Under the pieces are notes generated by a model that saw only the letters and a program-made list of their open reading frames with translations, was not told where the DNA came from and searched no databases. The translations under genes and the position numbers were made by a program. Below are positions 1 to 64,000 of a stretch of DNA of 64,000 nt, one piece after another (position 1 is the first letter of the stretch; each line of letters starts with the position of its first letter). Source of the stretch: Camelus ferus (taxonomy: Eukaryota); the NCBI RefSeq assembly GCF_009834535.1, contig NC_045715.1:20150001-20214000 (forward strand), written 5' to 3'.

Positions 1-793
1 TTCAGTGCACTCCCGGTTATAATCCCTACAATGTTTTGGTAAAAATAAACATTCTACATTATAATATGGAAATGCAAAGGATCAGAGTGAGACTGCAAAG
101 ACTGTCTTGAAATGGAAGGGCTTACCCTGAATGTCAAGACTTATGTAAAGCTACAGCAGTTATGACGGTGTGATATTGGCGCAACAATGGACATGTCAAC
201 AGAACAACATAAAGAGTTCAGTAACAGGCCCTCACATAAATGGCCACCTCGCTTATGATGAAAATGGAACTGAAATAGTGGTCTTTTCAGTAAATGATGC
301 TGGATTAATTAGATATTTGTGGGGGAAAAAAGAGAAATTTGATCTCCTGTTCATACCATATATGAATGTCAATTCCAAGTGGACTGTAGATCTGAGTATA
401 AAAGATAAAGAAATTATTCTAGAAAACAAATATATTTCATGATCTTAAAGTAGATTAGAGTTCTTAAACAGACAAGAAACACACACACTAACCGTAAAGG
501 AAAGATAAACTGAACTACGTTAGAAAATATGAACTTCTGTTAATCAAATGACACTAGTAAGAAGTTAATAAGAAGCCCTAGTGTAGAAGAGACTTGCAAC
601 AAATATAGCCTTTAAATAAAGAGCTCAAATCTAGAATATATAAAGAACTCACTGACAATGGGCAACTCTGGAACTCTCTGGAAAAATAGGCAAAAGACCA
701 GAACAGCCACCTCATAAAAACTGAGATCTAAATAGCCAAAAACATGAACAAGAACTCAACATCATTAGTCAAATAAATGCAAGATAAAAACAC
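1..793 (+). mobile_element. Old LINE-1 fragment (degraded ORF2 3' region), 5' part; continues at about 1455
   Basis: Degenerate L1 ORF2-end sequence (e.g. atcattagtc...aaatgcaagataaaaacac at about 761-793). No intact ORF. Boundaries approximate. Confidence 0.7.
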
Positions 794-1453
794 ATAACTT
801 TGAAACTGAACCCCTTGTATACTATTGGTGGGATTGTAAAATGGTGCAACCACTATGGAAAACAGTATGGAGATTCTTCAAAAATTTAAAAACAGAACTA
901 CGATATAATCCAGCAATTCCACCTCTGGGTTTTTATTCAAAAGAGTAGAAAGCAGAATCTTGAAGAGGGATATGCACATCCATGTTCTTAGCAGCACTAT
1001 TCACCATAGAGATGGAGGCCAGCCAAATGTCCATTGATGGATGAGTGGGAAACAAAATGTGATATAATCATACAATGGAATATGAGTCAGCCCCCAAAAA
1101 GGAAGAAAGTCCTGTCATGTGCTATAGCACAGATGAACCTTGAGGCCATTATGCTAAGTGAAATGAGCCAGTCACAAAAAGGCAAGTACTGTATGGTTCC
1201 ACTGATGTAAGGTATCTAAAGTATTTAAAATCATAGAAGCAGAAAGTACAATGGTGGCTGCCAGGGGCTGGGTGAAGAGGGGAAAAGTGAGTTGTTCAGT
1301 AGCTATAAACTTTCAGTTTTGCAAGATGAAAAAGTTCTGGAGATGTGTTTCCCAACCATGTGAATCTACTTAATGTTATGGATATGTACACTTCAAAATA
1401 GTTAAGGTGGCAAATTTTTCATCATGTGTTTTAACCACAATTAAAAAAAAAAA
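794..1453 (+). mobile_element. Younger LINE-1 (L1M-type) 3' fragment with poly(A) tail, nested in the older L1
   Basis: Canonical L1 3' text (ggtgggattgtaaaatggtgcaaccactatggaaaacagtatggag; ccagcaattccacctctggg; atgctaagtgaaatgagccagtcaca) ending in A11 at 1443-1453. aaaacac occurs on both sides (possible TSD). Confidence 0.8.
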
Positions 1454-1454
1454 C

Positions 1455-2180
1455 ACTTTTCACACCAGAATGACAAAAATGAAAAAGATCAACATTACCA
1501 AGTGTTGTCAAGGAACTACCAGTTGTATGGAACAACTGCTCGTGGGAGCGTGAATTGGTACAACCACCACTTTGGGGGAAAAAAAGGTTTGACTTTCTTA
1601 AACTTGAGCATACACATACTCAAGGACCCAGTACTCCCTTTACTGTGTATACACTCAACAGAAAAGCATACGTGAGTGTAACAAAAACATGTATAAAAAT
1701 GTTCATAGCAGCATTTTTCATTATAGCCCCACACTGGAATCCACCCACATGTGCACCATCAGTAGAATGGATAAATAAGTTGTGTGTACACGCAATAGGA
1801 TACTACACTGCAATGAAAATGAAGGAACTCCTGCTACAGGTGACCTGGGTGAATTTCATAAACACGATGTTGAGTGAAAGGAACCAGACACAGGAAGAAT
1901 GCACACTGTATGATTCCATTTATGCAGAGTTCAAAAACAGGCAAAAACTAACCTATGGTGCTAGAAGTCAGGATACTTGTTTCTTTTGGGGAAGAAGGTG
2001 GGATGGTAGGGAAGGAGGGCCGCAAGGGGGTAGGGCTTCTGAAGTGTTAATAAGGCTCTGTTCTTTCTCCAGCCTGTGTTAATGGACACTCAGATGTGTT
2101 TACTTTGGTGATAATTGAGTTGTGCACTTAAAATTGTGTATCTTTTTGTATGTATATTGTACTTCAATAAAAAGTTTTTA
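1455..2180 (+). mobile_element. Old LINE-1 3' fragment (continuation of 1-793)
   Basis: agaatgacaaaaatgaaaaagatcaacattaccaagtgttg resumes the L1 consensus where the first piece stops. Ends in acttcaataaaaag. Confidence 0.75.
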
Positions 2181-2271
2181 AACAAATATGAAGGCTTCAT
2201 TATCTGAGTTTAGCTGGCCATTGATCACTTTTCCATGTTCCTCTCTCTCTCTCTCTCCCCCCTCTTTCCAG

Positions 2272-2942
2272 CTCTTCACAGAGGTCCTCCGGGATCAAGG
2301 GGACCAATAATCCCACCGCTGCTGAGTCTCCCACCTCCTCCCCGGGGCAGAGGCCCAATTCGGGGAGGCCTAGGCCCCAGGTCTGGCCCATACGGTCGTG
2401 GTTGGTGGGGAGTCAATGCTGAACCTCCTTTTCCTGGACCAGGCCATGGAGGTCCCTCCAGGGGAGGCTTTCACAAAGAGCAGAGAAACCCTCGAAGGCT
2501 CAAAAGCTGGTCTCTTATCAAGAATACCTGCCCACCCAAGGATGGACCCCAGGTTATGGAAGGTGAGGTCCATATTCTTTATGCCTGCACACATTTACTA
2601 GCCATCACTCCCAGAGTGACCCAGTGCCCAGAATGCCTGTGGCTCTTCTCTGGGCTGTCCTTTGTCTTTTCGAAGTAGGAGTAGCCCTGAATGTTTTTTC
2701 TCCCAGGAGAAAGACTACCATTCCATAATATCTGGAAATGGTAATGAGTAGGAAATCTGTCTTCTCTGCTTTTTGTTACAATTTTTTTTTCTTCTCAGTC
2801 GCATTTTAAATTGCCTGATTTTCACTTGTTCACAGACAAATCCGACCGCCCTGTCTGCCGACACTTTGCCAAAAAGGGCCACTGTCGATACGAGGACCTC
2901 TGTGCCTTCTACCACCCAGGCGTCAATGGACCTCCTCTGTGA
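2272..2942 (+). CDS. PRR3: Proline-rich protein 3, last two coding exons (2272-2562, 2836-2942); earlier exons lie upstream of the window
   Basis: cag|CTCTTCACAGA...ATGGAAG|gtgagg encodes [11 protein letters not shown]...[22 protein letters not shown]. cacag|ACAAATCC...CTGTGA encodes the C3H1 finger [35 protein letters not shown]. Both exons begin in phase 1. Confidence 0.96.
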
Positions 2943-4114
2943 GACTGTGCCTTCCCATCCAGGCTGGAAGGAGCCCTCTGACCTAGCGGCCATACACTTC
3001 CCTAGGGCCCTGAGATGGCTACTCTGAGGTGGTTTCACTCACTACCCTCAGTCAGTGATGCCCACCCCCATCGCCACCTCCCCAACTTGGGGTCCAGAGT
3101 TGTTCCATCGCTGGTGCGCGGTGTGCACTCTTCTGATCCCGCTTCCAGAGACTCGTCTTCAGGACCCCATCTTCGCTCCATTCAACTGCCTCCTGGATCC
3201 TTTTCCCCCTCGCCGACTGACTGCGGAACAGGAAACCTCTTCGGTGCTGTTTCTTGTGCATCTGTCTGCCCAGCCCCCGGGATTGCCCTGGATTCCTGAG
3301 AGCCCTGGAGCAGTTTCCTGCCAATCCCTTCTTCCAGCTACTTGTTTGAAGTTCTTTTTACGTGACAGCCCCTACCCGCAATGTTGTCAGCTGCTCCGTG
3401 ACACTCATCAGGTCGTCTGACCTGGGGTCAAGTGTGGATGGCTGGTCCAGAGTTACTCCCCGAGAGACCACTCTCCCTGCTTCTGGATTTCGTAGTTTCT
3501 GCGTCAGTAGCATGATCCCCACCGCTATGGTCTGTGATCACTGTGCTTTGTGAAACTGTGCATCCCCTGTAGCCTTTCTCGGTGTCTGTGGCATTTTTGT
3601 GACTTCCCAACACTAGAGTAAGTTTTTCTGCCAAAACGAGTGGGGCCGTCGGTGCCCTCTAGACTTCCCCACCTCCCAACATGGGAGAATTGTGAAACTT
3701 CACACAAGACTGCCTCCCTGGTCCTGCCCGTTCCTCTCCTGGTGTCGGTTTCTCTGGGTTTGACACAGGCCCGAGAGATGTCCTTCAAAGCCTCAGATGG
3801 GCCTACCCTGTCTCCTCTTCCAGCCCATTTTAGTTAGACTACTTCATTGTGAGGCCACCAGCCCTTTCGTTTGAATTCTGTGAATCTCCACCTGGGCTAC
3901 CTGTGGGTGGAACTTGGATAGTACTGTCGCCCTCTTCCAACCTTCTTCCCCTGCATCCCTGGCACTGGTTGTTTTCTGTGAAAACGGCAGTGAACAGGCT
4001 CAGTTTTGAACTGGCCCTGAGGAAATGGGTCAGGAGTTGTGTGGGCAAGAGGGAGGGGTGAGAGCCGTTGGAGAACTGAGAATGAATTTTTTTTTAACAT
4101 TTTTTTACATTAGT

Positions 4115-4120
4115 AATAAA
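4115..4120 (+). terminator. Probable PRR3 polyadenylation signal (AATAAA)
   Basis: AATAAA about 1.17 kb after the stop codon, preceded by U-rich sequence and followed by U/GU-rich sequence. Confidence 0.6.
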
Positions 4121-5078
4121 CACAGTGGAAACAAACATTTTCTTTAATCCCTGTGTTCCAGTCATCTCTGGAAATGCAGATGAGGCTGTGCTTGGAGTCA
4201 GTTTATTCTTCACTTGTGTTCGTATGCAGTGGTGATAGAAGTTTCTTCCAGTCTGAAGGAACCCATTATCCTATGGGCATCAACTGGAGCAGGCTGCATT
4301 ACGTTCAAGGGTAAAGTTTTGTTGGAGAAAGGAAAGGCCAGGTATCCATGGAGTAATTTTTAAACATTTTACCCATGTTTATGGTTTGATGTTTATGGAG
4401 TGTTAATGACAAAGCAATATGTCGATAAATATTTGTAGAGCGCCAGTGGGCCAGGCAGTATGCCAGGCACCAGAGATAACAGCCAAAACCAGTGAATTTA
4501 AGATCTACAGTGGGAGGCATGTTCATCAAGAAATCACAACTTCACGTGAAGCACTTGTCCAAAGTGCAATGAAGAAGCGAGACCTGGTGGGAGAGTATGT
4601 AATAAAGGCAGTCTGGGAAGATGGCAACGGGGACAAACTGAGGACAAGCAGAAGGTGAGGTGGGAGAGCATTGTCCAGGCAGAGGTGTTAAGAGGACGTG
4701 GGAAGAGTGGGAGGTGAGGCAGGAGGAAGAGGACCTCGACCTCTCGGCCTTGCAGGATGTAAGGGTCTTTTGGAAGTGGCAGTTAGAAGGTTACTTGAGT
4801 AGCCTGAATGAGTCGTGCTGGTGGTGTCTTGGGTAGCAGAGTGGGGAGAAAAGTGGACATTTGGAAATAAGGGATCAAAATGAAAGTATTTTAGGTTTCT
4901 CTGGGTCATTCTGGCTTGCATAACCAAGTACCCATTTAGACAGAAAGGTATTAGGAGAAAAACAGAATGCCTCTAATTGTTTTGGAATGGTTGAGTCTGA
5001 GCTGCCTTTTAAGACATTCAAGGAGAGCAATTAAGTAGTTGGGTATACAGGCTTGGTACTCAGATTAAAACTGGAGAC

Positions 5079-5224
5079 GGGGGAGGATATAGCTCAGTGG
5101 TAGAGCGCATGCTTAGCATGCATGAGGTCCTGGGTTCAATCCCCAGTACCTCCATTAAATAAATCTAATTACCTCCCCCCAGAACAAACATGAACTCCCT
5201 ACAGAATTGTTACATTAAAAATAA
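5079..5224 (+). mobile_element. tRNA-Ala-derived SINE (camelid Vic-1-like) with target-site duplication, inserted into an L2 remnant
   Basis: Head ggggaggatatagctcagtggtagagcgcatgcttagcatgcatgaggtcctgggttcaatccccagtacctcca has A box TAGCTCAGTGG, B box GGTTCAATCC and an AGC anticodon loop, but a mismatched acceptor stem. A-rich tail. TSD aaaactggagac (5067-5078) / aaaactgtagac (5225-5236). Confidence 0.85.
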
Positions 5225-5887
5225 AAAACTGTAGACATAAATCTGAGTTATCTGCAGTGTAGGTAGTGGTTGAAGCCATGAGCATGGATATATTCATTCA
5301 CTCTAAATAAACACCTACTATGCCCCAGTTTATCAGCTTTAAGTTCAGTTGTAACAGAAACCAAAATAAGTCTTAAAGCAAGATAGACGTTTATTATTCA
5401 AGTCAAGAGGTCATACAACACTTGTGTGACAATCATGCCACCACAAGGTCCTCAGGTATTCAGAACATCTCCTCCCCCCAGCCCTCAGCTCCATGATTCT
5501 TGGGGTCAGACCCTCCTAGTCACAGTCTGAAGTGAAGCTCTAGCTTGTTTATTTATCCTCCAAGCCTCAGGATGGAGGAAGGGCAGAGGAAATTACCAAG
5601 CTAACCTACATGTTAACATGTTACTGGCCATAACTTAGTCCTGTGGCCAATACCTAGCTGCCAGTGAGGCTTGAAAAGTACTCTTCATCAGGCAGCCACG
5701 TGCTAAGCAAACAATTGGCTTTTCAGCGCCAATGTGTAAAAACATTAGGGTAGGATGAAATCCTCAACCAGCACCTCCCTGCTAAACCTTGGGCATGCAA
5801 TAAGAGAATAACACAGTAAATGTGTCAATGCCCTCCAGCCAGAGACCACACAGGAACCATCTATAGTTAAACAAAGGTGGGTCTGTC

Positions 5888-6083
5888 ACCTGCAGAGATC
5901 TCATTAAGAGAGGATTAGGAATGATAGGATTAGGGGTTTATGTTAGGTGATTTGGGGGAAGATTCAGGGAAGTGGGGAATCTGGGTTTATAACCTGCAGA
6001 GATCTCATTAAGAGGGAGGGATGACAGGATTAGGGTTTGTGTTAGGTGATTTGGGGGAAGATTGAAGGAAGTGGGGATTTGGT
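5888..6083. repeat. Two-copy ~104-bp tandem duplication inside an LTR-like segment
   Basis: Units start at 5888 and 5992 with acctgcagagatctcattaagag and share ttaggtgatttgggggaagatt and gaagtgggga. Confidence 0.85.
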
Positions 6084-6298
6084 CTATATTGGGTGCTTAC
6101 AGGCAGGGGGTGCATTTCTATGTACATTTTAGTAGTCATCCTTTGGTATCTATCATCCTTNNNNNNNNNNNNNNNNNNNNNNNNNNNNNNNNNNNNNNNN
6201 NNNNNNNNNNNNNNNNNNNNNNNNNNNNNNNNNNNNNNNNNNNNNNNNNNNNNNNNNNNNNNNNNNNNNNNNNNNNNNNNNNNNNNNNNNNNNNNNNN

Positions 6299-6490
6299 CC
6301 TGTAATACTGAATACAATGTAAATGCTATGTAACTAGTTATAAATACAATGTAGATGCAAGGTAAATAGTTGCTGGTCTGCAGCAAATTTAAGTTTTGCA
6401 TTTTGGAATTTTCTGGATATATTTTTTCCCCTAGCATTTCAATCCTAGGTTAGTTGAATCCGAAAATGTGGCAGCTGTAGACACGGAGTC
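6299..6490. mobile_element. DNA-transposon remnant (MER2/Tigger-like)
   Basis: aatacaatgtaaatgctatgtaa and ggttagttgaatcc...tgtgg...gacacggag resemble the MER2 consensus as recalled. Abuts an N gap. Confidence 0.55.
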
Positions 6491-7169
6491 TCATCCAGAG
6501 AGGAGGAATGAAACATGGCAAAAAAGCAGCCAGGACTCATTTTGGCTGAGAGGGACCTATTTAGCATTTATGGTTTGTTTAGTGACCTTGTTTTTTGTCT
6601 GCGCTTTGACAAGGTTATAGACTTTGTCTTAACCTCATCACAGTCACAGATTGGCCTTGTCTGACATTGGTGTTCTGTGAGGTTATGTTCAATGTGAGAA
6701 CATCACAGCCTTGATGTGAGGGCCAGGTCAGCTCTTGGCAACACCAAGGCCTAACTGTTAGTGTCAGGCCAGTTCCCAGTTGTCAGGGGCTGTTCTTCCT
6801 CAAAGGTAAGCAAATGAATAATTACAGGTTGTGATTAGTGATATAAAGAACATAATGGGGCACTAGAGAGAGGATAATGGTTGGGGGCTACGTAAGATGT
6901 GGTTAGGATAGACCTCGCCAAGGAGTCTGTAGCTGAAATCACCTGAGAGTGTCAAATGGGAAGACAAGAGGGCCTAGGAATTAGCCTAGAGGAAAGCTGA
7001 TATTTAATGGCCAAGGGAAGAAGGACAAGGATGAGCCTGACAAGGAGACTAAGGCGGGATGGCTAGAGAGGCAGGGAGAGATCTTTAGAGTGTGGCATAT
7101 TCTGGTTGCTAGCTCCATGCCGGGTACCATGCTAAGTTCTTCCCATTCATTGTCTTATTTAAGCCTTAC

Positions 7170-8050
7170 ATTCATCCAGTGAATACTCAGTGCCTATTCT
7201 GGGCCAGGCCCTGGGATGTATCAGTGAAAAAGACCAAATTCGGGCCCATATAGTGCTTTAGTCTATTGGGGATAATAGGCAATAAATGAGCTCTACCACT
7301 GGGCTCTATTACCCAGTAATATAATCTTAAGACATAAATGCTGTGAAGAAAAACAGTGAGGGAAGAGGCTAGAGAGTGACAGAAGGAAGAAAACAGGTCA
7401 TTACTACAACAGATAGGGCTTTGAGGAGGTAACATGTGAATAAAGGCAGAAATTAAGTGAAGAGGCTATCATATGAATATCTGGAGGAAGTGCATTCCAG
7501 GCATAGGGAACAACAAGGGCAAAGGCCTGGAGGCAGGAATAAGTTTGAGAGGTTGAAGTAAAAATAGAAGGCCAGTGTGTCTAGACAGTAGGAGATGAGA
7601 TCAGGAAGTTCAACTAGAGATCTCAGAAAGGATGCTGGGTAAACAGTTGGATTCATGAGCCTGGAGTTTAGGGCAGAAGTTGGGATCAATAAGAGACATT
7701 TGGGAATCTTCACCAGTTATGGATGGTATTTAAAGGCATGAGACAAAGAAGAGTGTCAAAGATTGAGGCTGGAGGCACTTGAACATTTAGACTTCAAGGG
7801 GAGAAGTCAGGAAAGGAGAGAAAGGGAGCAGACAATGAGATGGAAAGCAAACCTGGAGAGAACTGTGCCCTTGAAGAAAGCAAAAAGGGGAGGGAGTGAC
7901 CATCAGTCAAATGCTGCTGGGGAGTGAGTAGGATAAGGACAGAGAACTGGCCCCAAACTGTTGACCTTGGCAAGAGTGGATTCAGGCAATGGTAGGGACA
8001 AAAGCATAGACTATAGTAGTTTAAGGAGAGAACGGCAGATAACAAGGCTA
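7170..8050 (-). mobile_element. Ancient LINE-2 fragments
   Basis: Purine-rich degenerate L2 text (cattcatccagtgaatactcagtgcctattctgggccagg; ggagtttagggcagaagttggg; gagaactggcc...ttgaccttggcaa). Boundaries approximate. Confidence 0.6.
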
Positions 8051-8499
8051 TTGGGAACGCCTTGCTTACACACCTATTCAGTGGTAGAATTAGAAGTGAA
8101 CCCAAATCTTGATTGTGTTGGTGATTTAATGGCTGTATACATGTCAAAACTTATCAAAGTGTACACTTGGAAGTTTATTGCCTATTTGTGCAGTTTGTCA
8201 TATCTCAATTATACTTCAGAATAGCTGTTATCAAAAAAAGGGGGGAGTGAACCCAAGGTCCACCGCATCGTGATTTCTGTTGGGCTAGAGTTCCTCCTGG
8301 TTTACACCTCTACACCTCGGGGTTTTGTGACACATCTGAACGCTAAACCGACAAGGCCTCTTCCTGAGTTGGTGGACTGCGCCTTTCTGTCGCTAACCAG
8401 ACGTAAGGGGCAGGCAGAAGGTAGCGTTCAGCTTAAAAAAAAAAAAGAAAAGAAAGGATGCTTCACCCTTTCGAACTAGTCGGAAATTACTACGTTCAG

Positions 8500-9200
8500 T
8501 ACTTAGTCACGGCATCGCGGAGTTCTCAGATCCTCATAAAGTCTGCTGATGCGACCGGACTAGGCGGACTCCGGTCACGCCCCTTCATTGAAGGTCACGC
8601 CCCCACTGGAAGCAGACACGCCCCCAAGATGATGGTGCGGCGCCCACGTGCACCGCCTGGGGGCGGGGTCAACTGTGTCTAGAGCCCGCCTGGTTCCGGG
8701 CCCCACGCTGCCGGAAGCGGAAATAGCGCCCGGCGCAGCTTGAGTTGCAGTAACTGCCACCGCGATGCCGAAGGCGCCCAAGCAACAGCCGCCGGAGCCC
8801 GAGTGGATCGGGGACGGAGAGAGCACGACCCCGACAGGTGAGGCTGGTAGGCAGGAAGGGAAGAAGAGAGGAAAAAGAAGAGATGGAAGTGTCCGCGTGT
8901 TTTAGGAGAGAGTCACGGGGCGCGAGACTGACCCGGCCGTGCGGGGATACTGCGCATGCGTGCAGTGGACTGGGACGAGTTTTCCCTGGCCGGAGTGCTT
9001 TTGAGGTGCGGCCGAAAGAAAAGGTGCCGGGGTGTCGCGCAAGAGCTTCAGTGAGCCTGGGCAAGAGACTAGGAAGAGCATATGGTACGGAAGGAGAGAT
9101 CGGGGAGCAATGGAGTTGTTTTTTTGGAGGTACTGCGGGTTGAACCTAGGACCTCGCGCATGCTTAGCACACGCTCTACCGCTGGGCTCTACCCCCACCC
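8500..9200 (+). promoter_or_regulatory. ABCF1 CpG-island promoter (TATA-less)
   Basis: CpG-dense. GC box ggggcgggg (about 8660), tandem ETS-type ccggaagcggaa (about 8711), NRF1-like tgcgcatgcg (8951-8960). Confidence 0.8.
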
Positions 9201-12200
9201 CAGTAAACACCTGTTTTTAACTGTGCAGTGTATCTATGGTGCTTTAGGAAGAGAAGGAAAAACTATGAAGACATCCTCCCAGACTTGAAGGTACTTCAAG
9301 GGGGAGATAAAATGGACACAAATAAGCATAGCAGGTATACAGTGACTAATTTTACATATATTGGATGCCCACTATATACCCGGTACTGTGCAGAAGAACT
9401 GGAAGCTTAGAGATGAAAGATAAGCCTTGCTTATCTAGAAAGGGCAGGTCTAGTGGAGGGGACAGAGCACTAATTGGAGGCTGACCGAGTGCAATGAATG
9501 TGCTTGAGAATGTCAAGGAACTGGAGAAGAGAGGAGCAACATCTGCTCGGATAGGGTGGGGGTGTCATCCAAGCCTCCCAGGAATTTGTGATAGCTGAGT
9601 TCATTCTTGAAGGATCAGTATGAGTTAGCAAGGGGAAGAATATTCCAAGCAAGCAGAGGATGCAGTTAGTGCAAAAGTGGAGATGTAGTTGAGCCTGGCT
9701 TGTTCCCCGTATTTTGTGACTGGTGTGATGGTGTTTGAAAGATGTGCAGGAGACAGATGATGAAAGGCTTTATACACTATTCCAAGGAGCTTAATTCTAA
9801 AGACGGTAAGAAAAAGGACCCATTGAAGTGTATAAGAAATGATTAGGCAGGGAGACCATTTAGGAGGCTCTGGTAATGATCCAGGTGAGAATGGTAAGAG
9901 AATAAGCGAAGGCAGTGAAGACTCAGAGTTACGAAGGAAGTGGCATTGACTAGAACTACATGAAGGGAGAGGAATTAAGGATGACACTCAACTCAGTGCT
10001 GTTAATTGAAAGCAGTAGTAGGCTGTAGAGCGGGGAGCCGGAAGAGATAAGATCAGCTTTTGAATGCTGAGTTGGAGATTTCTGGGGAATTTCTAAGAGG
10101 AGATGGCAAGGAGAGTTTGGTGCTTGTGGAGAGAGCTCTAGACTAGAAGTAAAGATGCGGCTGAGTGTAGTTGAGGTGTTAAATACAGGGCATCCCATAG
10201 AGAGTGTAAGCGGATTGAAGCAAAAAGAGGTAGAGGATGGGAACCCCAAAGAACCTCAACAGTTAATGGAAGAAAGGTGAGGAAGGAGGCTGAGATAAGA
10301 CTGAGAAAAGCGAGCAGCCTCTTCTCTGAAACTGGAGGCAGACCAGCAGTAGCAGGATCCCTGATGTTAAGTAACAGCAGGAGAGGAGAATTAAAAGGAT
10401 GAGGAGGTACGTAAGTGTCAGAGCGGAGATTGTAAGGTTGAAGAAAGTGCTTTATTTGGTTTTGAACTTAGGAGCTGCTTAAGTGATGTACTAAAAGGAG
10501 GAGTCATTAGAGGAGGAGAAGTGGAGGATACTTTAGCCACACTTAGCCTTTTCCTGTTCCTTGGTGATAATCCTTTCTTACACTTGAACCTGTACACAGG
10601 CTTCTCTTCCTTTGGTCAGGTGGTGTGGTTGCCTTAGTCTTTGGAGAGAAATTAGTGTTTGAGTCACTTCTCAGTGTTGTCAGGGTGAGCTGACCATTCC
10701 TTTTTCTGTACTACAGTGGGTTCTCCCTCTTAATGGTTTTAGACTTAGACTCCTTGGAATAGTGCATAAAGCCTTTCATTATTTCTGCTGCACGTCTTTT
10801 CAGTTCCATCATGCTAGTCACCCAATACAGGGACCAAATTTTGAAATGTGTTCAGGATGGAGGATGCAGATTAAGCAAAGACAGGTGTAAGCATACCTGA
10901 GAGTTAACCAAGGAGCAGGGAAAGACCAGTGTCCAGAACACAGGTATGAGTAAGGAAACAGAGGTACAGCAGAAAAGATAGGATGGGCCCTTTTAGTCTG
11001 TGAGGCCCTAAATTATAGGGATTTTCATTTGTTATCTCCAGTTTTAGGCATTGTAGATGTTCGGTGTCTGAATAAATGATTACTGTGGACTACATGGGAT
11101 TCTGGTCTGAGAATACTTAATGTGGTAGATAGCAGAAGGCCTTTGTTTTGGGGATTTTGAGGGGGGGAATGATCACAGGAGTGCTTTTGGATAGAATTGG
11201 ATAGCAGTGGATGGGTGGGATGGTTTGGGAGGTGAATGTGATAGTGGATCGGCTTGGGCATGATGAGAAATCACAAGGCTGCTGGCTGCCTCCCAGTCAA
11301 ATGTGAGTGGGAGAGGGAGTTAGATATGGTCCCTCCTTCAGGGAAACAGGGGTGGACAGAATGGAGAAGCTGAAATTTGTTCAGTCAGTAAACTTCTGTC
11401 GACTTCCCACATTGCTCCCTGGGAACATGAGCTAAATGGTCCCTCTCTAGGATGGAAGACAGACACCCAGTTGAGTGTGACACAGTGCGATTTGTGCTTG
11501 AGGTGTGAGCAGAGCAAGTGCGCCACAGACCCAGATGTTTATTGACTTACCAGAAAGCTGTGTTTCCATGGTCTGCAGGTCCCCAAAATGACACACCCAG
11601 ACTGAATTCGTAATATTTTTGTTCTACCTTTCTCCCCCATAGATGGTAGGGGTGGGGAGAGAGGTCCTTCTCTTCCAGTATATCCTGAGTTAATAACTGG
11701 TACCACTAGCCCAGCTAATTCTGCCAGCTAAAAACATAGGAGTCATCTCTAAATACCCCTTCTTACTGCCCACCTCTGCCGTCACTCTCTGGATTCTCCT
11801 CTGCCTCACACTGCCACCCTAGACCAAGCCACCATTGTCTGTCCTGTGGGGCAGTGCAAATGTCTAGGGAGTGATAGTTGAGCTAGGAAAACAGTAAAAT
11901 GGAGTGGAGGCCACTGAGAGCTTGTTAGATGAGATCAGGCTGCTTTGGAATTTGCAGATCATCATTCACAATTTCTGCTTAACCTTCTAGACAAAGTGGT
12001 GAAGAAAGGGAAGAAGGACAAGAAGACGAAAAAGACGGTAAGGCAACGAGGGGTGAGGGTGAGAGATGACTATGGGTGTTTCTGAGCAGAAGGTGGCCCT
12101 ATGAAGGCAGTGGGGGTCTGAGGGAGGGGAAGGGGTCATGTCAGCAGAGCAAGCAAGGTGGGTCTGGAGTGGCAGGTCCGTGGGCTCATGTGAGGCAGCA

Positions 12201-15200
12201 AAGGGCTTGGTTGGTCTCTGAGCTGTGTTTACCCAGATCTTAACTCCCTTTGTAGTTCTTTGAAGAGCTGGCAGTAGAAGACAAACAGGCTGGGGAAGAA
12301 GAGAAGGTGCTCAAGGAGAAGGAGCAGCAGCAGCAGCAGCAGCAGCAGGTACCAGTGTCCGGACCTACCAATCCACCCGGGCATCTTAGGTCCCCAACCC
12401 CTCCGCAGCCCACATCAGTTGGCTCGGCTGATAGGGAACTCTCTCCAGGGCAGAAATACAGCAGCAGCCTGGCCTTCATTCTCGCATTCTGTTTTGCGTT
12501 CAGCAGCAAAAAAAGAAACGAGACACCCGAAAAGGCCGGCGGAAGAAGGATGTGGATGACGATGGAGAAGAGAAGGAGCTCATGGAGCGTCTTAAGAAGC
12601 TCTCAGTGCCGGCCAGTGACGAGGAGGATGAGGGTAAATGCCCTGAGGGAAATGGGTACTGGAATCCCTGAGTCATGAAGGGTCACAGACTTCATTCCTT
12701 GCTCTTGAAGTTGGATTAGATAGAGGAGCTGGATGTAATTCTCTTTCCTGTCTCATCTTCTCCCTTGTCATTTCAGTACCTGCCCCGGTTCCCCGAGGAG
12801 GGAAGAAAACCAAGGTAAGCCATCTATCTGTGTGGTAAACAGAGACTCCAGGCGTGCAGCCTTGACCATCCTGCTAACTTCTCCGGCCCTTTCATTCTCC
12901 AGGGTGGTAATGTTTTTGCAGCCCTGATTCAGGATCAGAGTGAGGAAGAGGAGGAGGAAGAAAAACATCCTCCTAAGCCGGCCAAGCCAGAGAAGAATCG
13001 GATCAATAAGGTGAAAGCGGTGGCTCTGCCCGTCACTCCCACCCCAGGTGGCACCTTCTAGCCACCGTGTGGTCATTCCCTGCCTGCTTTTCCTGCTTTT
13101 AAACTAGCTCTCCTAGGTCTGTCTTGCTTATACTGTCAAAATCAGCTTTTTAAAATACTTTTCATCACTGAGAAATCTACAGTGGTGTTGCTGCTTTCAA
13201 ACTCAGAATCTAAAACAAAGGCCTTCAAGTCTTTGCTCTTCCACTTGGACCCCTCAGCAGGGTTACAGGACTCTTCATATACCTTTCAGATCAGCCTGAT
13301 CACATCTTGGCATCCAGTCTGACTGTGTGTTGAAGCCTTTGTTCTTTATGGTGTCTCTTCCCTTTTCCCTAGAATGCCTTGTCCAAGCCCATGTCCATTA
13401 ACTCTTCTCGAGATTCACCCTCTCCAGGAAGCCTCCAGTGTTAGGGCTGCCCGCTCACGTGGCTCACTTGCCTAACTCACAGTCCCTAAGCTGTGCTGAT
13501 ACTCTCTAGTCGTCTCTTCCCTATCTAGTCTCCAGCTGGAGGCTAGCGTTTCTCTGGGTCTCATTTTCTCCCTGGCAAACTCAGTATCGTTAACTACTAC
13601 TCCTAGACTCCATAGAAATGCCTGTTAAGCTACAAGCTCGCAGATTAATTTGTGTCTGTGTCTTCCCCAGGCTGTATCTCAGGAACAACAGCCAGGGCTC
13701 AAGAGCAGAAAGGGAAAGGAGGAGAAGTCAAAGGGGAAGGCCAAGGTAAGGGAGTATTGGCAGGAGGAGGGTCTGGGTCTTAGGAATCAGAGCATGTCAT
13801 CCGACCTGCTGTCTTTTCCCTGATAGCCTCAAAATAAATTTGCTGCTCTCGACAATGAAGAGGAGGAGGATGAAGAGGAAATAACAAAAGAAAAGGAGCC
13901 TCCCGGGCAAGAGAAGGAGAAGGCCAAGAAGGCAGAGCAAGTGTGTACTTTGGTGTCGGGGGAAGGTGGGCTGGGGGACTCGGGCTCTGTGGCCCTTGGG
14001 GTGGGGCAGGATCTGGGGGTGCTCCTACTGTCCAGAGCAGGGGTTGGCAAATTTCTATAAATGGCCACATAGTAAATATTTTTGACTTTTTAGGCTACAT
14101 ACCGTCTCTGGTGCATATTCTTCTTTTACGTTTTTGGAGAAACCCTTCAAAAATGTAAAAACTATTCTTAGCTCAAGGGCCATAATTTGCAACTCCTGAT
14201 CCAGAAAGAAAAGGACCTGGGCCTTTGCCTCAGACAGTCTGGGTTCTGGCTCTGCCACTCACCGACTGTGTGACCTTGAGTGCATCCTTCTACTTCCCTG
14301 GGTCTCAGTTATCTCATCTGTGTGAACTAGTGATCTCTGAGCTCCCCTGTACTGCTAGCACTTGCCAGTTCTGTGATTTTGCTGGATTTCTCAGTGGATG
14401 TATATTAGGGCTTCCAGTTCTTTTTTTTTGCAGGTTACCATTTAGGCCACAGAAACTCATTTGATACATGAGGAAAAAGAGCCTGTTCCAATTATTCTAC
14501 CTTCAGTTACATTGTATTGGCCATTACATCTGTAGGTGTATACACATTGTTACCTGTCATACACACACACATACATACAGACTCATCTCGTCTGTCCTGT
14601 ATGTTTCCTGGGGCAGAAATGGAGAATAAAGAGTGGCAAGGAGACCAGGGTGGGTATGAGAATGAGAGTGGGTCTGCCAAGATATTTCAGGACAGCTGGC
14701 TGTGGAACTGGGGGTAGATGATGTGAAGTCTGAGTTCTGGAAGGGATCCCTTGTGTTTTACTATCCCTGGTTCTCACAGGGCTCCGAGGAAGAAGGAGAA
14801 GAGGAGGAGGAAGGGGAGTCCAAGGCTGATGATCCCTATGCTCACCTTAGCAAGAAAGAGAAGAAAAAGCTGAAGAAACAGGTGAGACCTTGGGTTCTTA
14901 GTGGTTAAAGGTGGGAGAATTTGATTTTTTTTTAAATTGTAATGCTTCAGGTAGGGGATGGGTGAATTAGGGGACAAGAAGAGAGCTTTGGGTGCTCCTT
15001 CAAGTAAAACAGTTGGAGTAAGGAAAGGATTATGTTCTGTGAGTCTTGGCTTGGTGTCTGATGACACAGGGCTGTATCATGGTGATGGGATGCTGGCAGA
15101 CAGTGGCCTCAAAAGTGATTTTTTTCCCTTTCTTCTCAGATGGAGTATGAGCGCCAGGTGGCTTCATTAAAAGCAGCCAATGCTGCTGAAAATGACTTCT

Positions 15201-17885
15201 CTGTGTCGCAAGCAGAGGTGTCCTCCCGCCAGGCTATGTTAGAAAATGCATCTGACATCAAGGTAGGTTCGGAGGGGGCCCCTCCTGCCAGTTGGCCCAG
15301 GGACCTGCCACTTCTCTCCCCTTTGCCAGAGTGGCTGTGGCAGCCGAGGAAGTGGGTATGGGAAGAAAGCTTGGAAGTGTTTTCCACATCTTAAGTTCTG
15401 CCAGCTTGAGGGAGAAGATAGTTCCCTTCCCTTGGAGGGAAATAGGGTGGGGCAGGCTGGACCGGCTTAGGGTTTGGAGACTCCTGCTAGAGGCAGTGCA
15501 TGGGGCCAGGGACTGGTGTGTTGAGAGGAGGGGTATTATGCTGGCAGTCTCGGTTTGTCGGAGGCTCCCCTGCAGGAAGAAAGCTGTAGTTGCTGTGTGG
15601 AAGGGAGAGTTCTCACGTGCTCCTTCCTTCCCTGACCACTGCAGCTGGAGAAGTTCAGCATCTCAGCCCACGGCAAGGAGCTATTCGTCAACGCCGACCT
15701 GTACATTGTCGCTGGCCGCCGTTACGGGCTGGTGGGACCCAATGGGTGAGGAGAGGCGGGGCAGGAGATACGTGAAGAGAAGGGCTGGAAGGAGAGGAGA
15801 CCTCCTTCTGGTCTCTGGTGGCCTGGTCCTGAAAGTTCTCATTCCCCAGCAAGGGCAAGACCACCCTCCTGAAGCACATCGCCAACCGAGCCCTGAGCAT
15901 CCCTCCCAACATCGACGTGCTGCTGTGCGAGCAGGGTGAGTCCTGGTGGGAAGGCGGTGAAACCCAGGGGCTTGACAAGGGTCTGCTGGGGTAAATAAGC
16001 CAAACAAGGCTAGAAGAAACCATGGTTGTGGAGTTGGAAAGGTTACCTGGAGAGACTGGGAACTGGGAAACAGGTGCTAAAGAAGTTGAGAGAAGAGAGG
16101 AGAGACTGGAACGGGTTTTATTCGGGACAAGTGCGGAGAGCCAGGCAGGGCCAGGCAAAGCAGAAGGGAAGAGGGAATAGGAGCCTTGGCCCTCGAGACG
16201 CCCTGACTTCTCCCCCGGCCCCCAGAGGTGGTAGCGGATGAGACGCCAGCTGTGCAGGCTGTTCTTCGAGCTGACACCAAGCGGCTGAAACTGCTGGAAG
16301 AGGAGCGGCGGCTTCAGGGACAGCTGGAGCAGGGTGATGACACGGCTGCCGAGAGGCTGGAGAAGGTAGAGGAGATGGCGCAGGGGACACTGCTGAGACT
16401 GGGGTCCCGGGACCTCCAAACATGTGTCCTCTTCTCCCTCCTCCCAGGTCTATGAGGAGTTGCGGGCTACTGGGGCGGCTGCTGCAGAGGCCAAAGCCCG
16501 CCGGATCCTGGCTGGTCTGGGCTTCGACCCTGAAATGCAGAATCGACCCACACAGAAGTTCTCGGGGGGCTGGCGCATGCGTGTCTCCCTGGCCAGGTGG
16601 GCTCCCCTCTTCACCACCCTCCCTTCCAGCCTTCATCCACCAGGGTCCTTCCCTTTCTGTTCTTCCAAGGCTGTAAGGAGGTTCAAGGCCGACTTCTCTC
16701 TCCTTCATCATCCACGTTGTCAGACTCAGGGATTTTCCCTCTACCTGGGAGTGTATTCTCAATTGTCTCCCAAAGGGGAACTTCTCTAAGAGGCTGGGAA
16801 GGAGTGGTCGTGGTCTCAGGCTCCACTCAGCAGAGGCTCGTCTGGGCACTCTGAGCAAGGACCTTCCTCCCCATGACCCCACACTCTGCTGCCCCACCCC
16901 CTAGGGCACTGTTCATGGAGCCCACGCTGCTGATGTTGGACGAGCCCACCAACCACCTGGACCTCAATGCTGTTATTTGGCTCAACAAGTGAGATGCCCT
17001 TGATTACAGTCTTTGCATCTTTGGTTCCCATCCTGCCCCTGACAGCTCTCATACCAGCTTTCCTTCTTTTCTTGCCCCTGTCATCTGTCTCCTTTCCCTA
17101 ACTTAATCCTAATTTAGCCACTGTAACATTTCCACACTCTTCTCTAAATCCCAGCTACCTCCAGGGCTGGCGGAAGACGCTGCTCATCGTCTCCCATGAC
17201 CAGGGCTTCCTGGATGACGTCTGCACCGACATCATCCATCTCGATGCCCAGCGGCTCCATTACTATAGGGGCAATTACAGTAAGTGGGGTTGTGTGGGGA
17301 CCTGGTGGGAGGAAAGGGATGGTGCCTTGAGAAAGGCCTGAGAGGGAGGGCCCATAGGGATGCGGTGATAAGCTGAACCTTTCAGAATTCTAGACAGTGA
17401 CGCCCACCCCCCTTGTCCCTCGTCCTGGTTCTCCCTCTGCTGGGGAGAGGGACAGCCATTGATGCCCGTCCTCCCTGTTGCCCCAGTGACCTTCAAGAAG
17501 ATGTACCAGCAGAAGCAGAAGGAACTGCTGAAGCAGTATGAGAAGCAGGAGAAAAAGCTGAAGGAGCTGAAGGCGGGCGGCAAGTCCACCAAGCAGGCGG
17601 TGAGCGCCTGGGTCTTCCGGGCGGGGGCTCTCCTGAGGAGGAGGCCGAGGGAGCGGGCCTCTGGGGCCTGGCCTGCCTTTCGAGGCGCTCCCTTCCCCTT
17701 CCTCCCCAGGAAAAGCAAACAAAGGAGGCGCTGACGAGAAAGCAGCAGAAGTGCCGGCGGAAAAACCAGGATGAGGAGTCGCAGGAGGCCCCCGAGCTCC
17801 TGAAGCGCCCCAAGGAGTACACCGTGCGCTTCACCTTCCCAGACCCGCCGCCGCTCAGCCCGCCGGTGCTGGGCCTGCATGGTGA

Positions 17886-17918
<33 letters not shown>

Positions 17919-20258
17919 CTCCTGCCCCCGCCGGCCTCGCGGGCTCTGAGGGGAAAGTGAAAGGCTGCTCTTGCTTTCTCAGGTGTGACGTTCGGCTATG
18001 AGGGGCAGAAGCCGCTCTTTAAGAATCTGGATTTTGGCATCGACATGGACTCGAGGAGTGAGTTGGCGGGGGAGGCTCGGGCCGCAGAGCGGGAGCCCCG
18101 GGGACCTCAGCCCTCTGACCGCCTGTCTCCCCCACCTGCCTGGCAGTCTGCATCGTGGGCCCTAACGGCGTGGGGAAGAGCACCCTGCTGCTGCTGCTGA
18201 CCGGCAAGCTGACGCCCGTGAGTCCCGCGGCGGGAGTGTGGCCGCTCCCCGGAGGCTGGACTCAGGGAGCCCCCTCCACCACGCGAGTTAAATACAGAGC
18301 TCGTCAGGGGTGGTTCATTTCCTTAAGGGGTGCGGCAGAGGCGAGCAGTTCAGATCAGCCAGAGAAGAGCCAGGACGGTTGGGGCCAGTGCAGGGGCTCC
18401 CTACACCCCACCACGTGTGTTTTGGTCACACAAGAAATGCACGTCCGTTCTAGAAGTGTTAGAAGTTATGTAAGACAGGGAAAAATGTAGAGGTAACCGC
18501 TATTAACTTTGGTGGCTTGCTTTCTCCTTTTTCCTTTACAAGTTTATATATATATATATATATATTAAACAAAAGTGGCTACTATGTGAATTGTTTTTTA
18601 GCCAGCTTTTTCCAGATGATACACATCATTTTTCCACGTTGGTAGTCGTGTGGGTGAATTCATTTCTTATGGATCTATATAATTTCTTTGATATCAGTCA
18701 TTTAGAGTATTTCTGATTTTCCACTAAAGGGACAATAGTGCAGCAAATAGTCTTACTGTATCTGTTCATGAACTTAGTTTTTCCTTAGGATAAATTCCTT
18801 AGAATTGCTTTGGGGACTTTGGTGGTGTATGTGGTGCTTAGGCAGGTTGTAGCTGTCTACACCCTCCAGTAAAGTGTTGAGAGGGCCTACAGAGAGCAGC
18901 TCCTCAGAAAGGTGTTCCTGCAGCCTCACACACAGTGTCCCTCCCTCCCCATCCGAGGTGGAACCCTGAAAACGTGCAGTTCCTGAGTCTCACAGGAAGG
19001 GTGGGAGGGGGTGGTTCTTTGGTGGTGGTCAGTCTCTCCTGGTTCTCAAGTCTCTGCCTTTTGTTTCCCCTTCTTTATTCTCTTGCTTCTGATTTCCTGG
19101 GCGTGTCTTTGTCGCGTTAGGAAGAACACCCATGTCCCCTTTTTCACCTGGCTCGTTCCCAGCCCAATCCGGGGATTTGTCTCCCGTTCAGAAAAGCTGG
19201 GGCCAGAGCTGCAGCACCCTTCCCTTCTTATCTTCCCACTTGCTTTTTCCTTGCAGACTCGTGGGGAAATGAGAAAGAACCACCGCCTGGTGAGTTGGCT
19301 TTGGGAATTAGGGGGTCAGAGGCTGACAAAGGAAGTGTGACTTTGACTGACCACCCCCTTCTCGTCTCGGGCAGAAAATCGGCTTCTTCAACCAGCAGTA
19401 TGCGGAGCAGCTACGCATGGAGGANNNNNNNNNNNNNNNNNNNNNNNNNNNNNNNNNNNNNNNNNNNNNNNNNNNNNNNNNNNNNNNNNNNNNNNNNNNN
19501 NNNNNNNNNNNNNNNNNNNNNNNNNNNNNNNNNNNNNNNNNNNNNNNNNNNNNNNNCTCCTTAACTTTCATATCTGTAGGCTGCACTTAGAGGCAGGAGG
19601 GAAGAGGAGCCAGGACTCGGGGGACCTCAGCGCTCACACAGACACACATTCGGGGTTTACCTGCAGAGGTGTCAAATGGTAAAAGGGGCGACGGGTCTCC
19701 TTTTCCTTTGCTGCAGGCGGGCAGAAGGCCCGGGTTGTGTTTGCGGAGCTGGCCTGTCGGGAGCCCGATGTCCTCATCTTGGTGAGTGAGCAGAACTGTG
19801 GGGCGGGGTGAGGGTGTCAGACAGGAAAGGGAGGAGTCGGAACGCTTAGTCATGGGATGCTGCCTGCTCGTAGGACGAGCCCACCAATAACCTGGACATC
19901 GAGTCTATCGACGCCCTGGGGGAGGCCATCAATGAGTACAAGGGTGGTAAGTTGGCACGGGGCACGCCCTCCTCCTCCTCCCCTTGGGGACCAGCTGTGG
20001 TGTCCTTTGGCCAGGACTCCCTCGCCTCAGCTTCTCATTCCCCTCTTCCTCCTTTCTCCCCGCCCTCCTTCCTCACCCTTGTTCTTCAAAGCTGTGATCG
20101 TCGTCAGCCATGATGCACGACTCATCACCGAAACCAACTGCCAGCTGTGGGTGGTGGAGGAGCAGAGTGTCAGCCAGATCGACGGTGACTTCGAAGATTA
20201 CAAGCGGGAGGTGTTGGAGGCCCTGGGTGAAGTCATGGTCAGCCGACCCCGGGAGTGA
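8765..20258 (+). CDS. ABCF1: ATP-binding cassette subfamily F member 1 (ABC50), 25 exons, about 841 aa
   Basis: Exons: 8765-8837, 11991-12037, 12256-12348, 12504-12633, 12777-12814, 12903-13010, 13671-13745, 13827-13940, 14780-14881, 15140-15262, 15645-15745, 15850-15935, 16226-16365, 16448-16596, 16905-16988, 17155-17279, 17487-17599, 17710-17881, 17983-18057, 18147-18217, 19257-19289, 19375-(end in gap, about 19543), 19717-19781, 19874-19946, 20092-20258. Visible junctions are GT-AG and frame-consistent. N-terminus [19 protein letters not shown]. Walker A GPNGKGKT and GPNGVGKS, signature FSGGW, Walker [13 protein letters not shown] and [12 protein letters not shown]-terminus MVSRPRE*. Confidence 0.97.
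9119..9201 (-). mobile_element. tRNA-Ala-like short element (SINE head or tRNA retrocopy) with oligo(A) tail in ABCF1 intron 1
   Basis: Minus strand reads ggggtgggggtagagcccagcggtagagcgtgtgctaagcatgcgcgaggtcctaggttcaacccgcagtacctccaaaaaaa. Same family as the 5079 head. B box GGTTCAACC. Confidence 0.8.
9320..10320 (-). mobile_element. LINE-2 fragments in ABCF1 intron 1
   Basis: Degenerate L2-type purine-rich text (ttttgaatgctgagttggagatt; gaagtaaagatgcggctgag; ggaaccccaaagaacc). Boundaries approximate. Confidence 0.55.
12325..12348 (+). repeat. (CAG)8 coding polyglutamine repeat at the end of ABCF1 exon 3
   Basis: Eight consecutive CAG followed directly by the donor gtacca. Confidence 0.95.
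14035..14185. mobile_element. MER58-like hAT DNA-transposon remnant
   Basis: caggggttggcaaa...ggccacatagtaaatattt...aaaaatgtaaaaactattcttagctc...gggcca resembles the recalled MER58 consensus. Confidence 0.6.
14215..14350 (+). mobile_element. MIR SINE fragment
   Basis: ctgggttctggctctgccact...ctgtgtgaccttgag...ctcagttatctcatctgtg is the MIR core. Confidence 0.75.
16366..16447 (+). ncRNA. MIR877: miR-877 mirtron (entire 82-nt ABCF1 intron 13)
   Basis: Intron begins GTAGAGGAGATGGCGCAGGG (16366-16385, miR-877-5p as recalled) and ends TCCTCTTCTCCCTCCTCCCAG (16427-16447, miR-877-3p). The arms are complementary (GAGGAGA/GAGG with CCTCTTCTC). Confidence 0.93.
17886..17918 (+). repeat. (GCC)11 trinucleotide repeat starting at +5 of ABCF1 intron 18
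   Basis: CATG|gtga gccgccgccgccgccgccgccgccgccgccgcc ctcctg. Confidence 0.95.
18545..18565. repeat. (TA)10 microsatellite
   Basis: Direct reading in ABCF1 intron 20. Confidence 0.9.
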
Positions 20259-20798
20259 GCTCCCCGTCCTGGAAGTCCCCTCGCCTCCCTGGCTCTCCTC
20301 GGAAGCCTGCCTCTGACCCAGCGGCCACTCGGGCACATGAAGAAGGAGCGTGATCTTGATGTGACCAGGATACCACTTTGACTGCTTTTTCTCTGAAAGA
20401 CTTGTCTGTTCTTCTTCTCTTCAGATAACTGAGCTGGCCTTGGCCTTGAACTCCCTCTGTACAGACAGAGGTGACCTTTGTTACCATGGGGTTCCATCCA
20501 GCCAGCCTTACGTGGCCAGTTGTCTGAGACTCTGTCCTCACTCAGAAGCCTATCTCTGGTCCACCTCAAAGCTTCAGGCCCCACCGCCACCCCGGTCTGT
20601 GAGTGGTGCTGCTCTTTTCTGGTGGACTCAATGCTGACTTAACTGATAAACTGCTGTTGCCGCTCGGAGCCAGAGGGGAGTTCTGAGGCCTGTGCTGTGT
20701 GACCCAGGATTTGGTGCTTGCAGCCTCTAGTCTGGCTGGGGACTTGGGGGCAGGAAAGGAACGCTGCTGAACTCAAATCTCCCTTTACAAGAGGGAGA

Positions 20799-20804
20799 AA
20801 TAAA
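20799..20804 (+). terminator. ABCF1 polyadenylation signal (AATAAA)
   Basis: AATAAA about 540 nt after the stop codon, with GU-rich sequence downstream. Confidence 0.75.
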
Positions 20805-21929
20805 CGAAAGGAGTTGCCGCCACCCTGTCACTGTTTGGAGACCTGACACTGTTCTTAGTCTGGATTTGCTTTATTCAGTTTTCTGGCAGCATTTAGTACC
20901 CCCTCTCCCCACCAGGACGGGAGGCTGTGACCCACAGTCTCCCGCCTTGGACACTTGGGTTTCTCACTGTCCAAATTCTGCCCTGTGGTCAGGGAGCAGA
21001 GTGCTGATCCCCCTAGAAGTTACTATATCAGCCAACATGTACAGCCCCGTGGGGTGTGAAGAAGGGAAAAGACAAGGTCTGCCTTCATGAGTAGTCTAGC
21101 TAGAGAAGACTTGGAAGATGAGAGGAGTGTATAATGCGATGCGACTAAGGGCCAAATGTGTGGTGCTGTCGGTGTTAAGTGGCCACGCACTCACAGAAGG
21201 AAAGATGATCCAGAACTTGGTTATTTGGTGGGATCGCTTGAGGGTGGACCCTGAAAAATAATGAGGATTTGAATAATGAAGAAGAGGGAGCCATTTTTGG
21301 AACCTAGGGAGAGAACAGATCTAAGCCTTGGAAGGAAGAGAAGACTGGGAGTTGAGAGAGCATGGCTGGTGTGGCTGCTTATTAGAGCAGGGTCGGAGGG
21401 CAGGGTCGGGAAGTCACACCCCAGTGGCAAGTGGTTGATGGTGATATTTGGATAGTGATGGGTGAGGTGGACCAGAAAAACTTGTGGGATGGGCACCCTA
21501 ACTTGTGTTGTGCTGATGAGGTAGTAAATCCTGAATTAGGACACAAGGGAGAGGGATGGAAAGGAGAGGACAAGTGGGAAGGGCCAGGTGTGGGAGCTGG
21601 TGAGAGAATAATCAGATGCTTCCAATTCTAGGGAGATTATGAGGAACCATTCAAGACTTACTGAGTTGGGACATCAAATTTGGAGAAATTATTTTCTGGC
21701 CAAATAACACCAGATGTCGAGTACAAGGTTTATATCGAAAGTGAAGGTTTGGTGTGGAGATAGTTGTAGAGGCACCGTTGGGTATATTAGAAATAAAGGG
21801 ATGCCCCTCTTACAGAATTTGAGGGAAAAAAATCAGGGTCTTGTGCCAAGTAAGAATTAATCTCCATTCCATGAAATAGGTCTGTCATTGAGTAGTGGGA
21901 GCGGGCTTCAAGCCCACTGTTAATGGTGT

Positions 21930-22045
21930 GGCCTCGGACTCAGCCTCTTGGTACCTGTTTCCTCATCTGTAACAGGAAGGTGATAAAAAGTACCTACCTC
22001 ATGGGGTTATTAAGGGATTAGACATGTAATTATTTGTGAAGTGCT
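21930..22045 (+). mobile_element. MIR SINE fragment
   Basis: ctgtttcctcatctgtaa...gtgataa...agtacctacctcatgggg...gtgaagtgctt. Confidence 0.7.
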
Positions 22046-23099
22046 TTTTTTTTTAAACTTTTGTTGCCGTGTGTTTCACGTTACACTTTACACTTGGCAC
22101 TGGAAATTCCCAGTTCACTAGTCTAGATGAGATGATACATAATATATATAGGAATGTTATAAAATGAATACCAGAATTTCACATTTCAAGTTTTTGATCG
22201 CTAGTTTCACTAGATACTTCAGGTGCTCCAAAATAACTTCTCTTCATGTACACAAATTTTATTTCTTCTCTCACTGTGTATAGTTATGCACCGAGATAGG
22301 GGCAAAAGGATGCCGCTTCTCCAAAAAGAGCAGCATGGAAATGGGATGCAAAAGGAAAAAAACAACACATTTACATGGTTATTGAAAAATGGGGTTTCAC
22401 TAACAATTAAATATTTTTATTCATGAACAACCTTTATCATCTATGAATCATGCAGTAATGTCATACATAATGAGCAGCATAGAAATGTTTTTAGAAGTGA
22501 GTGATTCTTGTTCACACCTTCCTAATGAGGAAACAGACTCAGAGACGCTAACCTGGTTGTGGTCTCCCTGCCTGAGGGGGTGTTCCTGGGGCGGTGGCCC
22601 TTGTTTTCTGACTCTAGAGCCCTGGGCATTCTCCCTCCTCTGTAGAAAGTGGGCAAGAAGGATGTTTGAGGGCAGTGGTTCCCAAAGTGCTGGACCTGCA
22701 GCAGCAGCAGCAGCATCGCCTGGAGTTTGTTACAAGAGCAAAGACAGGAACTGAGGGGTGCCTCTGGAGTACACCAAAGGGAGCGGGGTCCTCAGAGAGA
22801 AACGGTGGAGGGAAGGCTCCTCAAAGGAAGTAACAGTGAAAGCCGAGGCGTGGAGGTGGAGAAGGAACCAACTAGATGAGCGGGAAAGAAGAGCCTTGGT
22901 GGAAGGGGCCAGATGTGCAAAGGCTCAGAAGCTGGAAGGAGCTTGACTAGGACAAGGAACATGGCCTGAGCTTAGAGCTTAAGCAGGGGCTGGGACACAT
23001 GGCCGTATAAACCTTGGTAGGGACTTGGGATGCGGTTCTAGGAGCAATAGGAGGCCGTCGGTGTTTACCCAGGAGTGTGAATTGACCTGGTTTTCTTTT

Positions 23100-23360
23100 T
23101 CTTTTTTTTTTTTTTAACATTTTTTTTATTGAGTTATAGTCATTTTACAATGTTGTGTCAAATTCCAGCATAGAGCAGTTTTTCAGTTATACAGGAACAT
23201 ACATACATTCATTGTCACATTTTTTTTCACTGAGCTACCACAAGATCTTGTATATATTTCCCTGTGCTATACAGTATAATCTTGTTTATCTATTCTACAT
23301 ATGCCTGTCAGTATCTACAAATTTTGAACTCCCAGTCTATCCCTTCCCACCCCTCTCCCC
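23100..23360 (-). mobile_element. Young lineage-specific LINE-1 3' end (camelid-type), 5'-truncated
   Basis: Poly(T) then ttaacatttttttattgagttatagtcattttacaatgttgtgtcaaattccag...ttccctgtgctatacagtataatcttgtttatctattctac. Nearly the reverse complement of 50489-50725. Confidence 0.85.
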
Positions 23361-24390
23361 TGACCTGGTTTTCATTTTGGCAAAATTGCTTTGGCTGCTG
23401 CACAAAGAATGGTGGGTATGGGGAGACAGAGGGGATGGCAGGAGAGAAGTTAGATACTCCCTCGGGAAAGAGGAGATACCCTCCTGCCTCTAAGAAAGGA
23501 AGAGATAATGTAGACTCCGCTCTTTTCAGGTAAAGAGAAGGGGAAATTGTGCTCACATTGGATGGGGTTCATTTTCTCACATTGGATGGGGGAGGTTTGG
23601 TGCCAGAGAATCAAGAAGAGTTAGAAGTTTGCCAAGCACCAGTGAGTATATTGAGTCAGTGCTAATAATTTGTAGTGGGCCAAGATGGTAGGATTTCGTG
23701 ATTTTTTAGTGTTTGTTAGGTTACTGTCTGGGAGCAGAAGTGGGAGAAATAGAATAGTGATGATTCAGAACTGGAGATGGAACTGGTGAGCTTAGGGAGG
23801 GGTTGACAGAATGTTGAGAGTTGGAAGGGTGTTTGGGGAGCAGGGAGTGGAAATTGGATAAGAAAGGAAGAACAGACCAGCTGAAATGGAGGTTCCTGCA
23901 GGGTTTGGTGAAGAAACAGAATGGGTTAATGGTTTGGTGAAATGGATGAGATGCTCAACCTCTCTCTCCCTGCCAAAAAGAAAATAAAAAATCATAAGTA
24001 ACAGTAACTTTGGATTTTCATAGAGAATTTGAAAGAAAAATGGCTGAACATGTGTTAAGGCAGAAAAAAAGTAAGCTCTCTCGACAGGTTCTTGTGGCCT
24101 GTTGTAGGAGATGGAGAGATGGTGAGAAGCAGGCCATGGATGGAACCAGAAGGAAAGAAACGCAAGTTTAAGAATTTTTCATTTTTTCCTAATAGAGCCG
24201 GGTACTTCATTGATACTTCACTTCTTACCTTGGCCCTTAGATTATGTCCTCTTCTTGGGTTCTCTTCGAGTGCAAAGAGCAGAGTAGGCTAAGTGACTGA
24301 ACACCCTCTTTTCTGAGAAGAGGCAAAGTTGGAGGATCAAATTGGCCCGGACGATTTTACTTGTTGGGGGACCTGTGAAATTTAGAAAGT

Positions 24391-24409
24391 TGCTGCCCTC
24401 TTGTGGCCA
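24391..24409 (-). promoter_or_regulatory. Candidate CTCF binding site between the convergent ABCF1 and PPP1R10 3' ends
   Basis: Minus strand TGGCCACAAGAGGGCAGCA closely matches the CTCF core consensus CCASYAGRKGGCRS. Confidence 0.65.
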
Positions 24410-24439
24410 ATCCTGGAAACAGCCAAGAAACGCGTTCTA

Positions 24440-24590
24440 GAGCGGTGTTTCCCAGATCAGCAACACCTGGGAACCTGATAGAACTGCAAAATCTCAGAAT
24501 TCATCCCAGGCCTACTGAATCAGGAATTTTGCTGAATCCCACCCCCAGCCTGCCCTTTAACAAACCCTTCAGATGATTCTGATGAACGCT
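24440..24590. mobile_element. MER5A-like hAT DNA-transposon remnant
   Basis: gcggtgtttccca...agcaacacctgggaac...gcaaaatctcag...ccaggcctactgaatcag...tttaacaaaccct...gatgattctgatg. Confidence 0.7.
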
Positions 24591-26414
24591 ATTCTCAGCC
24601 CCCGCCCCAACATCCCCATTTTCCCTTTCCCTCCAAAATGTAATTTCCAATTACAAGAATAGCAGAACTTCCTATCTGTTCATCCTCTCCAACCATGTTC
24701 TGGCCTCCAAAACCTGTCTTCCCCAGGAAACCTCCTCATCAATAAGCTCTCAGTACCTGTCCTTAAGATCTAAAAATCGTCTTGAGCCTCCATCTCCTAG
24801 CAGCAGGCCCATCGCTCTACTCTGCAGAGCTGCTTTTTTAGGGAAGAGCAGTCTACACTCTCCCTTTTCTTGTTTCTCCACTGGAGCTGCTTTTAAAAGG
24901 AACCACCTTTTTTTCCTTCCTTCCTTCCTTGCTTCCCTCCCTCCCCAGAAACTGCTCTTGGGTTTCTCCTTCACCCACTCCCTGTGCTCCTCCCTTCTAC
25001 CCACCCTCACTTAAATTCCTCCCCTAAGCTGCTCTGCAAGGCCAGTAGGGTCGGCTAGAATGGATGTGCCTGCACCTCCAGCAAACTCTGAGCTCTGCAA
25101 CCCCCAACATCCCACCACCCGGGATCCACCCAGCACCCTATGGTATCTTATGTTGGAGTACTCCTCTGGTATTCCACTTCATACCAGCAAAGGATTGGAA
25201 ACCACATTCCTAAAGGTTTGTATTAATGGACCTTCAAAGACAGCTGATAATGGCTGGATTTTTAACAAAAAACCCAANNNNNNNNNNNNNNNNNNNNNNN
25301 NNNNNNNNNNNNNNNNNNNNNNNNNNNNNNNNNNNNNNNNNNNNNNNNNNNNNNNNNNNNNNNNNNNNNNNNNNNNNNNNNNNNNNNNNNNNNNNNNNNN
25401 NNNNNNNNNNNNNNNNNNNNNNNNNNNNNNNNNNNNNNNNNNNNNNNNNNNNNNNNNNNNGAAGGAGAGGGCTGGGAGAGGGAAAGTCATTTTAGCGAAT
25501 CCCCGGGGGTGATTCAGAGGTGGCTGATAGGGCGAGGGAGCTGGAGGCCTCACACTGATGGGTTCCAGGTGGGGGCCAGGAGCACACTAGCTCCCGGAGG
25601 CAGTGCATGTAGTGTGACTGTCAGGCCCAGCGTGCCGGGCTTCAGTTGATGAAAAGCTGGTCTCACTGAAGTGTTTTACAAAGTTTCCATAATGAGCTGT
25701 AGGCTAGGGTGGATGACCACCAATGGCCTCACCTACGCCTGATAAAACTTCCACTGGATGAGGCGTGAATTTGCCGTCATTGAACCTAGCAGACCCACGA
25801 CAGGTGTTCACAGATTGCAGTCTGTCTTGAGGAAAAATTCAGAATGTAAAGCCTGTGTCAGGGAGGAGTGGGGATGATGTGTGTTCCAGAACTCAAATCC
25901 AGCCTGATTGAGCCCTCTCAGTGCAGTGGGATATCCAATACCCCGTGTACCATCTCCCCACCCCATGAGGAATAATGAACTTGGCTGGGGTGATTTCATA
26001 AGTGCAGCTGATGCCGTGTTGGAGTTCTCTGTGCACGTGGAGGACCCACACTAGTAGAGCAGAGGTGTTCTCCCCGATAACCAGCTTTAGGTTCTCAGGC
26101 ACGAAGGGGAAGACTGGAAAGGGGCTTGGGATACAGGGCAAATCTCCTCAAAAAGTGAAGCCAACTGGGTCTCCTCTTCAGCAGTCCAGGGTACAGGATG
26201 TGTCCAGTCTCTCCTCCCCAGACTGGAGGAGAGTATGTACAGCGATGCGCACCAGTGATCAGAAAACCCCCAGGAACCCAGGCAGGTGGGCACTGAGGGG
26301 GCCGGCTCCTCCACAGCTGGGGAAAGGGGGAAATGGGCCTCACAGAAGCCATAAAAGGGTGGAAGGAGCAAGGCTGCAGTCCACAGGGGGTGTGGGTGGG
26401 CGGGTGGGCAGTCC

Positions 26415-29400
26415 CTAGGGCAGGGGGGGCCCATTGACACCAGGGTGGTAGAAGGCACAGTTGTTCTCATAGCGGCAGTTGCCTTTCATCATGAAATGTC
26501 GACAAACGGGTCGGTTTGACATGTCTGTGGGAACAAGGGTGGAATAGTTAAGATAGGAAAGGGCTAAGAGGTCAATGTCACCCTCACCCCACCAGTCCAA
26601 GGCATCTTGAGAGACCTAGCCTTGGGGACTTGAGGGGAGGGCAAAAGGAAGGAACTGCCATGCATGGTGGGAACTGGACCAAGGTGACCTTATGTTCTGC
26701 CTGGCACACCCAGGGTAGTGATGCTCCCCAGAAGCTTCTGTGGGACACCAAAAGCAGTATGGGGGACAGGGAGCATACTCACCTCCTCCGTGGCTGTGGC
26801 CTCCATCATGCCCTCGGTGGCCCCCTCCTCCATGGCCAGGGCCATCATGGCCACGGTGCTCATGAGGGGGTGGCCCTCGGTGGTCGTGGCCTCGGTGACC
26901 AGGGACATCGTGAGGCCGATGGCCATGGGGCCCTCCGTGTCCAGGGCCTTCATGGGGCCGATGTCCACCGCTTCCACCCATGCCACCGCCAGGGCCTTCG
27001 TGGGGGCGATGGCCACTGCCACCGCCCATACTACCACCAGGGCCTTCATGGGGGCGATGCCCACCGCCCATGCCACTGCCAGGGCCCTCATGGGGACGAT
27101 GTCCGCTGCCACTGTTCATGCCCCCACCAGGGCCTTCATGGGGACGATGCCCTCCGCCTCCAACCATGCCTCCACCAGGGCCCCCTCGTCCATTTGGAGG
27201 TCCTCCTCCAGAGCGACCTCCTCTGGCCCCTCGGAATGGAGGAGGGGGAGGAGGAGGTTCATTTCCTCCTCGGCCACCACGGCCTCTATGGTATGGTCCA
27301 GGACCAGGTCCTGGACCTCCCCGCATTGGGCCACCCCGCATGGGGTCACCTGGGCCATCCCAGAAGGGATCACCCCCCCGGGGAGGGGGTGGGGGACCCA
27401 GGAGACGTGGACCCACTGGGCCACCAGGGCCCCCAGGGCCTCCGTGGGGACCTATTGGGGAAAAAAAGGGAGAGAGTATCAGCCTCCTGTTGCAGCTGGG
27501 GACTGCCACCTCCCACCCTAAGCCATCTCCCAGCTTTTGGTCGATCCTGTACTATTTATTACCAGGTCGAAATTAAGCAGATAAGCCCATTGCAACCTCT
27601 CAGTCACCACCTACCTGGCATAGGTCCCCCGGGTCCAGGGGGGAAGTGCTGCATGCCTTTGGGGCCCCCCGGGCCTCCTGGTGGGAAACCATTGGCTATC
27701 GGACCAGGGCCTAAGAGTCCATGTGGCACTGTTAACAAAAAAAGGAATGAAGTGGTCAGCAAGAGGATTCGAGAAGGGCAGCATGATGTCTCCCTGCTCA
27801 GGTGTGCCCAGTGGACCCCCTCAGACCAACCTGGCAAAGCTGGGCTCTCTGTCCATCTTCCCCTCCCACGGCTTGCCGCCTAGCGCCAATACCCCTGCTT
27901 CCCCCAATTCCACCGCAGGCTTCCTCTCCCAGGCCCCGGGGCTGGCCCTGGTGATTACCCAGCATCTGCTTGATCTTGTCTGAGTAGTCTGGCTGCTTCA
28001 GCAGTTCCTCTGAGGGATGACTGTTAGGGCTACCCTGTAAGGCAAGGTCATTAGGGAGTAAGGTAAACAGAGAACAAGGGTAATAACTAGCAGAGAACGG
28101 GGAGCCCAAAGAGGAAGAAGTGGGAAGGAGAGGAGGATGGAGGTGAAAAGAAATGAGATGGCGGAAAAGAGGAAGGTGGCTGGTACCATGATGGAGGTGA
28201 GGATCTCCTGGACGTTGATGCCTCCTCCTCCAGGACCCTGGGGACTCTTCCCGGCACCCATGCTTCCCATAAGATTGGCCAGAACAGGAGGCAACTTGGA
28301 ACCACCTGCCCCATCAGGTGAGCCACCAGCACCCCCAGGCTCCAGGGTCTCAACATAAGGGGTCTCATCCATGGAACACTCCTGAAAGAACAGGAGAATA
28401 ATCAGGACCAACTGAAAGAATAAAGAGAGTCTCACATCAGAGGCATTAAAATCACCATGTAGTGCTCACTCACCTCATCCAGAGGGATGAGTTTTGGGGG
28501 GACAGGCTCGTAGGGCTCAGGATCAGGCTCATGAGGACTGTTAGGAGAGCCGCAGGCAACAGAAAAAAGAATGACAGGTGATTTATTCAAGCCCTCGACT
28601 TACATCCTAATCTCCCCCACTTCCTAATTACTCCAGGGCACGTTCCCCTCACGGGCTCAATGCCCCTGGGAGTGAACCCCATTTTTGCTTACCTTTCCTT
28701 GTTCAGGAAGAGCTCCTGAAGGATCCCCTTCTCCCGCTCAGCCTGGATGTACCGCTCCTGGCTGTTGCTTCCAGGGGTGACGAGCGGCGAGGGCAGAACC
28801 AGGGGCCGGGGGCACACCCAGGGCACCTTCTCCTCCATGTTGTCGTGGCTTAGACGCCGGGCCGTCTCAAACGCATGCCGGTCTGACAGTATCTCTCGCT
28901 TAGCCGCCTCCCCGAAGTCCTTGATCTTGTTCACATTCACTGGGCAAGGAGAGAAAAGGCAAGAGGGAAAGTAAGACCACCCACGCCCCTTTCAACTCTC
29001 CATACCCCACCTATTACACAAGAAACTCAAACTCTAACCTCGCTCAGTTTCGTCCAGTTCAAAATAGAAATACTCTCTCAGTCTGCCCTCCTCAGGCCAC
29101 GTCACAGTTTTCCTCTTTCTGCCTTTCCGGGTCAGCTGGCTGGGATCTCCGGGACTCTCCACTGGCTTTGCATCCAGAGGTCCCGGCTCCAAAGCGGCTG
29201 TGAGCAAGAGAGGTTTCAGCCCAGATTCTTCCTTTCAGAAAACCCCCAAACCTAAACCAGTTTCTAAGCTCACCCGTATCCATGAGCTCTGGGACCTCAA
29301 CAGGGGGGACCGGGGTCCCTGGACGTTCTGTGTCCATAGCCTCACAAGGAGGCGCTGGCTCTGGGGAAGAAGGTTTGGCTGTGCTGGGTTCTGTGCTCGT

Positions 29401-32400
29401 TTTCCCTTCAAATGGGCTCGGCTATCATGAAAGAAAAAGAAGCTAATGAGCAGACAGGAAAGCCAGGCTCGAGGCAAGGCAACCAGTCCAGGGTCGCAGG
29501 CAGGCTCCGCCAACAGTTCCCACAAAGACTCTGTCGCTAACTAGGCTCCGCCGCCACCCATCTACATCTGAGACACAACTCCCGTCCCCGCCAAGTGCTC
29601 CCGGCGGCTGGGCCCCTCCTTCATCTGTACCTTTCCTACCTGGTCACTGGCACCTGCCCCCCAGCACCCATACCTTGGCAGCCGTGGGTGACAGCACCTT
29701 CTTCTTCTTCTTAATTTTGATGCCTGGAACAGGGGCTGAATTGAGCGCATCCAGAAAGCCCAGGCCCTCCATGGCTACAAAAGGGAAAAGCATAAAGTGA
29801 AATCATCAGACCTCCTCCCTCATCCTATTCCTCTAGACAAAGCCTGGGCAGAAAATGGGCTAGCAGAGACCCTGCTTCGACTCTGGGCACAGTAAGCTCA
29901 GGGGACCAGGAAGCATGTGTGGGAGGATTCACACAAGCTATTCTAGTCATTACTCGAGCTCTCTTTTAAAGGCAGGCAAGCCATGGCTTTGGATGTGAAT
30001 TGGAGCTTCAGGTCACTGACAAAGCCAGCCCCCCTGAACACGGCAGCTGAGCCTGCCAGCTGGGAGTGCCCCAGCCGGTCACCAGAGAGCAGACCTCCCT
30101 ACTTCATCTCTAAAGTTACTCCTAGTAATCCTATGGACTCACTATGAAGGGAGGTCCGGAGGTGCAAATACTGAAGGACACCAAAAAAAATCACATGAAA
30201 ATGGGGGAGAACATTTCATTCCCATGAAAAGAGTCTGCTCCCCCTACTGGAGACTCACGTTGTGGTGGGATGATTTTCACTTTAATCTCTTTGGTGGCAT
30301 TGGGTGTCGTGTTGAGTGGCTTGTATTTCTTCTCTGCAGGGGGGGCAGCATCTCCTGGGGTGGCGGCGGAACTATAGGACAGGGAACTGTCAGCATCTGA
30401 CTCGCCCCCCTCCCCTCACGTCCGCAGACGTGGCCCCCTCAGAAGCCCAGAATGGCGACCATACCTCTGACGCTTGAGGGGGATGGGCTTGAGGTTGTAT
30501 TTGTCAGAAACCACCACCGCACTGGCGTTCTTCTTCACGGGCACCAGCGACGGGGTCTCCAGCTCCAGGCCTGGGAGAAAGACATGGTGTTGGGGCCGGA
30601 CTCACTCTGCACTCTTTGGACTTTTCCTCCCGTGATCTTCATCTAGCCTTACAAACCTCGACGCTTCACCCACTAGTCTTCCCTCTTCTCCAGATTTACG
30701 GTACCAGTAAGTCCAACTATTCCACCCCAAGGCCCGGGCGAGCACCGACCCACAGACCCTCGGCGGCCAGACGCAGCCTTACCGGTGGAACGGAACTTGG
30801 CGTGACTGGGCGCCGTGGTTCGGAGAGACTTGGGCTTCTCTCGCTTCTTCTCCGGGGCCTCCTCAGCCCGGGTCTCAGCCTTCACCTCAGTCAGCGGTCG
30901 CTCAGGAGGGGTCGTTCGATTCTTCCCCTCTTCTTTCCGTTTCTTCTTATCTTTCTCTGTTGTAGAGAAACAGAGCAGAAAAGGATTTTATTTAGATAAA
31001 GAGAAAGACTGTCAGAGGCAAAGCAGGCTGGAGGCATGCAAGGCCACATCCCAGTGGGGAAGAAAGAAACAGGAGGGCTAAAGGACCAAGTTGCTTACCT
31101 GCAGGCTGGGTGCTACTCTGGGAGCGGATGACAGCCATCCAGTCGCTGACAAGGACTGAGGCCAATTTCCGGAGCTCTGTAGGTGAGAAAAAGGGGAAAG
31201 GCCTAAATAATTTAAGATATTATTCTTCCAGTCATCAAAAATAGACATGTTGGAAAATACACTGTGAAAATCTGTGTAATGGAAAAAGGAACCCAGACTT
31301 TTAAGAACATGAGATAAGCTCAAAGTCCAAACTCTTAAAAATAAAACACTGAATCAGAGAACTGTCCTCTACTCAGACAACTTTCAACCCTGATGCCATC
31401 ACAACACTAGGGGGGCAAAAAGAACAAACATTTATTGAAGTATGTTGTAAAAACTACATTAGCTACTTTACATATCTCTCGTGTAATTCTTACTACAAGC
31501 TGAAGATATTTAATCTCCCTTTACAGACACAGAAACATGGAGATTAGAGTCACAAAACTAGAAGGCGGCAGAATGAACCTAGTGCCTACACCCTTCCCCT
31601 AACTGCTTACTGAAAGAATAGAAACTAAAATCAGAGAAAGGCAGACGGGGTTCAAGCATCTGAAGGACTACTAGATTTAAAAAGAAACTCTATTATTCTA
31701 TGTCGTCCTAAAGACAAACTTGACGCAAAATTTCAAAGAGACAGATTTAGATCCTCTTTAAAAAAGATTTTTCCAGGTTATAAGGTTATAGGTTATCCTA
31801 CAAATTATTATTAAAGATGCTCTGAGGTGTCACAAAAATAGTGAAGTGCTTCATTATATAAAAGGACCTAAAAGCTGAGAAGTAATACAACTAAAAGAAT
31901 GGGAAGCTAGGGTATGTTCTTCACTTAACGAGTACTGTGAGTTACAGCAAAATCGGGATCCTTTATTTTGGAAAATATTCCCAGTGTTTTCTCCTCCAGC
32001 TAAAGGAACTGCAGATAGGCTTGCCCAGGCCTGGATGCTCCCTCCACACCAAACGGCCAAAGCTTCGTTCCGAAGGGACCCCGCACCCCACTCCCTACTG
32101 ACAGAGAGCAAGCCTGTATTCTGACTAGGGGTTCAGCTCAGCTACAGTAATGCTCACTTGTGGGAAACTAGTGTCTTGTGCTCCTGGTTTATGCCTTGGG
32201 TATAAAATCTTTGGGTTAATTCTTGGGTATAAACCCTTTCCTTCTCTAAAGAAAAGCCTGTGACTTCCTGGAGCCAGACTTTGTCTTCAAGCCAGAACTG
32301 TATAGCCCTTGCCAGCAGCTCCAAAACTCTGTCTTAGAAAAGAAAAGAATCTGTTGCTATCGAAGCTACAACGTCCTTCAGGGGTCAGGGTTCTGCCCAC

Positions 32401-34720
32401 GCCCCCCACCAGGGTGTTGCCTGGTAGAACTAGCATATCTGTTGTTAGGAAAATAGGTATTGGGGTTCCCAGAACAGAAGTAAACGATGAACATGACATC
32501 CTAGATGACACAGGTTTCCCCCAGAGAATTTTAAGTGTACGCCTTTTACACCAAGAGGTCTGAAGAATCAGCCTCCAGTTAAAGTATGGTCCTTTCTCTT
32601 ACATTCAACAGTGGAGAAATGGACAAGTCCCATTCAGAATTGAGAACAGCAAAGGGGATAGGTTAGAGGAACTAAATTTTTAAAAGAAAGAGAAAGGCAA
32701 GGTCAGGTAGAAAGAGGAAGGCAGGAGTGAAGGAATAATCCCAGGATGGGGAGAGAAACAAAGGTAACTGAGTGGAAGTGACTGAAGAAGGCGCAGGACA
32801 GAGAGGAAAGGACTGGCCCTACCTTCATCCTCACTCGACTTGCTCAGCTGCTTCACCAGTTTGGCTGTGTTGTTCTACAAGACACGGGGTGAGGGAGGAA
32901 GGTCAGTGCCGGGGGAGAGCCAGCCCTCGCAGAGCTAACAACCCTCCCAGGCTCATTCACAGTCTCTTCACGGTCCCTTAACACTGACAGTCTTTATCTC
33001 TTACAAAGCCTCTGGGGACATATTCTTACTCCTTAAAACAACCCAGTTAGGTAGGTTCAATTACTCCCATTTTTCAGATGAAAACATTGAAGCTCAGATA
33101 TGTGAACTGCCCCACATCCCATACCTATTAAAGGGGATAAATTCAAAACCAATCTTCTGATTCCAAATTCCTCCTTTTTTCTACCATTCTACCTCACAGG
33201 CCCAAGATTGTAGCCACATGAGAGTTGGTATGAGATTTTCATCTTTTAGGTTAAACCAAAAAGGAAGAACCAGGATTCCAAAGGCTGAAGGTACCTGCTT
33301 GAGATGGTCAACAGTGAGTGGCAGGTGCTGCAGGGTCAGCAGAATTTGCTGCAAGAGGGGAATGTTGTTGGTTGTCTTTGAATACGTCAGCCAATTGTTA
33401 AGCAGCTTGTAACCACCAACATCAATAAACCTGCAGGCAGGCAGGGAGGAGGATCTGTAATGCCCTTCTGGGGTCTTAGGAGTACACCCCCACACTCCAA
33501 GTCCCCCCACGATGACCCAGGAACCCAGTGCCTCACCTCCCCCACCGTCCAAGTACATCCTCCCATCCCAGCCACCCAGGGCCCCACTTACTTGACCAGT
33601 ATTTCTGGTGAGCGGGTCTGCAGGAGAATGTTCAAGTAAGTGCATCGACTCACCATCTTTCGTGCTTCCTTCATCAGACTGTAAGAGATGAAGTAAGGTC
33701 AGAAATGAAGCAGCCGGAGAGCATCTCTTCTCTGAGCAGAAAAGCCTCTAATCTGTGGGAGTGTCTGAAGGTCCCTGATGACTTGGGCCTTCACTACAGA
33801 GTAGGAGGGTCACACAGGTCCCAGGAGGATGGGGTGGATCGGGAGTGACATAGAAACCCATAGAAGGATGGAAGACAACCGAGGAGATGGACTGAAGTCT
33901 GCTATCTGGGGAGATGAGCATCACTGCTTCCCTGACACCCAGGAAACAAGCCCTACCCTTCAACCACTGCCTCTCTGTATTCTGCTCCGGCCTGCCTTAG
34001 TCATGTGCCTCTCCTGGAAAACTTGAGTAGCCCTGAAGGAAACTGACATCTGGGGGCATGTAGTGACCCAAAACTTTTGTCACCTGGCTCCCCTACTTCC
34101 TTTCTTCCCTGGGGACTATTGATCTCCAAATATCCAGATCCCATTATGGCCAGGGGCGGAGGGATCAACTAGTTTTAAAATAATTGAATTTTTTCTGTTT
34201 TTTTTTAATCAGTCACAGGGGGGGAAGGGGGGTGGGAAGGGATAAATTGGGAGTTCAAGATTTGCAGTTACACATTACTATATATAAATAAACAAGCTTC
34301 TACTGTATAGCACAGGGAACTATATTTAAGATCTTATAACCTATAATGAAAAAGAACATGAATATGTATATATACATGTATATGTATGACTAAAACATTA
34401 TGCTGTACATCAGAAATTGACACATTGTAAACTGACTATACTTCAATTAAAAAAATAAAATTAAATATAAAATAAAATAATTGATTTGAATCCTATTCCA
34501 CTGACTCTCCCTTTCCTCTCAAGGAACTGAGCTCACTGCTGTCTGCCTTAATTACAGTCATATTACAACATACAAGATCCTCTACTCACAGTGAATTCAA
34601 AAGGCACACTCACCTGAAGATCTTCGAAATCCCATCCACACTCTTGACTTCCCCATCTCGGTTAAGGAAGCTATCCAGGCCCTTGAGAAGCTCTTTGGGG
34701 TCTATGGGACCCGAACCCAT
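26415..34720 (-). CDS. PPP1R10: PP1 regulatory subunit 10 (PNUTS), 18 coding exons, 911 aa
   Basis: Coding exons 5'->3': 34720-34614, 33678-33592, 33430-33295, 32874-32823, 31176-31099, 30956-30783, 30570-30465, 30371-30259, 29774-29674, 29421-29274, 29197-29039, 28939-28693, 28537-28474, 28381-28187, 28034-27959, 27728-27615, 27451-26783, 26524-26415. Total 2736 nt, all GT-AG and in frame. Starts [19 protein letters not shown] (TFIIS-N-like domain). PP1-docking [11 protein letters not shown] and HRPHEG repeats, terminal C3H1 finger [20 protein letters not shown]. Confidence 0.97.
26900..27150 (-). repeat. Coding tandem repeat [10 protein letters not shown](G/S)x in PPP1R10 (5 HRPHEG units plus 1 HRPHDV)
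   Basis: Repeated 42-48 nt units (e.g. ccaccagggccttcatgggg on the + strand) in the 669-nt exon. Confidence 0.9.
34218..34473 (+). mobile_element. LINE-1 3' end (artiodactyl-type) in the PPP1R10 intron after the second coding exon
   Basis: gggataaattgggagttcaagatttgcag...ctgtatagcacagggaactatat...ttgtaaactgactatacttcaattaaaaaa plus an A-rich tail. aaaataattga at 34177-34187 and 34474-34484 (TSD). Confidence 0.8.
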
Positions 34721-37700
34721 GATCAAGGCTTCTAAGATGAGAGGACAAAACAAACCCACAGATTAATGGGTGGCAAGGACAGTCCCAGCTGCCCTTTAAT
34801 AAAGTGCATCTCTACATCTGTCAGATTACTAGTGACTGATTATTCAATCTATATTCCACTACACACACCATTTTCTAGGAAAAATCCACAGACCACTGTC
34901 ACTCCTAAGAAAACAGCCCTGGCAAGGGAAGGCTGGTGTTAAACACGACGGAAGGCGAAGACAACTAGGCGGGAGGACTGAGGCAGCCTCTCCTCTCACA
35001 CCCTGCTACAGCCTTCCTAGGAGCCCAACTTCACTAGGCTGTATCAGGGCTAAGATCCACATTCCCAAAACAGATGCTCAACTCTCCAAGGCATTTTTGC
35101 TTATTAGGTCCTGTTTCTCCTTAGCTGCTGATGAATCTGCCTTAAAGAAAAAAAAAAAAAACTATAGCTTGATAAGAGTTGGGCCAATCGTTGAGCGCTT
35201 GGGCTAAGTGTCTTCTAAGAGTCAATTCCTTTCTACCTTAGTCCATAGTCAATCCCCACAAGTGGCAGGATATGTCCTGCTTGCACCGGAGTCAATCGGG
35301 TAAAGATGTAGGAGAAAGAGAAGGAAACAAAACTCGAAAACAGAACCCCTCCCCAATGTGAGTTACGGCATAGTTCCCAGAAAGAGACAAATGGATGCAA
35401 AGAAAATCAAGTAGGTCCTCCTAAGCCTTGAATAGAATGTCACTCATTACAAACACTGCACAAGTTTTCACTCTTTCAAAGTTAAGGGTAAGACTGGTTT
35501 ACGGTTTCAAAAGCAAAGATGCAAATCTGACCCCTATCCCAGACCTAAATCACACCACCACCCAAGATCCCCAAGGAAAGCCTGAAATTAATAATCATGG
35601 AACCAAAAAGAATGGAACAGATAAAACCAGAAGCTGGGAAAATGCCATTAAATTTTAAGTAGCTACTTTAGCCCAGGTTAGGAGTTAATTAAAAGCTAAA
35701 CACAGCTGTTACAGGACAGAGACATGTGACTCAATGTCTAGGACAAAACCCAAGTTCAAGACAGGTAATTAGAATCAATATGGTTCTGATTAGGATTTCT
35801 ATCCACAATGCCTCTGAACACTGGCTTCTAGGGAGCAGAAAAGAAAGCCAGCTTAGTAATATCGACCTTTGGGAAAGAGATTGCACACTGGGCAGGAAGG
35901 AGGCAAGGGGTAAAGAGCCCCCTTCACCCCACATCTAGCACAGAAATAACAGGCCTGAGCCCAGCAGAAGGGTGGGAAAAGCAGTGCTTTACAAAGATGA
36001 CTGTATTTTCTGCAGAAAAGGAAACAGGTTTCTTGTAAGATCGTGTCAATTACTTCTATTTGTTCTCAAACCAAAAGAGAAAAACAAGCATACCAATCTC
36101 AACCTTTTAATCCTCACAACAAGAAGGTCAATACATTTCTACATTTACAGGTCCTAACAACCTAGGGAAGAGGAGGTGGGGGGAGGGGAGGGAGGAAACT
36201 GGGTTCGTGGGCTGAATACTGAGAGTTGAGCAAACGTGGGTTAACTGTGCTGTTGCTGCTGCCCTGGAATCTCCACGAGCACAGGCAGAACCTGAGGTCA
36301 GAGGAAAAAACATTCAAGTCAAATACCAGAAAATGAGAAGTCCATGGGCCAAATCCACTTAAATGAGGTGACTCTTACAAAGAGACAGACCTGGGGATAA
36401 AGGAATTTGCCCCCTGTAGTAAGACACCATAAAGAGAGAACAAAGGGATACATAAAACAGATTTCCCACCTGCTGCAGACTGGAAAAGCAATGAACAAAT
36501 CCAGAGGAACAACATATATCACCAGCAACCAAAATATATGCAACGTGACAAAAAGCCTTCAATTAAACTAACTTCACTTCAAACCAGTCCCCCCTAAATA
36601 CAGCTGGCCCCACAGAGCTGAACTACAGCACCTTGGAGAAGTCCCTTTTGCATATCCACCTACCAGTTAAGCCAGCAGGCCTGCTACTCCTACTTTCTTA
36701 AGAAACAAAAACTGTCCCTTGAGCTCAAATGTTCCTTTGCTTAACAGGGTGGGAGATGAGAGAACCACCATCTTTAGAAAGAAAAGAAACCAGCGAGTAC
36801 TTAGCTAAACTCGGTCCAGTGCCTTCTGCTGGGAATGGGACCCAGGGACAACTTTTTAATTCCCATTCACAGCAAACCAGAATAAAAGACATTACTAGTC
36901 AAGGGAAGCTCGCAAAGAAATGTTAAATATTCATTTTCCACTACATTCCTATTATTTATTTTCTGTAAATATAATTAACAAAACTAAATTTTGTCTCATG
37001 AGCACCAATCATGGGGTAAAACACTAGTGGGTTTCCTCATGATGGCTTTCCTCCAGTGCAGTTTTCACGCCTTTAAAATTAAGGACCCCAAGTGTCTTAC
37101 AACCTAATTTCCTTGTTCTGAAGTCAGTACATTTGGAAAGAAGTTCCAAAGCACTCAAGTGGAAAGGAATGAAGAGCCCAAATTCCTGGCACAGGCCCAC
37201 AGCAGAAAAGGCAAATGAGCTGACCAGGGAGGGAGGGGCAGTGACCAAGTGTCTGGAGCCTGGAGGGAAAGCTTGAGGAAGCTTTCTGGATCCAAAACAA
37301 TCCAAGGCATGGTATGTGTTAACTTCCTTGAAGGAAGAACGTACAGAAGCTGGGGGCTGAGGTGGGGAGGAACATTTTTTCCACTTTGTCCTAAGCTGGA
37401 CTCTCCTTAGGGAGGATGCTGCCAGCAGAGACGTGCACTGACAGAAGGCACGGGGGTGGGGGTGGGATCTTCTACCTCTCCTATCAGAGAGAAAATTAAG
37501 TCCAGAGGTGACACCAACTCCTGCCTCCAAAATGAATTTGACTTGAGGGTTATTCAATTAAATAAGATGAAAAATGCCTAGCTTAACCAGTTATTCCATA
37601 CCCATCACCAATGAAACAACTGAACTGGTTCAGGACAAAAATTCTATACAAGTTTAAAAACAATCACAAGATTCTTCTAACAAGAGGGAGGAGCCCAAGT

Positions 37701-40700
37701 TTACCTTAACTTACAGGCCTTGGCACTTCTGGAAATGAAATGCTTTCTAACTACCCCCTTATGTTCCCCTCCCTCTCCTCAGTAATTGAAGCACTTCCTA
37801 GACCAATTCAACAGTGGTTTGAATTATGTCTCTCAGGTGACTCACAAGCCCCCATCCCTCAAAATCATTCTCAAAACCTGATAAGCAGATGCCCTCCCCC
37901 AAAGATTATTTGCCTTCCAATAAGGATGTAAAATCCACTCCCCCCCCCGCCTCCCCCCCCCCCCACCTTAGGACAGGATCCCAGGATAGAACTCTGGCCA
38001 CAAACTACAAGGATCAGGTTCTCCGAGGTTCTCTGGATGGATGTGGTTTCCCTAGAAGACCTTTGTTCCCATCTCCCATGTTAAAGTAGATCTTCTTTAT
38101 TAATCCCCTGCTCACTAGAAATCAGGAACCCCAGTGGGTAGAATGTTCAGCTCCCAAGGAAGGTATGCTGCGAAGGCACAGGGCAAACTGCTTAAAAGAT
38201 AAAAAACTTGTGGTCAATAGGACATGTGGAAGATTCCCTCCCAACCAATCCAGAAGCTTAAGTAATTTGAAAATCTGGACCCAGTAGAAAACTAGCCCTG
38301 AAGTCTCCCCAAGTCCCCACAGAACAGCTGCACAAAATGGCTTTCTAATTCTGCCCAGAATCACTGCTTCAGGGCATGACTTTAAAAAATGAAAAGTACC
38401 TGGAGTCTAATAGATTTGACTTTGAGAAAATTGGAGGAAGAAAGGTAAGAAAGGGACAGGACACCCAATACCACCCTCAGGTAGGGCATGGCTCTCGAAC
38501 ATGCACCAACTGCTACAGCACTGTACAAGTTGAAAAATGAAGAGAACATTATTTTCCCATTGTCTTTAAGGAATTTCTTTTAGAAGGGAAGGAAAAGAAA
38601 TTCAAAAAGGGTGACTCTTTGGAAAAAAGAAATGAAGGTCGTGAAATGTAATACTAGAAAGGTTTTGCTTACCAGAAACCGTAGCTTGATTCCCCCTGCC
38701 TCGAGTTTACAACTGCCGCCTCCTTTCCTAAAGTCACTTTTCATCCTAGTACCAATGTACAGGAGCTAAGCAACTGGAGAACGTGATACAGCACTGCACA
38801 CAAAGAGGTGACCCCCAAAGCCAGAGGCGGGAATAAGGGCGATTTAGAAGAAAGTCCTCAAGTACCCACTCTCTGCCAGTCTCATACAAACTGCAGGAGG
38901 CCCAAGGACTGGTTCCTGAACAGAAATGGCACAGTTCACTGTCGTTAGGCCCCAGTTGTCTATTCCAGTTACTTTCACAAGCCCTTGTGTCTTTCCCCAG
39001 TTATCCTCCAACACACACAGACGGACACACACTCACACACACACTCCACCCAAAAGCTTCCAGCCTTAAAGTACAGCTGTTTCACTGGTTTTCCACCCCT
39101 GGCAACTGAAGCGGGAAAACTTCCAAGCAGTTGTGATGAATGAAAGGTGAAAATTAAAGCAACAGGCTCTGGATTGTTACACATAAAAACTAGAGGTGCC
39201 CAAGGAGACCGACAGCTTCAAGACCTAATTCCTATAAGCTTTTTTCCTTTTAAGATAAAGGCTGTAAAAGACTGTAAAGAAAATAAGGAAAATGGCTTTT
39301 CCTGTCTAGCAGCAGCGTGCACAGGGAGTCCAGAAGGCATCTGCTCAGGGGTGGAGTTTCAAGAGGGTGGAGAGGAAGAAAGCTGATTACATCACCTTTC
39401 AATGCTGCTCCTCCCCCTTGACCAAGTTTCTAGGGCGGCCCTAAGCTCCGGATGGCAAAAGGGGGAGAAAAACAACAAAGAAGCAGGGACGCCATTTTGT
39501 AATGGAGAAGAGGACTCCAACTTACAAAGCTATCCTCTGCCGGTAGCTTTCTACATTAAGAAAAATCCCTTTTTAGTAAAACAAAAACAAAAACAAAACA
39601 AAAACCAGACCCCGATCTTGAATCGTCTTTGATATACTTTGAATCAGTAAGAGCCGTTGTGAAAATAAAAGCAATTAAAGTATTAAAAAGAACAATTTTC
39701 TGCGGCTAAGAACGGAATTTGCAATCGAGGTTCAATCTGCTACCATCGACCACCCCCATCCTCCCTATAAAGNNNNNNNNNNNNNNNNNNNNNNNNNNNN
39801 NNNNNNNNNNNNNNNNNNNNNNNNNNNNNNNNNNNNNNNNNNNNNNNNNNNNNNNNNNNNNNNNNNNNNNNNNNNNNNNNNNNNNNNNNNNNNNNNNNNN
39901 NNNNNNNNNNNNNNNNNNNNNNNNNNNNNNNNNNNNNNNNNNNNNNNNNNNNNNNNNNNNNNNNNNNNNNNNNNNNNNNNNNNNNNNNNNNNNNNNNNAC
40001 ATTTCCCCAAACTTTCCACCCTCTACTTAACTGTATTTCCCCCCACCAAAAAGTATCAAGTTAAAATGTTAATCACTTCTTTTGCTTTTAAATAACCTAT
40101 GCAATCTGCAACAATTACAAGACATTCTTTACCTCCCCAACTAATATTATCTTGTATGTATTGGCACTAAGATTATATTTTGCCCTGAATTAAGTGTCTT
40201 GCAATCTTTATTCCTAGATTGCCACCTATATTAACCACACAAATATATCCCAAGCAAATTACATTAAAATTGAGAGGAGTTAACAATCATTTAAAAGTCA
40301 CAGCCAACTACTTCTCTGCCCATTTCCTTACCCTGCAATCTTTATGTACAGATTGCTTATTACTCTGGCAAATTGAAAGGCGCCCTGCTTGTCTCACACA
40401 CAAAGAAGTGGGACTTCTGGGCCACAAGATCCACCATCTTTTGTATGTGAGCTCATTAACCCTTTTGAAGACTGCTAACAAGAGGAAGGTAGCCGTTCCT
40501 CCTTATAATAAGCAAACACTTATGGCTTTGGCAGTCTGGAAAACTGACTGGATTACCAAGGGTTAACCATCAAAATCCTAACTTGCTGGCCCTCCCTCCA
40601 CCCTCTCCTCGTCTGCACCAGGGCAGGGAAGAGGTAGGTGGTAGGGGAGAGAACACCACTGTTTAGACCCAAAGGCCCTTTTTAATGGANNNNNNNNNNN

Positions 40701-42223
40701 NNNNNNNNNNNNNNNNNNNNNNNNNNNNNNNNNNNNNNNNNNNNNNNNNNNNNNNNNNNNNNNNNNNNNNNNNNNNNNNNNNNNNNNNNNNNNNNNNNNN
40801 NNNNNNNNNNNNNNNNNNNNNNNNNNNNNNNNNNNNNNNNNNNNNNNNNNNNNNNNNNNNNNNNNNNNNNNNNNNNNNNNNNNNNNNNNNNNNNNNNNNN
40901 NNNNNNNNNNNNNNNNNNNNNNNNNNNNNNNNNNNNNNNNNNNNNNNNNNNNNNNNNNNNNNNNNNNNNNNNNNNNNNNNNNNNNNNNNNNNNNNNNNNN
41001 NNNNNNNNNNNNNNNNNNNNNNNNNNNNNNNNNNNNNNNNNNAAAAGTTCTGAGTGGATTCAAAAAAGTAAACGCTGGATGAGTGAATTTGGGTGGGNNN
41101 NNNNNNNNNNNNNNNNNNNNNNNNNNNNNNNNNNNNNNNNNNNNNNNNNNNNNNNNNNNNNNNNNNNNNNNNNNNNNNNNNNNNNNNNNNNNNNNNNNNN
41201 NNNNNNNNNNNNNNNNNNNNNNNNNNNNNNNNNNNNNNNNNNNNNNNNNNNNNNNNNNNNNNNNNNNNNNNNNNNNNNNNNNNNNNNNNNNNNNNNNNNN
41301 NNNNNNNNNNNNNNNNNNNNNNNNNNNNNNNNNNNNNNNNNNNNNNNNNNNNNNNNNNNNNNNNNNNNNCAAAGGAGAAAGATATAATCAGTACGGGTTG
41401 CTCTTTACACCCAGAAGTACCACTTCTGTTGTTCCCAAACACTTCCACGTCCCACCCCGAACACAGCCGCTTTATACAAGTCATGGCTCTTAGATGAACC
41501 CATGTCTAACCCGTCTCCTAAGCCAACTCTCGGAGCAAAATTTTACCCTCTAACNNNNNNNNNNNNNNNNNNNNNNNNNNNNNNNNNNNNNNNNNNNNNN
41601 NNNNNNNNNNNNNNNNNNNNNNNNNNNNNNNNNNNNNNNNNNNNNNNNNNNNNNNNNNNNNNNNNNNNNNNNNNNNNNNNNNNNNNGTGCGCGAGGCGTG
41701 AATTCATTGGTCAACCAGAAAGACAACTCGCCAGCTAATTGGCTACCCTGCCTTCACCTTCGCTCAGCCCCTTCCCCCATGCACCTTCTTCCGCCTCCTT
41801 CCTGGCCCTTCAAAGCGTGCGCGTGACCGGCGGCCTAGCACCTCCCTTTCCTCTGCTTCCACCACTTCCGCTTTCGAGAACAGTTCTCACCCTGGGTTGG
41901 TAGAATCGGACGGGCGCATGCGCAGTGAGAAGATCTCGGTCAAAATCGCGTTCAAAATTGCTTAAAATACAAACTCTAAGAATGGGATCTAAGAGTCGTA
42001 GTGACTGGTTCAGAGAAAACGTAATTTTGAGGCCGAATTCGATTGTGACGCAGTTTAAATTGGCTTCTCCCTCTGCCCCCCCCCCCACTTCACGCTTCCG
42101 TCCTGACGCAGATGCGCAGCCGCCTTCCGCACTGCAGGCCCGTCCTTGGCCCTACCCTAGTCAGCTTCCTGGCGCATGCGCAGTCGCTTCTCCGGCCTTT
42201 TCCTGCTTTGTGCGTACGTCAGG

Positions 42224-46646
<4,423 letters not shown>

Positions 46647-46906
46647 GCGCTGTAGACTGAGATGGGAGCTGGGGGGGAGGTCCCTGATACAATATTTCTC
46701 CCTGAAGAGTTGTGTCTACTCTGTGGCCAACAGCAGGCCCAGGGCCAGAGAAAGAAAATGATTGTTGGTGAAAGAGATAAAATACATCTGAGGCTGAGGG
46801 AGGGCAGTACAGAAGTGTATGGGAAACCCCAGGCCCTCTATATTGTAAATAGATGGGCTAACCATTCCGTTACTGTTTCATACCTGTGCCAGCTGAGCTT
46901 TTCCAC

Positions 46907-46912
46907 AATAAA
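46907..46912 (+). terminator. MRPS18B polyadenylation signal (AATAAA)
   Basis: AATAAA 260 nt after the stop codon, followed by GU-rich ttgtctctgg. Confidence 0.75.
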
Positions 46913-47249
46913 GCTGTACCTTGTCTCTGGACTGAATTTCAGATGAATGCTTTGGGAGCGGGGCAGTGGGTGCTTCCGTGGGTAAAGGAATGGTCAGGCT
47001 TGAGCCAGCCCTGCCAGTGGATGCTTGGGACCAGATGCCACCTGGATGAACAGTTGTGCCATTCTGTCATGATCACTGTGGCCCCTTATACCCGGTACAC
47101 CGTGTCCCCATCATCCCCAGCTGTTCACTGAGGGGCTAAAGGGTTGGAGAATAAGACACTAGGCCAAAGAAAAATGCGTTGCCATGGCGCCCACTGTCGT
47201 GGGAGGCAGGAATGGGGTGAGTGGCATTGCTGTGTAACAGCTGGTTTGG

Positions 47250-47600
47250 CAAGAAGAACGGGGTCTCCGGGGTCAGCTGCCAGGACCTGGCGGGGGGGTG
47301 GGGCGACCCCTTAGAGATCCGCGGGCGCGGCAGGGGAAATATTGCGAAGGGCGGGGCGGAGTGGCGAAGGAGGAGCGGAAGTGACGTCGCGCGGNNNNNN
47401 NNNNNNNNNNNNNNNNNNNNNNNNNNNNNNNNNNNNNNNNNNNNNNNNNNNNNNNNNNNNNNNNNNNNNNNNNNNNNNNNNNNNNNNNNNNNNNNNNNNN
47501 NNNNNNNNNNNNNNNNNNNNNNNNNNNNNNNNNNNNNNNNNNCCGCCCCACGGCCCTTCTTTCCCGGTTCCTCTCGAAACCTGGTCCAGGCACCACGCCC
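47250..47600 (+). promoter_or_regulatory. ATAT1 CpG promoter; the canonical first coding exon is inferred to lie in the N gap 47395-47542
   Basis: GC boxes and an ETS-CRE composite cggaagtgacgtc (47376-47388) immediately before a 148-nt gap. The MEFPFDVD exon is not visible elsewhere. Confidence 0.7.
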
Positions 47601-47943
47601 CCTTCTCATTGACTAGTGACCGCTCCTTTTACGGTCCTAGCCCCCCTTTTTGGTGACCTTTGATCCTAGTTCTAGTGGGGTTGATGGGCTTGATTCTGTG
47701 ACCTTTCACTCCTTGGCCCAGTATGCTGGTCCCAACCGAAGGATGTGGTTGACCTCCCCTTCCTGCTTCTCCACGATAACCTCATGGGAGGAGGGAGTGT
47801 ACCACACTGAAAGGAGCTGTGTCAAAAGTTGGGGTGCCAAAAGAGTAGGGTGGGAAATCCAACTGGAAGACTCCAAGGTAAAGGCAGAGAGCCTGAAGTA
47901 CTGAACTGGGGTTGGGGTTATGGCCCAGGTTCCCAAGGAATGA

Positions 47944-58814
<10,871 letters not shown>

Positions 58815-58971
58815 CCGCAGCACCCCTCACACCTTCAAAGTCAGTATTATTTCTCTCTCACTGCAGGACATGGCCAAGGCTGCCCTCGTATTAAATGTAT
58901 TCATTATTTCATTCATTCGACAGGCTTTCTTATCCGTGCCAAGTCATTTGTATCTTATTTTTAACCAGAGC

Positions 58972-58977
58972 AATAAA
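58972..58977 (+). terminator. ATAT1 distal polyadenylation signal
   Basis: AATAAA 158 nt after the long-isoform stop, with U-rich flanks. Confidence 0.75.
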
Positions 58978-59049
58978 GTATTTATTTTTATCACGAGAGT
59001 TTCTGAGAAACGTGATTGTCATTATTTCAATTCCACCCCTCACTCTTCG

Positions 59050-60060
59050 TGCAGCCGGTTGAGCCCCATCGTCGGTCCCTTTTACGCCAGCGCCACAAGT
59101 GAGCCGAGCTCAAGGCCGCTTATTTACTGCGCAAGCGCTCTGAGGCAGCCTCCCGTCCGGCGAGCGCAGGCGCACTTACTGCAGAACCAGCGCCTCATCG
59201 CCTCCCTGGAACCCGCCGCAGTGCGCAAGCGCGCAACATCCCCGTTTCCCTGCCCTCAGTCCCTCACCCCCCCTCCTTTCCCCTTCAAGAAGCCGGCTCC
59301 GGGGCGCGCTCACCCCTGGGAGGCCGGAGGCCGGACACGGGAGGCGCTCTCTCCACTCCCGGAAGATCATGTACCAGCCCAGCCGGGGGGCGGCCCGGCG
59401 CTTGGGCCCCTGCCTCCGTGCCTACCAGGCTCGTCCCCAGGTGAGAGCAGAGGGGAAGCGGGAGGGGAGGAGAGGGGGCGGGGAGAGACCCTCCTCAGAG
59501 CCGGCGCGTGGGGCGGAGCGCGCGCTCGTCCCGCGCAGGCGCAATGACTCCCACCGCTCCTTCCCACCTGTGCGGGGCGGCGCGTGGAGGGGCCAGGGGT
59601 CTCAGGGATCCGAGGGCGGGGCTGCCAGCCCTGGCGCACACTGGAGGTCGGTTCTCCCGGGTCCCGGGGGGCAGGCGGGATTGAAGCTGGGGCGGCGAGT
59701 CGCGGCCTCATTTCGCCCGCGTCTCCGCGGTTACCTGTGCCTGGAGGTGATTTGAAGGGCAGGGGGCGGAGTGATTCACGGCGCCGCCCGGGAGCCTACC
59801 AGACCGACCTGCAGGCCGCACTCTGCAGCCCGCGCATCTTGCACCCGGATAGCGGTCCCGGCGGGAAGGCCGGCCCAGGTGGACCCGTTTCGGGCCTCTG
59901 CGCCCGGGCGGGCAAGATGGCCACGCCCCCGGCGGAGACGGCGCCTCGGGGACACCGTCGGGGACCGAGGTACCCGCGCGGCCCGCCCGCCTTCCCGATT
60001 ATGAAACCCCTCGGGGGGTTCCTTGGGAACGCAGGGACTCGGGCCAGGCCTGACTTTGGG
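59050..60060 (+). promoter_or_regulatory. C6orf136 CpG island and promoter
   Basis: Very CpG-dense. NRF1-like motifs tgcgcaagcgc (59128, 59222) and gcgcaggcgca (59164, 59533). ETS ccggaag before the ATG. Confidence 0.8.
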
Positions 60061-62761
60061 TGACCTCCCCCTCATCGAAGTGTCAGTAAACCAGGGGAAT
60101 GAGGTCCAGCCTTTAACGGTCTCCTGGGCTTTTACGTGTCATTAGAGGTAGCCCAAGGAATAAGCTTACATGTATATACTGCTTTACAGGCCGCAAAGTT
60201 TTGTTTACATTTATTATCTCATATAGTCCTCATAATAACTCAGTGTGGCCTCATCGTCCTCGTTTATAGGGGGACATTTATGGGAAGCTCAGGCTTAGGG
60301 AATTAGAGTGCCTAAGGCCACATGATCGAATCGGAACTCAAGTCTCCTAGTTCCTGTTGGATGTTCTTTTCTCCATACAACAACTGCCTTACACACTTAC
60401 TCGTGTAATTGTGGTACAGGCCACATCATTTCCTCCACTGTACGATAAAAGCTGTTATTCACTCATTTGTTCATTCTTCAAATATGTATTATGATTCTTG
60501 CTATAAGAGAGGCAGACCTGCCCCTAAACAGTGTTGGAATCTTAAACAAATCTAAAGGTATTTGCTAATGTTTTGGGGGAGGTACTTGTACTTATGTCGC
60601 AGGAGAGTATTTCCTCCTGTTTTAAGTAGGGATGGAGGTGAATTTTTCCTCTAGTAATTCCATCTCTCAAGAGGAGCAGGAGGGATTGGAAGCAGGTTAA
60701 TGGGCAGTTTGGATGGAGGGACATGAAGCAGCTGGATTCTTAACTTTTTTGCTTTTGTTCCTTCTTAGGACCAGCTTTCTCCACGGCCTCTACCATTCCC
60801 ACCCCTTTGGCCCCTCTCCACTGCAACCACTTCTCCACCTTTGCCTCTTCTTTGGTCTCCCCCACCCCCATGCCTTCCCACACGGCTGCTTCCCAGAGCT
60901 CCCCCACTACCTCTCCCTCAGGTCCAAGCCCTCACCTCACCATGGGTGGTTCTCCCCCCAGGAATGGGGGAGGAGGGACCAGGACCTGAGTTACATAGTG
61001 GCTGTCTGGATGGGCTTCGGAGCCTATTTGAGGGACCTCCCTGGCCCTGTCCTGGGGCTTTGATACCTTTCCAAGCCCCTGGGACTGCCCACCCTTCCCC
61101 TGCCACTCCATCAGGAGATCCGAGTATGGAGGAGCACTTAGCTGTCATGTATGAGAGACTGAGACAAGAGGTAAGGCAGTTCAAAAGTCTCTGCCAAAAT
61201 GGGAAGAGATGGAGGTGATTCTTAAAAATAGGGAGTTAGTCAACTGGATTCTTTCTTGGAGCCACGATGGAGTGACATGCATAGAAATATAAACATTTCT
61301 CAAGGAAAAGACGCTTCTTAGTTTGGATTAGGGAAGTTAAAAACATGGGAGGAGATAACCTTTCACTCAGAGAGGAATAAGGAGACACTGAATACAGAAA
61401 ACTGAGAAATAGGGTCATCTTTTCTTTTCTCCTGTTCTCACGTCTTCTTCTTTCACCTAGCTTCCCAATCTCTTCCTTCACTCCCACGACTACACTCTCT
61501 ACTCATCGGATGTGGAATTCATCAATGAGATCCTGAACATACGTACCAAGTGAGAATCCAGGAACGGGTAGGGCCTTGGGGAGGAAGAGGACCCAATGCT
61601 GTTTTCACTTATTAGAGAAGGTTCTAGGCTGCTTCTCATAAGTGTTCCCCATTCTTCCAACTAAGGCCAGTTTGGTTTTTTGATTCTGCCATCATGAGAT
61701 TTCTTTCCCATCCCTTCTTCCTAGGGGCCGGACATGGTATATTCTGTCACTGACCCTCTGCCGCTTCCTGGCCTGGAACTATTTTGCACAACTTCGGCTG
61801 GAGGTTCTACAGCTGACCCGCCACCCTGAGAACTGGACCCTGCAAGCCCGCTGGCGGCTTGTGGGGCTGCCCATCCATCTGCTCTTTCTGCGTTTCTATA
61901 AGCGTGATAAGGAAGAACTTTACCGGTAAGAAAAGTGAGAAAGGAAACACACTAAAATCAATTTCCTAATCTGACCCTTTTAGGAATCTATGGTCTGGTC
62001 CCCTAAACAATCCTCCATCTCCCCTGACTTGACTGCAGGCTCCTTGAGGGCAGGATCTTGTTTTAAGTCTACTTAAATATAACAAAAATAGGGACTCTGA
62101 GTATATTAGGAGGCTTCTGAACTCAGTTTTTTCAAGTACATTACTTGGCACATAAATACTAAAATACTTACTGAGCAGATGAAAATTCCTGTCTCATAAG
62201 TTGTGCCTCACACCTTAGATAAAGTGCTTAGTAAATTTCTGGCACAGAGTCGAATCCCAAGAAATTCTTAGGCTCAGCCCAAACCAGTGGTTCCCAAACT
62301 TTGTTGCACAGTGGAATCATCTGAGGATCTTTAAAGAAAATTTGGTGCCAGACATTGTGATTTAATTGGGCCAGGGTGTAACCTGGCTTCAGAAATTTTA
62401 AAGGACCCCCAGGTGGTCTAATATGTAGCAAAGTTTAGGACCTACTAAACAGATGCTTGAATTAAACCTTGTCCGGTAAGCCTCTCTTCTCTTCACCAGG
62501 ACCTATGATGCCTATTCCACCTTCTACCTGAATTCCAATGGCCTCATTTGTCGCCATCGCCTAGACAAAGTGAGTCCCAGGGCTGGAGAGGGGTGGGGTG
62601 ACAGGGTAGAACATCCTACCAACCGGCATTAAGCTTTCTCCCTGCAGCTGATGCCTTCACATTCACCCCCAACGCCTGTGAAGAAGCTGCTAGTGGGAGC
62701 CCTGGTGGCTCTGGGGCTGTCGGAGCCAGAACCCAACTTACAACTGTGTTCCAAGGACTGA
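59369..62761 (+). CDS. C6orf136: C6orf136 orthologue (uncharacterised, DUF2358-type as recalled), 6 exons, 315 aa
   Basis: Exons 59369-59440, 60769-61170, 61461-61549, 61725-61925, 62500-62569, 62648-62761 (948 nt, in frame). MYQPSRGAARRLGPCLRAYQARPQ...MEEHLAVMYERLRQELP...VEFINEILNIRTKGR...RHPENWTLQARWRLVG...TYDAYSTFYLN. Confidence 0.93.
62285..62450. mobile_element. MER5-like hAT DNA-transposon remnant
   Basis: cagtggttcccaaactt...ggaatcatctgaggatctttaaa...gatttaattgg...ccccaggtggtctaat...aaagtttaggacctact. Confidence 0.7.
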
Positions 62762-62926
62762 CCCAGGAACTGGGGTGGAGGCAGCACTTAAAGAGTTCGT
62801 TACGCACAAGAGGAGGAGGTGGAGGCGGCCAAGAACCTCAGGAGCCAGCTTCCCCCACTCTTCTCGCTCCTCCTTTCCTGTCCATCTCATGCTGTGTAAA
62901 GCTGCTGTGTAATTTAATTTGTAAAT

Positions 62927-62932
62927 AATAAA
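62927..62932 (+). terminator. C6orf136 polyadenylation signal
   Basis: AATAAA 166 nt after the stop codon. Confidence 0.75.
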
Positions 62933-63016
62933 ATCTAAGTGAATATGTGAGATCGAATTTCCATGTCACTTTCTCTGAATCTCAAAAGTTCCCTGTAGCT
63001 TTATTCCAAAAATATT

Positions 63017-63022
63017 TTTATT
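63017..63022 (-). terminator. DHX16 polyadenylation signal (second copy at 63000-63005)
   Basis: tttatt on + (AATAAA on -), about 70 nt past the DHX16 stop codon. Confidence 0.7.
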
Positions 63023-63088
63023 AATAGATATTAAATAATGTACAGAAAGGAAAGGAGCTGGTGTTAGGTTGTTTATGTCCCTTCCCCT

Positions 63089-63903
<815 letters not shown>

Positions 63904-64000
63904 CTAAGGAGCAGGGAGGAAGGAAAGTCAATGGGAAAGGCAGGCACCCAGGGACCGTCAGCACTCACTACCTTCTTAGTTCAGGCTCTGGGAGAACCAG

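Follow-up and report, generated by a model that had tools for sequence, protein, structure and literature searches.

PRR3 as a probable chimera of the first exon of ABCF1 and the last three exons of PNUTS

PRR3 is probably a chimeric gene, in which the first coding exon of ABCF1 was combined with the last three coding exons of PPP1R10, the gene for PNUTS, by a local duplication at the DNA level in the mammalian stem lineage. The first exon would have been duplicated from ABCF1, the same-strand downstream neighbor of PRR3, and the remaining three coding exons would be an inverted copy from PNUTS, a gene convergent with ABCF1; both reading frames would have been preserved because the end of ABCF1 exon 1 and the starts of the three PNUTS exons are all in phase 1. 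The product, of ~190 residues, consists of a basic/acidic N-terminus that appears to derive from ABCF1, a degenerate Gly/Pro/Arg-rich linker and a C-terminal PNUTS-type CCCH finger. The original prediction, which took PRR3 for an inverted and truncated duplicate of the PNUTS tail, is borne out for exons 2-4 and gives way for exon 1, where ABCF1 is the apparent source.

The window, that is, the whole 64-kb stretch of DNA that was analyzed, contains a PRR3 exon 3 with 96-98% identity to that of pig, squirrel and kangaroo rat PRR3, which marks it as eutherian. Its start falls within PRR3 intron 2, so that exons 1 and 2 lie outside it, among them the upstream PRR3 exon 2 named for comparison in the original prediction, and were taken from orthologues. 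In Dama (fallow deer) and Rhynchocyon (sengi) the PRR3 coding exons measure 106/63/291/107 nt, with exon 2 at 63 nt, exon 3 at 291 nt in both species and every intron in phase 1, and the last three PNUTS coding exons of the window measure 114/669/110 nt, again all in phase 1 (Table 1). PRR3 and PNUTS are convergent, on opposite strands, with ABCF1 (+, ATG at 8765) in between and 23.5 kb from stop to stop, in agreement with the separation of about 24 kb anticipated for genes facing each other across ABCF1. The two last exons were found exactly where they had been placed, with the predicted lengths, phase-1 acceptors and identity of 28/35 residues. Both open on a split GAC codon (Asp); the PRR3 exon codes for a C-x8-C-x5-C-x3-H zinc finger with a PGVNGPPL tail, and the PNUTS exon for a CCCH finger with a PGVNGPPLP tail.

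Table 1. Exons and motif compared in this work, with positions counted from the first nucleotide of the window.
Feature	Position	Strand	Description
PRR3 exon 3	2272..2562	+	291 nt, phase 1-1; Gly/Pro/Arg-rich; homologue of the start of the penultimate PNUTS exon
PRR3 last exon	2836..2942	+	107 nt with stop; phase-1 acceptor cag|AC
ABCF1 exon 1, coding part	8765..8837	+	24 codons + 1 nt; phase-1 donor G|GTGAGG; proposed source of PRR3 exon 1
PNUTS last exon	26415..26524	-	110 nt with stop; phase-1 acceptor cag|AC
PNUTS penultimate coding exon	26783..27451	-	669 nt, phase 1-1; RGG boxes, His/Gly repeats
PPP1R10/PNUTS antepenultimate coding exon	27615..27728	-	114 nt, phase 1-1; putative counterpart of PRR3 exon 2
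PNUTS RVxF motif KTVTW, PP1-docking	~29097..29111	-	without counterpart in PRR3

The PRR3 finger is far closer to the PNUTS finger than to any other. When 1.84 billion (1.84e9) representative proteins were searched by phmmer with the PRR3 finger as query and the matches were rescored finger by finger, PRR3 fingers scored 180-204 and PNUTS fingers 152-168, compared with 97 or less for any other CCCH finger. Equal or greater similarity to other C3H1 proteins, which would have spoken against the original prediction, is therefore not seen. The Pfam zf-CCCH model (PF00642, cut-off 20.5 bits) recognizes the PRR3 exon at 30.5 bits and the PNUTS exon at 31.1 bits, and the marsupial PRR3 finger, with its C-x7-C spacing, still reaches 23.3 bits. 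We define a PNUTS-type terminal finger as RP-x-CRHF...CRYE...CAFYHPG-x-NGPP(L), standing at the very C-terminus and encoded by a last exon that opens in phase 1; only PRR3, PNUTS, turtle genes of the KRAB-PNUTS-like type and a single gene of a lamprey carry it. Among solved structures there is none with the PRR3 or the PNUTS finger, the best matches being TTP-like fingers at ~15 bits per finger.

Upstream of the finger, PRR3 exon 3 corresponds to the first ~100 residues of the penultimate PNUTS exon, and the alignment opens two residues past the exon start in both. It reaches a Smith-Waterman score of 154, compared with 74.5 +/- 10 for residue shuffles (0/2000 reach 154), a maximum of 139 for shuffles of blocks of 5, 10 or 20 residues (0/2000) and 76 for the reversed-sequence control. 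The expectation that these two exons, both phase 1-1, align despite their low complexity is thus upheld against composition-shuffled controls. Marsupial PRR3 exon 3 scores 138 against PNUTS, with shuffles at 65 +/- 9.8 (0/2000); it fills the gap of the eutherian alignment through [11 protein letters not shown]-x-P-x-PY and GPPNG, and so adds PFW and GPPNG to the landmarks held in common with PNUTS. One exon further upstream, [13 protein letters not shown] of the antepenultimate PNUTS exon and PPSLLGPPP(M/I)ANG of PRR3 exon 2 align from the first full codon of both. The pairing proposed earlier for these exons is therefore in register and shares its start, but taken alone it is weak by shuffling, its score being reached by 5-11/5000 shuffles in eutherians and by 64-112/5000 in marsupials; between devil PRR3 exon 2 and the PNUTS of the window, a stretch of ~29 nt is, judged by eye, ~80% identical. 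For all three exons, PRR3 and PNUTS agree in the aligned residue at which the exon starts and in its phase.

Intron and 3' UTR sequence around the two finger exons displays no similarity (13/60 and 15/60 in ungapped comparison), and the synonymous sites of the finger exons in the window are saturated (pS 0.785, with 15/34 third positions identical). Because of this saturation, the likeness of the fingers reflects long-term constraint on both copies and not recent gene conversion. The introns retained in PRR3 exclude retroposition and place the duplication at the DNA level; they are kept at homologous positions and in homologous phases, as in a segmental duplicate. The comparisons support a DNA-level duplication as the source of PRR3 exons 2-4, which would be an inverted and truncated copy of the three exons at the end of PNUTS. 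The copy is held under strong purifying selection: dN/dS, a comparison already proposed in the original prediction, amounts to 0.10-0.16 overall between eutherian orders, falling to 0.04-0.05 in the finger exon, with 0.13-0.21 in exon 3, of which the C-terminal half is PRR3-specific and highly conserved.

PRR3 shares with PNUTS these exons and, at the extreme C-terminus, the finger followed by PGVNGPPL, but it is much the shorter protein, the PNUTS orthologues seen having roughly 750-900 residues. As predicted, the PP1 and Pol II docking parts are missing. The only Pfam domain in full-length PRR3 is zf-CCCH, the scan giving no TFIIS-N/Med26 domain (PF08711), which PNUTS orthologues carry, and the RVxF motif (TVTW) is absent from the PRR3 sequences inspected, whereas the PNUTS of the window has it at ~29108, within the central KTVTW that had been pointed out there. 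Pfam searches with single exons returned no match for the PNUTS N-terminal exon or for ABCF1 exon 1, and the TFIIS-N domain of the PNUTS in the window therefore rests on orthology; the Gly/Pro-rich regions of both proteins likewise have no Pfam match. PRR3 further differs from PNUTS in lacking the middle region, most RGG boxes and any His/Gly repeats, in having another first exon and in carrying a PRR3-specific conserved segment ahead of the finger. Its description as an RGG+C3H1 module is accurate for the C3H1 part and generous for the RGG part, since exon 3 has two RGG triplets (IRGG, SRGG) plus GRG/PRG, whereas the penultimate PNUTS exon has several tight RGG boxes. The region that PNUTS reportedly uses for WDR82 and TOX4 sits upstream of the exons shared with PRR3.

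With this composition PRR3 could act as a free RNA-binding module that recognizes RNA elements of the kind bound by the PNUTS tail but is unable to bring PP1, and where the two proteins are co-expressed it could compete with PNUTS for RNA sites. In vitro, RNA binding by PRR3 is AU-rich and specific, with the RBNS motifs AUAAGC and UAAUUA (bioRxiv 10.1101/201996), and its inherent specificity is high (PMC13142525); RBNS data are available for both PRR3 (ENCSR191PTZ) and PPP1R10 (ENCSR297UTH; PMC11269977). CARNMT1 methylates H931 of PPP1R10 and H180 of PRR3, which are homologous zinc-binding histidines, each at ~100% (PMC12275196). No binding motif for PNUTS was found in the literature searched. 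The 7/35 finger residues that differ between PRR3 and PNUTS fall mainly in the Cys1-Cys2 and Cys2-Cys3 intervals, which in CCCH fingers of the TIS11d type are the parts that contact bases. Such changes in the putative base-contact intervals, together with the long PRR3 stem branch, the conserved PRR3-specific C-terminal half of exon 3 and an AU-rich motif that stands against the poly(U)/poly(G) preference reported for PNUTS, would fit a protein outside the PNUTS pathway, whose finger has gained AU-rich targets of its own and whose role is independent, for example in mRNA metabolism. We regard this as quite possible, a little short of an even chance. None of the present results opposes such independence, which is compatible with a chimeric origin and differs from the account given here only in the present function of the protein. 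Competition with PNUTS and divergence to separate targets are rated about equally.

A joint reading, in which PRR3 would be a therian-specific decoy of the PNUTS RNA-binding tail and would in addition have taken over a housekeeping promoter, seems to us unlikely. As a decoy, PRR3 sitting on the same nascent-RNA elements without PP1 would tune the places at which PNUTS-PP1 acts on elongating and terminating Pol II. As to the promoter, the ABCF1-type exon 1 and the head-to-head position with GNL1 would suggest that a housekeeping promoter was gained, which would explain broad expression.

The origin of PRR3 is best placed between two splits, the earlier being that of mammals from sauropsids and the later that of eutherians from marsupials. 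The searches recovered PRR3 proteins from many eutherians and, among marsupials, from three species (opossum, wombat and devil). GNL1(-) is followed by PRR3(+) in Sarcophilus, Dama and Rhynchocyon, with ABCF1(+) next in Sarcophilus and Dama. The crane locus has the order ATAT1, MRPS18B, PPP1R10(+), ABCF1(-), GNL1(+); there, GNL1 and ABCF1 are head-to-head with starts 474 bp apart, PRR3 is absent from the interval and the 28.8-kb locus holds a single PNUTS-type finger. A survey of the zebrafish MHC did not find PRR3 (PMC1309616). The apparent absence outside mammals is thus read from a single bird locus, from the zebrafish survey, which is an old one, and from word-limited searches that gave no matches. 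At the Syngnathus locus the gene order differs, and ABCF1 extends past the locus edge.

A tree, by which the original prediction had proposed to date the duplication, was computed for the shared region with one mammalian PNUTS only and with low-complexity columns included; in it the PRR3 sequences form a clade (100/100) that is grouped with mammalian PNUTS at 94/97. We consider it unlikely that the duplication goes back much further, to amniotes, tetrapods or beyond, with PRR3 lost in birds and fish and its grouping with mammalian PNUTS due to a low-complexity artefact or to old gene conversion between inverted neighbors. AU tests of PNUTS held together without PRR3, which are weak, gave p 0.036 for tetrapods, which opposes this view as the tree support does; a PRR3 branch outside the amniotes (p 0.12) or outside PNUTS of gnathostomes (p 0.23) was not rejected, which agrees with it, as do the long PRR3 stem branch (0.83) and the single non-mammalian locus inspected. 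However, the single-finger matches of the 1.84e9-protein search include no PRR3-type protein of a non-mammal, and neither eutherian nor marsupial PRR3 queries retrieved one. Independent evidence against an older origin comes from PRR3 exon 1, which reaches 78-79 when compared with ABCF1 exon 1 of mammals but only 26 with the crane exon.

The link between this exon and ABCF1 was found by aligning wombat PRR3 to the Tasmanian devil locus, where the N-terminus also matched the start of ABCF1. In the devil (Sarcophilus) the first coding exons of PRR3 and ABCF1 both comprise 24 codons + 1 nt, with a phase-1 donor after the same G, and 47/73 nt are identical, giving the top blastn match between the 5' regions of the two genes (E = 6e-6); no non-coding similarity extends past the 79 nt of exon 1 plus donor, and the flanks are unrelated. 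Across marsupials, PRR3 exon 1 is equal in length to that of ABCF1 (ABC50) and identical at 52-60% of residues. Wombat PRR3 exon 1 aligns with ABCF1 exon 1 of the window without gaps from Met1 to the split Gly codon (15/25 residues; score 79, shuffles 24.8 +/- 4.7, 0/5000), and a tblastn search with it against the whole window in six frames returned ABCF1 exon 1 at E = 3e-7. The 106-nt exon 1 of eutherian PRR3 differs from ABCF1 by an 11-codon Gln/Pro-rich insertion and a gained KRKK motif, and the insertion weakens the match, with tblastn giving E = 0.004 for pig and nothing above chance for tenrec. ABCF1 exon 1 of the crane likewise starts with MPK, has KQ and EEW inside and a phase-1 end; of the two copies, that of ABCF1 is therefore the older and that of PRR3 derived. 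Past exon 1 the adjacent, same-strand genes have nothing in common: Pfam finds no ABC_tran domain in PRR3, whereas ABCF1 has ABC_tran, two such domains being the criterion of the ABCF (ABC-F ATPase) family.

We conclude that PRR3 most likely owes its first coding exon to a duplication of the corresponding ABCF1 exon. It appears improbable that PRR3 duplicates the inverted, truncated PNUTS tail only, its exon 1 having arisen de novo from upstream sequence and resembling ABCF1 by chance. The match is indeed short (25 residues), weak in eutherians and without flanking DNA similarity, but chance would then have to account for an ungapped alignment with Met on Met, for an equal coding length with the same donor nucleotide and phase, for a partner that is the directly adjacent gene on the same strand, and for the window-wide E value, the shuffles and the best DNA match between the 5' regions. 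Still harder to credit is that the Gly/Pro-rich likeness is compositional convergence and the finger exon, as one shuffled exon, the only homologous part, for although both regions are low-complexity and blank in Pfam and the exon 2 match is marginal alone, the exon 3 score lies ~8 SD over residue shuffles, above all block shuffles and at twice the reversed-sequence score, marsupial PRR3 aligns independently and bridges the eutherian gap, and three exon starts and phases coincide.

PRR3 lies head-to-head with GNL1, at the place of ABCF1 in the crane, where ABCF1 is in addition tail-to-tail with PNUTS. Under the chimeric origin favored here, the therian layout would comprise an ABCF1-type first exon with the inverted PNUTS tail beside GNL1, and a second ABCF1 first exon heading ABCF1 itself. 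This arrangement could have been produced by a tandem duplication of the block bounded by ABCF1 exon 1 and the PNUTS tail, followed by inversion of the part behind exon 1, or by a complex template-switching event. Because no non-coding similarity survives around exon 1 or the finger exon, breakpoints and the order of events are not reconstructible. Searches by tblastx and blastn of the stretch that separates PRR3 from ABCF1 (window 2943-8700) detected no inverted relics of ABCF1 or PNUTS exons; the sole match there, 77 nt in inverted orientation to ABCF1 intron 1, is most likely an interspersed repeat.

Genes of chimeric origin are well known, and PRR3 would be a new, clean and old example. 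In jingwei (Drosophila) and TRIM5-CypA (primates), one partner was retroposed. PRR3 resembles them in its assembly from two genes, in frames kept by compatible intron phases and in subsequent purifying selection. It differs in having introns in both pieces, which points to the DNA level, in having immediate neighbors as donors and in the inversion of one piece; PRR3 is also old, dating at least from the eutherian-marsupial split, and fixed across therians, unlike the classic chimeras. Closer to PRR3 in content are the turtle KRAB-'PPP1R10-like' proteins (Pfam KRAB at 74-83 bits plus zf-CCCH), which join the C-terminal part of PNUTS, with the same finger, to a foreign N-terminus. As candidate sauropsid orthologues of PRR3 they were ruled out, since they group with sauropsid PNUTS (91/92) and retain much more of PNUTS than PRR3 does; the KRAB-PNUTS fusion is therefore an independent and younger event. 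The Pangshura locus of such a gene has no neighbor genes within 10 kb. Our literature search returned no paper that states the paralogy of PRR3 and PNUTS, a contribution of ABCF1 or a chimeric origin of PRR3. Paralogue databases probably list PPP1R10 as a paralogue of PRR3.

The chimeric origin would explain all four coding exons of a conserved and almost unstudied RNA-binding gene of the MHC class I framework region. It would also represent an unusually clean assembly from two neighbors with phase-compatible introns, for which both parents and, in the crane, the empty ancestral site can still be compared. The independent recruitment of the PNUTS terminal module in turtles (with KRAB) and apparently in lampreys suggests a unit that has been shuffled recurrently. 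PRR3 itself gains a testable functional context, as a PNUTS finger without PP1 and Pol II docking that has a rare histidine methylation in common with its relative, and the decoy reading, if true, would mean that termination control has a further layer found only in mammals.

The finger that PRR3 has in common with PNUTS (PPP1R10), a C-terminal CCCH zinc finger, was recovered by homology searches in several other settings; further coordinates and proteins are collected in the table below. A lamprey protein of 355 residues (P0156 / P0155 / P0133) ends in a finger of this type, which is identical to that of PRR3 at 24 of 33 residues and is followed by the tail ...PGMNGPPLP. Two annotations are attached to it, 'BEN domain-containing protein 5-like' and 'proline-rich protein 3 isoform X2', and a Pfam search of the protein returned no domain besides the finger. 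The tailed frog Ascaphus truei has two PNUTS C-terminal sequences with differing fingers (P0110 / P0152 versus P0122 / P0277), one on a 2.7-kb contig and the other on a larger contig; both contain the 'SDRP' that is also found in PRR3, and the pair may point to an extra copy or to an assembly haplotig.

In marsupial PRR3 the finger has C-x7-C spacing, placing the first two cysteines one residue closer together (...CRHFSKGHCRYE...). The annotated Tasmanian devil protein, P0252, is flagged as low quality and has a frameshifted tail, unlike the locus itself, where the finger exon is intact. Some database isoforms of PRR3 (P0058, P0044) lack exon 2 or a portion of exon 3, and a PRR3 isoform with stress-induced exon inclusion has been described that acts as an NMD target upon PERK activation (PMC13434015). 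Canids, squirrels and bats carry many additional 'PRR3-like' products on other chromosomes; the finger is degraded in some, such as P0138, and these products are probably PRR3 retrocopies or pseudogenes.

Coordinates and proteins of the features discussed (L001, Tasmanian devil PRR3 locus; L002, turtle locus; L005, crane locus; P-numbers, proteins from the homology searches)
Feature	Location	Proteins
Marsupial PRR3 finger	L001:12553-12654	P0058, P0251
Turtle 'PPP1R10-like' genes	L002:10001-19908	P0314, P0351, P0117, P0310, P0329
Crane ABCF1-GNL1 interval	L005:27486-27959	
Inverted match, PRR3-ABCF1 spacer	window 5079-5154	
Inverted match, ABCF1 intron 1	window 9125-9201	
Extra 'PRR3-like', raccoon dog (examples)		P0208, P0229, P0230, P0233, P0242
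Extra 'PRR3-like', arctic fox (examples)		P0182, P0184
Extra 'PRR3-like', ground squirrel (examples)		P0209, P0256, P0257

The spacer between PRR3 and ABCF1 matches ABCF1 intron 1 in inverted orientation over 77 nt at 82% identity, which most likely reflects an interspersed repeat common to both segments and not a relic of duplication. On the other side, PRR3 adjoins GNL1 in mammals, in the position held by ABCF1 in the crane, where the ABCF1 and GNL1 starts lie head to head with 474 bp between them, an arrangement that suggests a shared bidirectional promoter.

Turtles possess 'PPP1R10-like' genes that encode an N-terminal KRAB box (74-83 bits in Pfam) with a long C-terminal part of PNUTS behind it. 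The C-terminus of these proteins is the same finger as in PNUTS and PRR3, and in the phylogeny of the region common to PRR3 and PNUTS they cluster with sauropsid PNUTS. In the turtle KRAB fusion the tail of PNUTS appears to have been recruited a second time, independently of PRR3.
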